Below, one piece after another: positions 1 to 64,000 of a stretch of DNA of 64,000 nucleotides. The position numbers were made by a program, and so were the translations under genes. Where the stretch lies: NCBI GenBank assembly GCA_038891095.1, contig JAWAEV010000001.1, positions 1 through 64,000 on the forward strand, written 5' to 3'. Within the stretch, counting starts at the first letter, position 1. Every line of letters starts with the position of its first letter. The DNA comes from Candidatus Altiarchaeota archaeon (GTDB lineage: Archaea; Altiarchaeota; Altiarchaeia; IMC4; QMZM01). Under the pieces are notes generated by a model. The model worked only from the letters and a program-made list of their open reading frames with translations, had not been told where the DNA came from and searched no databases.

Positions 1-963
1 ATAGTCCCAAACACCATTTGCATTTGCATCATTGAACTTGAAGATTTTTAAGTAGCCACATTGTAATGGCATAGTTGTTGTGGTTGTTGGTCTGTAAGTT
101 GTTGTTGTAGTGATAGGACACATTCTTAAATCAACATAATGTGTCTGTGAGCATGAGCAATAAAAGCTTTCACTTGCAGATGTGTAACCTGCTTTGCTTC
201 CATAAACTGTTCTATAGCCAATAGGAACATTGTAGAATGTTGTATAGCCTGTTGATGAGCTATAAGCTGTTTGACCATTAAGATTCAGAGTTACCCCTGA
301 AATTTGCTGGTATGTGTAACAATCTAAAACTCTAACATTCACTGTGCAGTATTGCGGTGGCATAGTTGTTGTGGTTGTTGGTCTGTAAGTTGTTGTTGTA
401 GTGATAGGACACATTCTTAAATCAACGTAATGTGTCTGTGAGCATGAGCAATAAAAGCTTTCACTTGCAGATGTGTAACCTGCTTTGCTTCCATAAACTG
501 TTCTATAGCCAACAGGAACATTGTAGAATGTTGTATAGCCTGTTGATGAGCTATAAGCTGTTTGACCATTAAGATGCAGAGTTACCCCTGAAATTTGCTG
601 GTATGTGTAACAATCTAAAACTCTAACATTCACTGTGCAGTATTGCGGTGGCATAGTTGTTGTGGTTGTTGGTCTGTAAGTTGTTGTTCCATAGCAAGAG
701 CCTGTACAACTATTTGATGGATACAACGTATATCCCCAAGAACCAGTATTAGTATTGCATGTTTTATATCCATAACTACCAGTTGAAGCACATATCTCAC
801 CAGTAGGACAACAATTGCTGTAGCAGTATGTTCCATCAGAGTATCTACAACCAAGCGCTTCTACACTAAACACCTGAAAAACAATGACTAAATATAGAAA
901 AAAAACAAAAAAAATTAATTTTTTAGTATTTATTTTAGTATTTACGCCTCTTATTATATTCAT
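1..963 (-). CDS. Secreted Cys/Thr-rich surface protein, 3' end outside the window: signal peptide, Cys-rich head, two 97-aa beta-sandwich-like repeats, start of an SdrD-B/Cna-B-like domain
   Basis: Manual translation from ATG at 963 is open to base 1: MNIIRGVNTKINTKKLIFFVFFLYLVIVFQVFSVEALGCRYSDGTYCYSNCCP...(PPQYCTVNVRVLDCYTYQQISGVTLxLNGQTAYSSSTGYTTFYNVPxGYRTVYGSKAGYTSASESFYCSCSQTHYVDLRMCPITTTTTYRPTTTTTM)x2...CGYLKIFKFNDANANGVWDY. Absent from the ORF track because it has no stop in the window. Confidence 0.88.
   Translation of the reverse strand, partial: MNIIRGVNTKINTKKLIFFVFFLYLVIVFQVFSVEALGCRYSDGTYCYSNCCPTGEICASTGSYGYKTCNTNTGSWGYTLYPSNSCTGSCYGTTTYRPTTTTTMPPQYCTVNVRVLDCYTYQQISGVTLHLNGQTAYSSSTGYTTFYNVPVGYRTVYGSKAGYTSASESFYCSCSQTHYVDLRMCPITTTTTYRPTTTTTMPPQYCTVNVRVLDCYTYQQISGVTLNLNGQTAYSSSTGYTTFYNVPIGYRTVYGSKAGYTSASESFYCSCSQTHYVDLRMCPITTTTTYRPTTTTTMPLQCGYLKIFKFNDANANGVWDY
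67..687. repeat. 291-bp tandem repeat (2 full copies plus a partial third) encoding a 97-aa unit
   Basis: GGCATAGTTGTTGTGGTTGTTGG recurs at 68, 359 and 650 (period 291). Only about 3 substitutions seen between the full copies. Confidence 0.95.
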
Positions 964-1835
964 TTTTCAATATTATTTATAGTTTTGTTTGTTTTCCATT
1001 TATATATCTATTAGTATTTTGTTATGCTAATTATTCGCATTCTATATATAAAAATTAAATAGTATTCATTTTATTTCAAAAATTAAATTAACAATTTTTA
1101 AAGATAGAACTATGAAGTTTAGTAGACTTTATGTGGATAAAAGTAAATAACTGTGATTAAAATCAGCAGTATTTCGTAACACGAATATTTTTTAACTTGA
1201 AAAGTCATTCAGATTTATTGAGAAAATCATCACTTAATCACATAATCTCATAAATTTTCATCAAAGCTCAAAGAAATTTTTCTCATTTCCTTTGGTAAAT
1301 TTCTCATTAATATTAAAATTTTATTTTCTCAGTATTATGCTGCGAATACAAACATTTATATGCCTATTGAATACAAAAATATCAGGATTTGCACAACACT
1401 TGAATATAAAAAAGTAGCTCATTAGTAGTAGTTAGTAGAGGCAATAGATGAACTGATTGTAAGATCCTATGCCATTAATAAAAATGTGAAGATATACTCC
1501 ATATTAAGCCTACTGAAATTGTTTAAACTTTGAGAGGCGAGAATTACCTATGAATAAGATTAAAGAATACTTCCAAAAAGTCTTCTGATAGAGCGATTTG
1601 GAGTTTAAAAAATTTGCTAATAGAATGGAAAAATCTCTATGAACTATGAAAAACATTAAAAGAAGGTTTTTAGCAGTAAAATTTTGTTTTTGCAAAAATA
1701 AGAGCAGCATGTCTCATAGGATTTAAAGAAATTTTTATTCTGTGATATGCCAAGCATATGAATGAAAAATTAGGATGGCAGATATATTAGGCTTAGGGAC
1801 ATAATATTTATTGTTAAATTATCCAACAAAATAAT

Positions 1836-3701
1836 ATGGGCACATTAGAATATTTATTTCCATTTGAAGATATACGTAGGGGTCAGAGAGAATTTTTACA
1901 AGATGTTAGAAAAGCTATTGAAAACAAAAAGCACTTGATTGCTCATGCACCAACAGGCATTGGAAAAACAGCAGCTGTTCTTAGCTCCTCTCTTGAATAT
2001 TCACTAAAAAAAGGGAGGAACATTTTCTTTCTTACACCAAAACATACACAGCATAAGATAGTAATTGATACAATAAAAAAGATAAAGAATAAATTTGGGG
2101 TAAAAATAACTGCTGTTGATTTTATCGGAAAACAATGGATGTGCCCATATCCAAATGTCAGAGAGCTTTCATCAAGAGATTTTAACGAATTTTGCAAAGC
2201 ACAAAAAAAAGATGAAAAATGTAAATTTTACAAAAATTCGCATAAAAGAGAACTTTCAGGTAATGCAAAAAGAATCATAGAAAAAATTCAAATAGAGGCT
2301 CCTCATTCTGAGGAGATAAAAGAAATCTGTGAGAAAAATTTATTTTGTCCATATGAAATTTGTATAAAAGCAGGTAAGAATGCAGATGTTATAATTTGTG
2401 ATTACTTCCATATCTTTTCTACAAAAGTTAGAAAAGCTTTCCTTTCGAAATTAGAAAAGAGTCTTGAGAATAGCATCATAATAATTGATGAAGCACATAA
2501 TTTGCCCGATAGGATAAGAGAGATTCTTTCATACTCAATTAGTAAATTTATGATAAAACGAGCAATTAAAGAGGCAAAATTTTTAAAATATGAAACACTT
2601 GTTGAAGCATTAAATGATATAGCCTCTGTGTTAAAAGAATTATGCAAAGATTTAGAAAAAAATGGAGAAAAATTTGTTAAGAGAGAAGACTTTATAGAGA
2701 AAATTGAGAAAAAAACAGAACTTAGCTATGACGAAATTCAAGATATGTTAGATTCTACTGCTGATGAAATTTTAAGCATGCCAAAGAGATATAGATCTTA
2801 TTCGAAAATGATAGCAAATTTTCTTGAAAATTGGAAAAAAGAGGATAGAGGCTATGCAAGAATTTTAAATAACAATGAAAATGTAAAAATCTTCTATAAA
2901 TGTTTAGATCCGGGAATTTCTGCAAAAGAAATTTTTGATGAAGTTCACTCTGCAATTCTCATGAGTGGGACTCTTATGCCATTAGAAATGTATGCAAAAG
3001 TTCTTGATTTGGATGAAGAAAGAATTTTAATGAGAGAGTATGAATCGCCATTTCCAAAAGAGAACAGGCTTACTCTTCTTGTGCCGAAATTGACAACGCA
3101 ATACAAAAAAAGATCTGAGGTAATGTATAATGCATATGCTAAAAAAATTTCTTCTATCCTTATGCACATTCCAAAAAATGTTGCAATTTTCTTTCCTTCA
3201 TATGAGATGATGAACGCCATTATTAAAAATTTAAAAAATTTGAAGAAGGAAATTCTAATTGAGGGAAAAGAAATGAAAAAAGAGGACAGAATTAATATTT
3301 TCAATAAACTTAAAGTGCTTAGAAATGGAGAAGGTGGAATTTTAGCAGGTGTGCAAGCAGGCTCTTTTTCAGAGGGTTTAGACTATGAGAATAATCTTCT
3401 TGATGCGGTTATAATTGTTGGCTTGCCACTTGAAATTCCAAATTTAGAAGTTAAAGCACTGATTGAATACTATGATTTTAAATTCAATAGAGGTTGGGAT
3501 TATGGCTACATTTACCCTGCAATGAATAGAGCTTTGCAAGCTGCAGGTCGCTGTATAAGAAGTGAAACAGATAGAGGAGCAATAATTTTCATGGATGAAA
3601 GATTTCGCTGGAGAAACTACTCAAAGTGTTTTCCGAAAGATTTTTCTGTGGTAGTGACTGAAATGCCTGAAAAGTATGTTGATAAATTCTTCAGTAAATA
3701 A
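1836..3701 (+). CDS. xpd: XPD/Rad3/DinG-family Fe-S DNA helicase
   Basis: Q motif RRGQ, Walker A APTGIGKT, Fe-S cysteines (MCP, FCK, KC, CPY), DEAH, SGT, QAAGRCIRSETDRG. Confidence 0.93.
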   Translation: MGTLEYLFPFEDIRRGQREFLQDVRKAIENKKHLIAHAPTGIGKTAAVLSSSLEYSLKKGRNIFFLTPKHTQHKIVIDTIKKIKNKFGVKITAVDFIGKQWMCPYPNVRELSSRDFNEFCKAQKKDEKCKFYKNSHKRELSGNAKRIIEKIQIEAPHSEEIKEICEKNLFCPYEICIKAGKNADVIICDYFHIFSTKVRKAFLSKLEKSLENSIIIIDEAHNLPDRIREILSYSISKFMIKRAIKEAKFLKYETLVEALNDIASVLKELCKDLEKNGEKFVKREDFIEKIEKKTELSYDEIQDMLDSTADEILSMPKRYRSYSKMIANFLENWKKEDRGYARILNNNENVKIFYKCLDPGISAKEIFDEVHSAILMSGTLMPLEMYAKVLDLDEERILMREYESPFPKENRLTLLVPKLTTQYKKRSEVMYNAYAKKISSILMHIPKNVAIFFPSYEMMNAIIKNLKNLKKEILIEGKEMKKEDRINIFNKLKVLRNGEGGILAGVQAGSFSEGLDYENNLLDAVIIVGLPLEIPNLEVKALIEYYDFKFNRGWDYGYIYPAMNRALQAAGRCIRSETDRGAIIFMDERFRWRNYSKCFPKDFSVVVTEMPEKYVDKFFSK

Positions 3702-3820
3702 CAAAATAGTTTTTTCTTTTTGGAATGCGCTCTTTCTTTTGGGAAAAGAAAAGGGTTTATGCAAAGTGTTTTCCGAAAGATTTTTCTGTGGTAGTGACTG
3801 AAATGCCTGAAAAGTATGTT
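3622..3820. repeat. 59-bp exact direct repeat (3622-3680 = 3762-3820) duplicating the 3' end of xpd
   Basis: CAAAGTGTTTTCCGAAAGATTTTTCTGTGGTAGTGACTGAAATGCCTGAAAAGTATGTT occurs twice, 140 bp apart. Confidence 0.95.
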
Positions 3821-3866
3821 ATATAATAAATTTCTTAATAATAAATTTCTTAAAGATGAAAATTAA

Positions 3867-5360
3867 ATGTATAAGAGAATGAAAATTAAAACAAAAATAA
3901 TTTCATTCACAATTGTTTTTTTTCTTTTAGTAAACTTAATCTCAGCTCAAAGTTTGGAAAATAGAGTAAAGCACGTTTTAGGTGTGCTTAAAGACAGAAT
4001 AAATGAAGTTGTGAGTTTGATCTTTTGTTTAATTTGGTGGATTATCGCTGCTTTGGCTGCATTGCTAATTGTCTGGAATGCTGTAGTATACATCACATCA
4101 GAAGATTTCAAAGCGAGGATTATTGTAAGAAGAAGAATAATTCAAATAATTATCGGATTAGTAATTGTCTTAATTGCTTGTCCTCTAGTGAATTTCCTGA
4201 TTAAAGGAACGAAAGTGAGTGAATTTAGGTGTGAATGTATCCCAGGTAATGAAACTATAAAAACAACTACAACAACCATCGCAACTACTCCAATAATTAC
4301 GATGAGGACAACAACAAAAACAACAACTACAACTTTAACTACATCAACTACTATCTTAACTACCACTGCGATTTCAACTACAACCACAATTCAGTCGGAA
4401 AGTATAGCAAAAATTAGAGCAAAAGAGGAAGCAGATTGGATTGTTAGCAAATGCAAACGCCCAAGTGGTGCATTGTCAATTGCTCCTGATGGTGGAATAA
4501 ATCCATACTTTGCAAACCTTGCAGCTCAAGCTTTATTAGAGGTAGATGAGAGTTATAAAAAAGATGTTAAGGATTATATATTATGGTATATTGCTCACCT
4601 TAACAAACCAGACAATTTAGGAGTTTATGGAACAATATATGACTACTCTGTTGTTGATGGTGTTGAAAAACCACTAGAGAATTATGATTCATCTGACTCC
4701 TATGCAGCAACATTTCTTTCACTTGTAAGGAGATACTATGATAAAAGCGGAGATTCGAACTTTATAAAAAACAATTTAAATAACTTAAAACTAATCGCAG
4801 GAGCTATGAATGCTACGCTCCAAGAAGACGGGTTAACATGGGCTAAGAAGAATTATCAAATAAAGTTTTTAATGGATAATATTGAGGTGTGGCAAGGTTA
4901 TAGAGATTTTGCTTATTTACTTGATGTTATAGGGGATATAGATGCTGAAAAGTATAGGGAAAAAGAAGGAAAAGTTAGAGAAGGAATAGAAAATCAGTTG
5001 TGGAATGAGAAAAACCAGGAGTATAAACCATATGTTGGAGGAAAAACAAACTGGAATAAATTTTATCCTGATGCATCTGCCAATTTATGGCCAATAATTT
5101 TTGATCTACCAGAAGCAAAAGCAAGACAAAGTATTTTATGGCAGAAATTCATTTCTCACAATCCTAAATGGAAAACAAATCAAGCAGATGCTTTCCCATG
5201 GACAGTAAATAACATTGCTGCATTAAAGGCAGGTGACAAAGAAACAGCAAAGGAATTCGATGCAAACACTAGGAAGAAATTTTTGCCTGAAAGAAAATGG
5301 CCATGGAATATAAATGACGCAGGGTGGTATATACGCTATACTCTTCTTTTAGAAGATTAA
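3867..5360 (+). CDS. Surface protein: signal peptide, TrbC/VirB2-pilin-like two-TM domain, Thr-rich linker, six-hairpin glycosidase-like domain
   Basis: Hydrophobic hairpin AALLIVWNAVVYITSED...RRIIQIIIGLVIVLIACPLV, poly-Thr stalk, then a helical Trp/Asp-rich domain (INPYFANLAA, DSSDSYAATFLSL, FLMDNIEVWQG, FYPDASANLWP). Confidence 0.65.
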   Translation: MYKRMKIKTKIISFTIVFFLLVNLISAQSLENRVKHVLGVLKDRINEVVSLIFCLIWWIIAALAALLIVWNAVVYITSEDFKARIIVRRRIIQIIIGLVIVLIACPLVNFLIKGTKVSEFRCECIPGNETIKTTTTTIATTPIITMRTTTKTTTTTLTTSTTILTTTAISTTTTIQSESIAKIRAKEEADWIVSKCKRPSGALSIAPDGGINPYFANLAAQALLEVDESYKKDVKDYILWYIAHLNKPDNLGVYGTIYDYSVVDGVEKPLENYDSSDSYAATFLSLVRRYYDKSGDSNFIKNNLNNLKLIAGAMNATLQEDGLTWAKKNYQIKFLMDNIEVWQGYRDFAYLLDVIGDIDAEKYREKEGKVREGIENQLWNEKNQEYKPYVGGKTNWNKFYPDASANLWPIIFDLPEAKARQSILWQKFISHNPKWKTNQADAFPWTVNNIAALKAGDKETAKEFDANTRKKFLPERKWPWNINDAGWYIRYTLLLED

Positions 5361-5504
5361 CAAAGCAGGCATTTATTTATTAAATTAGGAATATTTGGGA
5401 GGTAGTAAACATATGCGATATACTCTCTACAGATTGAATATGCTCGTCACTAAGTGTTATATCTTGCCGATTAATCAACTTTAATTCTACTGTTTAATAT
5501 TGCA

Positions 5505-8096
5505 ATGATAAGTCACCAAACTAAACCTTACTCAGATGAAGAAATTTTTCAAGAGATGCATCCATTAGTTAGAGAATGGTTTCAGAAGAAATTTAAGGAA
5601 TTTGCATTACCGCAAAAATTTGCAATTCTTAACATTCACAGAAGGGAGAATACCCTTGTTTCAGCTCCAACTGGCTCAGGAAAAACTTTGACTGCTTTCT
5701 TGTCTATAATAAATGAACTTGTAAAACTTTCTGGGAATAATAATCTTGAGGATAAAGTTTACTGCGTTTATGTCTCACCATTAAAAGCTCTGAATAACGA
5801 TATTGAAAAAAATTTAAATTCTCCATTAAAGGAAATTGAAAATTTAGCAGGAAAAAATTTAGGAATAAGGGTTATGGTTAGAACTGGTGATACATCAACA
5901 TCAACAAAAGCAAGAATGCTTTCCAAGCCACCGCATATATTAATAACAACTCCAGAAACATTAGCAATAATTTTAAATGCACCAAAATTCAGAAAATTTT
6001 TAAAAGATGTAAAATGGGTCATTGTTGATGAAATTCATTCTTTAGCTGAAAACAAAAGAGGAGTTCATTTAACTTTATCTTTAGAAAGACTTCAAAATTT
6101 AGCTGGTAGATTTACAAGAATTGGCCTTTCTGCTACAATTTCTCCCCTTGAAGAAGTTGCAAAATTTTTAGTTGGTTATGAAAATTCAGAGCTGAGAGAT
6201 TGTAAAGTTGTAGATGTGCAATTTATAAAAAAACTTGATATGAAGGTCCTCACACCTGTGCCAAATTTGATGAAAACGACACAAAAGGAATTGCACGATT
6301 CTCTTTATAATTTACTTTATGAATTAATTTCACAGCATAAAACGACTTTGATTTTCACTAACACAAGAAGTGGCACTGAAAGAGTTATCCATAATTTAAA
6401 GGAAAAATTTCCAAAGGAGTATAATGAAGCAACTATAGGAGCACATCATTCTTCACTTTCAAAAGGTCATCGCTTGGATATTGAGAATAGACTAAAAAAT
6501 GGTGAGCTAAGATGTGTGGTTTCTTCTACATCCTTAGAATTAGGAATTGATATTGGCTACATAGACTTAGTTATTCTTTTAGGTTCTCCTAAATCTGTTG
6601 CAAGAGCATTACAAAGAGTTGGACGCTCAGGTCATAAATTGCATGATACTGCAAAAGGAAGAATTATAGTTCTTGACAGAGATGACCTAATTGAATGCTC
6701 TGTTCTTTTGAAAAATGCACTTGAAGGTAAAATTGATAAGGTGCACATACCAAAAAATTGTTTAGATGTTTTAGCTCAGCATTTGTATGGAATTGCAATT
6801 GAAGAAAAGCAGAATATTGATAATATTTATGCTCTTATAAGGAGGAGCTATTGCTATAAAGATCTTGAATTTAGTGACTATGAAGCAGTACTTGATTATC
6901 TTTCTGGGAAATATGTTGAATTGGAGCAAAGAAATGTATATGCAAAAATTTGGATTGATAAAGAAGCAAGAACATTTGGAAGAAGAAGTAAATTAGCAAG
7001 AGTGTTGTATTCAACAAATGTAGGTACAATTCCAGATGAGTCTTATATAACAGTAAAAAAACAAGATATAAAAGTTGGTACTATAGAAGAGGACTTTCTT
7101 GAAAGATTAAAGAAAGGGGATATTTTTGTTTTAGGTGGCAGATGCTATAAATTTCTCTATTCAAGAGGACAAACTGCTCATGTTATGCCTTATGAGGGTG
7201 TGCCCACAGTGCCATCATGGTTTTCAGAGCAACTACCTTTGAGTTTTGACTTGGCTATAGAAATTGGGAAGTTTAGAAAACTTATTGAAGAAAAATTAGA
7301 AAAAAATGAAAAGAAAGAGCAAATTGTAAATTTTATTCTCAAGTACCTTTATGTTGATAAGAATTCTGCAAATTCAATTTTTGAATACATAAGAGAGCAG
7401 TTTCTTTATGCAAAAATACCAACTGATAAAAAAATTGTGATTGAATTCTACCAAGGTTTTAAAAGAAAGTATGTGATATTTCATACAATTTATGGCAGGA
7501 GAGTTAATGATGCACTTTCAAGAGCGATAGCTTATTTGATATCAAAAAGACAACAGAGGGATGTTATGGTATCTCTCAGCGACAATGGTTTCTATCTATA
7601 TTCAAGTAAGGGGGAAATTCAAGTTTTACAGGCAATAGAAGACCTTAAAAAATTTTCTTTGAAGGAAATTGCAACAAAAGCAATTGAAAAAACAGAAGTT
7701 CTTGAAAGAAGGTTTAGGCATTGTGCAACTCGCGCTTTAATGATACTACGCTCATACAAAGGAAAAAGAAAGTCAGTCGGTAAACAACAAGTTGGCTCAA
7801 AAATGCTTCTGAATTTTATTAGAAAATTTCAGGAGGAATTTCCAATTTTGAAAGAAGCTCGTAGGGAGGTTTTAGAGGATCTAATGGATATTGAAAATGC
7901 TGAAAAAATTGCAGAGATGATAAAAAAAGGTGAAATAAAAATAGAAACAATTTCGACAGATATACCATCGCCATTTGCTTTGAATTTAATTGCTCAAGGT
8001 TATATGGATGTGATTAAAATGGAAGATCGTCTAGAATTCATTAGAAGAATGCATGAAGCAGTTCTAAAGAGAATTGAAAGTAGGCAAGATTTTTAG
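5505..8096 (+). CDS. lhr: Lhr-family ATP-dependent helicase
   Basis: [63 protein letters not shown]. Confidence 0.95.
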
Positions 8097-8351
8097 CCAA
8101 GTGTTGCTGAGTTTCAAAAACGCAAAATGTAATTTACTATGTGAGTTAAAAAACTGTCGCATCCACAATAACAATCATAATAGCGAATTTTGGAGCAATC
8201 ATAATAATGCCCAAAAAATAAGATTACAAATTAATGGAGAACTATTGAATAGAATAGCTAATATTAGAAGGGTTGCTAAAATTAAGATTGAAAAGATAAC
8301 TATCCTCATTTTTTGTACCTTATTATAAGCTGTGTATTGTAACATATAAAT

Positions 8352-9221
8352 TCAAACTTTAACTCCCTCCTTTTTAAATCTCTCGAGAAGTGCACTCAAA
8401 AATTCTGAGATAATTTCATCTTTTTTATGAATTTCTAAAATCCAAAAACGGACACTAAATGTTATTTTTGAATCTGAGATTTCTGAGATTAAAACTCTTG
8501 GCTTGAAAATTTCCATATTTAAGGGCTTATCTGCAAAAATTTTTTTAATATGTGGTAATTGTAGTATTCTCTCTATAGAGGATTTTCCTTTTTTAGTTGT
8601 AGTTGAGAGTATACTTCTATTTTCATTTGCAACTTCTAAAATAATTTCCCTGACTTTTCCATATTCTGGGGTATAGGGAATTTTTATTTGTATTGGCACT
8701 TCTGTAAAACCTGCCTTTGTGTAGTTTATTATCTTTGAGGATAAAAGTGCTGAATTTGGAATATAGACCAATTTACCATCCATGTCCCTTATAGTTGTGC
8801 TCGTAAGGGTTATGTCTTTAACTCTGCCTATCCCTGTATCTGGAACTCCACCAACCTTAACCCAATCCTCAATTTGTATTTGTCCTTGAAATGAAATTAA
8901 AATTCCTGCAATCACGTTTTGTATTATCTGCTGTGAAGAAAATGCAATTGCGATACCAATAATTCCTAATGAAGCCACAAGAGCAGTTAAATCTAAACCA
9001 AGCTCATAGTATATACCATAATACAATCCCGCAAAGATAAAAAAATATTGTAAAATTCTTGCGACAATTTTTGAATTTCTAATTGATATCCTTTCATCAA
9101 AAAATCTTCTCGCGAGAAAGTTAACTAAATTTCCGAAAATAAGCGTGATTATGAATGTAAAAAGGAATAACAGAAAATTTTCTATTGTTACATTACCTAT
9201 GAGAATTTTACTTTCTGCCAT
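8352..9221 (-). CDS. mscS: Small-conductance mechanosensitive channel (MscS family)
   Basis: Three TM helices, LGIIGIAIAFSSQQIIQNVIAG, G.V.DITLTSTTIR..DGKLVYIPNS, IINYT. Confidence 0.92.
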   Translation of the reverse strand: MAESKILIGNVTIENFLLFLFTFIITLIFGNLVNFLARRFFDERISIRNSKIVARILQYFFIFAGLYYGIYYELGLDLTALVASLGIIGIAIAFSSQQIIQNVIAGILISFQGQIQIEDWVKVGGVPDTGIGRVKDITLTSTTIRDMDGKLVYIPNSALLSSKIINYTKAGFTEVPIQIKIPYTPEYGKVREIILEVANENRSILSTTTKKGKSSIERILQLPHIKKIFADKPLNMEIFKPRVLISEISDSKITFSVRFWILEIHKKDEIISEFLSALLERFKKEGVKV

Positions 9222-9251
9222 TTTATTTGTTTGCTACTGAGATGCTAACCA

Positions 9252-10310
9252 TTAAATCCATTTCTTTTTCTTGAAATATGATATCATAATAATTGCCACA
9301 CTTAACATAATAATTAAAACCAAAGGATAACCAAACTCCCACTCAAGCTCAGGCATATATTTAAAATTCATTCCATAAATTCCTGCAATAAAGGTAAGTG
9401 GAATAAAAACTGTTGCAATTATTGTTAGAACTTTCATCACTTCATTAAGTTTGTTACTAATGCTTGAAAGATATATGTCAATCATGCCAGAAAGCATTTC
9501 TCTAAAAGTTTCTATTGTGTCAATGATTTGGATTATATGATCGTAAAGATCTCTGAGATAAATACGAGTTTGTTTATGAATAACATTTGATGTGCTTCTT
9601 TCAACTCCATTCACAACTTCTCTTAAGGGCCACACACTTTTTCTCAGTAAGAGCATTTCTCTTTTTAAATTATAAACTTTCTTTAATGTATTTGTTGAGG
9701 GGTTAGTTATTATCTCATCTTCAAGTTCTTCTATAATCCCACCAATATTTTCCAAAATTATAAAATAATTATCGACTATTACATCTATTAAAGAGTAGAA
9801 TAGGTAGTCAGCACCCATATTTCTAATGTTGCTTTTCTCTTTTTTGAGTCTTTCTCTCACAGGATTAAAAACATCTCCAACACTCTCTTGAAATGTAATA
9901 AGAAAATTTTGGCCTAAAATTAAACTAACCTGTTCTGATTTTATTCTATTTTCATCTCCATAAGATAACATTCTTAAAACAGTGTAGATATAATTACCAA
10001 AGTCCTCTATTTTTGGTCTCTGATCCGTTGTTAGTATGTCCTCAAGTATTAGTTGGTGAATACCAAATTCTTCTCCTATTCTTTTTATTATACCAACATT
10101 ACTTAAACCATCGATATTTATCCATTTTATTTTATGTGACTCACTAATTTTAAAGCAATCTTCTATGTTCTCTATTCTTTTCTCATGAAAATTTTTCTCA
10201 TCATATTCAATAAGGGTTATCCTTACTTCTTCAATTTTTTTCTTTCCTATATGGATTAAAGCACCTGGTGCCAATCCAATTTTTTTAGCTCTTGTTATTT
10301 GCTTTTCCAT
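9252..10310 (-). CDS. corA: Magnesium/cobalt transporter CorA
   Basis: GLAPGALIHIG, QRPKIEDF, C-terminal GIYGMNFKYMPELEW signature. Confidence 0.96.
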   Translation of the reverse strand: MEKQITRAKKIGLAPGALIHIGKKKIEEVRITLIEYDEKNFHEKRIENIEDCFKISESHKIKWINIDGLSNVGIIKRIGEEFGIHQLILEDILTTDQRPKIEDFGNYIYTVLRMLSYGDENRIKSEQVSLILGQNFLITFQESVGDVFNPVRERLKKEKSNIRNMGADYLFYSLIDVIVDNYFIILENIGGIIEELEDEIITNPSTNTLKKVYNLKREMLLLRKSVWPLREVVNGVERSTSNVIHKQTRIYLRDLYDHIIQIIDTIETFREMLSGMIDIYLSSISNKLNEVMKVLTIIATVFIPLTFIAGIYGMNFKYMPELEWEFGYPLVLIIMLSVAIIMISYFKKKKWI

Positions 10311-10366
10311 TATTAATTTATTAATTCAAGGAAGATAATAAGGGAACAAAAATGTAAAGATATGAA

Positions 10367-11131
10367 ATGAAATATAAGATGCCAACCAACACAAAAAATA
10401 AAAAAAAGGAAATATTTCCTGGAGTTGAAATTCATGGATTAACACTCTACTTAAAAAAAGAAAAAGTTCTTGTAATAGGAGACTTACATCTGGGCTATGA
10501 AGAAGAACTCAATTCTTTAGGTTTCCTTGTACCTAAATTTCAATACAGGGAGATTATCACATATCTAAAAAAAATTTTTTCTAAAATTCCTTCTCTTGAG
10601 AAAATTGTTATTAATGGTGATTTAAAGCACGAATTTGGTAGGATTTCCAAACAAGAATGGAACGAAGTCCTTTCTTTTTTAGATTTTTTGAAAAGTAATG
10701 TTAACGAAATTTTTTTGATAAAGGGAAATCACGACACAATTCTCGGACCTTTAGCTGAAAGAAAAGAATTAAAAGTTTTGGAATATTTCTATATTGCTAA
10801 TGAGAAAATTTATATTTGCCATGGACATAAAATCCCTGATGATGAAAATTTTGAAAGATCTAAGGTTGTTATTATTGCGCATGATCATCCTGCTCTTGGT
10901 TTGAGGGAAGGCCTCAGAGTTGAGAAAGTTAAATGCTTTCTGAAAGGAATGTGGAACGAAAAAATTCTAATTCAAATTCCTTCTTTAAATTTTGTTGTTG
11001 AAGGTTCAGATATCTCTCAAGAAAAAATGCTCTCACCATTTATGAATGAGATAGAAAATTTTGACATATATTGTATAGAAAGAGAGAATTTATTCTACTT
11101 TGGTAAAGTAAAACATATCTATAAACATTAA
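10367..11131 (+). CDS. Metallophosphoesterase, COG1407 (SbcD/Mre11-related, often Lhr-associated)
   Basis: DLHLG, GDLKHEFG, KGNHD, HGH, AHDHP motifs. Confidence 0.85.
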   Translation: MKYKMPTNTKNKKKEIFPGVEIHGLTLYLKKEKVLVIGDLHLGYEEELNSLGFLVPKFQYREIITYLKKIFSKIPSLEKIVINGDLKHEFGRISKQEWNEVLSFLDFLKSNVNEIFLIKGNHDTILGPLAERKELKVLEYFYIANEKIYICHGHKIPDDENFERSKVVIIAHDHPALGLREGLRVEKVKCFLKGMWNEKILIQIPSLNFVVEGSDISQEKMLSPFMNEIENFDIYCIERENLFYFGKVKHIYKH

Positions 11132-11176
11132 AGCCCAATTATACTTTCCAACGGAAGCACAACAAAAAGAATTAGA

Positions 11177-11266
11177 TTATTTCTTTTTGTGTCTCATCTT
11201 TTTTCTTCTTTTCTTAAGTTTATGCTTCCGCATCTTTTGTATTTTTCTTTTTCTACCGCATGGCAT
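11177..11266 (-). CDS. 29-aa basic protein of the AURKAIP1/COX24 (bS22/mS38 ribosomal protein)-like family
   Basis: Manual translation MPCGRKRKIQKMRKHKLKKRRKKMRHKKK*. It fits the MPxGxKRKxxKMxxHKxKKRRxxxRHKKK pattern of Bacteroidota-type bS22. It lies wholly in an intergenic gap and is below the ORF-track length cutoff. Confidence 0.82.
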   Translation of the reverse strand: MPCGRKRKIQKMRKHKLKKRRKKMRHKKK

Positions 11267-11335
11267 AATTTATTTTAGGAAATTTATAAATAAAAATATA
11301 TTGTTTTTTTAGATGAAATTACAATTAGTTTACAT

Positions 11336-13513
11336 ATGAAAAAAAATTTGCTCGCGCTTGGAATTTTTTACTTTGCATTCCTTCTAATTTTTTCAATTTT
11401 TGTTTTTGGAATAGAAGAAGAGCAGTTCAATGAGAAATGGAATTACACCACTGGTGGTATGATAACAGATCTATGCATTGGTGATTTTGATAACGATGGT
11501 AAAAAAGAAATTGCTACAGTAAAATCAATTGAGACATTAGTTGGCTCCGGTGGAGATTTTAGAATAGTGAACTCAACTGGGAATTTAATTTGGAAAAAAG
11601 ATATTGGATGTAAAATTTATTCAATCTTTTGTGAAGATATAGATAACGATGGCTATGATGAAATTCTTGTTGGCTCATGCACTCATTTGCATGTTTTCAA
11701 TTATACTCAAGAAAAAGAATGGCAATTTTTCACTGATCATGGTGCTGTGAAGATAATTTTTCCTTTTGATTTTGATAATGATGGAAAAAAGGAGTTATTG
11801 ATTGCTACTACTGACCCAATGTCGAAAAGAAATAACAACATTTACCTCGTAGATAACAGAGGACAGTTAATATGGAAAAAAAATTTACCTTCTTCTCCAA
11901 ATTCAATAGATGTCAAGGATATAAATTCTGATGGTTTAAAGGATATCATTGTAGCTTCTGGCATTTCATCTATTGGAATTTCTGCATACAAAGGTTGGAT
12001 TACGGTTTATAATGAAAACGGCACTTTACAATGGGAAGTGAGAATTAAAAATGGTGCAGAAAGTGTAAAAATTACCGAAATAAATAGGGATAAAAAACCT
12101 GAGATAATTGTTGGGTCACTTTATACAATTTACTTGTTTGATAGTAATGGAAATGAAAAAAAGCAGTATAATATAAGTGGTCATGCATATGCCTTAGAAG
12201 TAATTAATGCCAAAGATGAAATTCTCTTGATCGTAGGAACAAATGATCTAATTGCATTAGATTCGAATTTCAAATTTAAGTGGAGTTATAATACTGCTGA
12301 TGAGGTATATGACATAAAAATTTTTGATATAGACAATGATGGAAATGAAGAAATTTTTGCCGTTTCTGATAGAGTTTACTTGCTAAGCAATGGAGGTAAA
12401 TTACTCTGGCAATCTCCAAAAGCAGCGGGGGTGAAAAAAATTGTAATTGATGATTTAGAAAATGATAAGTACAATGAGATAATTTTTGGCACTCTTGACG
12501 GGAAGATTTATGTATATGAAACAAAAGGGAATGTAAAGGGGAAACTTGCTGAAGAGAATTTCTTAAAGGCAGAAAAGGCATTTAACGCTGGTAATTATGA
12601 TAACTCAACCAACTATGCAAAAATTGCTAAGAAACTATATGAAGAGTTGAATATGAATTCTAAAGCAAAAGAGTGTGATGAGCTGATTAAAAAAATAAAT
12701 GCAATTATCTCAGAAGATTTAAGAAATAAAAAAGAGGCAGATGAAAATTACAACAAATCAATGAATTTTTTTATGAATGAAAATTTCAGTTCTGCATTAA
12801 CTTTCGCCAGAAAGGCAAAATTGTTGTATTCTGGAATAAAAAAGAAAACTCCAGAAATTGAGAAAAACATTGAAAATTGTGATATCATTGTTAAGAATTC
12901 TATCGATGGTTTAAAGTTAAGGGCTGCTTTATTATATGAAAATGCTACATATTTATACGGAACTAAAAATTATGGACTTTCTTTGAATTTATCAAGAGAG
13001 ATTTTAGATATTGGAATACTACTCAAAGACAAGAATATTAGCTTAAAAGCAAATTTAATGATCGCAAATTCTCTGTGCAAAATTTCTGAAATAGAATATA
13101 GAGAGAGTAGAATAGAGAGTGCAGTGTTAAATGCAAAAGAGGCGATTGAAATTTACAATGAGTTAGGGAATGAAACAGCAGGTAATGAAATTTTAGAATG
13201 CTCCAAAATTCTTGAGAAAATTGAAAAAAAACAAAGCTATGCAGAAAAACCAAAGGAAGTTAACATGAGTAATATTACAATAATTCTCATTGTTTTAATT
13301 TTAGCAATATTTTTAGCTGTGTTTTTCATTAGAAAAAAACATTATATAGTTAGTAAAGATACTACTAAAACTGAAGTCGAAAATAAAGTTGAAGCCGTGG
13401 AAATAAAAACAATAGATGAACTAAAAGAAAAATCCGAAAAGAAGGAACTTGAACCAATAAAAAAAGATAAGTTTAAAGGTATTGGAAGATCTCTAAAGCC
13501 TTTAAAGTTATAA
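11336..13513 (+). CDS. Membrane-anchored FG-GAP/VCBS beta-propeller plus TPR-like helical protein
   Basis: Signal peptide, about 7 DxDxDGxxE(I/L) repeats (GDFDNDGKKEI, EDIDNDGYDEI, FDFDNDGKKEL, FDIDNDGNEEI), helical A/K/E-rich repeats, C-terminal TM and charged tail. Confidence 0.8.
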   Translation: MKKNLLALGIFYFAFLLIFSIFVFGIEEEQFNEKWNYTTGGMITDLCIGDFDNDGKKEIATVKSIETLVGSGGDFRIVNSTGNLIWKKDIGCKIYSIFCEDIDNDGYDEILVGSCTHLHVFNYTQEKEWQFFTDHGAVKIIFPFDFDNDGKKELLIATTDPMSKRNNNIYLVDNRGQLIWKKNLPSSPNSIDVKDINSDGLKDIIVASGISSIGISAYKGWITVYNENGTLQWEVRIKNGAESVKITEINRDKKPEIIVGSLYTIYLFDSNGNEKKQYNISGHAYALEVINAKDEILLIVGTNDLIALDSNFKFKWSYNTADEVYDIKIFDIDNDGNEEIFAVSDRVYLLSNGGKLLWQSPKAAGVKKIVIDDLENDKYNEIIFGTLDGKIYVYETKGNVKGKLAEENFLKAEKAFNAGNYDNSTNYAKIAKKLYEELNMNSKAKECDELIKKINAIISEDLRNKKEADENYNKSMNFFMNENFSSALTFARKAKLLYSGIKKKTPEIEKNIENCDIIVKNSIDGLKLRAALLYENATYLYGTKNYGLSLNLSREILDIGILLKDKNISLKANLMIANSLCKISEIEYRESRIESAVLNAKEAIEIYNELGNETAGNEILECSKILEKIEKKQSYAEKPKEVNMSNITIILIVLILAIFLAVFFIRKKHYIVSKDTTKTEVENKVEAVEIKTIDELKEKSEKKELEPIKKDKFKGIGRSLKPLKL

Positions 13514-15271
13514 TAAAAATTTTCTTTTCTGATGTTTTAGCAATGATGGCTCATATTTCAAAAGCAATTCTTCTTCTTTTATTTTTTCAAGTTTTCTTAT
13601 TTCTTTTTGTTTTATCTCTGAGAAAAGATATTTATTTCTCTCATAAATTTCCAAAAGTTCTGATGTTCTCTCACCACTTTGCATCTCTGGAAATATAACA
13701 AAATCTGCTCCTTTCTCATAAAGCTCAAGAGCATTATCAATTGACTCTGCTCTCACAACAAAAAATGCACCTGAATTTAGCTCTCTAACTTTTTTCAATA
13801 GCATTAAGTTATCATCATGTGTAGGAATTGTTGATATCACTAACTCAGCGCCCTTTAGATTTACCCTTTCTAAAATTTCTAAGTCTTCGATGTCACCGTA
13901 AATACAATTTATCCCTTGGGTTAGCAATTTCTTTATTATGTCAGGATTATAATCAACTACTAAAAATTTCTTTTTTAGTCTCATTAAAGTTTTCACAATC
14001 ATATAACCAGTACGATGACACCCAAAAACAATAGTATGATTTTTTAGAGATTCTGAGATTGATTCAAAATCTTTTTTCTTTGGAATTTTGTTAGAGAAAC
14101 CAAGAAAAGGAACAAAAATGCGATATAATTTTGATGAATGTATTATCATATATGAACTTATCGTCAATGTAATCAATGTCACCCAAGCTATCGAAGAGAG
14201 AATATCTTTTTGAATATGCCCAAGTGAAAGTCCTTCTGAAACTAATACCAATGAAAATTCAGATACTTGAGCAACAGAAATTGCAGTTAGAAAAGATGTT
14301 CTCTTGCTATATCCTAAAAGAGAGGCAATTAAGAACATTATGATTACATTTCCGATTAAAACAAAAAGTGAAAATATAATTACTTCTTCTATAACTAAAG
14401 GTTTTATCGAATCATGAATTGTTGCTGAAACTTGCATACCTAAAGAGGCAAAAAAAATTGTTGCAAAGAAATCTCTCATTGATCTGACTCTACTAACAAT
14501 TTCTAAATTATATGGAAATGATGCCAATGATAAACCAGCAAGAAATGCTCCTATGCTGATAGAAAAGCCAAGAAGATATGAGATAAAAGAGAAGACAAAA
14601 CAAACTGACAAAGCAAATAAAAATAAAAGCTCTAACGACCTTGAGCTGAATCCTATCAATGGTGGTAAAATAAATCTGCCTATAACTACTGAAATTGAAA
14701 AAAATCCAAATCCTTTTACTACAGAGAGTAGCAATGGCACTATAGAAAAATTTCCTAAATTTGGCAATGCTGCCAATACAACTATTGTTATAACATCCTG
14801 AACTAAAAGAATCCCTAAGACAATTTTTCCATGCAAAGTTTGTAACTCATTTATATCAGAAAGTAATTTCACTACAACAGTTGTCGAACTTATTGTTAAT
14901 GCAAAGCTAACATAAAATGCTTCTATTTGAGATAAACCAAAAAGAGAGGATAATAAAAAACCGAAAATAAAGGTAAATAAAATTTGTCCTATTCCACAGG
15001 ATATTGAAACCCTTCCAACATTCTTTAGCTTTTTAATATCTAACTCCAAACCAACAAAAAATAGAAGAAATGCTATGCCAAGTTCAGCAAAAATTTTTAT
15101 AATTTCTTCATTTGTAACTAATCTCAATCCAAAAGGACCAACAACTATGCCTGCAATGACATATGCAACTACTAAAGGCTGCTTGAGTATCTTAGCAAAA
15201 AAAGCAAATAATGTTGATGAAAATATTATTATGCCTAAATCAAATAACAAAAGCATCCCTTGAGCTTCCAT
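13508..15271 (-). CDS. CPA2 cation:proton antiporter (Kef type) with C-terminal TrkA-N/RCK domain
   Basis: Many TM helices, LTISSTTVVVKLL, GILLVQD, SEFSLVL, cytoplasmic GCHRTG...YGDIED...GADFVIFP. Confidence 0.92.
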   Translation of the reverse strand: MEAQGMLLLFDLGIIIFSSTLFAFFAKILKQPLVVAYVIAGIVVGPFGLRLVTNEEIIKIFAELGIAFLLFFVGLELDIKKLKNVGRVSISCGIGQILFTFIFGFLLSSLFGLSQIEAFYVSFALTISSTTVVVKLLSDINELQTLHGKIVLGILLVQDVITIVVLAALPNLGNFSIVPLLLSVVKGFGFFSISVVIGRFILPPLIGFSSRSLELLFLFALSVCFVFSFISYLLGFSISIGAFLAGLSLASFPYNLEIVSRVRSMRDFFATIFFASLGMQVSATIHDSIKPLVIEEVIIFSLFVLIGNVIIMFLIASLLGYSKRTSFLTAISVAQVSEFSLVLVSEGLSLGHIQKDILSSIAWVTLITLTISSYMIIHSSKLYRIFVPFLGFSNKIPKKKDFESISESLKNHTIVFGCHRTGYMIVKTLMRLKKKFLVVDYNPDIIKKLLTQGINCIYGDIEDLEILERVNLKGAELVISTIPTHDDNLMLLKKVRELNSGAFFVVRAESIDNALELYEKGADFVIFPEMQSGERTSELLEIYERNKYLFSEIKQKEIRKLEKIKEEELLLKYEPSLLKHQKRKFLL

Positions 15272-15286
15272 TCTTTTTATTGGGCT

Positions 15287-15775
15287 TTACAAATGAAAAA
15301 TTTTTGCTTTTAAATTTTTTGTGTCAAGTAATGCTACTGTTTTATTTCCTGTTAAATATCCGCATGTTTCACCGGGATTTATTATAAGTTTTTTCTTCTC
15401 TGCTTTAATTTCTGCCTTATGAGAATGTCCAAGAATTATTATGTCATATTTATTATACTTTATCAACGCTTTTGAGATTTCATCATCAGTACCATGATAC
15501 AAAGCAATAAATTTTCCATTTTGCTCCAATTCATGAAAATCCTTTAGCTCACATCCAATTTTTTTATAAACTTCAGCTAAGTGAACTCTATCACCATCAT
15601 TATTGCCAAAAACTCCTATAAGCTTTGAATTCAAATTTTTAAATTCTTTTGCTGTAAATGGTGCTACATAGTCTCCAGCATGTAAAACAACTGAAACATT
15701 CTGTCTATTAAAAAAATTTACTGCCTTTTTTATTGCATCTAAATTGTCGTGAGTGTCAGATAATATGCCGATCAT
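15287..15775 (-). CDS. Metallophosphoesterase, MJ0936/YfcE family
   Basis: SDTHDN, HAGD, GNNDGD, YHG, GHSH, INPGETCG. Confidence 0.92.
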   Translation of the reverse strand: MIGILSDTHDNLDAIKKAVNFFNRQNVSVVLHAGDYVAPFTAKEFKNLNSKLIGVFGNNDGDRVHLAEVYKKIGCELKDFHELEQNGKFIALYHGTDDEISKALIKYNKYDIIILGHSHKAEIKAEKKKLIINPGETCGYLTGNKTVALLDTKNLKAKIFHL

Positions 15776-15884
15776 TCTTCTTAGATAATTCTCAGATAAT
15801 TATCTTCTTTACTACTTTAAATACTTTAGAAGAAAGGAAAATTGAAACAGCAAAACAAAAAGCAAAATAAGAAAAAATTAAAAG

Positions 15885-15913
15885 AAAAACCGTTAGCTAA
15901 ACTAACGGTTTTT
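15885..15913 (-). terminator. Perfect 12-bp hairpin downstream of the MC1 gene, followed by T-rich tracts on the minus strand
   Basis: AAAAACCGTTAG-CTAAA-CTAACGGTTTTT, 18 bp past the MC1 stop. Confidence 0.6.
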
Positions 15914-15930
15914 AGACTAAAAAGAAATAT

Positions 15931-16221
15931 TTATTTCTTAACTTTTTCAACCTTCACTTTCTTAACATTTGCTTCCCAGATTTCATCTGGCATCCAAGAT
16001 GGAGCGTTTTCTGGCTTTTTAACCTTCTTTCGAGAGCCCTTAAACACATGAATTCTCCACATTCCGTCTTTTTTTCTACCATGCTCCCTTAACCTAATGT
16101 CTGTATATCCTCTTCTAGCTGCTTTTAAAGCTGCATTTCTTGGTGCTGTCCCTGTAAAAACAGCCACCTCCTTATTCCCCTCCAAAAGGGAATAATATTT
16201 TTTCTTTCCTTTCTTTGCCAT
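15931..16221 (-). CDS. Non-histone chromosomal protein MC1
   Basis: VFTGTAPRNAALKAARRG, IRLREHG, IHVFKG, APSWMPDEIWEANVKK. GGTGA Shine-Dalgarno upstream. Confidence 0.93.
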   Translation of the reverse strand: MAKKGKKKYYSLLEGNKEVAVFTGTAPRNAALKAARRGYTDIRLREHGRKKDGMWRIHVFKGSRKKVKKPENAPSWMPDEIWEANVKKVKVEKVKK

Positions 16222-16440
16222 TTTTCACCACTCTTTTCTTTTATTTATTTTTATTTTTTATCATACATATATAAGAAAAAGGAGTATAAAAATAGGCCAA
16301 CTGTAGGAACACATAAATGTAAGTTTAAATTTTTGTCATGTTATATTGATAAAGTTCACAAAAATAAAATTTAAATAGAAATGTGAAATTAACATAAAAG
16401 TATAGAAACACTGTGGTTTTAACTTATTTTATAAAATTTT

Positions 16441-17178
16441 ATGGATATAGAAAAAATAGTTAATTGGATAAGGGAACAAGTTAAAAATGCAAACTCAAAA
16501 GGTGTTGTATTAGGCTTATCTGGCGGCATAGATTCTTCAGTCACTGCTGTTCTCTGCAAAAAGGCCTTTCCTAAAAATACTTTGGCTTTGATAATGCCAT
16601 GTTTCAGTAACAAAAAAGATATTGAAGATGCAAAATTGATTGCAAAGAAATTTAAAATTAAATATAAAAAAATTGATTTGGGTTCCACTCTTGAAAAGTT
16701 GCTTTATGATATTGATAAAAAGAGATATAACGAAAAATGTGAGAAAAATTTAGAAATTGCAAATATGAAAGCAAGATTAAGAATGCTAACTCTTTACTAT
16801 TTTGCAAATAAGCTGAACTATTTAGTTGTGGGATGTGGAAATAAATCTGAAATCAAAATTGGTTATTTTACAAAATATGGTGATAGTGCTTGTGATATCA
16901 TGCCAATAGGAAATTTTCTTAAGAGAGATGTAAAAAAAATTGCAAAAGAAATTGGAATTCCAAAAGAAATAATTGAAAAACCGCCAAGTGCGGGCTTATG
17001 GAAAGAACAGACTGATGAAAAAGAACTTGGGATTTCTTATGATGAGTTAGACACTGTAATAGAAAAAATTGAAAAAAATGATCTTGAGTGTGTGAATAAA
17101 AAAATTCTTAAAAAAGTTCAAGACATGATAAAAAAATCTGAACATAAAAGGAGGATGCCAAAAATTTTTCTAAGATGA
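16441..17178 (+). CDS. nadE: NH3-dependent NAD+ synthetase
   Basis: GLSGGIDSS, NMKARLRM, GYFTKYGD, KPPSAGLW, DEKELG, SEHKR. Confidence 0.95.
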   Translation: MDIEKIVNWIREQVKNANSKGVVLGLSGGIDSSVTAVLCKKAFPKNTLALIMPCFSNKKDIEDAKLIAKKFKIKYKKIDLGSTLEKLLYDIDKKRYNEKCEKNLEIANMKARLRMLTLYYFANKLNYLVVGCGNKSEIKIGYFTKYGDSACDIMPIGNFLKRDVKKIAKEIGIPKEIIEKPPSAGLWKEQTDEKELGISYDELDTVIEKIEKNDLECVNKKILKKVQDMIKKSEHKRRMPKIFLR

Positions 17179-18089
17179 AAATTCTCGTGACTGGTGGCGC
17201 TGGATTTATTGGCTCGCAAATTGTTGATAAATTAGTTGAATTAGGAAACTATGTTGTGATTATCGACAATCTCTCAACAGGAAAAAAAGAAAATTTAAAC
17301 AAGAAGGCAAAATTCTATAAAGCTGATATTTGCTCAGAAAAAATTTTCGAGATATTTAAAAAGGAAAATTTTGATGTTGTAATTCATCAGGCTGCTCAAA
17401 CAAGTGTTATTTGCTCAGAAAAGAATCCAGAATTTGATGCAAAAGTTAATGTTCTTGGCACAATAAATCTTCTTGAATGCTGCAGAAAATTCTCTGTTGA
17501 AAAATTTTTATATGCCTCATCAGCTGCGATTTATGGAAACCCAAAATATTTTCCAATTGATGAAGCACACCCAAAAGAACCAATTTCAGTTTATGGTATG
17601 AACAAATATGTTGCGGAACTTTACTTAAAATTTTATAATTCAATTTATGGGATTAGATATATTTCCTTGAGATATTCAAATGTATATGGTCCAAGACAAA
17701 ACTATGAGAACGAAAGCGGTGTTGTTACAATTTTTTTGAATAAACTTATTAATGGAGAAAAACCAACTATTTATGGCAATGGTTCTCAAACGAGAGATTT
17801 CATCTATATTGATGATGTTGTAAATGCAAATATTTTGGCTATTGGAAAAAAAATTTCTGGAGAGTTTAACATTTCCACAAATAAGGAAACAAGTATTATA
17901 GCTCTATACAAAAAAATACAAAAAATTTTAGGGATAGATATCTCTCCAAAATATGCAAAAGGAAGAAATGTGGAAATTTTCAGAAGCGTTCTTGATAATA
18001 GAAAAGCGATTAAGGAACTTGGATGGAAACCAAAAATTTCAATTGAGGAAGGGTTAAGAAGAACAATAGGTTATATGAAAAAATGCTAA
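17175..18089 (+). CDS. NAD-dependent epimerase/dehydratase (UDP-glucose 4-epimerase-like)
   Basis: TGGAGFIGS, ASSAAIYG, YGMNK, LRYSNVYGPRQ, TRDFIYIDD. Confidence 0.92.
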   Translation: MKILVTGGAGFIGSQIVDKLVELGNYVVIIDNLSTGKKENLNKKAKFYKADICSEKIFEIFKKENFDVVIHQAAQTSVICSEKNPEFDAKVNVLGTINLLECCRKFSVEKFLYASSAAIYGNPKYFPIDEAHPKEPISVYGMNKYVAELYLKFYNSIYGIRYISLRYSNVYGPRQNYENESGVVTIFLNKLINGEKPTIYGNGSQTRDFIYIDDVVNANILAIGKKISGEFNISTNKETSIIALYKKIQKILGIDISPKYAKGRNVEIFRSVLDNRKAIKELGWKPKISIEEGLRRTIGYMKKC

Positions 18090-18162
18090 GACTATTTATT
18101 TTGTTGTAATAAAAAACTTATGAAAAATCTCAATTTTAAATTTCAAAATCAAATTTCTTACT

Positions 18163-19209
18163 ATGAAAATTCTCGTGACTGGTGGCGCTGGATTTATTGG
18201 CTCGCATGTTTGCGAGTTTTATGCAAATTCTAACAAAGAGAATGAGATCATTTGCTATGACAACCTTTCTAGAGGAACATTACTTAGAAAAAAAATTTCT
18301 CAAAGATATAACTTGAATTTTTTGAAAAATTTTTCTAATGTTAAATTTGTTAGAGGAGATATAAGAAAATTTGAAAATTTAAAGAAAGTTATGAGAGATG
18401 CTGAACTTGTGATTCATGCTGCTGCTCAAACTGCTGTTACATCATCAGTTGAAAATCCAAGGACTGATTTTGAAATAAATGCTTTAGGAACATTTAATGT
18501 CTTAGAAGCTGCGAGGCTCTCAAATAATGATCCGGTTGTGATATATTGTTCAACTAACAAAGTCTATGGTGAAAATGTAAATTCAATCAAAGTGAATGAG
18601 CTGGAAAAAAGGTACGAATTTTCTGATAAAAATTTTTCTGAAGGAATTCCTGAGAACTTTCCGATAGATGCTAAAGGACATTCACCTTATGGTGTTTCGA
18701 AGTTAGCAGGAGACCAATATTGTAGAGACTATTTTGAGGTCTATGGCTTAAAAACTCTTGTATTTAGAATGAGTTGTATTTATGGCACTCGCCAGTTTGG
18801 AGTTGAGGATCAAGGATGGATTGCACATTTTATAATCTCTTCTATTTTTGAGAGACCTTTAACAATTTATGGTAACGGCAAGCAAGTTAGAGATGTTCTG
18901 TATGTCACAGACTTAGTAGAAGCATTCCACTTAGGTTATGAGAATATAAACAAATTTAGTGGAGAAGTTTATAATATTGGCGGAGGTAAAACTAACACGC
19001 TATCGATCTTAGAACTTATCGAAATTTTAAGAGAATATAACCTAAATCCAAATTATAAATTTTCTTCTTGGAGGCCTTCAGACCAGAAAGTTTTCATTTC
19101 AGATATTTCAAAAGCAAAAAAAGAACTTTCATGGAAACCAAAGATTTCAGCCAAGAGAGGGATTAAATTTTTATTTGAATGGGTCAAAGAAAATAAAAAT
19201 GTCTTCTAA
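18163..19209 (+). CDS. NAD-dependent epimerase, CDP-paratose 2-epimerase (RfbE)-like
   Basis: TGGAGFIGS, AAQTAVTSSVENPRTDFEINALGTFN, STNKVYG, SPYGVSK, RMSCIYGTRQFGVEDQGW. Confidence 0.88.
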   Translation: MKILVTGGAGFIGSHVCEFYANSNKENEIICYDNLSRGTLLRKKISQRYNLNFLKNFSNVKFVRGDIRKFENLKKVMRDAELVIHAAAQTAVTSSVENPRTDFEINALGTFNVLEAARLSNNDPVVIYCSTNKVYGENVNSIKVNELEKRYEFSDKNFSEGIPENFPIDAKGHSPYGVSKLAGDQYCRDYFEVYGLKTLVFRMSCIYGTRQFGVEDQGWIAHFIISSIFERPLTIYGNGKQVRDVLYVTDLVEAFHLGYENINKFSGEVYNIGGGKTNTLSILELIEILREYNLNPNYKFSSWRPSDQKVFISDISKAKKELSWKPKISAKRGIKFLFEWVKENKNVF

Positions 19210-19885
19210 AATTTCTGTTATAATTCCTGCATACAATGAAGAGGAGAGTGTTGGAGAAACTATAAAAAGAATCCAAGAAGTGAACTCTGAATATGAGATC
19301 ATCGTTGTGGATGATGGTTCTAGAGATAAAACAATAGAGATAGCAAAAAATTCTGGAGCAAAAGTTTTTAAATTTAAAAAAAATCAAGGAAAAGGTGCAG
19401 CTTTTAGGAAAGGAATTCAAGAATCTTCTGGAGATATTATAGTTCAAATAGATGCTGATTCACAATTTTTGCCAGAGGAGATTCCAAAATTAATTAAACC
19501 TTTGATTGAAGGAGAAGCTGATATAACATTTGGTTCTCGTTTTTTACCAGGTTCAAGTGTTGAAAAAGGCTCCTTAAGCTTTCGAAACAGAATTGCCAAT
19601 ATAGTAGATTCTTTTCTTGCAAGTTTTTTTTCAGGAATAAAAATCACAGATGTTCAAGCAGGATTTAAAGCTTTTACAAGGGATGCTTTAGAAAAGATAA
19701 ATTTTCAAGAAAATTCCTTTGCTTATGAGCCAGAAATTGCAATTTTAGCTGGAAAGAGAAAACTTAGAGTGAAGGAAGTGCCTGTGAGTTATAAAGTTAG
19801 AAAAGGCGGAATGTCAAACATAAAATTCTTAAGAGACATTTACTTGATAATAAAAACTATGATGAAAACATGGTTGTTGAGATGA
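19199..19885 (+). CDS. GT2 glycosyltransferase, dolichol/polyprenol-phosphate hexosyltransferase-like
   Basis: IPAYNEE, VDDGSRD, NQGKGAA, IDADSQ, GSRF, TDVQAGFK. Start moved to the ATG at 19199. Confidence 0.9.
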   Translation: MSSKISVIIPAYNEEESVGETIKRIQEVNSEYEIIVVDDGSRDKTIEIAKNSGAKVFKFKKNQGKGAAFRKGIQESSGDIIVQIDADSQFLPEEIPKLIKPLIEGEADITFGSRFLPGSSVEKGSLSFRNRIANIVDSFLASFFSGIKITDVQAGFKAFTRDALEKINFQENSFAYEPEIAILAGKRKLRVKEVPVSYKVRKGGMSNIKFLRDIYLIIKTMMKTWLLR

Positions 19886-19938
19886 AAATTTTATATTTGC
19901 AAGAGAATGTTCCAAAAAACTTCAAGTTTTATTCATAA
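19882..19938 (+). pseudogene. Possible 18-codon N-terminal stub of a lost glycosyltransferase gene
   Basis: ATGA overlap with the upstream stop; reads MKILYLQENVPKNFKFYS*, like the MKIL.. starts of GT4 genes in this window. Confidence 0.35.
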
Positions 19939-21066
19939 GATAGAAAATTATAGATATCTGAATTTAAGTACTTTAATCATTGTATACCTTTTAACTCAAT
20001 ATTTCTTGTCTTCGTCATAAATCAAGTCAGCTGGAATAACTCTAGCTTATTATGTTATGCCTCAGATTGTAAACAACATTGGCGTAACTCGCAATTTGTA
20101 GTTCATGGTTTAAACCCATACAAAGTTTGGAAAGAAGAGGGGATAAATTTACCTTTGCCTTATAGAGCAGATCATCCACCTTTTCTTTATGTTTTAATGC
20201 CTATTTTTGTCTGGATTTGGAACAATATTTGGGCCATTATACTTATATTCTTCTTTTTTGATTTCTTAAATTTAATTTTAATTTATTCTTTAGCAAAATT
20301 TAAAAAAATTTCCTCTTTACTTTATGTATTTTCTCCATCATTGTTTCGTGGTTTATTATTCTTAGAAGTTGAGATATTTACTATAGCATTTATATTAGCA
20401 AGTATTTATTTTTTCTACAGAAAAAGATATTTCCTCTCTACAATAATGTTAGCCCTCTCATTTAATCTACAAATTTTTCCAATAGTTTTGTTTCCAGTCT
20501 TGTTGCTCAATATGAATTTAATGAGAGAAAATGAAAATAAATTTTTTCCTAAAGTTGATTATAAAAAAATATTTAGATACTTAATAATTTTTATCTTAAC
20601 TTCAGTTATATGCCATCTCTTTTTCTTTCCAGAATGGAAAATTTTTTATGAATATAGAACTTTTGAGTATACCTTATCACAAAAAGGTACAGGAATTTGG
20701 GTGTTATTACAATTGTCACCTTCTAAATTTTATCTACCTATTTTAATCATTTCATTAGTCATCTTTTATTTTTTTACTTATATTAAAAATTTAAATATAG
20801 AATCAGGTTATTTTCTTGGGAGTTTACTTTTCATTAGTTTGTTCCCAAAATTCTCAGTTGATCATTTTATTATCATTTCCACATTATTTCTGATTTGGAC
20901 ACAATGGAGTAAAGCAGATGTATTTTTTTGGATTTTTTTCACGGTCGGAATATTCTTAGAATTTCTTAGTCTTTCAACAATAGGTATTGTTGATAAATTT
21001 ACAGGAACGCTAATATCTCTTTCAATTTTAATTGGATTTTATTTTGTTGTAATAAAAAACTTATGA
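19907..21066 (+). pseudogene. Multi-TM GT-C-type glycosyltransferase (GT87/PIG-M-like) with an apparent frameshift near 19995
   Basis: ATG at 19907 gives MFQKTSSFIHKIENYRYLNLSTLIIVYLLT and then stops. The adjacent frame continues SIFLVFVINQ...HGLNPYKVW...YRADHPPFLY into ORF 20155-21066 and has no ATG of its own there. Confidence 0.6.
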
Positions 21067-21105
21067 AAAATCTCAATTTTAAATTTCAAAATCAAATTTC
21101 TTACT

Positions 21106-22218
21106 ATGAAAATTCTCGTGACTGGTGGCGCTGGATTTATAGGATCTTTTTTAGTTGATAAACTGATTGATAAAGGTCATGAAGTTAGGATTTTTGATAA
21201 TTTAGAAGAGCAGGTACATCAAGGAAAAATTCCTGATTACTTGAATAAAAAAGCTGAATTTATTAAAGGTGATGTTCTTGAGTATAATGCTTTAAAGGAA
21301 GCAATTAAAGATTGCGAAGTTATTTTTCATGAAGCTGCGATGGTTGGAGTTGGTCAATCTCAATACCAACCAAAAAAATATGTTGATGCTAACATTAGCG
21401 GAACTGCGAATTTATTAGATATTCTTGTAAATGAAGAGCATAATGTGAAAAAATTGATTGTTGCATCATCAATGTCAATCTATGGTGAGGGTAGCTATGA
21501 ATGTGAAAATTGCGGCGTTATTGCTCCTGAATTAAGAAGTGAGGAACAAATGAAAAAAAATGATTGGGAAGTTCATTGCCCGAAATGCAAAAAAATTTTA
21601 AAGCCAATTCCGACAAATGAAGAAAAACCTTTACAAAGTAACTCAATCTATGCAATAACTAAAAAAACTCAAGAAGAAATGTGCCTTAATATTGGTAAAA
21701 CTTATTCTTTGCCAGTAGTTGCTCTTCGCTATTTTAATGTATTTGGTCCAAGGCAAAGTTTAAGTAACCCCTACACAGGAGTTGTTGCAATTTTCCTTAG
21801 CAGAATAAAAAACAATAATCCACCATTAATTTTTGAGGATGGTCTACAAAGTAGAGATTTCATTTCTGTGCATGATATTGTTGAAGCAAATATTTTAGCA
21901 ATGGAAAAAAATTCGGCAAATTATGAGAGCTTTAATGTTGGTTCTGGAAAAAGGATAACAATACTTGAAATAGCAAATATGTTAATTAAACTCCAAAATT
22001 CAAATGTTAAGCCAGAAGTAGTTGGAAAATTTAGAAAAGGGGATGTAAGACATTGCTTTGCAGATATTTCTAAAATTCAGAGAAAACTTGGTTTCAAGCC
22101 AAAATTTTCTTTTATTGATGGAATAAAAGAGCTGATATCATGGAGTGAAAAAGTGAAAGCGTATGATATGGTTGAGAAGGCAACTCAGGAACTGAAAGAA
22201 AAAGGATTACTTTCATAG
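21106..22218 (+). CDS. NAD-dependent epimerase/dehydratase with CxxC...CxxC insert
   Basis: TGGAGFIGS, ASSMSIYGEG, CENC...CPKC, YAITK, LRYFNVFGPRQ. Confidence 0.92.
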   Translation: MKILVTGGAGFIGSFLVDKLIDKGHEVRIFDNLEEQVHQGKIPDYLNKKAEFIKGDVLEYNALKEAIKDCEVIFHEAAMVGVGQSQYQPKKYVDANISGTANLLDILVNEEHNVKKLIVASSMSIYGEGSYECENCGVIAPELRSEEQMKKNDWEVHCPKCKKILKPIPTNEEKPLQSNSIYAITKKTQEEMCLNIGKTYSLPVVALRYFNVFGPRQSLSNPYTGVVAIFLSRIKNNNPPLIFEDGLQSRDFISVHDIVEANILAMEKNSANYESFNVGSGKRITILEIANMLIKLQNSNVKPEVVGKFRKGDVRHCFADISKIQRKLGFKPKFSFIDGIKELISWSEKVKAYDMVEKATQELKEKGLLS

Positions 22219-23766
22219 TTTACTTTCAACTCTTTTCATAAGTAAATTTGTAATGCGTAGAGAAATTTCTCTTGGAAATTTTAACTTTCTCAAAATAGCA
22301 GAGATTATTAAAACATCCTCTATCTTAAGCGCTTTAAATAACAGCAGAAATATTGAATAGGATAATGCCAAAAAAATTCCTGATGTTGTAAGAGAGAGTA
22401 AAGAATCCTGAATTAACTTCTTTGTTATTAGAACTATTGGTAAAGTTAAAAAAGCTGAAATTAAAACTTTCGATACTCTAGAAGAGGAAATTTTTATTTT
22501 TATTATTTTTTTAGTTTCAGAATATGAAAGCAAAAGCATTAATAAAGAGGATAACACTGTGGCAATTGCAGCACCCTCAATTTTTAATATAGGTATTAAT
22601 AGTAGATTCGCAATTACATTAAAAACAGAGGCTATTCCTTTGATAGATGCAACTTTTTTTGGATTTCCAGAAGAGCTCAATATTGTTGTGAATAAACTAT
22701 CTATTCCATATAAAAACATTGAAAATGCCATTATTTGAAATGCCAAAGCACCTTCTTCATATTCTCCTCTAAATAAAACAACTAAAATTTCTCTTGGAAA
22801 AGAGATAAAAACGGTGAAAATAGGTATAAAAAAAAGAAAGAAATTCTCCAAGAGATACGAGGATAATTTAGCTGCACCTTCTAAGTCTTTTCTACCGAAA
22901 TGTTCTGTAATTATCGGAGTAAAAATTGCAAGAAATGCTCCAAAGAAAATTAGCTCTACAGCAGCAGTTAGATTTGCAATGTAGTAAACTCCCAAAGCAG
23001 AAAAACCAACAAAAATTCTTATCATGAACATATCTGCCCAGCCAAGAATATTATCTGCTGTTGAAGTCAATGAAAGTGGAAGTCCAAATTTAAAAAATTT
23101 TTTTGTTAAATCAAAACTAAACTTTCCATCAAGTCCAAATTTTTTTAGAACATAAATAGCAGATAACAAAGTTGGGAGTAGAACTGACATAGTTAAGACG
23201 AAAACAACATTTTGTATTGAAATAGAAATTCCAAAGATGATAAGGAGTGCAATAAAAATTGGTCTAAAAATTTCTAAAAGCAATCCAAATAACCTTGATA
23301 TATGAGGCCTTCTAAAGCCAGAAATAACAGAATTGAAAAAAAGGTAAAAAGAAAAAACTATAAAAAGAAAACAAACAAGTAAAAATTCTTCTCTCTTCAA
23401 TGAAAGAAAATTTGGAAAGAAGTTATTTAAGAATAAAAAAATGGATAAAGATGGAAGAATTAGAAGTATTACTAAAATTATACCTGTATATAAAGAAGAA
23501 TTAACCTTTTCTTTATCACCTCTGCCACGATAGAATGCAATATATCTAGAAACAGAAGCAGGTATGCCAAAGAGTAGTATATGAGCAGAGAAGGTTACAA
23601 TCCCCCAAGCTAATGTGAAAATTCCATAGTTTTCAGTTGAGATGTATTTTGTTAGAATCATATTAAACAGCCAACCAGCAAATTTACCAAGAATACTAAG
23701 AGATAGTATAAAAATTCCTGTTTTCAATATAATCTTGTTTAACTTTTCGAAATTTTCTTGTGGCAT
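22213..23766 (-). CDS. Wzx/MOP-family oligosaccharide flippase
   Basis: About 14 TM helices, YGIFTLA, GIPASVSRYIA, DMFMI...LGVYY, LLIPILKIEGAAIAT. Confidence 0.9.
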   Translation of the reverse strand: MPQENFEKLNKIILKTGIFILSLSILGKFAGWLFNMILTKYISTENYGIFTLAWGIVTFSAHILLFGIPASVSRYIAFYRGRGDKEKVNSSLYTGIILVILLILPSLSIFLFLNNFFPNFLSLKREEFLLVCFLFIVFSFYLFFNSVISGFRRPHISRLFGLLLEIFRPIFIALLIIFGISISIQNVVFVLTMSVLLPTLLSAIYVLKKFGLDGKFSFDLTKKFFKFGLPLSLTSTADNILGWADMFMIRIFVGFSALGVYYIANLTAAVELIFFGAFLAIFTPIITEHFGRKDLEGAAKLSSYLLENFFLFFIPIFTVFISFPREILVVLFRGEYEEGALAFQIMAFSMFLYGIDSLFTTILSSSGNPKKVASIKGIASVFNVIANLLLIPILKIEGAAIATVLSSLLMLLLSYSETKKIIKIKISSSRVSKVLISAFLTLPIVLITKKLIQDSLLSLTTSGIFLALSYSIFLLLFKALKIEDVLIISAILRKLKFPREISLRITNLLMKRVESKL

Positions 23767-23802
23767 ATCTTAATATTTTATCTAACAGGATATAAATTAA
23801 TT

Positions 23803-24762
23803 ATGCCGAGAATTTCTGTAATAATTCCAGCATACAATGAAGAGAAATACATTTCAAGATGTTTAGATTCCTTATTGAAGCAAACTTATGAAGATTTTGA
23901 GATTATAGCGATAGATGATGGTAGTAAAGATAAAACCTCAGAGATCCTGAAAAGTTATGAAAAAAAATACAAAAAAATAAAGGTTTTGTCTCAAGAGCAT
24001 AAAGGTCCTGGAGAAGCCAGAAATTTTGGAGCAAAAAAAGCGATTGGTGAGATTCTCATTTTTGTTGATGCTGATATGGAGTTTGATAAGGATTATGTGA
24101 AAAATTTAACAAAACCGATATTAGAAGGAAAGTGCATAGGAACAACACATGCTTATGAATATGTAGCTAATAAAGAGAATATCTGGGCAAGATGCTGGGG
24201 AACGGCGAACAGAAGTAAAATAGATGAAAATGCTGTTGAATCCAGATTTTTCAGAGCAATATTAAAGGAGGAATTATCAAATGTTGGTTTCTTTGAGCCA
24301 AGAACAGGATATTTTGACGATTCTAACACTTTTAAGAAAATTAACAAAAAAGGATTAGTTGTGAGAGATGCTATCTGCTATCATTACAATCCTTCTTCTT
24401 TAGCCGAAGTTTTTTTTCATTCTGCTTGGATTGGCGGTTCTGTGCTCATTGAGTTAAAAAACAATCTGAGAAGACTTAAAAAACCCAAGTTTTTTTTACC
24501 AGTTGTGACAATGTCGTTTCTATTGATTTTTGGCATTTTTTTTAAACAGAAATTGTTAGAAATACTTCTAATTTCATCTTTTTTGATGATAATGCTACTG
24601 ACGCTAAACAGAGTAGTTAAAGAAAAATATGTAAATTATCTGCTATTCTTACCAATTTTTTACATTGTAAAATTTTTCGGGTTGATTTATGGTGCTATAA
24701 GACAGATTCCAAACATAATCATTAAAAAAATTCATGGTTTAGAGCTTGTATATAAATACTAA
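23803..24762 (+). CDS. GT2 glycosyltransferase with C-terminal TM segments
   Basis: IIPAYNEE, IDDGSKD, GPGEARNFG, FVDAD. Start moved to the ATG at 23803. Confidence 0.9.
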   Translation: MPRISVIIPAYNEEKYISRCLDSLLKQTYEDFEIIAIDDGSKDKTSEILKSYEKKYKKIKVLSQEHKGPGEARNFGAKKAIGEILIFVDADMEFDKDYVKNLTKPILEGKCIGTTHAYEYVANKENIWARCWGTANRSKIDENAVESRFFRAILKEELSNVGFFEPRTGYFDDSNTFKKINKKGLVVRDAICYHYNPSSLAEVFFHSAWIGGSVLIELKNNLRRLKKPKFFLPVVTMSFLLIFGIFFKQKLLEILLISSFLMIMLLTLNRVVKEKYVNYLLFLPIFYIVKFFGLIYGAIRQIPNIIIKKIHGLELVYKY

Positions 24763-24763
24763 A

Positions 24764-25822
24764 ATGCCAAAATTATCAGTAGTTATATTAAATTGGAATG
24801 GAAGCCATTATACTATTCCATGTATAAAATCCTTGCTAAATTCCTCATTTCAAGATTTTGAAATTGTACTAGTGGACAATGGCTCTGAGAGAAAGGATAT
24901 TAAAGCTATAGAAAATGAATTTGAAGGAAATGAAAAAATAAAAATTATAAAGAATAGTGAGAACAAAGGCTTTGCTGAAGGCAATAATATCGGCGTAAGA
25001 AATTCCTCTCCTGAAAGTAAATATGTTCTACTGCTGAATAATGATGCTGTTGTAAAGAAAGATTACCTAAAGGAGATGGTTGAAGCAATTGAAAGTAATA
25101 GTAGCATAGGAGCAGTTGGCATTGGTTATAGACCAAATTCAAAAGATGTGTTGCTGCATACTCTCTCTTTAGTTGGCTTTGATGTTGTTTATTATAACGA
25201 AAAATTTGTAAATGAGGGCATTTATCCAAAATTATATATCTCTGGAGCAAGATTTATGTTCAATAAATCTCTTATCAAAGAACCTTTTGATCCAGAGTAT
25301 TTTATTTATTGCGAAGATGTCTATTTAGGTTGGTTAATTTGGCTTAAAGGTTATAAAGTAATTGCAAAACATACAAAAAATCCTGAAGCAAGAATGATTC
25401 ACTATGGTGAGCATGTATTGCAAAAGAAAAAATCTTCTTTTTCAGTTTTCTTAGGAACAAGAAATAGACTTCTTAACATTTTTCTTTTCTATGAATTAAG
25501 AACTTTAATAAAATTATTGCCACTAATCTTCATAGCATATTTTATATATTTAATTTCAGAACCAAAATTCATTCTAACAAGAATGAAAGCATATCTTTGG
25601 TTCCCTACTAACTTTAAAAAAATTTTAGAAAAAAGAAAAAAAATTCAAATGCAAAGAAAAGTTCCTGATGAGGAAATTATAAAAGTGATGAGTTGTAAAT
25701 TCAAAAGCTATTATGATGTGAAAAATCCTTTTTTTAGAGGAGTTATAACGTTGATAAATAAAGTTTTTTATGTGTATTGCAAAATGGTTAATTTAAAAAC
25801 AATAGATATGATTATTTTTTAG
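24764..25822 (+). CDS. GT2 glycosyltransferase (rhamnosyltransferase-like)
   Basis: VILNWNG, VDNGS, GFAEGNNIG, LLNND, YCEDV. Start moved to the ATG at 24764. Confidence 0.9.
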   Translation: MPKLSVVILNWNGSHYTIPCIKSLLNSSFQDFEIVLVDNGSERKDIKAIENEFEGNEKIKIIKNSENKGFAEGNNIGVRNSSPESKYVLLLNNDAVVKKDYLKEMVEAIESNSSIGAVGIGYRPNSKDVLLHTLSLVGFDVVYYNEKFVNEGIYPKLYISGARFMFNKSLIKEPFDPEYFIYCEDVYLGWLIWLKGYKVIAKHTKNPEARMIHYGEHVLQKKKSSFSVFLGTRNRLLNIFLFYELRTLIKLLPLIFIAYFIYLISEPKFILTRMKAYLWFPTNFKKILEKRKKIQMQRKVPDEEIIKVMSCKFKSYYDVKNPFFRGVITLINKVFYVYCKMVNLKTIDMIIF

Positions 25823-26387
25823 CATAGACAATATATCCAAGAACATATTCATTAGAGGGTCTATCTAATTTTTTTATTATTGCGTTAAATCTTTGTAAAA
25901 CTCTTAGGATGCCCCTCGCTATAAGGTTCCAAACTACTGCTAATCTGCCCCCATGTGCTTCAACTTTAACTCCCTTGAAATTTCTAAATAACAACTTCAA
26001 AGAATCTTCAGTAAAGCGCCAATAATCATGAGAACAAGGGTGTATAGGATATAAGAACGGTACGCTCACTATGCAAATTCCATTAAATTTTAAAACTCTA
26101 TAAATCTCGTCTACAACTTTTTTTGGATCTTCTACATGTTCTAAAACTTCAGTGCAGATTACAGAATTAAATGTTTCGTCTCTAAATGGCAGAGTGTGAG
26201 CATCCCCAACAATATCTGGTTTAGAATTTTTACATATATCTATACATATGTATTGATTCTTAATGATGGTCCCATATGTTGCAGTGTTTTTTCCAGCACC
26301 TATATTCAGTGTTGGATATTCCAAATTTTTTATTAAATCGCTTATTTTTTCATTTATGTATGCCCTAGGCAAGGAGTAATAACCCAT
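25812..26387 (-). CDS. Class I SAM-dependent methyltransferase (type 11)
   Basis: LNIGAG, VGDAHTLPF, CTEVLEHV, VPFLYPIH..DYWRFT. Confidence 0.88.
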   Translation of the reverse strand: MGYYSLPRAYINEKISDLIKNLEYPTLNIGAGKNTATYGTIIKNQYICIDICKNSKPDIVGDAHTLPFRDETFNSVICTEVLEHVEDPKKVVDEIYRVLKFNGICIVSVPFLYPIHPCSHDYWRFTEDSLKLLFRNFKGVKVEAHGGRLAVVWNLIARGILRVLQRFNAIIKKLDRPSNEYVLGYIVYAKK

Positions 26388-26394
26388 TTTACTT

Positions 26395-27072
26395 TTAACT
26401 TTTTTTTACACCATAGGCAATTAGATGAACCGCTTTCTTTGGTGAACATTCTTTTGTTATTGCTCGCCCTATCTTTGATATGATAGGATAATTCTGATAT
26501 TTCACAAACTTAAGATATAAGGGGACATATCTTACATACCCAATAATTTTTATATCACTAAAATATTTACCTAATATTTCTCTCAATTGTTGCTCTGAGT
26601 AGTGTCTGTAGTGTTTTTTATTAACTCTAATTTTATTACTTACTGTTGAGAGGATAACTAAGCCATTTGGCTTGAGAACCTTTTTTATTTCTCTTAAAGT
26701 CTGTTCTTCTTTGTCTTTCTTTAGGTGCTCTATTGTATCTATAAGTGTAACAACGTCAAAATAACTCGCTTTAAATCCTAATCGATAAGAGTCCATTCTT
26801 ACAAACTTTGCATTAGGTACTAGGACTTTAGCAAACCTTAATGCTCTCTCAGAGTAATCTACACCATAAACCTCGGCACCTTCCTTCGCTAAGAACGAAG
26901 TAAATCTACCATCACCGCATCCAATATCTAAAATTTTTTTAGATTTTAGGTTACCAATAATGCGTATTACTATCTGTACTTTTAATAAATATTGCAAATT
27001 TGCAACTCCTCCTAACAACCAATGATATGGGCGATCGTACTCTTCTTCCTGTAGTTTCTCTTTATAATCCAT
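26395..27072 (-). CDS. Class I SAM-dependent methyltransferase
   Basis: ILDIGCGDG, GVDYS, FDVVTLIDTIEHL, LKPNG. Confidence 0.9.
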   Translation of the reverse strand: MDYKEKLQEEEYDRPYHWLLGGVANLQYLLKVQIVIRIIGNLKSKKILDIGCGDGRFTSFLAKEGAEVYGVDYSERALRFAKVLVPNAKFVRMDSYRLGFKASYFDVVTLIDTIEHLKKDKEEQTLREIKKVLKPNGLVILSTVSNKIRVNKKHYRHYSEQQLREILGKYFSDIKIIGYVRYVPLYLKFVKYQNYPIISKIGRAITKECSPKKAVHLIAYGVKKS

Positions 27073-27078
27073 TTTAAT

Positions 27079-28233
27079 TTAAAGCACGCTCTCAAAAAAA
27101 TCAAATATTTCCCTTGTCACAATTTTCCAATCATATCTTTTTGCTGTTTTTTTTGCAGTTTTACCTAATTCCCTTCTCAATTTTTCTGATTCTATTAATT
27201 TAGATACTGCATTGACAATCTCATCCGAACTATATCTCGGGATTATCAACGCGTCCTTATTATTTGTAAGATACTCCTCAACGCCTATTATGTCTGAAAT
27301 AATTATTGGTAAACCAGAAGCCATTGCCTCTAGAATAGTATTTGGAAAACCCTCATTCAATGAGGGATATAAATACAGATCTGATGCTGCATAATATTTT
27401 GGGATATGCTCCCTTGGAACATTCCCCACACTTATAATATAGTTAGAATACTTATGCGGTAATTTGAGGTTATATTGCATTTGTCCAACGATCATAAATC
27501 TGACATCCGGATGTATTTTAAATATCTCAGGCAATGCTTCTTCTATAAAGCCTGCCCCTTTTACAATAGAAAAACCACCAATAAATGATATAATAGTCTT
27601 ATCATTAAAATTATATTTTTCTCGAATTATTGAGCCATCTGAAGATTGAAATTTTTTTATATCTACTCCTGTACAGGGTATATGAACTGGCTTATTCTCT
27701 ATACTATATTCCTTTTTAAATTCCTGCCATAACCCCTTAGACTGACACAAAAATCCATTAGCATTTTTAATACACTTTGCCTCCAATAGATACTGCGGAT
27801 AAAATTTTACATAGGTCGCTATTCTCTTCATAAGACTAGGATAAAGCCGATTCCACATTTCTACTTCCAGAGAGATTGGAGTACTTCCAGATCTATATAC
27901 TAATTTGTGACCTAATCCGGCATATGCACCAAATGATATCCCTAAAACTAAATCAAAATTTAATTCTTTCTTTAGTTTTTTTAGTAATTTCTGTGCTCTA
28001 ATCCCAAAGCTTCTATATTCTATAACTCTGCGAAAAGTTTTAGAATGAATTATCGGAATTCTATAAATCTCCACATCATTAACAACTTCTCTTTCAGGTT
28101 CATTTTTTTCTTTAGAAGTAATTACTACTATATCATGCCCTTGAGTAAGAGCATTTTTAGAAAATTCTGAGATAAAGTTTGGTATGCCTCCCATACCCTC
28201 CCTAAAATACGGAAATGTTATAATAACATTCAT
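27079..28233 (-). CDS. GT4 glycosyltransferase
   Basis: GVDIKKF, KG, PSLNEGFPNTILEAMASGLP. Start set at the ATG at 28233. Confidence 0.92.
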   Translation of the reverse strand: MNVIITFPYFREGMGGIPNFISEFSKNALTQGHDIVVITSKEKNEPEREVVNDVEIYRIPIIHSKTFRRVIEYRSFGIRAQKLLKKLKKELNFDLVLGISFGAYAGLGHKLVYRSGSTPISLEVEMWNRLYPSLMKRIATYVKFYPQYLLEAKCIKNANGFLCQSKGLWQEFKKEYSIENKPVHIPCTGVDIKKFQSSDGSIIREKYNFNDKTIISFIGGFSIVKGAGFIEEALPEIFKIHPDVRFMIVGQMQYNLKLPHKYSNYIISVGNVPREHIPKYYAASDLYLYPSLNEGFPNTILEAMASGLPIIISDIIGVEEYLTNNKDALIIPRYSSDEIVNAVSKLIESEKLRRELGKTAKKTAKRYDWKIVTREIFDFFESVL

Positions 28234-28263
28234 ACTATTCAAATCTTTGTTAGTAAATTCTCC

Positions 28264-28353
28264 TTACTTAACACTGTAACCTCTCTTAACAAGTTCTATA
28301 GTAATATTTGAACCTATGAAACCTGCACCACAAGTTACAAGAACTTTACTCAT
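28264..28353 (-). pseudogene. N-terminal stub of an NAD-dependent epimerase/dehydratase
   Basis: Manual translation MSKVLVTCGAGFIGSNITIELVKRGYSVK*. Rossmann motif with a G->C change, ATGA-coupled to the upstream GT4 stop; the rest of the gene is absent. Confidence 0.85.
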
Positions 28354-29654
28354 TTTGGCATTATTCTTCTATACTCCTCTAAAATCTCTCTCCCAATTTT
28401 TTCAGGAGAAAATTCATTTTTGATTTTCTCCTTACAGTTTTTGCTCATCTCCTTATAAACATTAGAATTTTCAAGAATATATCTAATAGCTCTCGCTAAT
28501 TCATCAATTTCAAGATTTTTTAATAAAATTCCATTTTTCCCATCTTCAACAATCTCGGGATTTCCACCAACATTACTTGCTATTATAGGAATTCCATAAC
28601 TACATGCCTCAAGTAGCATCCTTGAGAGAGGTTCATAAAAAGTACACGGCAATACTACTAAATTTGTAATTGAATAATACTCCTTCATATACTCTGGTTT
28701 AACAAAGCCAACAAATTTTACTTTATCTTCCAATTTATATTCCTCTACTATTTTTTCTAAAGATCTATAATAAGGGGTTTTAAGTTTAGAGTAACTCCCT
28801 CTTCCTACCACTAAAAATACAGAGTCATCTATATATTTCATCGCTTTTATTACTATATGAACGCCCTTCTCTTGAGTTACTCTACCTGCGTAGAGGATAA
28901 TTTGCTTATTTTTGGATATACCTAATTTTTCTTTTAGATTTGTTTTTACTTTTTCTTGAAGAGGAATAGGGTTGTGTATAATCTTAAGTTTATTCTCATT
29001 AAATCCATTTTCAATAAAAAGTTTTTTTATTGCTTCACTAACTGGGAATAATTTATCTACTTTTTTAGTAAAGAATTTTCGCTCTTTCATATGAAGGACA
29101 CCATAGATAAACTTTATGAAACCGACCAGATATTTAATAAGCCCTATTCCTTTTTCTTTTTTTATAACACAACGGAGCATTTTTTTGGAAGAGCATTTTG
29201 TACATGAATTTCCTTTGTAATCAACACAATTGCCCGTATAGCAAATCCAAGGACTATTTACAGTCGCAAAACATGGAATTCCTCTTATTTTTAAAATCAA
29301 TGAAGTTATGATGATTGATTCCATATTGAGAAGATGCACTACATCTGGCCTAATTTGCTTAATAAATTTATTTGTATGATACGCTATTTGCAGGTACATA
29401 AATTCAAGATTGCAGATATGAGATATAAAAGGAAGATCAATATAAATTAGAGGGATACGAAAAATTTTTATACCATCCATCTCCTCTTCTTTATATTCTT
29501 TAGTGGTAAATGTTAACACAAAAACTTCCTGACCCAAATCTCTTAAAGCTTTTGTAATATAATACGCAGAAATTTGTCCTCCACCAGTTATATCAGGATA
29601 AAACCTTCTTGATATGAATAGAATTTTCAATTTTCTGCCTTTCTTTTTTTGCAA
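28350..29654 (-). CDS. GT4 glycosyltransferase with Cys-rich insert (true start possibly TTG at 29630)
   Basis: KILFISRRFYP..GGG, GRVTQEKG, EPLSRMLLEACSYGIP, SNVGGNPEIV. Confidence 0.92.
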   Translation of the reverse strand: MQKKKGRKLKILFISRRFYPDITGGGQISAYYITKALRDLGQEVFVLTFTTKEYKEEEMDGIKIFRIPLIYIDLPFISHICNLEFMYLQIAYHTNKFIKQIRPDVVHLLNMESIIITSLILKIRGIPCFATVNSPWICYTGNCVDYKGNSCTKCSSKKMLRCVIKKEKGIGLIKYLVGFIKFIYGVLHMKERKFFTKKVDKLFPVSEAIKKLFIENGFNENKLKIIHNPIPLQEKVKTNLKEKLGISKNKQIILYAGRVTQEKGVHIVIKAMKYIDDSVFLVVGRGSYSKLKTPYYRSLEKIVEEYKLEDKVKFVGFVKPEYMKEYYSITNLVVLPCTFYEPLSRMLLEACSYGIPIIASNVGGNPEIVEDGKNGILLKNLEIDELARAIRYILENSNVYKEMSKNCKEKIKNEFSPEKIGREILEEYRRIMPK

Positions 29655-30437
29655 TTAAAATTTTATTGGAAATGTTAATATTAAATCCCTCTCTTTTTAA
29701 TATGTCAATGATATCTTCAAGATAGATTAAATTTGACCATTCAAGTATTACCTTTTGTGTTTTTTTTAAAATTTCGTTTGATCCTCTGAGGACATTTAAC
29801 TCTGCCCCTTCAACATCTATATTTTTAGTAAATCTATAATTGGTTCTTTTTCCAATGCCTCATTCAAAGTTATAAGTTCGATATTTTCAAAACCATTTCC
29901 TGGCAATTTTTTAATTATAGAATGAGTTTCTGAGCCCCCTAAATAAAGTTTTACTTTCCCTTTCCTATCCGAAACTGCTAAGTTATGTATTATTATATTC
30001 TTGCATTCATTTACTTCTTTATTTTTTTTAAGTAACTTAAAGTTGTTGGAACATGGCTCAAAAGATATTACTTTCTTAGCATTAAATCCTTTTGAAGATA
30101 GAACTGAAACTAAGCCAACATGGGCTCCAACATCCACTACAATGCTCCCTCTCTTTAATTTTTTCAGTTCATAGATATCGTCCAATACTACTTCAAAAAA
30201 GATAGTATACGCGTCTAAAGGGTGATATATGCATATATCATCCTTTAATTGTATCTTCAATGGTAAACTCCCTATCTTGAAATACCTAAATATATACTTA
30301 GTTACATTTCTAGAAAGTATTCTTGAGAAAATACCAAATGAGAGATAGTAACATAATGTCATGAATTTATGGAATATTAACCAACCTTTCGTTTCTTTTT
30401 TATAGAATTCTCTTAACAATTTTAAGTTTTCAAGCAT
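29593..30437 (-). pseudogene. FkbM-family methyltransferase with a frameshift at about 29820
   Basis: VVDVGAHVG, SFEP. The ORF stops at LLKI* (AAA ATA TAG) and the canonical DVEGAELNVLRG...KVILEW continues in another frame to a stop at 29593. Removing one TA restores KIDVEGAE. Confidence 0.85.
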
Positions 30438-31506
30438 TTTGCAGATTATCTATCGCTTTTTTAATTCCTTCAATAAATTTATCTTCAGAAAATTTTTTTG
30501 CTCTTTCTTCGCATGCTTTTCTCATTTCTTTAGCTCTTTCTGGAGTTAGCCATTCAACAGCTTTTATTATATTCTCTACTGTTGGTTCAATTAGTACGCC
30601 TGTTTTTCCATGAATGATTGTTTCTTTCATGCCTCCATCATTAGAGCCAATACAGGGTTTCCCTGAAGACATTGATTCTAAAGGGATAATCCCAAAATCC
30701 TCTTTATAAGAGACATATATTGTTGCTATACATCTACCATAAAGCTCGCTTAGCTCTTTCTCACTTGATACCCAACCAATTACTTTAATATTTTCATATC
30801 CTTTAGCTAAGGATTTTATCTCTTCATATGATGGCCCTCCACCTGCTACAATAAGCTTTTTATTAGGCATTTTTTGGAATGCTCTCACAACCAAATCGAC
30901 TCTTTTTATTGGATCTAACCTTGCAGTAGAAAGATAAAAGTCACCATGCTCAATAAATTTAAATTTTTTAATATCTACTGGTGGATAAACGACATCTGAT
31001 TCCCTGCCATAGAAGCTCTTTATCCTATCTTGAACATTTTTTGAGTTTGCTATTATCTTATCAACATTTCTAACACATTTCTGATCTTCTGCTCTAAGAA
31101 AATATGCAAAAATCTTGAATAAGTGCCTTTTTAAAAATTTTCTTTTTTTAAGTTCATCTTCATAGAGGTCATAAAGCCATCTTATTGGAGCATTACAGTA
31201 CCATATATTTGGATGATATTTCTTCGCTACACTTAGAGAATGCGATCCAAAAAAGAGGTAAGCATCATAATCCTCTGCTATTTTTAGATTACTAAATTTA
31301 AATCTTATGTAAAGAGAATTTAAACCATGTCTCAATCTTTTCCTTGTGAATGACACCAGGTTATAATCTCTGAACTCGTTAAATGTTGTTTCCTTGATAT
31401 AATAACCAGAATATATATCAGCATTGAAATATTTTGCTAATGTAATAATTTCTCTTTCAACCCCTCCAAAATTTTCAAGTCTGTCAACGAGAATTGCAAT
31501 TTTCAT
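30430..31506 (-). CDS. GT4 glycosyltransferase (WbaZ-like)
   Basis: GGVERE, IANSKNV, VVYPPVD, ARLDPIKRVD, EDFGIIPLESMSSGKP. Confidence 0.92.
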   Translation of the reverse strand: MKIAILVDRLENFGGVEREIITLAKYFNADIYSGYYIKETTFNEFRDYNLVSFTRKRLRHGLNSLYIRFKFSNLKIAEDYDAYLFFGSHSLSVAKKYHPNIWYCNAPIRWLYDLYEDELKKRKFLKRHLFKIFAYFLRAEDQKCVRNVDKIIANSKNVQDRIKSFYGRESDVVYPPVDIKKFKFIEHGDFYLSTARLDPIKRVDLVVRAFQKMPNKKLIVAGGGPSYEEIKSLAKGYENIKVIGWVSSEKELSELYGRCIATIYVSYKEDFGIIPLESMSSGKPCIGSNDGGMKETIIHGKTGVLIEPTVENIIKAVEWLTPERAKEMRKACEERAKKFSEDKFIEGIKKAIDNLQNA

Positions 31507-32768
31507 CTCCCAATTCCTTTATAATCAATACCTAAATTTTGGATTTTTTTCTTGTTAAGACAATTTTTTCCATCAATAATTACCTTTATATTATTTTCTC
31601 TCAATTTTCTTAAGTTCATTCTTTTGAATTCTCTATGATCTGTTGCTAAGATAAGGTAGTTAACTTTTTTTAATAATTCATCTAAGGAGGGAACACTACT
31701 TTTCTCTGGAACTAAAGGATCGAAAGAAAAAACATCTGCTCCTTTTTTCTTTAAAATTTCTAAAATTTTCAATGCAGGACTTTCTCTTATGTCGTCAACA
31801 TTTGCTTTGTAAGCTAAACCCAAAACTCCAATTTTTTTTCCTTTTAAATTCCCAACTTTTTGTTCTAGCAAGCTTACTGTATATTGAGGCATTGAGTTAT
31901 TGATTTCTCTTGCTAACTTCAGGAATTTATGATTAAAGCCGATATTTTTTGCCTTTTCAATTAGATAGTAAGGATCAACAGGGATGCAATGGCCACCTAC
32001 ACCACATCCAGGATAGAATGCCATGAAACCAAAAGGTTTTGTTTTTGCACCCTCTATAACTTCTTTGATGTCAATTTCAAATTTATCGAAAGATTTTGCT
32101 AATTCGTTTATGAAAGCTATATTTATATCTCTGAAAGTATTTTCAACTATTTTGACTGCTTCTGCAGCTTTTACAGTGCTAAGTTCTTTCACTTCTGCAT
32201 TTATAATCTCCCTATAAAATTTAGCTGCTTTTTTTCTTCCTCTTTTACTTAGAGCTCCGAGGACTCTTGGGATATTCTCTATATTCCACTTTTTATTTCC
32301 AGGATCAATTCTCTCAGGGCAATGAGCTAAGAAGAAATCTTTTTCAGATTTTAAACCAGAATTTTCAAGAATTTTCTTTACTATCTCTCCAGTTGTTCCT
32401 GGATAAATTGTTGATTCTATTATCACTAAGTGACCTTTCTTTAAAAATTTTGAGATTTCTCTTGCTGCTGACTTTAAAGGCTCTAAATCTGGCTTATGTT
32501 TTTTATTTACTGGAGTAGGAACACAAACAATAATGATATCTACATTTTTAATCTTACTGAAATCTCTTGTTGCGAAAATTTTCCCCTTACTCTTTTTTAC
32601 TTCTCTCTCTAATTTTTTATCTTTTATATGGCTTATTCCTTCGTTAACTTTTTTTACAATTTCAGGATTTTTATCTATGCCAATAACATCATAACCTTTT
32701 TTTGCACATAAACATGCCAATGGCAAGCCAACATAACCTAAACCAATTATAGCTATACTTTTGCTCAT
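31503..32768 (-). CDS. Nucleotide-sugar (UDP-GlcNAc/UDP-ManNAc) 6-dehydrogenase, WecC/WbpA family
   Basis: GLGYVGLP, CVPTP, ESTIYPGTT, CPERIDPG, ENTFRDINIA, GVGGHCIPVDP, DIRESP. Confidence 0.93.
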   Translation of the reverse strand: MSKSIAIIGLGYVGLPLACLCAKKGYDVIGIDKNPEIVKKVNEGISHIKDKKLEREVKKSKGKIFATRDFSKIKNVDIIIVCVPTPVNKKHKPDLEPLKSAAREISKFLKKGHLVIIESTIYPGTTGEIVKKILENSGLKSEKDFFLAHCPERIDPGNKKWNIENIPRVLGALSKRGRKKAAKFYREIINAEVKELSTVKAAEAVKIVENTFRDINIAFINELAKSFDKFEIDIKEVIEGAKTKPFGFMAFYPGCGVGGHCIPVDPYYLIEKAKNIGFNHKFLKLAREINNSMPQYTVSLLEQKVGNLKGKKIGVLGLAYKANVDDIRESPALKILEILKKKGADVFSFDPLVPEKSSVPSLDELLKKVNYLILATDHREFKRMNLRKLRENNIKVIIDGKNCLNKKKIQNLGIDYKGIGR

Positions 32769-32806
32769 AACTATAAAATTTATCTTTTTAGGTTAAATAG
32801 CTAAAT

Positions 32807-33772
32807 ATGAGGGTTTTGATTTTTGGAGCTGAAGAAGGAAAGTTTCCAAGCTTTTCTTATCAATGTAAAAAAGCATTTGAGGAGTTAGGCCATGAGGTAA
32901 AAGTTTTAAGCTATAGAAAATTCAAGTTTCATAAGATAAAATTCACAAATTTTTTACTTAACAAATATCTTCTTCACTTTGCTGAAAACTATAATCCAGA
33001 TTTGTTATTTGTTAATAAAGGTGCAAACATTCTTCCAGGCATTATTGAAAAACTATCCAAAAGAGGAATTAAAACAGCTAACTGGACATTAGACGATCCT
33101 TTTGGAAATTTCAATAAAGAGAATAGGATTAACAACATTCGGGAATATGATTACTTCTTTGTTTTTGATCCTTATTATTTACCTGAGCTTAGAGATATCA
33201 ATCCTAATTCTTACTATCTTCCATGCTGTGCTTCAAAACATGTACATACTGAGATAATTCCTTTAAATGAGAGGGAGTATAAATATGATGTCTCGTTTAT
33301 TGGTTCTCATGAAAAAAAGAGGGAAAAACTCTTTAGCGAGTTAATAGATTATAATCTTAGAATTAGCGGTTATAGATGGGAGAAAATTAAAAGTAAGCTG
33401 AAAGAGAAAATAGATAAAAAAATTTATATTGGTTATGAAATGTGCAAGGAGTTAAATTTGTCAAAGATAAATTTGAATGTTCACAGTGCGCATTCCTATA
33501 GAGGAGCAAACTTAAGAACTTTTGAAATTCCTGCAACAAATAGTTTTATGTTATCTGACTATATTGAAGAGATTAAAAATTTATTCAGAATAGGCAAGGA
33601 AGTTATTTGCTACCATAATGTTTCTGAACTAAAGGAGTTAATAGATTACTATCTAAACAAGGAGAATGAAGAGGAAAGAAATAAAATTACAAAAGCAGGG
33701 CATGAAAGAGTTTTGAAAGAGCATAGTATGAAGCACAGGATTGAAAGAATAGTTAGAATAGCAGGTATTTAA
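32807..33772 (+). CDS. CgeB-like glycosyltransferase (Glyco_trans_1_2)
   Basis: WTLDDP, YLPCC, DVSFIGS, SKINLN, NLRTFEIPA, HSMKHRI. Confidence 0.85.
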   Translation: MRVLIFGAEEGKFPSFSYQCKKAFEELGHEVKVLSYRKFKFHKIKFTNFLLNKYLLHFAENYNPDLLFVNKGANILPGIIEKLSKRGIKTANWTLDDPFGNFNKENRINNIREYDYFFVFDPYYLPELRDINPNSYYLPCCASKHVHTEIIPLNEREYKYDVSFIGSHEKKREKLFSELIDYNLRISGYRWEKIKSKLKEKIDKKIYIGYEMCKELNLSKINLNVHSAHSYRGANLRTFEIPATNSFMLSDYIEEIKNLFRIGKEVICYHNVSELKELIDYYLNKENEEERNKITKAGHERVLKEHSMKHRIERIVRIAGI

Positions 33773-35430
33773 TTTTCTATTCTTTTTAGTATCAATATAG
33801 TTGGATTAACAAATTCAGGATTTGGTTTTAGAGTAAGAGAGCGAAGTATAACACTATCTAACTTCTCTATTGATCCAAATCCCGGTGAGCCTCCACTATT
33901 GTAAATCCCTCTCCCAAATTTTGCAACTATTCTGTAATTTTTTCTTTCATTTATTAAGTCTGAGAAGTATTTTGTTCTTTCTGGAAATGCGTTAGTATCA
34001 ACGAGGTATCTTTCATAATATAAACTACTTAAGATGATGTAATCTGATTTTCTTGATTCCAATCCACTTATGAAATCTTCAATAGATCCATTGTTTTTTG
34101 GTTGGAATACTGTTATATTTTCTGGTATATTTGGATTATAGTAATATAACTCAATCGTTGAATTTTTATCAATGTTTCTCTCTATCCATTCCGTTGCGAG
34201 ATATCTTGAGTCATTAATGAAGAGTATGTCAGCAGAGATAGTATAACAGAAAGAGTAGGGTATAATGAATGCTAGCACAAAGATTGTAATTTTCTTTTTA
34301 AATTTTAGCATATCATAGAAAAATTTTCCATTTAAAATTGCTATAAATGGAAGTAAAGGGACAGTATATCTCATCGGTGCAAAATTCCATTTTCCTACTA
34401 TGAGGTAAAATAGAACAATAAATAAGAAAAATAACAGAGTATATTTATATGAATTATCTTCTATTCTGATTAATTTGAGTGCTGTATAAGTTAAAGCAAT
34501 AATAGAAACTAAAAATAATGGTAATCCCATACCATTTATCAAGTTTACTATATGAGATATATAACCGGGATAAGGATTTCTTATTCCTTTGTATAGTTGA
34601 ACATCAGTTATCGCGGTAATTACATCTTTTTTAAAATTTGAAAAATCGATTATTGCAAATGGAGTTCCAATTAAAAAACCTATGAATATCATTGAAAATC
34701 CTAAGGAAAATTGTTTATTAATAAGAGAATTAAGCGAAATTTTTTCTTTGAACAGCAGATGAGAGATAAAAAAGAGGAGTATCATCAAACCAGCTGTGTA
34801 TTTAGTTGAGATAGCAAAACCTATAAATAAACCTGAGAGTAGATAGTACCCCATATCCTGTTTTTTGATAAGTTTTATTATGAACAACATAGATAAGATA
34901 ATCCAAAATGTCGTTGATATGTCAACTGTTGCGAAATGAGAGAAATTTACAAAACTCATTGTAAATGCTAAAAGAATAGATGAGATAATTGCTGATCTCT
35001 TGTTGTATACTTCGCGTGCTATGAGATAAACAAAAAGGACAATTAATGCTCCCATAACCACTGAAATAGCTCTTGAAATAAGAAGCGCATTTGTCATTAA
35101 TTTAAATTGTTCATTTGTATAGGGAGGTTTGAGAGTGAGAGGTATTTTATCTAACTCGCCGGTTAGTTTTAGTTTGAGATAATAGGGCAACAAAGCCAGT
35201 CCGACAGTATATTTGTGTAGTGAGCCTGATATGAAATTATGTGGGTTTGGATCCATTTGCTTAGCCATAGTTAGTACATAGATTGTAACCTCATCTGGAT
35301 GCCATTTATATGGAGTCCCCCACCAAATACCAATAACATTTAAGAGAAAACTTATTATGCAAATTACTATTATGATTTTATTTTCTTTACTTCTTAATTT
35401 TTCAGTTAATAAAGAAAATTTTATATTCAT
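33769..35430 (-). CDS. GT-C glycosyltransferase, ArnT/PMT (GT39/GT83)-like
   Basis: WHPDE luminal loop, many TMs, SHFATVD, STKYTA, RYTVPLLP. Confidence 0.85.
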   Translation of the reverse strand: MNIKFSLLTEKLRSKENKIIIVICIISFLLNVIGIWWGTPYKWHPDEVTIYVLTMAKQMDPNPHNFISGSLHKYTVGLALLPYYLKLKLTGELDKIPLTLKPPYTNEQFKLMTNALLISRAISVVMGALIVLFVYLIAREVYNKRSAIISSILLAFTMSFVNFSHFATVDISTTFWIILSMLFIIKLIKKQDMGYYLLSGLFIGFAISTKYTAGLMILLFFISHLLFKEKISLNSLINKQFSLGFSMIFIGFLIGTPFAIIDFSNFKKDVITAITDVQLYKGIRNPYPGYISHIVNLINGMGLPLFLVSIIALTYTALKLIRIEDNSYKYTLLFFLFIVLFYLIVGKWNFAPMRYTVPLLPFIAILNGKFFYDMLKFKKKITIFVLAFIIPYSFCYTISADILFINDSRYLATEWIERNIDKNSTIELYYYNPNIPENITVFQPKNNGSIEDFISGLESRKSDYIILSSLYYERYLVDTNAFPERTKYFSDLINERKNYRIVAKFGRGIYNSGGSPGFGSIEKLDSVILRSLTLKPNPEFVNPTILILKRIEN

Positions 35431-36845
35431 TTTAAATATCCCCTCTCAAAATATTTCTGCTCTGAGCCAATTTCTTCAATATTATATTTTCTCCCTTCAA
35501 TTATATTTCTCGCAGCCAGTATCCCCATTTCTAATGCATGATCTTGATTATTGTATCTAAAACTACCTGCTCTACCAATAAGCTGTAAATTTTCAAATTG
35601 ATTGAGATAATCTTTAACTTTTTTTAAATTTTCTTTGTATTTTAAATCATAAACAGGGTAGGCATATTTTTCCCTATGAACAAAAAGGTCAATAATTTCT
35701 TCTCTTTTAATGAATTCAAGTTTCTCTAAGTGTTTAATACTTAAGTCAAGTAACTCCTCTCTGCTGGAATTCCAAATTTTATCATTCTCCCAACAGAAAA
35801 ATTCCAAAAGCAAAGAAGTTTTATCTTTTGGTGAAAGCCTCTTGCTGAAATTTTTAGGCTCCATTACTCTGCCAAATGGGATCTCTTTATCTGGAAAGTA
35901 AATCCATTGATCAGGAAATATTTTTGGTTTATTTAATGTTAGGAAAAGAGAAACATGAGATCTAAATTTTAACTTCCCGGCAGAGTTAAGAACATCTTCT
36001 GGTGCATTTGGTTCTAAAAGATTTACAAATTCTGTTATAGGTATCGAAGAAACCACATGTATTGGATTTACATTAATTATATCTCTTCCTATGTTTATGT
36101 CAATGCCAATTATCTCTTTATTGTTATGATGTATTTTAATAGGATAACTTTTTAACAATATAGAATTTTCACTATCACTCAAAACTCTTTCTTTAATTTT
36201 TTCATAAATCAAACCGGTACCTAAATCAGGATAATAAAATTGGTCAACTAAAGTTTTTGGACCTTTTTTTGATTTTATAAGAGCTTTTTTGAGTATTGCA
36301 ATAAAAGATAGCCCTCTTATTCTTTGTTTTGACCAATCTGGTGAAATCTCTGAGCAAGGCAACCCCCAAATTTTTTCTGTGTAGTTGAGCATATTAAGCT
36401 CCGCTAAACTTCTACCAAATTCTGAGACAATTTGTTCTTCAAACGAAATTGCTTTTCTATTTGATAAGACTTTTTTTACTCTCTCTTTTAAATAGTCAGA
36501 AATAATTTTAAATGCTTTATATGGGCCAACATTTATGAGAGCATTTGAAATCTCGATAGGGTAAAGAAAGTATTTTCCATTTATATAGAATCTCGTTAAA
36601 CGGTCAACTTTTATCCAATGCTTACCGAGTAAATCCTCTATAAGGTTATAGAGATATTGATTTTGACTAAAAAACCTGTGAGGACCAACATCTGTTATAA
36701 AGTCACCATAGTGAAAAGTTCTTGCTAAACCACCAACTTGATCATTTTTTTCAATTACAATGAAATGTTTATCCGATTTATATAGCTCAAATGCTGTTGC
36801 AATTCCTGCAGGACCTGCACCAAGTATTAAAATTTCTTTTTTCAA
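35427..36845 (-). CDS. FAD-dependent oxidoreductase (HemY/UDP-galactopyranose mutase-like, glycan-locus type)
   Basis: GAGPAG, VGGLART, DVGPHRFFS, YTEKIWG, YAYPVY, GRAGSFRYNNQDH. Confidence 0.85.
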   Translation of the reverse strand: MKKEILILGAGPAGIATAFELYKSDKHFIVIEKNDQVGGLARTFHYGDFITDVGPHRFFSQNQYLYNLIEDLLGKHWIKVDRLTRFYINGKYFLYPIEISNALINVGPYKAFKIISDYLKERVKKVLSNRKAISFEEQIVSEFGRSLAELNMLNYTEKIWGLPCSEISPDWSKQRIRGLSFIAILKKALIKSKKGPKTLVDQFYYPDLGTGLIYEKIKERVLSDSENSILLKSYPIKIHHNNKEIIGIDINIGRDIINVNPIHVVSSIPITEFVNLLEPNAPEDVLNSAGKLKFRSHVSLFLTLNKPKIFPDQWIYFPDKEIPFGRVMEPKNFSKRLSPKDKTSLLLEFFCWENDKIWNSSREELLDLSIKHLEKLEFIKREEIIDLFVHREKYAYPVYDLKYKENLKKVKDYLNQFENLQLIGRAGSFRYNNQDHALEMGILAARNIIEGRKYNIEEIGSEQKYFERGYLK

Positions 36846-36869
36846 TTTTCATTTAGTGTGATAAAATTT

Positions 36870-37772
36870 TTAGTTTACCTTCTTTAGTACATATATGTCG
36901 ATATAGGTGTTCCCCATGTGGGAAAAATATTTTAGTTTATCTAAAATAAAATAGCCGGGTAATTCTGAAAGAGAGATTACATAGTCATTATTTACAACGC
37001 ATATCCTTTGAGTAATATTTTTATTTCCCGGATAGATAGGATCGATATTACCAAACTTTTTTAGACAATAGTCATACAAAAACCAGCAATTAAATTCAAA
37101 TCCGCCGTCTATATCCTCTGGTGATATTCCAGACTCCATCAACTTGTTTAGTGCAGTCCATAAAGTTCTATTATAATTTAAGAAGTCATATGTACCAACT
37201 ACTGAAAAAATAGCAAAAATAACTAAAATAATTCCTAAAATAGCTGAGAAAAATGGAAGTTCTCTTACTCTCTCTATTGAACTTAGCAAAAGCACGAGAA
37301 TAATTGGAATTAAGGGAAGTATATATCTATCAAATAACCCAGGTAAAATAGCTAAACTAGTGAAATATGATAAGCCAATAAAATAAACCAGAGCTATAGA
37401 AGAGCTTTCTTTTTTTCTAATCTGAATTTCATTGTAAATTAATAGTAGTGTTATAGCTGTAGAGATTATAACCAAAACGGTGAGAGATAATATATATACT
37501 GAGTTATAGGGAGTATTATCGACAATGCTAATAGGTCCAAAACCATATTGATTTATAATTCCGCCGAAAAAATGTGATTGATTTCCTTGTTTAATCAAAA
37601 AACCTAAAAAACCAAGTGAGAGTATGCTTGATATAATACAAAATAAATACTTTACATTACTTGCATACGCCCAATCATCATTTATCGGGAACTCCCCATC
37701 TGGAGGGACTATAAAAACTAACAGCAAGTAGATTATTGCTATTATGATAAAACTTTTGAATTCTGTTTTCAT
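36870..37772 (-). pseudogene. GT-C (GT39-like) membrane glycosyltransferase, probably with an in-frame internal deletion
   Basis: The N-terminal FPINDDWAY loop is followed almost at once by C-terminal-type motifs (FDRYILP, IDGGFEFNCW). At 300 aa it is short next to the 553-aa GT-C in the same locus. Confidence 0.5.
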
Positions 37773-37833
37773 TTCTTTTTATTATATTGCATTTATTTAA
37801 ATTGTTTTTATTATTTAATTTGAAAAATTTGAA

Positions 37834-38002
37834 TTATTGTGGAATATTTTGGATATACATTTTTAATTTCTTCCCTATTACATCATTACAAAAATTTTCC
37901 TTAAACAATTTGTAACCTTCTTCTGCTATTTTTTCTCTTAAATTTGGATTGTTTTTTAATAATAAAATTGCATTGGCTATCGCTGTTGGATTTCTACCTC
38001 AT
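37834..38002 (-). pseudogene. C-terminal remnant of a GT4 glycosyltransferase
   Basis: After the upstream stop the frame reads GRNPTAIANAILLLKNNPNLREKIAEEGYKLFKENFCNDVIGKKLKMYIQNIPQ*, typical GT4 terminal helices. The ATG overlapping the upstream stop hits TAG after 2 codons. Confidence 0.75.
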
Positions 38003-39090
38003 TTATTTAGCATACTTTCAACAATTTTCTTTAATTTTTGTTTTCTTAGCTCTTTTGAAAAATTATTTTTAACTCTTTCGATTCCTTTTTTACTCAATTT
38101 TTCACAGAGGTGGTCATCAGTAATCAACATCTCTATTTTTTCTACTAAATCATCTATGTTTCCTTTTTCTATACTGCCTCTATCAGCAATTAATCCTGCA
38201 TCACCCAAAATTTCAGGAAGTGCGGTTCTGTTTGATGCTATCACAGGAATTCCACAAGCCATTGCTTCACACATAGCAACACCAAACGTTTCATTCCAGC
38301 TATATTGAACATAAATTTTACATTGATTTAAAAATTTTACATAATCTTTAGCTGTCTTAAAAAAATTCATAAATATTACTTTATCTAAAATTCCGAGTTC
38401 CTCTGCTCTTCTTTTGATAATCTCTTTTCCACCAATACTCTCAATTTCGTCACCCACATATATAAGAAAATATTCTGGATATTTATTGATAATTCTACTA
38501 AAAGCTTCCAATAAAGGCAATAATCCTTTCTTATTTAGTCTAAGTTTGGATATCCAACAAACAGTTGTTATGTATGGTTTTTTTTCTATTCTTATTGGCT
38601 TGAAAATATTGATGTCTACCGAATTATAAACAACTTCGTTTGTAGGATTTCTTACTATTTTATCTGCACTATCTTTCGCATATTTAGAAACTGATATCAC
38701 TTTATCTGCAAATTTTAAAGTTAAGTTTGTTATCGCCTTCTTAAAGATAGATTTATTTTCATAACATGGATATTCCCTTGGAAGTTCCCCTCTTTCAATT
38801 TCAGCACCAGCAGCAACTATTATACAAGGTTTCCTGAAAATTTTTGACAATAAGACTATATCAAATGATATAGCCCACCAAGCAAAGAATATATCAACAC
38901 TCTTAAGTTTTTTATACCACTCAAACCATTTAGATATTCCTCTTAAATATCTGAAAATTTCTGATGGATAAAATAAAGATTTAGAAGAACAAACTATGAC
39001 ATTATATCCAAGTTCTCTAAAAATTTCTGCATCTCTCTCACCAAAATTTGATCTAGTTGCTATGAATATGGTTACTTTCCTTTTTTTCAT
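37999..39090 (-). CDS. GT4 glycosyltransferase
   Basis: VVYNSVD, KKG, ETFGVAMCEAMACGIPV, SNRTALPEI. Confidence 0.92.
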   Translation of the reverse strand: MKKRKVTIFIATRSNFGERDAEIFRELGYNVIVCSSKSLFYPSEIFRYLRGISKWFEWYKKLKSVDIFFAWWAISFDIVLLSKIFRKPCIIVAAGAEIERGELPREYPCYENKSIFKKAITNLTLKFADKVISVSKYAKDSADKIVRNPTNEVVYNSVDINIFKPIRIEKKPYITTVCWISKLRLNKKGLLPLLEAFSRIINKYPEYFLIYVGDEIESIGGKEIIKRRAEELGILDKVIFMNFFKTAKDYVKFLNQCKIYVQYSWNETFGVAMCEAMACGIPVIASNRTALPEILGDAGLIADRGSIEKGNIDDLVEKIEMLITDDHLCEKLSKKGIERVKNNFSKELRKQKLKKIVESMLNK

Positions 39091-40352
39091 CTTACATTTT
39101 TCACACTCTCATAAATTTTAACTAATTCTCTTGCAATTTTCTCCTCAGAATAATCTTTCGCTTTTTCTCTTGCTTCCTCACATAAAACCTCTCTAAATTT
39201 TCTATTTTGAATTATAGTTTTTATGCTGTATATCAGACCATTTACATCTCCTGGTTCAATTAAAAATCCATCCTTTCCATTCTCAATTATATCAACAACT
39301 CCCCCTATCTTTGATGCAATTACAATTTTTCCAGAAGCCATTGCCTCTAAGGCAACTCTTCCAAATGCTTCCCCTATCAGAGAAGGAAAAACAACTATGT
39401 CATTCTCTTCATAAATTTGAGGAATTTTCTCATAGGTAACTTCACCACAAATTTTAATTTTCTCTTGCAAGTTATTCTCCTTTACAAAATTTTTCATCCA
39501 TTTTTCTAATGAACCTGCACCATAGAAATTTGCTCTATAGTCCATTTTTATTTCCCTTAACGCTTCTAACAAAATTTGAGGTCCTTTAAATTTTTCATAA
39601 TTACCAATGTAAAGAATTCTCGCAGGATCATGTTGCTCAACTTTCAATTTCGAGAATTTTCCTAACTCAACCATGTTAGGCACTACAGCAATTCTCTCTT
39701 CTGGAATTCCTTCTCTTAATAAGAGATTTTTCATAAAGTTGCTGACTGCAATGAAAAAATCCATCTCCCTTAGAGACTTTTTTCTTTTTTTAAACCGATG
39801 ATAAACATAAAAAACAAAAAAAGGGTTATACTGAAGGTAAAATTTTTTCTCAACTTTTGAAATTTTTCCAGATCTTAAGAAACATTTAAAAAATTTCAGA
39901 AAGGAACAGGTTTCATTACAAAGTTTATTTTCCCTTACAAGTGTTCCCAAAGGGCAAAAAAGTTGAGGTGAATTAATATGTGCTATCATTGGCTTTCTAA
40001 CTTTTTCTTTTGCTTTTGCTGCTCCAATTATTGAATTGATATTCATGCAATGTATTAAATCAAAATTTTCCTTCTTGTCAAGTTTTATTAACTCTTTCTC
40101 AGTTGTGAAAGGAAATACAACTGCTCTTTTAAAATTTTCAATAACAGAATTGGGATTTTTTCCAGTTAGCAAATTTCTATAAATTTTTACACCTTCATGT
40201 TCTTCATATTTTTTTGGCTCATTAAAGTGGGAGGTTAGAATGGATACATCAATTCCTTGGTTAGATAAATTCTTTGCTAATAGCCAAGAAGAAATTTCAC
40301 CTCCACCAAAGATTTTTGGAGGAAAATATTCTGAGATGAGAAGGATTTTCAT
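39087..40352 (-). CDS. GT4 glycosyltransferase with Cys-rich insert
   Basis: MKILLISEYFPP..GGGE, KG, EAFGRVALEAMASGK, SKIGGVVDII. Confidence 0.93.
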   Translation of the reverse strand: MKILLISEYFPPKIFGGGEISSWLLAKNLSNQGIDVSILTSHFNEPKKYEEHEGVKIYRNLLTGKNPNSVIENFKRAVVFPFTTEKELIKLDKKENFDLIHCMNINSIIGAAKAKEKVRKPMIAHINSPQLFCPLGTLVRENKLCNETCSFLKFFKCFLRSGKISKVEKKFYLQYNPFFVFYVYHRFKKRKKSLREMDFFIAVSNFMKNLLLREGIPEERIAVVPNMVELGKFSKLKVEQHDPARILYIGNYEKFKGPQILLEALREIKMDYRANFYGAGSLEKWMKNFVKENNLQEKIKICGEVTYEKIPQIYEENDIVVFPSLIGEAFGRVALEAMASGKIVIASKIGGVVDIIENGKDGFLIEPGDVNGLIYSIKTIIQNRKFREVLCEEAREKAKDYSEEKIARELVKIYESVKNVR

Positions 40353-40369
40353 TTTTTCTGTTTAGCTAA

Positions 40370-41326
40370 TTATTCCAAAATTCCTTTTTTTAGCATATCA
40401 AAAATCCACTCAACCTCTTTCTTTAAACCTTCTTTAATTTTAACTTTTGGTTTGTAGCCAAGAATTTTTCTTGCCTTTGAAATGTCAGCAATTGTATCAG
40501 CCATATCGCCCTTTTGTTTTTCTATATATGAGACATCTGCCTTTCTATTAGTAATCTCTTCCAAAATTTTTATTATTTCATTTATTGAAATTCTTGAGCC
40601 TCCGCCAATATTGAAAATTTCTCCTTCTGCATTAGAATTCATTGCAAGTATATTTGCCTCAACAATATCTGAAACAAAAGTAAAGTCTCTTGTCTGCTCT
40701 CCAGAACCATAAACTTCAAAATTTTTTCCAAGAAGTATGGCCTTAATAAATTTATGGAAAGCCATATCTGGTCTTTGTCTTGGCCCATAGACTGTAAAAT
40801 ATCTCAGAGAGATGCAAGGCACAGAAAAATTTTTCCAGTAAAGTTGACACAAATTCTCAGCTGCTAATTTAGAAACACCATAAGGAGAAATAGGCTTTGT
40901 AATAGAATTTTCCTTCATTGGAAATTTTTTTACATCACCATAAACTGATGATGAAGATGCATAAATGAATTTTTTAATTTTCAATTCCTTACAGGCTTCT
41001 AAAAGTTTTTGAGTTGCAAGGATGTTATTTTGAGTATAAATTTCAAAATCTTTTCCCCAAGATTTTCTCACACCACCTTGAGCTGCTTCATGGAAAATAT
41101 ATTCTATGTTAGATAAAATTTTTTTCAGATTTAAATTTAGGATATTTGCTTCAATAAATTTAAAATTTCTATTTTGTTTAGCTTTTTCTATATTGCTCTC
41201 CTTTATCTTTCTCGCATAATAGTCAGTGAAACAATCTATTCCAATGACCTCGTGACCTAAATCTAAAAGTTTCTCAACTATGTGTGAACCTATAAAACCT
41301 GCACATCCCGTTACAAAACATCTCAT
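40370..41326 (-). CDS. NAD-dependent epimerase, UDP-glucuronate 4-epimerase-like
   Basis: TGCAGFIGSH, ASSSSVYG, SPYGVSK, LRYFTVYGPRQRPDMA. Start moved to the ATG at 41326. Confidence 0.92.
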   Translation of the reverse strand: MRCFVTGCAGFIGSHIVEKLLDLGHEVIGIDCFTDYYARKIKESNIEKAKQNRNFKFIEANILNLNLKKILSNIEYIFHEAAQGGVRKSWGKDFEIYTQNNILATQKLLEACKELKIKKFIYASSSSVYGDVKKFPMKENSITKPISPYGVSKLAAENLCQLYWKNFSVPCISLRYFTVYGPRQRPDMAFHKFIKAILLGKNFEVYGSGEQTRDFTFVSDIVEANILAMNSNAEGEIFNIGGGSRISINEIIKILEEITNRKADVSYIEKQKGDMADTIADISKARKILGYKPKVKIKEGLKKEVEWIFDMLKKGILE

Positions 41327-41376
41327 TTTTCTATTTTTTGTATTTTTATTAATTCCCGAACTAAAGTTAATAAGAC

Positions 41377-42069
41377 ATGAATAATATTGAACTAGCAAAG
41401 AAATTATCTGCAAAGAAGGCAATTGAATTTGTTAAGGAGGGTATGAGTATCGGCTTAGGTACAGGGACAACCACAGAGTATTTTATCTATGGATTATCTA
41501 AGCTAATTGCAAAAGAGAAAATAAAAATTGTTGGAATTCCAACTTCTCTAAACACAGAAAAGTTAGCTAAAAAATTAAAAATTCCAATTTCAACTCTTGA
41601 TAAATATCCCGAAGTAGATCTATGCATTGATGGTGCTGATCAAATTGACTTTAAATTTAATATGATTAAAGGTGGTAAAGGAGCGCATACAAGAGAGAAG
41701 ATAATTGCAAAAGCATCAAAGAAGTATGTTGTCATTGTTGACTATACAAAAATTTCAAGAATCCTTAACAGAGAAGTTCCGGTTGAAATTTTAAATTTTT
41801 CAAAGGGATTTGTTGAGAAAGAGCTGATCAAAATTGGTGGGACTCCAAAATTGAGGGAAAATTTTATAACTGACAATGGATGCATCATCTTAGATACAAA
41901 ATTTAAGAGGATTGATAATGCTAAAAAAACTGAGTTAATGATAAATTCAATTCCAGGAGTAATTGAAAATGGAATTTTCTCGATGAGAAAGCCAGATATT
42001 GTAATTGTTGGTTATCCTGAAAAAGTTGAAATTTTAGAAAGAAGATATTTAAAAAGAAATTCAAAATGA
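41377..42069 (+). CDS. rpiA: Ribose-5-phosphate isomerase A
   Basis: GLGTGTT, IDGADQ, IKGGKGAHTREK, TDNG, PGVIENGIF. Confidence 0.96.
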   Translation: MNNIELAKKLSAKKAIEFVKEGMSIGLGTGTTTEYFIYGLSKLIAKEKIKIVGIPTSLNTEKLAKKLKIPISTLDKYPEVDLCIDGADQIDFKFNMIKGGKGAHTREKIIAKASKKYVVIVDYTKISRILNREVPVEILNFSKGFVEKELIKIGGTPKLRENFITDNGCIILDTKFKRIDNAKKTELMINSIPGVIENGIFSMRKPDIVIVGYPEKVEILERRYLKRNSK

Positions 42070-43157
42070 AAAAATTTGAGCTTTTTTATGACACTGAAAC
42101 TGGAGAAGCATTTTTTCAGGGAATAAATGTTGCAATAGAAGGTGAACACACAATGTTGAGTGAAATTCAGAAAGAATGTGAAAAGATAGTTGGACCTTCA
42201 ACAAAGATAATGATGTATAATGCAGCAAAAAAATTTTCGAAAGAAATTTTTCCTTATTATTTATCATACAAAGGTACGAAAGGGGAAGCAACTAATAGAG
42301 AGATTACTTTAGAACTTTTAGATTTATTGTCTAACTTAGGTTATGGCCTTTTTTCTATAGAAAGTTATGATGAAAAAAATCTTGAATTTGGTGTTAAAGT
42401 AAAAAATTGTTGTAATGCACTAATTCATGGAAAATCTAACAAACAAATATGTTATGCAATTTCTGGAGTTTTAGCATGCCTATTTGAACTCGTATTTAGA
42501 AAAGAGATGTTTTGTGAAGAGATATCTTGCAACTCTCAAGGACATGAATTTTGCAGATTTAAAATCACCTCTTCTGGAAGAGATATCAAAACAATTAAAG
42601 GGGAATGTAAAATAAAAATTCAAAAAGAAAAGGCTAAGAGAGAGTATATTTATTTTGATGAGAGTACCGGTAAAATTAAAGTGAGAGGAATGAATGTACT
42701 TATCTTTCCTAGATGTTGGATTGCAGAAATTCAGAAAGAGTTTGAGAGGATTATCGGACCAGCAACAAAAACAATATTTTACAATATAAACAAAAAATGT
42801 ACTATTAACGATCTACCTAGCATTATCAACTCTAACATTATTGCTAAAATTTTAAAGAAACTATCAAAGAGAAAACTTATGTTTGAGTTATTTAGAGACG
42901 CAAATATGCTTGGGTATGGTATCATAGAACTTCAAGAGTTTAATGAAGATAGTGCTGAAATTAAGATAAAAATAAAAAATTGTTATAATTCTGTAGGTTA
43001 TATAAATACAAAAAAACCGATATGTTATTACACCACTGGACTAATCTCAGGCGCTTCAGAAGTTATTTTTGAAAGAGGAATGGATTGTATTGAAACAAAA
43101 TGTAAAGGCAAAGGAGATGATTATTGTGAATTTTATGCTCATCCAACAAAATATTAA
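42066..43157 (+). CDS. Tandem V4R (COG1719) domain protein
   Basis: Two homologous halves, each with EIQKE.E.I.GP.TK, LGYG, K.ICY...G, E..C...G...C.F. Confidence 0.88.
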   Translation: MKKFELFYDTETGEAFFQGINVAIEGEHTMLSEIQKECEKIVGPSTKIMMYNAAKKFSKEIFPYYLSYKGTKGEATNREITLELLDLLSNLGYGLFSIESYDEKNLEFGVKVKNCCNALIHGKSNKQICYAISGVLACLFELVFRKEMFCEEISCNSQGHEFCRFKITSSGRDIKTIKGECKIKIQKEKAKREYIYFDESTGKIKVRGMNVLIFPRCWIAEIQKEFERIIGPATKTIFYNINKKCTINDLPSIINSNIIAKILKKLSKRKLMFELFRDANMLGYGIIELQEFNEDSAEIKIKIKNCYNSVGYINTKKPICYYTTGLISGASEVIFERGMDCIETKCKGKGDDYCEFYAHPTKY

Positions 43158-43166
43158 TTAAGGAAA

Positions 43167-43541
43167 ATGCCAGAAACAAAAAAAGACAGATTATTGGGAA
43201 TTTTGAAAACTCTCACAGCAATAGGCGACATAGAAGGTTCAGCAATTGTTACAAGGGATGGTCTGCTTATTGCTTCAGATCTTCCAAGAGATGTTGATGC
43301 TGAGACATTTGCAGCAATGTCAGCAACAATGTTAGGAGCAGCAGAAACTGCTGTAAGTGAGCTAAAGAGAGGTATAGTTGAAAGAGTCATTGCTGAAGGC
43401 AAGCAATCAAAGTTAATTGCAAAAGGCGCTGGTGCTTCAGCGGTTTTAGTTTCAATGGTAAGGCCTGATGCTAATCTTGGTTTAGTTTTAGTAGAGATAG
43501 GCAAAGCATCTGAGAAAATTGAGAAGGAGATGAGTGCATAA
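43167..43541 (+). CDS. Roadblock/LC7 (MglB-like) protein
   Basis: IEGSAIVTRDGLLIAS, AAMSATMLGAAE, ANLGLVLVEI. Confidence 0.93.
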   Translation: MPETKKDRLLGILKTLTAIGDIEGSAIVTRDGLLIASDLPRDVDAETFAAMSATMLGAAETAVSELKRGIVERVIAEGKQSKLIAKGAGASAVLVSMVRPDANLGLVLVEIGKASEKIEKEMSA

Positions 43542-43975
43542 TGGAAAAAAATAAATTAAAACTGCAAGAGGAATTACAAAGGAATCTATTAGAGTTAGAA
43601 ATTTACAAGAAAAAATTTGAAAATTTAACTCAGGAAATGCAAATGGTTGAGTTATCCATAGTTGAATTAGACAACACTAAGAAAGCAATAAACATATTGA
43701 AAAATGAAAAATCCTCTGGAGAAACTCTCGTTTCTATAGGCTCTGGAGTTTACTCAAAAGCAAATAATTTAGATAATGAAAAAGTTCTTCTTGGTATTGG
43801 CGCAGGTTTTTATGTAGAGAAAACAATTGATGAAGCATCTAAAATTTTAGATGAAAGAATGGAAAAGTTGAGCAAAGTTGCTAATGAGATACAGAAAAAT
43901 GCCTCAGATGTAAGTGATAAAATCTCGGAGTTAAATAACCTATCTGAAGATCTGCTGAGAGAATTACAAAAATAA
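43541..43975 (+). CDS. pfdA: Prefoldin subunit alpha
   Basis: Coiled coils flanking ETLVSIGSGVY...KVLLGIGAGFYVEK; lies upstream of ftsY. Confidence 0.93.
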   Translation: MEKNKLKLQEELQRNLLELEIYKKKFENLTQEMQMVELSIVELDNTKKAINILKNEKSSGETLVSIGSGVYSKANNLDNEKVLLGIGAGFYVEKTIDEASKILDERMEKLSKVANEIQKNASDVSDKISELNNLSEDLLRELQK

Positions 43976-43991
43976 TATCCCTAATTTTAAA

Positions 43992-44966
43992 ATGTTTGAT
44001 TCTCTGAGAAAGAAAGTAGAGTCTTTCATTGGTGTTATCAGAAAAACTAAGGAAGAAGAAAGCGAAAAAGAAGTTATAGAGTTGGGAAAAATAACAAAAA
44101 TAAAGTATACTCTCAGTGATAAGATAAAATTTTCTAAGGAGGATATAGAGAGCATAATTGAAAATTTTCGGTTTGAATTAATTCAAGCAGATGTTGCTTA
44201 TGAAACCTCAGAGAGAATAGCAGATATGATAAAAGAGGAATTATCAGGAAAAGAGATCCAAAAAAATGAATTGAATTCATTTGTAAGAGGAATATTTAGA
44301 AAGGTACTTCTTGAAATTTTAAATTCTGCTGAGGATTTAGATTTTTTTGATAAAGTTAAAAATTCTGAAAAACCATTTAAAATTATCTTTTTTGGGATAA
44401 ACGGCTCTGGAAAAACAACAACAATTGCAAAAGTTGCATATCTTTTGTTGAAAAAAAATTTTTCAGTTGTATTTGCAGCTGCGGATACATTTAGAGCAGG
44501 AGCAATAGAGCAAATTGAAAAACATGCGCAAAATTTGAATGTTAGAGTTATAAAACATAAAAAAGGTGCTGATTCTGCTGCTGTAATTTATGATGCGATA
44601 GCACATGCAAAATCTAAGGGTATTGATGTAGTATTAGCCGACACTGCAGGAAGAATGCAAACTAACATAAATTTAATGGATGAAATGAAAAAGATCTGCA
44701 GAGTTAATAAACCAGATATGAAAATTTTTGTAGGTGACGCCCTAACAGGTAACGATGCAATTTCTCAAGCAGAAATGTTTGAAAAAGAGATTGGCATAGA
44801 TGCTGTGATACTGACAAAAATGGACGCAGATGTAAAAGGTGGCTGTGCTCTCTCAATAATTAACACAATAAAAAAACCAATAATTTTTATTGGTGTGGGC
44901 CAGAGATACGAAGACTTGGTAGAGTTTGACAAGGAATGGTTTGTAGATAAGATTGTGGGAAAGTAA
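43992..44966 (+). CDS. ftsY: SRP receptor FtsY
   Basis: GINGSGKTTT, DTFRAGA, DTAGR, TKMD, GG.ALS, GVGQRYEDL. Confidence 0.96.
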   Translation: MFDSLRKKVESFIGVIRKTKEEESEKEVIELGKITKIKYTLSDKIKFSKEDIESIIENFRFELIQADVAYETSERIADMIKEELSGKEIQKNELNSFVRGIFRKVLLEILNSAEDLDFFDKVKNSEKPFKIIFFGINGSGKTTTIAKVAYLLLKKNFSVVFAAADTFRAGAIEQIEKHAQNLNVRVIKHKKGADSAAVIYDAIAHAKSKGIDVVLADTAGRMQTNINLMDEMKKICRVNKPDMKIFVGDALTGNDAISQAEMFEKEIGIDAVILTKMDADVKGGCALSIINTIKKPIIFIGVGQRYEDLVEFDKEWFVDKIVGK

Positions 44967-45029
44967 GAAAAGTCATGATTAGTTTTTGGTATATAAGAGA
45001 TTTATCATTCCATAATTAGTTATTTTACA

Positions 45030-45360
45030 CTATGGGCTTTTTAAAGAAGACCGCCATATTTTTTTCAGTTTTGGTATTATTGATGTGATTGTTATGATTC
45101 CTAAGGTCAGAATAATTGATGATATCTCCAAAGTCGGATTACTTCGCATAAGAGGTAAGGTAGCACAGATATACCCCGGAGTACATCCATATTGTTTTTC
45201 GCAATCTGCCAAGGGAAAGAGAGATTATTAGTTATGGCCCAATTAAAACTTAAAAAAGAGCAACATTACAACCAGTGTAATTATTGCTGCTTTTGCTGCA
45301 TCTGAATATTTTATAAAGAATAGAGCAAACTACTAAATAAAGGATAAAAGATAGGTAGAA
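45030..45360 (-). pseudogene. Possible decayed small membrane-protein gene
   Basis: Broken hydrophobic segments FALFFIKYSDAAKAAIITLVVMLLFFKF* and ...ADCEKQYGCTPGYICA...IILTLGIITITSII; no clean start. Confidence 0.3.
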
Positions 45361-45371
45361 TAAATGATCTT

Positions 45372-45456
45372 GAACCCGCAGTCTTTTTAGACTGCGGGCG
45401 GAGGTGGTTGGTCTTGGCTCTCGGAGGTGGTTTGTTTAAGAAACCTCACGAGCTTG
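45372..45456. other. GC-rich structured element: perfect 10-bp hairpin plus a duplicated CGGAGGTGGTT
   Basis: CCCGCAGTCT-TTTT-AGACTGCGGG at 45375-45398; CGGAGGTGGTT at 45399 and 45422; imperfect second stem GCTC..GAGG..TTT / AAA.CCTC..GAGC. Confidence 0.6.
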
Positions 45457-45471
45457 ATTCATGAACAAAAC

Positions 45472-45948
45472 TTATGACTTAATTTCTGATTTAATTTTGT
45501 AGTAAACTTTCCTTCCAACATATACCTTCTCCAAGATATTATCTTTGAATAGCTTACTCATTCTTGCTGATGCTGCATTTCTACCACGATATGCAAACTC
45601 TCTTTTTATATCATCTGCACAAACTTTGCCTTTTTCTTTTATGAAATTTAATATTTCTATGTCCCTCTCTGAAAGCATTTCTGTTTTTGCTATGCCCATC
45701 TGGTTATTTTCAAATTTTTTATTTAGTATTGCTATCTGTTCGCATAGCATATTTAACTTTTCAATAATTGCATCAAATTTCGTGTTAATTTCCTTCACTA
45801 TAAGATTTGTGCTATTCTTCTCTTTCTCTATGACATGAAGAAGCGCAGCTCCAGCAAATGGGTCCTCCATTGCCTCTATTATTTCAGATAACGGCCCGTA
45901 TTGCGCTTTTAGATTTTCTTTATATTCTTCAACAGTTGGATTTTTCAT
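45472..45948 (-). CDS. Coiled-coil plus C-terminal winged-helix DNA-binding protein
   Basis: Heptad region EINTKFDAIIEKLNML, then LSERDIEILNFIKEKGKVCADDIKREFAYRGRNAASARMSKLFKDNILEKVYVGRKVYY (wHTH with wing). Confidence 0.8.
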   Translation of the reverse strand: MKNPTVEEYKENLKAQYGPLSEIIEAMEDPFAGAALLHVIEKEKNSTNLIVKEINTKFDAIIEKLNMLCEQIAILNKKFENNQMGIAKTEMLSERDIEILNFIKEKGKVCADDIKREFAYRGRNAASARMSKLFKDNILEKVYVGRKVYYKIKSEIKS

Positions 45949-45970
45949 GACTATTATGATTTAGTCATGA
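45945..45970. promoter_or_regulatory. Putative operator: inverted repeat TCATGACTA-N8-TAGTCATGA over the wHTH start codon, next to a TATA box
   Basis: Perfect 9-bp arms at 45945-45953 and 45962-45970. TATA-like TTTATATAG on the minus strand at 45973-45981. Confidence 0.6.
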
Positions 45971-46120
45971 TTCTATATAAATAGTTATCGTTTTTTAGCC
46001 AGTTTTTAGCCAAATTTTTGCAAAAATTAGGGTTTTTACCCAATTTTTCAGGATTTTTAGAGAATTTTCATAGGTTTTATATGTTAGGAACACATATATA
46101 AAAATTAACAGGTAAAAAAG

Positions 46121-47002
46121 ATGATAGATACTGAGTTTTTAGAAAATTTAAAAAATTTAAATTTCATAGCTCGGAAGAAAATTACAAGTGTATACATAGG
46201 TTCAAGAAGCTCAGTGATGCAAGGTCGTGGCTTAGAAATTTTTGACCATAGAGAGTATTTCCCAGGAGATGATTTTAGAGCGATAGACTGGAAATTATAT
46301 GGTAGAACTGAAAAATTATTCATTCGTCGCTTTGAGGAAGAAAAAAATCTCACATTACATGTATTAATTGATTCAAGTAGAAGTATGGATTTTTCTCTTG
46401 GTGGAAAGAGAAAATTTGATTATGCAGAAAGTATTGCTATGGGCTTTACATATTTAGCGATGATAAAATATGAAAAATTTTCAACAGCTTTATATGCTGA
46501 GAAAATTAGAGAAGTTACAGCAGCAAAAAAAGGGAAAAAACATTTCTTTAGTATTTTAGATTTGTTAAATAAAGTTGAACCATATGGCCAAAGTAAATTA
46601 AAAGAATCAATGGAACAGTATAGGAATTTTATAAAGACAAAATCCTTTGTTGTGTTAATATCTGACTTCTTAGAGGAGCTATCTTCAATAGAAGAAGGGC
46701 TTTACAGACTTGCAAAAAATTCAAAAGAATGTATTGCAATACAAATTTTAGATCCAAGTGAAATTTATCTTAAGTGGAATGAGGACATAAAATTTGAGGA
46801 TTTAGAGACATATAGGACAGAGGTAGCTTACATAAGCCCAGGATTTAGAGAGGAATATAGAAGAAGAATAAAAGAGCACATATTCAAAATACAAAAAATT
46901 TGTGATGATTTAGATATAGAATTTTTTTTACTCACTACAGATATGCCATTATTTGATTCATTTCTGAATATTTTAAGATTGAAAAAGAAGGTTATAATAT
47001 AA
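46121..47002 (+). CDS. DUF58 (vWA-like, normally MoxR-associated) protein
   Basis: GRGLEIFDHREYFPGDDFRAIDWK, FIRRFEEE, IDSSRSM, LISDF, ILDPSE. Confidence 0.92.
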   Translation: MIDTEFLENLKNLNFIARKKITSVYIGSRSSVMQGRGLEIFDHREYFPGDDFRAIDWKLYGRTEKLFIRRFEEEKNLTLHVLIDSSRSMDFSLGGKRKFDYAESIAMGFTYLAMIKYEKFSTALYAEKIREVTAAKKGKKHFFSILDLLNKVEPYGQSKLKESMEQYRNFIKTKSFVVLISDFLEELSSIEEGLYRLAKNSKECIAIQILDPSEIYLKWNEDIKFEDLETYRTEVAYISPGFREEYRRRIKEHIFKIQKICDDLDIEFFLLTTDMPLFDSFLNILRLKKKVII

Positions 47003-47700
47003 TGGAAAAATTCATTTCAATACAAAAGGATTTTGATAAATTGATTGGTGGAGGTTTAATTTCAGGTAACATAACACATATTTATGGTCCGCCCGCATCT
47101 GGAAAAACAAATTTTGCTATGATAGCAATGAAAAATGCTGCCAAAGAAGGCAAAGTTATCTTCATCGACTCAGAAGGTGGTTTCTCCATAGAGAGACTAA
47201 AGCAAATTTCTGGTGAGGAATTTGAAAATGTTTTGAAAAATTTATTATTAATTGAACCAACTGATTATGATGAGCAGAAAGTTGCAATTAAAAAGTTAGA
47301 TGAACTTGTGCCAAAAGTAAGTGCAAAATTAGTCATTGTTGATTCAATTGCTGTTCTTTATCGCTTAGAAGAGGAGAAAGATGTTAAGGAACTTGGAAGA
47401 CAATTAGCTCAATTATTGAAAGTTGCAAGAAAGAATAATATTCCTGTGCTTATAACAAATCAAGTTTATACAGATATTAACACACAAAAAGTAGTGCCAA
47501 TCGGTGGAGACATCTTGAGATATTGGGCAAAAATTGTAATTTCATTAGAAAAATTCAATGACCGAAGATTTGCAATTCTTGAAAAACATAAATTTCTTCC
47601 TGAAGGAGCAAAATTAGAATTTAAAATTTGTGAAAAAGGAATTGAGATTATTGAAGAAGAAGTCGAAAGCTCTAAAACACAACAACCTTCACTCATTTGA
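47002..47700 (+). CDS. radB: DNA repair and recombination protein RadB
   Basis: Short RecA core, YGPPASGKTN, FIDSEGGFSIER, VDS, ITNQVY, PIGG, KHK basic patch. Confidence 0.92.
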   Translation: MEKFISIQKDFDKLIGGGLISGNITHIYGPPASGKTNFAMIAMKNAAKEGKVIFIDSEGGFSIERLKQISGEEFENVLKNLLLIEPTDYDEQKVAIKKLDELVPKVSAKLVIVDSIAVLYRLEEEKDVKELGRQLAQLLKVARKNNIPVLITNQVYTDINTQKVVPIGGDILRYWAKIVISLEKFNDRRFAILEKHKFLPEGAKLEFKICEKGIEIIEEEVESSKTQQPSLI

Positions 47701-47822
47701 GTAATAGAAAATAGTAAAGAATGAGCACGCTACATAAGCAATTGGGACATCTCTATTGAACGCAGAACAAACTACAAAAGGTTGAAACATTAGAAGAGGT
47801 ATATTGCTTTCTTACTGCTTTC

Positions 47823-49100
47823 TCACCAAGCAAGCCCTTCATAATCTATACCCTCTTTATTTCTAACAATATTTCTGCCATCAACAACAATTTTATTCTT
47901 CATTACTGAAAAATCCAAATTTTCAAATTCTTTCCAATCAGTTAAAATTAAGGCTATGTCCGCATCTTTTAAAGCTTCCTCTGCTGAATTTGCATATTGT
48001 ATATTAGAAAAAATTTTTTTCATATTAATCATGGCTTTTGGGTCATATGCTGAAATTTTTGCTTTTTCCTTGAGTAAAATTTTTATGACAGGTATTGACT
48101 GAGATTCACGGATATCATCAGTATCTGCCTTAAAAGCTAAACCAAGAACTGCAACTTTCTTTCCTGAGAAATTTTTAACTTTCTTTTTTGCTAACTCAAT
48201 TAGCTTATAAGGCTGTTTGGAATTTACTTTCATAACTGAACTTAGAAGTTCAGGATTATAGTTAACTTTCTTTGCTTCATGAATTAAAGCTTTTAAATCT
48301 TTTGGAAAACAACTACCACCAAAACCTAAGCCAGCATTTAAAAAGTATGGTGAAATTCTATGATCTAACGAAATTCCTTTTGCTACATCATAAGTATCAA
48401 TTCCTAATTTCTTGCAAATGTTCCCAATTTCATTAATGAAAGAAATTTTTGTTGCTAAGAAAGCGTTAGAAGCATATTTAATCATTTCAGCAGTTTTTAT
48501 ATCAGTTCTGAAAATTTTTGAATTGAAGTCCTTATATAGATCCTCTACTATATCACCACTCTTTTTGTCAATTGACCCAATAACAATTCTGTCAGGCTTT
48601 AAGAAATCATCAAGAGCTATACCCTCCCTTAAAAATTCGGGATTCATTACTAAGCCAAAATCTTTCTTACAAATTTTTCCAGAAATTTTTTCTATTATCG
48701 GCTTCACAATATTCTCAGTAGTTCCGGGAACAACAGTACTTTTAACAACAACAACATGATATGTTTTTTCTTTTAAATTTTTTGCAATATCAGCAGATAC
48801 TTTTTTAACATATTTTAAATCAGATGAACCATCTTTATCAGTAGGGGTTCCAACACAGATAAAGGTGATATCAGAATTTAAAATTGCTTCACTCAAATTT
48901 AAAGTAGCGAATAAATTTTTTCCTATTCTATTCTCTAAAATTTCTTGTAACCCTTTTTCATATATTGGAGCTTTTTTTTCATTTATAAGCTCTATTTTTC
49001 TCTTATCAATATCAACACAGAAAACCCTGTGTCCTTTTTCAGCAAATCCTGCAGCGGTGATTAAGCCCACATAACCTGCACCAATAACTGCAATATTCAT
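47823..49100 (-). CDS. ugd: UDP-glucose 6-dehydrogenase
   Basis: GAGYVGL, CVGTP, KSTVVPGT, NPEFLREG, GFGGSCFPKD, DDIRES. Start moved to the ATG at 49100. Confidence 0.93.
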   Translation of the reverse strand: MNIAVIGAGYVGLITAAGFAEKGHRVFCVDIDKRKIELINEKKAPIYEKGLQEILENRIGKNLFATLNLSEAILNSDITFICVGTPTDKDGSSDLKYVKKVSADIAKNLKEKTYHVVVVKSTVVPGTTENIVKPIIEKISGKICKKDFGLVMNPEFLREGIALDDFLKPDRIVIGSIDKKSGDIVEDLYKDFNSKIFRTDIKTAEMIKYASNAFLATKISFINEIGNICKKLGIDTYDVAKGISLDHRISPYFLNAGLGFGGSCFPKDLKALIHEAKKVNYNPELLSSVMKVNSKQPYKLIELAKKKVKNFSGKKVAVLGLAFKADTDDIRESQSIPVIKILLKEKAKISAYDPKAMINMKKIFSNIQYANSAEEALKDADIALILTDWKEFENLDFSVMKNKIVVDGRNIVRNKEGIDYEGLAW

Positions 49101-49137
49101 TTTGTGAAATTTACTTATATCCTTAGAATAATAAATT

Positions 49138-49485
49138 ATGAATGTGGAAGTAAAAAAACCCAAAATTGTCAAAAAACCATGGGGCAGAGAAATTTGGATT
49201 GCTAATGAGCAGGAATATGCCGGAAAAATTCTAGAAATTAAAAGAGGTTTTAGCACATCTCTTCATTATCATAAAGAAAAGAAAGAGACAATGTATGTTC
49301 TTAAAGGGAACGCAAAAATAAAATTTGAGAAAAAAGATATTAGCTTGAAAGAAGGTCAGAGCATAGTCATTAACAGGAGTGAAATGCATAAGATAATTGC
49401 CATAACAGATTTAAAAATTTTAGAAGTTAGCACTCCTCAACTTGATGATGTTACTAGAGTAGAGGACAACTATGGTAGAGTTTAG
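49138..49485 (+). CDS. Cupin-domain protein (mannose-6-phosphate isomerase type II C-terminal-like)
   Basis: KPWG.E, SLHYHKEKKETMYV, H, LEVSTP.LDDV.R.ED.YGR. Confidence 0.85.
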   Translation: MNVEVKKPKIVKKPWGREIWIANEQEYAGKILEIKRGFSTSLHYHKEKKETMYVLKGNAKIKFEKKDISLKEGQSIVINRSEMHKIIAITDLKILEVSTPQLDDVTRVEDNYGRV

Positions 49486-49536
49486 TAGAATTTAGTAAAA
49501 GAAGTTAAATTCTAAGTAAATAAATTCTAAGTAAAA

Positions 49537-50619
49537 ATGACAAATGTTAGTGTTATAGTAGGCGGTTTTTTCGGAGATGAAGGTAAAGGCAAAATTATTT
49601 CATATCTTGCAAAAAAAGATAAACCAGAAGTGATAGCAAGAGCAGGTGTTGGTCCTAATGCAGGCCATACGGTATATCATAAAGGAAAAAAATTTGGCCT
49701 AAGGCTTATTCCTTCAGGTTTTGTTAATGAGAAAGCAAAACTTTTCATTGGGGCAGGAGTTTTGATTGATGTGGAGAGATTTCTCTATGAGGTTGAGCTA
49801 ACAAATACTTATGGCAGAATTTTTATTGATAAGAGATGTGGGATAATTGAGCAAAAACATAAAGAACTTGACTCAAGTAACAATTTTCTAAAAAAAACTA
49901 TCGGCACTACAGGCTCAGGTTGTGGGCCGGCAAATGCTGATAGAGCAAATAGAAAGTTAAAATTAGCTTCTCAAATTCCTGAGCTTAAGGATTTTCTTAT
50001 TGATGTTCCTTTAGAGCTAAATGATGCTATTGAAAGAGGTGAAAAAATTTTGGTTGAAGCATCTCAAGGCTTTGGATTATCACTTTTTTATGGAACTTAT
50101 CCCCAGGTCACATCTAAGGATACAACAGCTTCAATGGCTTTAGCTGATGTTGGAATTGGACCAACAAAAGTTAAAGAAGTTATAGTTGTCTATAAAGCTT
50201 ACTTAACGAGAGTTGGAGAAGGCGAAATGAGAGAGATGATAACTGAAGAAAATGTTTCAAGATATGATTATTGGTTGGAAATTTTAAATAAAGCAAAGGA
50301 GAGAGGTATAAAAGGTTCAGTGAATGAAATAATTGCAGAATATTTTAATGAGAAAGGAACAGTCACGCAGAGATTAAGACGCATAGGCAACTTTGATTTT
50401 TCATTAGCGAGATATTCAGCAATGATTAATGGTGCAACTCAAATAGCAATAACCTGCTTAGATAGATTATTTCCTGAAGTTAATGGCATGAAAAAATATG
50501 AAAATTTATCTGAAAGAGCAAAATCTTACATAGAGAAAATTCAAAAAGAAGTAAAAGTAAAGATCACTTTAATTTCTACAGGTCCTGAAGCTGGGGATAT
50601 TGTTGATTTGAGAAAATAA
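49537..50619 (+). CDS. purA: Adenylosuccinate synthetase (short archaeal type)
   Basis: [50 protein letters not shown]. Confidence 0.95.
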
Positions 50620-50659
50620 AGAGTAATAAAAAGTTAAAAAGAATTTCTATAGTTTAAGA

Positions 50660-51736
50660 ATGATCTCAATAATTGGTGCTGGCCCAGTAGGATGTTTTTC
50701 TGCGATATCTGCTATTGAAAATGGCAACGATGTGGAAATTTTCGAAGCACAAAAAATTGAGAATAGGAAAGTAAAGTGCTCAGGGCTTGTTTCCGTTTCT
50801 GGGATTTTTCAGCTTTCATTATCTTTACCAAACGATTGCATTCTCAATAAAGTTCGTGGAGCAAAAATTTTCTCTCCATCTGGAAAGGAAATTTTAATTA
50901 ATGCTAAAGAAGAGAAAGCCTTTGTTTTAGACAGAAGGAAATTTGATAATTTTCTTTTGAATAGGGCGATAGATAGAGGTGCAGTATTTAAAAATGAAAA
51001 AATTTCAGATTTAAAAAAGATAAAAGGCAAGAGAATTGTATTGGCAACAGGAACAAACTATAATTTGCAAAAAAAATTAAATTTACCAACTCCAAAAAAA
51101 TTTCTCATTGGTGCGCAGTATGAGATGAAAATCTCTTGCGAAAAAGAATTTGTTGAACTGTATTTTGGAAAAAAAATTGCACCAAATTTTTTCTCTTGGA
51201 TTATTCCTATTGATGATAACTATGGCAGAGTAGGTTTATGCACTGAAAAAGAAACAATTTTTTACTTAAAAAATTTTTTGAGAAAATTGAAAAAAAAAGG
51301 TAGGATAAAAAATGAAAAAATTTTTGAGAGAAATTTTGGGATAATTCCAATTTATGACCCAAAAATGAAAACGCAATTTGATAACATTGCCATAGTTGGA
51401 GATGCTGCTGCTCAAGTAAAAGCAACAACTGGTGGCGGGATTATTCTTGGTTGTATTGCTGCAAAATTCTCTCATGATGAGGACTATGAAAAAAAATGGA
51501 GAAAAGAAATTGGTAAGGAGCTATATCTTCATTTACAAATAAGAAAATTTCTAAATAAACTATCTGACAAAAATCTTGAAAGGCTTTTTTCATTAATTGA
51601 TGAGAATAAGGAAATTATTCAGGAGAAAGGCGATATGGATTTGGCATCAAGAATAATTTTTCCCTTAGCAAAAGAACCAAGATTCATTCTAAATTTTCTT
51701 TCAAAATTGCCATATTTTGTGTGTGATTTATTATAA
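50660..51736 (+). CDS. Geranylgeranyl reductase family FAD-dependent oxidoreductase
   Basis: GAGPVG, CSGLVS, LDRRKFD, FFSWIIP, VGDAAAQVKATTGGGI. Confidence 0.88.
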   Translation: MISIIGAGPVGCFSAISAIENGNDVEIFEAQKIENRKVKCSGLVSVSGIFQLSLSLPNDCILNKVRGAKIFSPSGKEILINAKEEKAFVLDRRKFDNFLLNRAIDRGAVFKNEKISDLKKIKGKRIVLATGTNYNLQKKLNLPTPKKFLIGAQYEMKISCEKEFVELYFGKKIAPNFFSWIIPIDDNYGRVGLCTEKETIFYLKNFLRKLKKKGRIKNEKIFERNFGIIPIYDPKMKTQFDNIAIVGDAAAQVKATTGGGIILGCIAAKFSHDEDYEKKWRKEIGKELYLHLQIRKFLNKLSDKNLERLFSLIDENKEIIQEKGDMDLASRIIFPLAKEPRFILNFLSKLPYFVCDLL

Positions 51737-51757
51737 AGTAGCATAATTATATTTAAC

Positions 51758-52033
51758 ATGGAATTATTTACAATTATCTGGGTGAGTATTGGCATATTGC
51801 TTTTATTGTTAATTCCAGGTGTAGCAATGAGTTTTGCAATTTTTCCAAAAAAAGATGATTTAGAATTGCTTTATAGATTCGGGATAAGTCTTGTCTTAGG
51901 TTTCACACCTTTTTTCTTGCTTTACTTTGCTGAAAAAAATTTTTTTATGCCTGTAAATCTTGAAACAACTTCTGCTGCAATTTTATTTGTATTTTTTATT
52001 AGTATGATAATATGGTTTCTCAGGAGGATGTAA
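51758..52033 (+). CDS. Small membrane protein (DUF1616 N-terminal-like)
   Basis: LLIPG.A.SFAIFPKKDDL..L.RFGIS..LG pattern; three TM helices. Confidence 0.65.
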   Translation: MELFTIIWVSIGILLLLLIPGVAMSFAIFPKKDDLELLYRFGISLVLGFTPFFLLYFAEKNFFMPVNLETTSAAILFVFFISMIIWFLRRM

Positions 52034-52047
52034 CTACTCCTATAGAA

Positions 52048-53211
52048 ATGAAAAAAGGTAAGATAATTCGTGACCCAATTCATGGGAATATAAAAGCTGA
52101 TGAGTTAGAGATAAAGCTTATTGACACGCCAGAAATGCAAAGATTGCGGAGAATAAAACAAAATGGTTTTTGCTATTTGATTTATCCTGCAATGACTTCA
52201 AGTAGATTTGAGCATTCCCTTGGAGTTATGCATCTTGCAGGTTTAATTTCTGATCATTTAGGATTGAATAAAGAGCAAAGAAAATTTTTAAGAGTTTCTG
52301 CATTGCTTCATGATATAGGGCATTTTCCATTTTCTCATAGTTCTGAGGAAGTATTGAAAAAATATGGTTTCTCGCACGAGGAAAATTCAGCTGAGATTAT
52401 AACGAAAAGTGAAATTTCAGAAATTTTAGAAGATGAAGGTATTAGCCCTAAGGAAGTGGCAGATTTTATAAAAGGTAAGGGAGAACTATCAAAATTATTA
52501 TCCTCAGAAATTGACATTGATAAGATGGATTATTTAATAAGAGATTCATATTATGCTGGTGTAGCATATGGCGTTATTGACCTACAGAGGGTAATTCATG
52601 GAATAAAAATTTTTGATGATAAAGTTGTGGTAAAAAAAAGTAGTTTAGAGGCAGTTGAATCCTTGCTAATTTCAAGAAATTTGATGTATCAAACAGTTTA
52701 TAGACATCACACAAAGAGAATTGTCGAAAGTATGTTTAAGCATGCATTAGAGTTTCTATTTAAAACAAAAAAATTAAACTACAAAGATTTTGTAAATTTT
52801 GATGATTTTGATATAGTATCTTTGCTTAGAAAATCAAAAGGCTATGGCAAAGAGATGATAGAAAGGATTGATAACAGAGCACTTTTTAAGATTTTTTTTC
52901 AACAGAATGTAAAGGAACTTCCAGAAAATTTTATAAAAAAAATTAAAGAAAATTCTGAGAGCATAGAGAAAAAAATATCAGATGATTTTGGAATTTCTCA
53001 AGGTTATGTTTTGATTGATTTCCCAAATACAAAATTGTCTGAATTCGAAATTGTATTTGAAACAGAAAATAGCTTAAGAAAAATTGATGAAATTTCATCA
53101 CTCGCAAATGCATTGAAAAACTCAGAACAAGAAAAGTTAACATTTTGCATTTATACTCCATTAGAAATGAAGGAAAAATTTAAGGATTTTAACATTGCTA
53201 ATTATTTTTAA
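52048..53211 (+). CDS. HD-domain phosphohydrolase (COG1078, dNTPase-like)
   Basis: IRDPIHG, QRLRRIKQ, SRFEHSLG, LLHDIGHFPFSH, DIDKMDYLIRD, MYQTVYRH. Start moved to the ATG at 52048. Confidence 0.92.
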   Translation: MKKGKIIRDPIHGNIKADELEIKLIDTPEMQRLRRIKQNGFCYLIYPAMTSSRFEHSLGVMHLAGLISDHLGLNKEQRKFLRVSALLHDIGHFPFSHSSEEVLKKYGFSHEENSAEIITKSEISEILEDEGISPKEVADFIKGKGELSKLLSSEIDIDKMDYLIRDSYYAGVAYGVIDLQRVIHGIKIFDDKVVVKKSSLEAVESLLISRNLMYQTVYRHHTKRIVESMFKHALEFLFKTKKLNYKDFVNFDDFDIVSLLRKSKGYGKEMIERIDNRALFKIFFQQNVKELPENFIKKIKENSESIEKKISDDFGISQGYVLIDFPNTKLSEFEIVFETENSLRKIDEISSLANALKNSEQEKLTFCIYTPLEMKEKFKDFNIANYF

Positions 53212-53231
53212 CTTTCAAATTTTGTGAGCAT

Positions 53232-54188
53232 TTAAGAGCTCAATCCTTGAATTATTCCTGCCTCAATGTGGAGAGTGCTCTCACCTATGATTTTTTCCTG
53301 ATAGTTAAATGTTAAAGGCACATAAAATTTTCCTCTTGGAAGATATTTCTTTGAGCAGTTATAAATCCTCACTTCAGTTGTTGGATTTAATGGATCTAAT
53401 ATTATAAAGGTCTCAATTCTATCTGTGTTTTTATTTAAGTCAACTACGCCCTGAGAACAATCCCCTTTCGGAATTAACTCTGTTAATATCAAACTTTTAT
53501 TAAGTTTACTTAAAATTGAAAATTCAAATATGTCTTCTTTGTAAGATATACTTGATGGGTCTACAACGAAATTTTTAAATCCATCAGAAGTTGTTTTAAA
53601 ATCAAAAAAAACAAAAATTCCTGTTTGCCATAAAAAAATCAGGACTAACAAAAAAGCTAAAAAAAGCAGAATTAAGAAAAGTAGAAATGTAAGAACCACT
53701 TTTCTCGAATCAAATTTATGCGATATCTTTATTAATATCAAAATAGGTCTTGCAGAATAGAGTAGAATAAGATACAATGCAAATTTTCCTATAAAAGGTA
53801 AAAATTGTATGAGGCTAGATAATATTAAAGCAGATGACAGCAGTGATAATAAATGGCTCTGAGTTGAAAAATTTCCATATCCATTAAAAATTCTTGCTGA
53901 TATGTAAAGCAAAAAAGAAAGAAAAATAAATAGAATAAGACATAGTGCAGGCATGGAGAAAAGATATAGAAAAGGGGAATAAATAGTTAGACTGTTTATT
54001 AAAATTTTTGATATGAAGTCAATTTCTATGGAGGGATATATAAGTGAGATGGTTAAAATTATAGCAGCATAAATGAAGCTTGCTTTTAGAATATTTCTAA
54101 CTGCCTGAGAAGTTGAACCTCGGTCTTTTTCAGCATTGAAAGTATCATGTGGATAGATTAAAGAATCAAAAAAGAGCACGATATCCAT
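53232..54188 (-). CDS. Yip1-like membrane domain fused to an extracellular pilin-like domain
   Basis: N-terminal P.DTF..EK plus 5 TMs (ARIFNGYGNF). The C-terminal domain resembles the N-terminal domain of 60207-61526. Confidence 0.6.
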   Translation of the reverse strand: MDIVLFFDSLIYPHDTFNAEKDRGSTSQAVRNILKASFIYAAIILTISLIYPSIEIDFISKILINSLTIYSPFLYLFSMPALCLILFIFLSFLLYISARIFNGYGNFSTQSHLLSLLSSALILSSLIQFLPFIGKFALYLILLYSARPILILIKISHKFDSRKVVLTFLLFLILLFLAFLLVLIFLWQTGIFVFFDFKTTSDGFKNFVVDPSSISYKEDIFEFSILSKLNKSLILTELIPKGDCSQGVVDLNKNTDRIETFIILDPLNPTTEVRIYNCSKKYLPRGKFYVPLTFNYQEKIIGESTLHIEAGIIQGLSS

Positions 54189-54222
54189 GTTAGATATTTG
54201 AAATGCAAAATTTAAAACATTG

Positions 54223-55167
54223 CTATGACCTCATAGGTTCCAAAATTTCTATCAACGCCTCAGCAACAGCATTTTTTAAATCCTGAGGATGTAACTTGCC
54301 ATCAAGATAGTAGCGCTCCAATTCATCATAGGAATTAAAAAATATGTCTCCTCCAAATTTCTCTTTGCGTTCAATTTCTATTTTCCCTTTTTTTGGGAAA
54401 ATCAAATATTCACAAATTTGAAGAACTACATTGCTACTTACATCTTTTGGAGGACAATATGCTGATGCAATTTTTTTTCTAATGCTCTCTGGTTTTTCAT
54501 CAACTGCAATTATTGTCTCTGGTTTTGAACTTGACATCTTCTGCTCTGGACCTTGAAGAGAAGATAAAAGTGGTGTATGTATACAAACAAATTTTTTATA
54601 ATTTAATTCTGGCAATATCTCTCTTGCTAACATGTGAATTTTTCTTTGCTCCAAACCACCATGAGCAATGTCAACATCTAAGGCCTTTATATCTGCAATT
54701 TGCATTAAAGGATAGATCACTTGAGAAACTCTTGCGTGCTCTAAATCACGAGCAATTTCCTGCATACTTCTTCTTGCTCTCATAAGTGTTGTCTTTAAAC
54801 CTAATGTTAACACATCTCTTATGTAGTCTCTATTAAATTGGAAATCAGTGCCTTTTATAAATTCTGCCTCCCGCAAGCCAGCCTTCATTAATGTTTCTTT
54901 CCATATCTGCAACTGTTCCTCAATAAATTTTTCATCACCTTTTCTGTTAAGAAATGTATGCAAATCTGCAAGAAGAACTTTGACTTTCAACCCAGCATTT
55001 TGAAAATCAACTTGCTTTTGAATTGCAACAAGAGTGCCGATATGCACAGGGCCAGATACCTCATAACCACAATATGTTATCGCTAATGGCTTTTTCTTAA
55101 GTAATTCATAAAGTTCTTCATGTGTTATAATTTCCTTTGTATTTCTTTCGATTAATGAGAGATCCAT
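54223..55167 (-). CDS. tyrS: Tyrosine--tRNA ligase (archaeal type)
   Basis: YCGYEVSGPVHIG, LADLH, YPLMQIAD, GGLEQRKIH, KMSSSK, LHPQDLK. Start at the ATG at 55167. Confidence 0.96.
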   Translation of the reverse strand: MDLSLIERNTKEIITHEELYELLKKKPLAITYCGYEVSGPVHIGTLVAIQKQVDFQNAGLKVKVLLADLHTFLNRKGDEKFIEEQLQIWKETLMKAGLREAEFIKGTDFQFNRDYIRDVLTLGLKTTLMRARRSMQEIARDLEHARVSQVIYPLMQIADIKALDVDIAHGGLEQRKIHMLAREILPELNYKKFVCIHTPLLSSLQGPEQKMSSSKPETIIAVDEKPESIRKKIASAYCPPKDVSSNVVLQICEYLIFPKKGKIEIERKEKFGGDIFFNSYDELERYYLDGKLHPQDLKNAVAEALIEILEPMRS

Positions 55168-55412
55168 TAAATCACCCTTTCGAGTTCTCCAATTAAATTC
55201 CACAAAATTGTTTTTATATCCACTGGGATACTACTATCGTTAGATATTGTATCTAATTCATATATTGCAGATGTCACTCTAACACCGATATCTTGCTTTT
55301 CATCTTTAAGATCAGAACAAATTTTATTTAACTTGTCTTTAACTCTCTTTGATAATTCTACATTTTCAGAAACTTCTTCTATTTTCTCTATTATTCTGTC
55401 CAAATCTGCCAT
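55167..55412 (-). CDS. UPF0147 family protein
   Basis: VRVTSAIYELDTISNDSSIP.DIKT.LW..IGELE pattern. Confidence 0.8.
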   Translation of the reverse strand: MADLDRIIEKIEEVSENVELSKRVKDKLNKICSDLKDEKQDIGVRVTSAIYELDTISNDSSIPVDIKTILWNLIGELERVI

Positions 55413-55485
55413 TTTATCTGTATTACTTATTAATTTTATTTAAAAAACTATTTAAAAATTTAAATTAGAATATCAGAATGTTGAA

Positions 55486-56115
55486 ATGACAAAACAGACA
55501 AAACATCGCAAAAAAGAGATAATTGCAAAAGGTGCTGAAGCTATTCTTTATAGGGAAGGTGAAAAACTTGTTAAAGATAGAGTTAGGAAAAGGTATAGAT
55601 TAGAGGAAATTGACAAAAAACTCAGAGAGAGAAGGACAAAACACGAAGCAAAAATTTTAAAAAGCGCTAACGAAGTTATTCCCGTACCAAAAATTTTCAA
55701 ATTTTCAGAAAAAGAATGTAAAATTGAGATGGAGTTTCTCTATGGAAAAACACTTAAAGATTTTTTCGAAAGTTGCAGTGAAAACGACATTGTAGAAAAA
55801 AGTAGAAAAATTGGAGCTTTTATAGCAAAGTTACATTCTAAGAATATTGTGCATAATGATCTAACAACATCTAACATGCTTCTTTCCAATAGTGAAATTT
55901 ACTTCATAGATTTTGGCTTAGCTATACACTCAACAAGAATTGAAGATAAAGCCATGGACTTAGTTGTTTTGAAGAAAGCAATTAAAGCGACACATCCAAA
56001 AAAATTTCAAGTTATATGGAAGGAAATTCTGAGAGGGTACAAAACAATAGCCGAAAGATATAGCGAAATTATTGCAAGAATTGAAAATATCGAAAAAAGG
56101 GCAAGATATCTTTAA
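55486..56115 (+). CDS. bud32: KEOPS complex kinase Bud32
   Basis: KGAEA, K.R..K.YR, RT..EA, HNDLTTSN, IDFGL, EDKAMDL, RARY. Confidence 0.93.
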   Translation: MTKQTKHRKKEIIAKGAEAILYREGEKLVKDRVRKRYRLEEIDKKLRERRTKHEAKILKSANEVIPVPKIFKFSEKECKIEMEFLYGKTLKDFFESCSENDIVEKSRKIGAFIAKLHSKNIVHNDLTTSNMLLSNSEIYFIDFGLAIHSTRIEDKAMDLVVLKKAIKATHPKKFQVIWKEILRGYKTIAERYSEIIARIENIEKRARYL

Positions 56116-56117
56116 AT

Positions 56118-57305
56118 TTATCTGTTAAATATCCTTTGCAAGAGCACAGTCGCATAACTCCCTTTTTTTAATATGAATGACAGAGTAACTTTAAACCTTC
56201 TTTTTTTCCATCTATCATTTATCTCATCAACTTGCGCTTCTGAAATTTCAAAATTTTCTGGCATTGCAACAATTTCTCTGTCATAGAGTTTGAAAAAATT
56301 CCCTGTCTCTTTTTGGATATCAAAATCCTTAATGCGTATACCTTCGGAGGATAGCACCTCTTCTACAATTTCTTTTTCAAAATCTGTAAGCTTTACATTA
56401 TGGCTTAACATCTTGAAAGTTCTTGGGATTTTCCTTATCTCATTAGGAGTTAAATTTCTATAGAAAATCAACTCACCTAGGCTATATTTTGAAGTGTAAA
56501 GTTTTCTATTATCTATACATCTCTTCAGAATTAATTTTACGCATTCATTCCATAGATAGCTTTGATATGCAGAAACAAAAATCTCTCTTAAATTTTTAGG
56601 TATCTTTTTATATGCTAAAAGCCAACTCTCTGTCTTTCTATATTCCTCCAAAATTTCTGAAAAAAGTTTGTTCTCTGTTTTCAGAGTTTTTATTTCATTC
56701 CATTTCTTTGCTATTTTCCGCTTCTCTTCCTTTCTCTTCCTATTTTCGTGTTTTGTATAACTTGTGAGGAAAATTTTAACTGCCTCCTCATAATTTTTTT
56801 TCATTATAAATTTCGCAATAAATTTACCGTGGATAACACTCCCAAATCTCTGAGAGCCAAAATAATTCACAAAACCACATTTTTTAACATCATTAGCATT
56901 TTCCTCTATAGCTTTCAATTCTTCATTCTTTATGTCTCTAACTGTAATCATAAATTTATTTCCTTTCAAAAGACCTATTTTTATTGGTTTTTCTACATAT
57001 CCTAAAAATGTTAATTTTAGATTTCTTTCATCTAAATTTTTCAGTTCATATTTTGAAGGTATTGTTAAGTATTGCTTTGTTATTGCGTGTCTATCCTTCA
57101 AACCAGCAATTTTAAATTCAGAAAGAGGAATTTTATTATTTCTTGAAAGATATTTCAAAACAAAAAAAGTTTCTAAGCCTCTTTTCTCAAGAAGGTAAAT
57201 TTTATATTTCGCTTTAGTAGAGCTATTTTCAAGAATTTCAAATTTATTTATCTCCTCAACTTGAAAGTCATCAACTCTTTGCCTAAGTTTCACTTTTGTC
57301 CTCAA
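56118..57305 (-). CDS. truD: tRNA pseudouridine(13) synthase TruD
   Basis: DFQVEE, AGLKDRHAIT.Q, GNKF.I, NYFGSQRFG, SAYQSYLWN, KGSYAT. Confidence 0.94.
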   Translation of the reverse strand: MRTKVKLRQRVDDFQVEEINKFEILENSSTKAKYKIYLLEKRGLETFFVLKYLSRNNKIPLSEFKIAGLKDRHAITKQYLTIPSKYELKNLDERNLKLTFLGYVEKPIKIGLLKGNKFMITVRDIKNEELKAIEENANDVKKCGFVNYFGSQRFGSVIHGKFIAKFIMKKNYEEAVKIFLTSYTKHENRKRKEEKRKIAKKWNEIKTLKTENKLFSEILEEYRKTESWLLAYKKIPKNLREIFVSAYQSYLWNECVKLILKRCIDNRKLYTSKYSLGELIFYRNLTPNEIRKIPRTFKMLSHNVKLTDFEKEIVEEVLSSEGIRIKDFDIQKETGNFFKLYDREIVAMPENFEISEAQVDEINDRWKKRRFKVTLSFILKKGSYATVLLQRIFNR

Positions 57306-58428
57306 TTAAAACTCGCTCATACAAATTAATTAATTTCCCAACAACTTTGTCTTTTGTGAAATTTTCTTCAACTCTAATTCGAGCTTTTTTTCCAAGTTCA
57401 TTAGCAAAAGTTTTATTTGAAAGTATAGAGATTATTGCTTCGCTTAACTGCTTAGAATTCTTTGGTTCAACTAAAATTCCTGCGTCTCCTAAAACAAAAG
57501 GCATTCCAGAAATTTTTGTTGAAATACAAGCAACTCCTGAACTCATTGCCTCAAGTAATGCAATCCCAAATGCTTCCTGTCTTGTGATAGATGGCAAAAC
57601 AAAAACATCTGCAGATCTAAAAATCAATGGCAGCTCATCAGCATTTGCATTTATGAAAGTAATGTCATCTACACCTCTACTTTTTTCTTTTAATTTCTTT
57701 TCCAACGGTCCCGAACCAGAAATTACAAGTTTTGCATTTTTTATTTTTTTCTTCACTTCTTTAAATGCCTCTATGAGATAAGAGATTCCTTTGTATGGAA
57801 CTAATCTGCCAACAAACAAGATTACTTTTTTGTTAGTTAAAGAATATTTTTCTTTTACTTTTCTCAATTTTTCTAGATTTATTTCAGGAGAAAATTTTTT
57901 CTCATCAACAAAATTTGGAATTATCTCAATTTTATTAATAAATTTTCTTAGAATTTCTGATTCATTCACATAATTTGGTGAGGTCGCAATTATAACCTTT
58001 GAATGCTTTAAGAGAACTTCCTGAAAGAAACCATAGAAAAATTTTAGAATTTTGTAATGCAGACCTTCTTTTATTATATCAGCGTGGTATGTCACAATTA
58101 ATGGTTTTTTTCTTATGATAGAGGCAAAAAATGCAAAAAAAGAACTGAATGGATCAGGTAAATGCAGGTGTATTAGATCATAATCTTTCTTTAGTAGATT
58201 TATCAACATGCCTAAAGCAAATGGATCCCTAAAAACTGTAAACAAAATCCTACTGCGATGAATTTCTACACCATGATAAATTTCATATTTAGCACTCTTT
58301 GGAAAATTTGATGAAAGCACAATAACTTTATGTTTCCTTTCAACAAGTCCTTCTGAAATTCCCAATACATTGTTCTCAATGCCACCCGAATGAGGATAAA
58401 AATATTTGGTTATCTGTAAAATTTTCAT
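57283..58428 (-). CDS. GT4 glycosyltransferase
   Basis: MKILQITKYFYP..GGIE, GRLVPYKG, EAFGIALLEAMSSG. Confidence 0.93.
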   Translation of the reverse strand: MKILQITKYFYPHSGGIENNVLGISEGLVERKHKVIVLSSNFPKSAKYEIYHGVEIHRSRILFTVFRDPFALGMLINLLKKDYDLIHLHLPDPFSSFFAFFASIIRKKPLIVTYHADIIKEGLHYKILKFFYGFFQEVLLKHSKVIIATSPNYVNESEILRKFINKIEIIPNFVDEKKFSPEINLEKLRKVKEKYSLTNKKVILFVGRLVPYKGISYLIEAFKEVKKKIKNAKLVISGSGPLEKKLKEKSRGVDDITFINANADELPLIFRSADVFVLPSITRQEAFGIALLEAMSSGVACISTKISGMPFVLGDAGILVEPKNSKQLSEAIISILSNKTFANELGKKARIRVEENFTKDKVVGKLINLYERVLIEDKSET

Positions 58429-58479
58429 TTGATATTAAAAATTTATACTTCAAATCAATATATTTACTTCAACATTAAA

Positions 58480-59211
58480 ATGAATCTTGAAAAAATGAGG
58501 GAAAATCTTATAGGGTTCTTAAGAGAAATTTCCGAGGTTATCTTAACTCTGTTAATAATAATTTTAGTTTCAAGATTAGTTTTTGGAGCAAATATGTTAG
58601 TACCTTTAGTTGCAGTAAGTTCTAAAAGTATGTTACATCAAAGCGATTCATGGAAAAGTTGGTTGATTTCACAAGGTTTTTCAGAAAAAGAAATAGAAAA
58701 ATTTCCAATGCAGAATGGATTTGATAAAGGGGATATGATCTTAGTTATCACACCAAATGGAAAAGGAAAAATTTTTAATTTTGAATTTCCAACATTGTTT
58801 CCAGAAACAAAGTTAGGGGATGTTATAATTTATGAGCGAGATCTTGCCCATTTTGGTGGTGAGCCGATAATTCATAGAGTTGTTGGCATAGCACATATAA
58901 AAAATTGGAATTTAGAACGCATTGATGGCACTCTCAGCTGCATAAGTGCTGAAGAAATAGAGAAGAAATTTATACCTATGGTTGTAGATTGCATAAATAG
59001 AAAGCAAAATTGCCCATATAAGAGCTATCCAAAAAAAGGGGATTTCAACTTTTACATAACAAAAGGAGATAATAATGCTGCAGTTGACCAATGCGGAACA
59101 ATTGCCTACCCAGTAAATGACGAACAACTTCTCGCAAGAGGATGGATACGGCTTCCTTACATTGGTTGGTTAAAACTTCTCTTGAATGAAATTATAAATT
59201 TGTTCTTATAA
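58480..59211 (+). CDS. Signal peptidase I (S26, archaeal/Sec11 type)
   Basis: N-terminal TM, VSSKSM (catalytic Ser region), GDVIIY, PIIHRV, TKGDNN, PYIGW. Start at the ATG at 58480. Confidence 0.85.
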   Translation: MNLEKMRENLIGFLREISEVILTLLIIILVSRLVFGANMLVPLVAVSSKSMLHQSDSWKSWLISQGFSEKEIEKFPMQNGFDKGDMILVITPNGKGKIFNFEFPTLFPETKLGDVIIYERDLAHFGGEPIIHRVVGIAHIKNWNLERIDGTLSCISAEEIEKKFIPMVVDCINRKQNCPYKSYPKKGDFNFYITKGDNNAAVDQCGTIAYPVNDEQLLARGWIRLPYIGWLKLLLNEIINLFL

Positions 59212-59237
59212 TTCCGTGTTGTGTTTATGTGCAAGGG

Positions 59238-59456
59238 TTATGGTAAAATTTTTATCTTCATTGTATTGCCCTGCTTTAGGACTTGGATTTTACCCTCTCT
59301 AGCAAGCCAGCCAACTGCCATTTCAAAAAGTTCCTTCTTACTGACTTTCTTTTTCGCATCAGAAAGTTTCACTTCCCCCTTATTAACAAAATTCACATAG
59401 ACTTCACCAGCAGTTTTTCCTATCTCAGCCCATAAATCAGTTATGTTTGCATTCAT
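59238..59456 (-). CDS. Small winged-helix protein (DUF2582-like)
   Basis: IGKTAGEVY...MAVGWLAREGKI signature. Confidence 0.85.
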   Translation of the reverse strand: MNANITDLWAEIGKTAGEVYVNFVNKGEVKLSDAKKKVSKKELFEMAVGWLAREGKIQVLKQGNTMKIKILP

Positions 59457-59556
59457 TTTTAGATTTTAATTTTTTTAAGGTTATCATTTTATTTTTATAG
59501 AAGTATATTATATGATGCATTTATATAAATTATATAACAAATATTTTTTGTGGTAT

Positions 59557-60144
59557 ATGATGGATATTACATTTGTTTTGTTATCATATATCCTTGGACC
59601 AATCGCATCTGTTCCTTATGCAATTAAATTTTTGAATTTAAGTCCTGTTGAAATTTTTCTTTACTTATCTTTTTTGTATCTTGCTGCTCTTCCTTTAATT
59701 TTTAAAATATTTGAATTTTTCAGACACAAAGAAATTTATGAGGAAAGTATAATAAGAAAAATTTGTAGAGTATGTGATATAAAAGCAAAGGAGGAGATTG
59801 AAAAAGTTAGAAAAACAGGTAATGTGTTGATAGAAAATTTTGAAAATAAGTTGGGACATTTAGGTTTTTATGTTGCAATTTCAATATTCACATTTTTATT
59901 TGGAATTTTTCTTGCCTCAATTCTTGCTTATTTTTTGAAGATTAGAAAAGATAGGGCAATGTTATGCATTTCAATAGGGGCACTCATAGGAAATTTTTTT
60001 TGGGTTTTGGTTATAACATACTCATTACCAAGGCTTCAATCTGAATTTACGCTTATTCTCTTTATTCTTGCATTTCTGTTATATGGAAAAAGAAGGGAAA
60101 TTGAAATTTTAAGAAAAGTTTCAGGAAAATTATTACATTCATAG
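59557..60144 (+). CDS. Uncharacterised membrane protein (small multidrug export-like)
   Basis: About 5 TM helices, ASVPYA, GIFLASILAYFL. Start likely 59557 rather than 59512. Confidence 0.55.
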   Translation: MMDITFVLLSYILGPIASVPYAIKFLNLSPVEIFLYLSFLYLAALPLIFKIFEFFRHKEIYEESIIRKICRVCDIKAKEEIEKVRKTGNVLIENFENKLGHLGFYVAISIFTFLFGIFLASILAYFLKIRKDRAMLCISIGALIGNFFWVLVITYSLPRLQSEFTLILFILAFLLYGKRREIEILRKVSGKLLHS

Positions 60145-60206
60145 ATTTTTCATAACATTTCAGAACTTTTAGCCTTTTTTAGTTTTTTATTTTATATAAA
60201 TATATA

Positions 60207-61526
60207 ATGGCTCAAAACTCAAAGTCAAAGTCGCAGGGAGCAACTGAGTATCTTCTGAATTATGGTTGGGCTATTATATTAATTGCTGCGATTGGTGTAT
60301 CTATGTATTACCTTGGAATTTTCAACTTAAGTTCTCAATCAACTCTAGTAAAAGCATCTGGATTTTCAAAGATAAAACCATTAGAACCAAGTATAATTTT
60401 AACCCCTTCATGTGAATTTACTGGAATTTTCGTTAATGGTGCCGGAAGCGTTGTAAATATTTCAAAAATAGAAATTTATAATGTTGTTGATAAGAAAAAT
60501 TGTGATACTTCGAAAGGAACAGGACTTTTTGATCCAGGCGATGCTATTGAAGTAAAAGCAGAAAATTGTTGCTCTCAAGACCATAAACCAGAGGAGCAAT
60601 ATAATCTCAAGATAAATATTAGCTACACAAGCCAAATTGCTGGAGTTAGATTTGATACTTTAGACCAAGGTGTTATCTATGGGGCTTATTCTAAAGGATA
60701 TAAACTTCCTAAATGTGAAGAACAAGGCGGTTTTTGTTGTGCACCACCGTTTAACACTTGTAAACCAGGAAAAATGCTAAGTGCTTCAGATTGCTCACCT
60801 TGCTGTCAAGGTCCTGGAAATTCAAATTGTGATAAACTAACTACTACGACTACAAGCACAACAACTACTTCTGTTACTACAACTACAACAACATCAACTA
60901 CTACATCAACAATTACAACAACAAAAATGAGTACGACAACAACGACTTCCAGCACTACTACAACTACGACTAGTACGACGACAACAACTATACCTTGTTA
61001 CACTTATGATAGTTGTAATGATTGTGTAAGTCATAGTTGTGTGTGGAACATTAGAATTGTGCATGTGCCACCACCAGAGGGTCCTGAAATAATTGAATGG
61101 TGTGCAGAATCTTGTTTGGGATTAGCAACATGGTGCGCTCCTCCAAACTCTTGCGGTGGTTTTATAACAACGACTACAACAACCACAACAAGCACTACTA
61201 CAGTCACTACAACTACAACCACAAAGACCACTACCACAACGACAAGCACGACATCGACAACAACAACTGTAAAGACATTATGTTGGAGTAGTAGCTACTT
61301 ATACAGAACAGCTGCTAATATGTACAAATTCTGTAAGTGCACAACAAATACATATGGATACTCAGGCTATACCAATGCAGGGTATACCTCAGGAAGAAGA
61401 TATTTAGATACAGGAAATAATCTAAATTGGGGCACTACATCAATCACTAGTTATATGGTCTCTCAAGTTAGATGCCCAAACGGAGCGTGGTATACTACAT
61501 CCCAAAATTACTATTACCCACCATAA
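60207..61526 (+). CDS. Class III signal peptide (archaeal type IV pilin-like) surface protein with poly-Thr stalks and Cys-rich domains
   Basis: KSQGATEYLLNYGWAIILIAAIG prepilin-like N-terminus, two long Thr tracts, Cys-rich modules (CEEQGGFCC, CNDCVSHSCVW, CWSSS..CKC..CPNG). Confidence 0.85.
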   Translation: MAQNSKSKSQGATEYLLNYGWAIILIAAIGVSMYYLGIFNLSSQSTLVKASGFSKIKPLEPSIILTPSCEFTGIFVNGAGSVVNISKIEIYNVVDKKNCDTSKGTGLFDPGDAIEVKAENCCSQDHKPEEQYNLKINISYTSQIAGVRFDTLDQGVIYGAYSKGYKLPKCEEQGGFCCAPPFNTCKPGKMLSASDCSPCCQGPGNSNCDKLTTTTTSTTTTSVTTTTTTSTTTSTITTTKMSTTTTTSSTTTTTTSTTTTTIPCYTYDSCNDCVSHSCVWNIRIVHVPPPEGPEIIEWCAESCLGLATWCAPPNSCGGFITTTTTTTTSTTTVTTTTTTKTTTTTTSTTSTTTTVKTLCWSSSYLYRTAANMYKFCKCTTNTYGYSGYTNAGYTSGRRYLDTGNNLNWGTTSITSYMVSQVRCPNGAWYTTSQNYYYPP

Positions 61527-61628
61527 GAATTACCTGTGAGTATAAAAAAACAGTAAACTCAAAAATTGAAATCTTCAAGTGAGATATGAGATTTCTCCCT
61601 TAAATTCTAAATTTTAATTATTATTAGA

Positions 61629-63875
61629 ATGCAACTTTTGCACTTATCTTTAGAAAATTGGGCATGTCATGATTCCTTATCAATAGACCTTTCAAAAGGT
61701 TTGCAAATAGAAGGCAGAAATGGTACAGGTAAGAGTAGCATCCTTGAAGCAATAAAATTTATCTTCACTGAACAGTCCCGCGGCTATAGAAATAAAATAA
61801 AAAATGGTAAAGACTTTGCAAAAGTTAGATTGATGCTAAAAAAAGAGTCTGATACTTTCCTCATTGAAAAAATTTTGCCAAGAAACAAAACTGTAAAAGC
61901 AAAAATTTTCAAGAATACTCTGCTTATAGCTGATAGTTTAACAGCAGTGCATTCTCAGCTAAAAGAGATTTTAGATGAAGAAATTTTGGAGAAGTTGCTT
62001 TACATCCCGCAAGGAAGATTAACCGAAATCTTAGATGCGCTAAAAATTAAAGGTGGTAGACAAGAGTTGGATTCTCTACTTGGCTTAGATAAATTTGAGA
62101 AAATTTATAATTCTGCAGGAGAGGAAATTTTAAAGAAAAGGGAAAAACTCTTGCTCTTGAAAGATGAATTAAAAAAATTTCCAGAGGATGATAATTTCTT
62201 TAAAAATGAGATAGAGAAAATTCAGAGGAATATAGAAAAGAGCTTAGTAGAGAGTGAAAAGCTTGAAGCTGAAATTTTTTCTATCAGAGAAAAATTAGAG
62301 AAGGTGAAAGAAAAAATTTCTGAAATTGAAAAGATAAAAAAAGCAAGAGAGATAACTGAGAGAGAGTTGAATGAGTTAAATTTAAAGATAGTTAAAATTG
62401 GGGATGAAATAAACTCAAATGTTAAATTATTAGAAACATTAAATGAAAAAAAAGTTGAATTTTCTGCTCTTACCAAGGAAATTGAGAAACTTAAGAACTA
62501 TCCAAAAATTAGGGAGCTCCTCTTGGAAAAGAAAAATTTAGAAGAGAGAATTAAAGAACTTTTAGTTGCAGAGGATAAAGAAAGAATTAAATTGCTTGAA
62601 ACTGAACTCAAAAATTTCCATGAATTACAGATAGTGTGCAATAAAAAAGAGAAAGAACTCATTGAATTAGAGAAGGAATTTGCAATTCAGAAAGAAAAAA
62701 TTTTGGAGAAGATGAATTTTCTTAAAGATTTAGAAGAATTGAAAAAACAACAGAGATGCCCAAGATGTGGACAAATCTTGACTATAGAGCATATAGAAAG
62801 AGAAAAGGAAGAAACATACAAAGAGATAGATGAAATAAAAGAGAAGGGCGTTGAACTTGAAAGAAGGCTAAATATTGAAAGGGAAATTTTTGAAAAGCAA
62901 AAGAAAGAGGTTGAAATTTTAAAAAGAAAAGAAGTTGAGCTAATAACTCTCAAAAGTCAAATTGATAAGAAAAACATAGAAAGGCGAAATTCAGAAAAAA
63001 AGATATGTGATATTGAAAAGGAACTTTTTGATATTGGTTATAAAAATGAATCTCTTAATGAAGTAGAAAAGCAAGTTAACAATCTTAACAATTTTCAAGG
63101 CAGGATAAATGAATTGCAAAAAGATGTTAAAAAAATTTCTGAAATTGAAGAAAAGCTCCCTAAGTTAAAAGAAGAGCTTTCAACAGCAGAAAGAGAAAAA
63201 TTTTCAATTGAGAAAAGAGCAAAAGAGCTCGTATATGATGAAAATCTCTTTGAGAATCTGAAAAAAGAAAAAGAAACCTTAAATGAGAATTTTTATAAAC
63301 TACAAGTAGAACTTAAGAGCCAAAATTTTAGAGTTAACGAAATGAAAACACAATTGAAAAAAATTGAAGACGAAAGAAAAAATTTCTTAGATTTGAAAGA
63401 GGAAGTTAGAAATTTAGAGAGGGAACTAAATCTTCTTGAAAAAGCAAGAGACCTTTTCCATACAGACAAAGGAATCCCAAAATATTTAAGAGAAAAATAC
63501 ATAGCAAAATTGAATTTTCTCCTTACGAGTTACTTTCATAAGATAAATCAAAATCCAAATTACAAAGAAGTTTATTTTAACAAAGAGTATGAACTTGAAT
63601 TAAAAGCAAATGATGGATCTCTTAGCATTGAGCAAATTTCTGGTGGTGAAAAAACACAACTTGCAATTGCTTTCAGGCTCTCTCTAATAGATTTGCTCTC
63701 TCCAATAAGACTTTTAATTTTAGATGAACCTTTTGGAAGTCTTGACCAGGAGCATAGAGAAATGTTAGGAGGAGTACTCAATAAAATTGCAGAGGAAGGC
63801 CAAGTAATTTTGGTTACACATATACCTGTAGAAACATTAAATTTGTATGAGAAGTTGAATTTGGGCGAGTACTAA
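61629..63875 (+). CDS. Rad50/SbcC-like SMC-family ATPase with zinc hook
   Basis: GRNGTGKSS, YIPQG, coiled coils with central CPRCG, ISGGE, LLILDEPFGSLD, VTH. Confidence 0.9.
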   Translation: MQLLHLSLENWACHDSLSIDLSKGLQIEGRNGTGKSSILEAIKFIFTEQSRGYRNKIKNGKDFAKVRLMLKKESDTFLIEKILPRNKTVKAKIFKNTLLIADSLTAVHSQLKEILDEEILEKLLYIPQGRLTEILDALKIKGGRQELDSLLGLDKFEKIYNSAGEEILKKREKLLLLKDELKKFPEDDNFFKNEIEKIQRNIEKSLVESEKLEAEIFSIREKLEKVKEKISEIEKIKKAREITERELNELNLKIVKIGDEINSNVKLLETLNEKKVEFSALTKEIEKLKNYPKIRELLLEKKNLEERIKELLVAEDKERIKLLETELKNFHELQIVCNKKEKELIELEKEFAIQKEKILEKMNFLKDLEELKKQQRCPRCGQILTIEHIEREKEETYKEIDEIKEKGVELERRLNIEREIFEKQKKEVEILKRKEVELITLKSQIDKKNIERRNSEKKICDIEKELFDIGYKNESLNEVEKQVNNLNNFQGRINELQKDVKKISEIEEKLPKLKEELSTAEREKFSIEKRAKELVYDENLFENLKKEKETLNENFYKLQVELKSQNFRVNEMKTQLKKIEDERKNFLDLKEEVRNLERELNLLEKARDLFHTDKGIPKYLREKYIAKLNFLLTSYFHKINQNPNYKEVYFNKEYELELKANDGSLSIEQISGGEKTQLAIAFRLSLIDLLSPIRLLILDEPFGSLDQEHREMLGGVLNKIAEEGQVILVTHIPVETLNLYEKLNLGEY

Positions 63876-64000
63876 AATTAATTATGGAAAACGAATATGT
63901 TTTTAGGATATCCTGTTTGCCTTTTATTTCTATTTGACAGAATAAGTTGAATAGCAAGATAGAAATTCACATAAAAGAAGTTACGATGAATGCAAATTTT

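Follow-up and report, generated by a model that had tools for sequence, protein, structure and literature searches.

By definition, a ribosomal protein with the prefix "b" occurs in bacteria alone, and to our knowledge archaeal ribosomes have been described as built from universal and archaeal/eukaryotic proteins only. Solved bS22 is a polybasic peptide of 28 to 30 residues, made up of a hook at the N-terminus and a bent helix, that lies buried beside the decoding center and provides an extra intersubunit bridge. It sits in a pocket of 16S rRNA helices h2, h27, h44, and h45 and contacts H68 or H70 of the 23S rRNA, as described in 2 reports (PMC10618245, PMC12123416). The P. gingivalis form is given there as 30 residues long (PMC12123416), and the Borrelia burgdorferi protein, which touches H68, is described as unannotated in its genome and found only through cryo-EM density; mass spectrometry in that study picked up all ribosomal proteins but bS22 (PMC10618245).

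In the published structures, bS22, eL41, and mS38 share one pocket (PMC10618245, PMC7005279, PMC12123416, PMC10085706). The actinobacterial bS22 proteins (M. smegmatis, C. acnes; PF08213) and the mitochondrial mS38/Cox24/AURKAIP1 proteins, the latter much longer than the archaeal peptide described below, are placed there as well. Archaeal eL41, also called eS32 (P. abyssi; P. furiosus, 37-residue form), is likewise tiny and polybasic, with an N-terminal hook inserted between h27, h44, and h45 and a C-terminal helix, as stated in 2 structural papers (PMC7005279, PMC11724365). It is patchily distributed among archaea.

A stand-alone 29-codon gene under purifying selection

The window analyzed here is a stretch of 64,000 nucleotides, positions 1 to 64,000 of contig JAWAEV010000001.1 from a Candidatus Altiarchaeota archaeon (GCA_038891095.1). 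A preliminary description of this DNA had pointed to a clean 29-codon ORF in an intergenic slot of its own. The frame is there, at positions 11177-11266 and on the minus strand, which that description had left unstated; it opens with ATG and closes with TAA. The features of the locus are as follows.

11177..11266, minus strand: bS22-type CDS MPCGRKRKIQKMRKHKLKKRRKKMRHKKK, 29 codons plus TAA stop (ORF listing, conservation, pN/pS, and bS22 chain matches)
11283..11296, minus strand: AT-rich TATA-box-like element TTTTTATTTATAAA, −30 to −17 from the ATG (read from the sequence)
11160..11171, minus strand: T-rich tract TTCTTTTTGTTG (coding strand), 6 to 17 nt past the stop (read from the sequence)

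The gene is flanked by a metallophosphoesterase gene (calcineurin-type phosphoesterase, 10367-11131, plus strand) and an FG-GAP beta-propeller gene (11336-13513, plus strand), beyond which lie CorA and MscS-type channel genes. Lysine and arginine make up 62% of the 29 residues (18 K or R). When all 15 contigs of the 958-kb genome were scanned for micro-ORFs of 18 to 60 codons with at least 45% Lys+Arg, this ORF ranked first among 27 K/R-rich candidates and did not overlap any long frame.

The frame is conserved well beyond this genome, a check that the preliminary description had proposed. A tblastn-type search recovered it in 39 of 41 related genomes; across the phylum, a profile built from 20 orthologs matched 50 of 61 genomes at E ≤ 1, and a broader profile matched 48 of 61 at E ≤ 0.01, which we take as the real count. 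A peptide 90% identical to the one studied here is encoded by a record labeled "Candidatus Altiarchaeales archaeon" (L042). Across the 20 orthologs, 18 of the 29 positions are invariant, with variation within the phylum that includes an MGVSRKKKR... N-terminus in 2 genera and an ...RSQHSR tail in one family. Among 30 distinct orthologous DNA sequences, pN/pS is 0.13 (pS 0.78, pN 0.10), and nucleotide identity falls from 77% within the ORF to 35% over the preceding 45 nt and 27% over the following 60 nt. The ORF is a genuine gene under purifying selection. Its neighbors are shared by at most 10 of 30 loci, and only within sub-clades, so that the gene is best viewed as a stand-alone unit; it lies outside any ribosomal operon.

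The expectation that so short a gene would be hidden from gene callers held in part. A library of representative predicted proteins contains 409 clusters of the bS22-like family at E ≤ 0.001, many of them with extended N- or C-termini, and the entries often have wrong, extended starts. The same library nevertheless includes P0002, a 30-residue sequence of the archaeal type, and some gene callers therefore do find the gene. In 2 other representative proteins, P0001 and P0003, the first 19 residues are internally duplicated. A related arrangement of DNA occurs at locus L113 (G009:C123:1700-2560), where 3 tandem copies of the promoter and the first 8 codons (MPCGRKRH) lie 155 bp apart at locus positions 263, 418, and 573, and only the last runs into an intact bS22-like gene.

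Expression signals and neighboring DNA

In archaeal promoters the TATA box is centered about 26 to 27 nt before the transcription start. A TATA-like hexamer begins 31 to 27 nt before the ATG in 24 of the 30 distinct orthologous loci of the phylum, and at such a distance from the ATG a TATA box would imply a leaderless or nearly leaderless mRNA. From this geometry we infer that TTTTTATTTATAAA acts as the promoter and that the transcript is leaderless. Past the stop codon, TTCTTTTTGTTG is a possible oligo-T archaeal terminator, the position of such a tract not being conserved among the orthologs.

The FG-GAP gene at 11336-13513 runs divergently from the bS22-like gene and adjoins its promoter. 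Its product, a protein of 725 residues in which hydrophobic segments at the two termini enclose FG-GAP/beta-propeller repeats and a helical region, looks like a surface protein. A single Rfam match at E ≤ 1 was found between positions 9000 and 13500, a sub-threshold hit at 12743-12794 to a Dictyostelium RNA, which we judged to be due to chance.

Across the whole genome, and with crude start calls, Shine-Dalgarno-like 5-mers were found at −20 to −4 of 50 of 787 long ORFs versus 28 in a control window, a comparison too crude to count as evidence; the 3′ end of the 16S rRNA of the Altiarchaeota genome reads ...GGATCACCTCCA. Translation initiation in this organism may be largely independent of Shine-Dalgarno pairing. 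Start codons of bS22-like frames also vary in other small-genome archaea. At loci L125 and L127 (G277 and G372), no ATG, GTG, or TTG precedes PCGKKRK and the frame reads ...EEIIIPCGKK..., which suggests that an ATT/ATA-type start is used, and at L122 (G161) GTG is the sole available start, a codon also reported for the bS22 gene of Borrelia.

An archaeal host with an otherwise normal ribosome

The genome comprises 958,546 bases in 15 contigs, is 93.65% complete, and has about 31% G+C. The bS22-like gene lies on a contig of 382,704 bases that also carries eL15 and, about 56 kb from the gene, a small-subunit rRNA gene scoring 1485 bits against the archaeal model versus 1159 against the bacterial one. 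The genome encodes eS4 as well as eL15, and searches of it for bS16 and bS6 found neither; these markers separated the control genomes cleanly, with eS4 and eL15 in 4 of 4 archaea and bS16 and bS6 in 10 of 10 bacteria. The ribosome is thus otherwise a normal archaeal one, and the archaeal identity that the preliminary description had given the genome is borne out. The bacterial host implied by the prefix of bS22, which is a point of nomenclature and not of structure or sequence, is accordingly replaced here by an archaeon.

Such a sequence could also be an artefact, either a frame that arose by chance or a piece of bacterial DNA binned with an archaeal genome by mistake. The ORF is very short, AT-rich DNA yields many frames of this kind, and the nearest solved relatives are bacterial. 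Against this stand the long contig with its archaeal 16S rRNA gene and eL15, the strong purifying selection, the archaeal TATA-like box at a fixed distance, and the presence of the gene, with a sequence signature specific to archaea, in 48 of the phylum's 61 genomes. In a maximum likelihood tree of 73 distinct peptides, moreover, a single branch (SH-aLRT 86, from 31 columns) separates the 24 bacterial rows from the 49 archaeal rows. We therefore regard an artefact as exceedingly improbable. The tree has 31 columns, and the search pattern biased its bacterial sample, so that it settles neither the origin of the family nor the direction of any transfer.

The peptide belongs with bS22

When the peptide was searched with phmmer against 177,635 distinct PDB sequences, only 3 chains matched, each end to end over residues 1-28 or 1-29: 8fmw_V, "30S ribosomal protein bS22" (E = 2.3e-5), 9i5v_10, "AURKAIP1/COX24 domain-containing protein" (E = 0.0097), and 7jil_5, "ribosomal protein S22" (E = 0.03). 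A family profile of 63 archaeal and bacterial rows gave E = 2e-10 to 1e-9 for the same 3 chains and E = 0.1 for 8a22_BC, a chain of mS38; chains of eL41 and of actinobacterial bS22 did not appear at E ≤ 10 in this search of the PDB. The sequence is of low complexity, which makes E-values less trustworthy than usual. Over positions 9-29, however, 24 distinct bacterial homologs agree with the peptide at a mean of 11.8 of 21 residues, compared with 4.8 ± 1.4 for composition-preserving shuffles, none of which reached the observed value in 20,000 trials; the bacterial rows in this comparison had been pre-selected by similarity, which does not apply to the PDB search. Taken with these limits of complexity and selection, the end-to-end similarity to solved bS22 chains goes beyond composition.

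The size and composition of the peptide, 29 residues with a mass of about 3.7 kDa and 62% Lys/Arg, fall within the range of bS22 (28 to 33 residues, more than half Lys/Arg), and the bS22 signature MPxG-[KR]-K-R-K...K-[MI]..H-K.K-K is complete in it. The family as a whole follows the scaffold M1-P-C/S/N-G-[KR]-K-R-K ... K11-[MI]12 .. H15-K16. K-K19 ... R25-H-K-K, in which M1, K6, H15, and K16 are the same in every one of the 63 rows. Bacterial homologs from species genomes, among the matches listed, are 59% to 69% identical to the peptide and come from records labeled Marinimicrobia/Neomarinimicrobiota/Fidelibacterota, Planctomycetales, Omnitrophota, Bacteroidota (Cardinium, Saprospiraceae), and Treponema/Spirochaetaceae.

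The closest solved relative by phmmer, Borrelia bS22 (8FMW chain V, gene bb0822), has 28 residues to the 29 of the archaeal peptide and aligns with it from end to end. The 2 have an identical N-terminus, MPCGRKRK, and share H15-K16, K19, and R25-H26-K-K, and the Lys/Arg content of the Borrelia protein, about 61%, is comparable. They differ in the middle, where the bacterial type reads HKRKK and the archaeal type HKLKKRR, and in their expression: the Borrelia mRNA, in a bacterial setting, starts with GUG, and the archaeal frame opens with ATG downstream of a TATA-like box of archaeal type. The bS22 of Flavobacterium johnsoniae (7JIL chain 5) and 9I5V chain 10, both of 30 residues and of the form MP[SN]GKKRKRHK[VM]ATHKRKKR..NRHKKKK, align with archaeal residues 1-29; they have Ser or Asn at position 3, in contrast to the archaeal Cys, and a middle of the bacterial type.

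Pfam family PF08213 (COX24_C) recognizes the KM..HK..KK-type motif weakly. It matches the peptide at 10.4 bits (E = 0.63), under its gathering threshold of 23 bits, and a 30-residue ortholog at 13.1 bits; at E ≤ 1 it matches 35 of the 63 family members, among them bacterial sequences, the lowest E being 0.0034. A whole-genome search with PF08213 gave no match at E ≤ 10, and neither did the same search of a Bacteroides control genome, so that the model appears insensitive to this subtype of bS22. NCBIfam offered no family for the peptide. In the ESM Atlas, 22 of the 30 clusters nearest to a 30-residue ortholog are COX24_C (score 0.96), with a recognition value below the strong level. Because the Pfam match is weak, the assignment to bS22 rests on similarity to the solved chains. 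The preliminary description had named a bS22-type sequence and proposed PF08213 as its check: the first is upheld by the 3 end-to-end PDB matches, 2 of them named bS22 and one AURKAIP1/COX24, and the second yielded a match that exists and falls short of threshold. Judged by sequence, the 29-codon gene adds an archaeal member to the known family of bS22 proteins.

A real polybasic microprotein might also act away from the ribosome, by coating the nucleoid or RNA or as an antimicrobial or cell-penetrating peptide. In one paper, synthetic bS22 and eL41 peptides are discussed as active off the ribosome (PMC10085706), and the stand-alone setting of the gene, with no ribosomal operon around it and neighbors kept in no more than a third of the 30 loci, would suit such a role. 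The position-by-position match to chains solved in ribosomes nonetheless exceeds composition, and the near invariance of the peptide across an order-level radiation and across phyla is what would be expected of packing on conserved rRNA. The occurrence of the gene only where eL41 was not found (see below) also points to the ribosome. We consider a non-ribosomal function improbable, and treat the peptide in what follows as a bS22 protein.

Searches for eL41 and its relation to bS22

The preliminary description had suggested that the genome be checked for eL41/eS32, and had raised 2 ideas: that this lineage may have a bS22-type peptide instead of eS32, and that the peptide could be an evolutionary link to eS32. 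PF05162 matched nothing in the genome and did not match the peptide at E ≤ 10; neither PF05162, nor an archaeal eL41 profile, nor a de novo scan found eL41/eS32 in the genome. The profile is a 7-row alignment built from loci recovered with PF05162, which finds real eL41 across a sample of 401 archaeal genomes, for instance in 17 of 17 genomes of one family. Within the phylum PF05162 gave only weak matches, and the 5 that were inspected are alternative frames of longer genes. With the bS22-like gene present and eL41/eS32 not found, the first idea agrees with the data, ribosome binding being predicted from the family assignment.

The second idea fared worse. The 7 archaeal eL41 rows share an invariant core, W-K-K...R-W-K-W..K-K-R..R-R-L-K-R, which is absent from the bS22-like peptide, and neither PF05162 nor the archaeal eL41 profile places the peptide in eL41, whose compact core pattern (RWKW.KKR.RRLKR, preceded by W..) it lacks. 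An hhalign comparison of the 63-row bS22-like profile with the 7-row eL41 alignment returned a probability of 0.6% and an E of 0.09 over 14 columns. The 2 families are, at the level of sequence, not detectably related, and an evolutionary link to eS32 is unsupported. It might still be held that the peptide is a divergent eL41, sharing ancestry with the archaeal protein and having drifted to resemble bS22. The 2 are of the same size class and charge and do not overlap in distribution, and for some authors bS22, eL41, and mS38 are one universal protein, "uS22" (PMC10085706). Such drift is at odds with the hhalign result, with the failure of either PDB search to return an eL41 chain at E ≤ 10, and with the combination of a missing eL41 core and a complete bS22 signature. 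We hold this reading to be highly improbable and retain the assignment to bS22.

Several eL41 candidates were considered and set aside. Beyond the phylum, the archaeal eL41 profile matched 150 of 340 genomes; within it, 2 of 61. A match in G027 (17.7 bits, inside a 117-residue frame) was judged spurious. The eL41-like gene on G052:C397 is real, and its contig, a short one, is probably mis-binned, because the neighboring 16S rRNA is 70% identical to that of the Altiarchaeota genome and the bin is 6% contaminated and has no bS22-like gene. This gene (L142, G052:C397:1-1631) encodes 34 residues (MKRSSRRWKKKNQMRWKW...), and the archaeal 16S rRNA gene lies about 235 bp downstream of it. An intergenic 28-codon ORF on contig C7 (4822-4908, minus strand; 46% K+R) was dropped as an eL41 candidate, having no PDB match and only patchy matches at E ≤ 1 in 13 of 61 genomes, nearly all of them weak (best outside its own genome, E = 0.001).

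Among the eL41 loci themselves, 3 from one archaeal family (L130, L132, and L133) have a conserved N-terminal extension, IKRSSRRWKKKG, with no canonical start upstream of it. The first ATG is the later Met of RMRWKW, so either a non-canonical start would be used or a short form would be made, a point that bears on the N-terminal hook described for Pyrococcus eL41.

Distribution across archaea

We searched 652 archaeal genomes, a 401-genome sample that includes the 61 of the phylum and a 251-genome sample of a second phylum. Outside the Altiarchaeota genome's phylum, the bS22-like profile gave 13 matches among 340 archaea, 12 of which were kept; the other, in G339 (17.9 bits, in a 178-residue frame), was judged spurious. 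One of the 12 is a truncated form of 21 residues and 11 are clear homologs, from genomes of 0.8 to 1.6 Mb in 8 families. Most of the carriers outside the phylum have the archaeal signature ...KHKLKKRRKKMRH... instead of the bacterial ...HKRKKRLR.NRH....

None of these 12 carriers is among the 152 eL41-positive genomes, and the 48 carriers within the phylum have no credible eL41. In the second phylum, also of small genomes and the one to which carrier G152 belongs, the bS22-like gene occurs in 75 of 251 genomes and is close to all-or-none by family (11/11, 20/20, 9/9, and 23/28 versus 0/50, 0/24, and 0/15). The only eL41 match in these 251 genomes, in G569 (19.5 bits, with an internal TGA), is not credible. 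In all there are 131 carriers, none with a credible eL41; these counts include related genomes, which are not independent observations, and the complementarity is partly a whole-phylum trait.

The 176 non-carriers of the second phylum also yielded no detectable eL41, and one family of the Altiarchaeota genome's phylum (0/8) has neither gene. The pattern is thus one of bS22-like genes only where eL41 was not found, and not a strict choice of one or the other; in many archaea, then, the pocket may simply be unoccupied.

Proposed role in the ribosome

We think it likely that the peptide represents the bS22 family in archaea and occupies the small-subunit pocket between h27, h44, and h45. In lineages whose genomes yielded no eL41, it probably serves as a ribosomal protein of the small subunit. 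The peptide would be made from a leaderless mRNA and would bind the equivalent pocket of the archaeal 16S rRNA; once bound, it may stabilize h44/h45, add a bridge to the 50S subunit, and aid subunit association. In lineages without eL41 it could in this way do the job of eL41. Ribosome binding has been shown for Borrelia bS22, whereas for the archaeal peptide we infer it, together with the pocket and the functional equivalence to eL41, from the family assignment. Deletion of bS22 in M. smegmatis is tolerated and alters aminoglycoside sensitivity (PMC10081302), and the role may therefore be modulatory and not essential.

A broader scenario is that a bS22/mS38-type peptide was the ancient occupant of the pocket, pre-LUCA or early archaeal, inherited vertically in Altiarchaeota and some DPANN-type archaea, and that eL41/eS32 took its place later in eukaryotes and other archaea; bS22 would then be no bacterial invention. 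We put this forward as a speculative and rather unlikely account.

Implications

In the openly accessible literature on bS22 and archaea, as far as the searched portions of it extend, we found no report of bS22 in an archaeon, and no paper in the literature searched treated bS22 together with DPANN. So far the bS22 family has been described only in bacteria, and an archaeal member is new. A bS22-type gene with native archaeal expression signals, present in 2 archaeal phyla and several further families, breaks the rule of the "b" prefix for one protein, and it bears on the published proposal that bS22, eL41, and mS38 are one universal small-subunit protein. For some lineages at least, it offers a possible answer to the patchiness of archaeal eL41 that has been called "puzzling" in one study (PMC7005279). 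The family is also an additional marker, one that gene callers are apt to overlook or to give the wrong start, and provides a candidate sequence for density beside h44 in any DPANN or Altiarchaeota ribosome structure. If a bS22/mS38-type peptide did prove to be the ancient occupant of the pocket, the family would merit a universal name, and these archaea would be its missing third domain.
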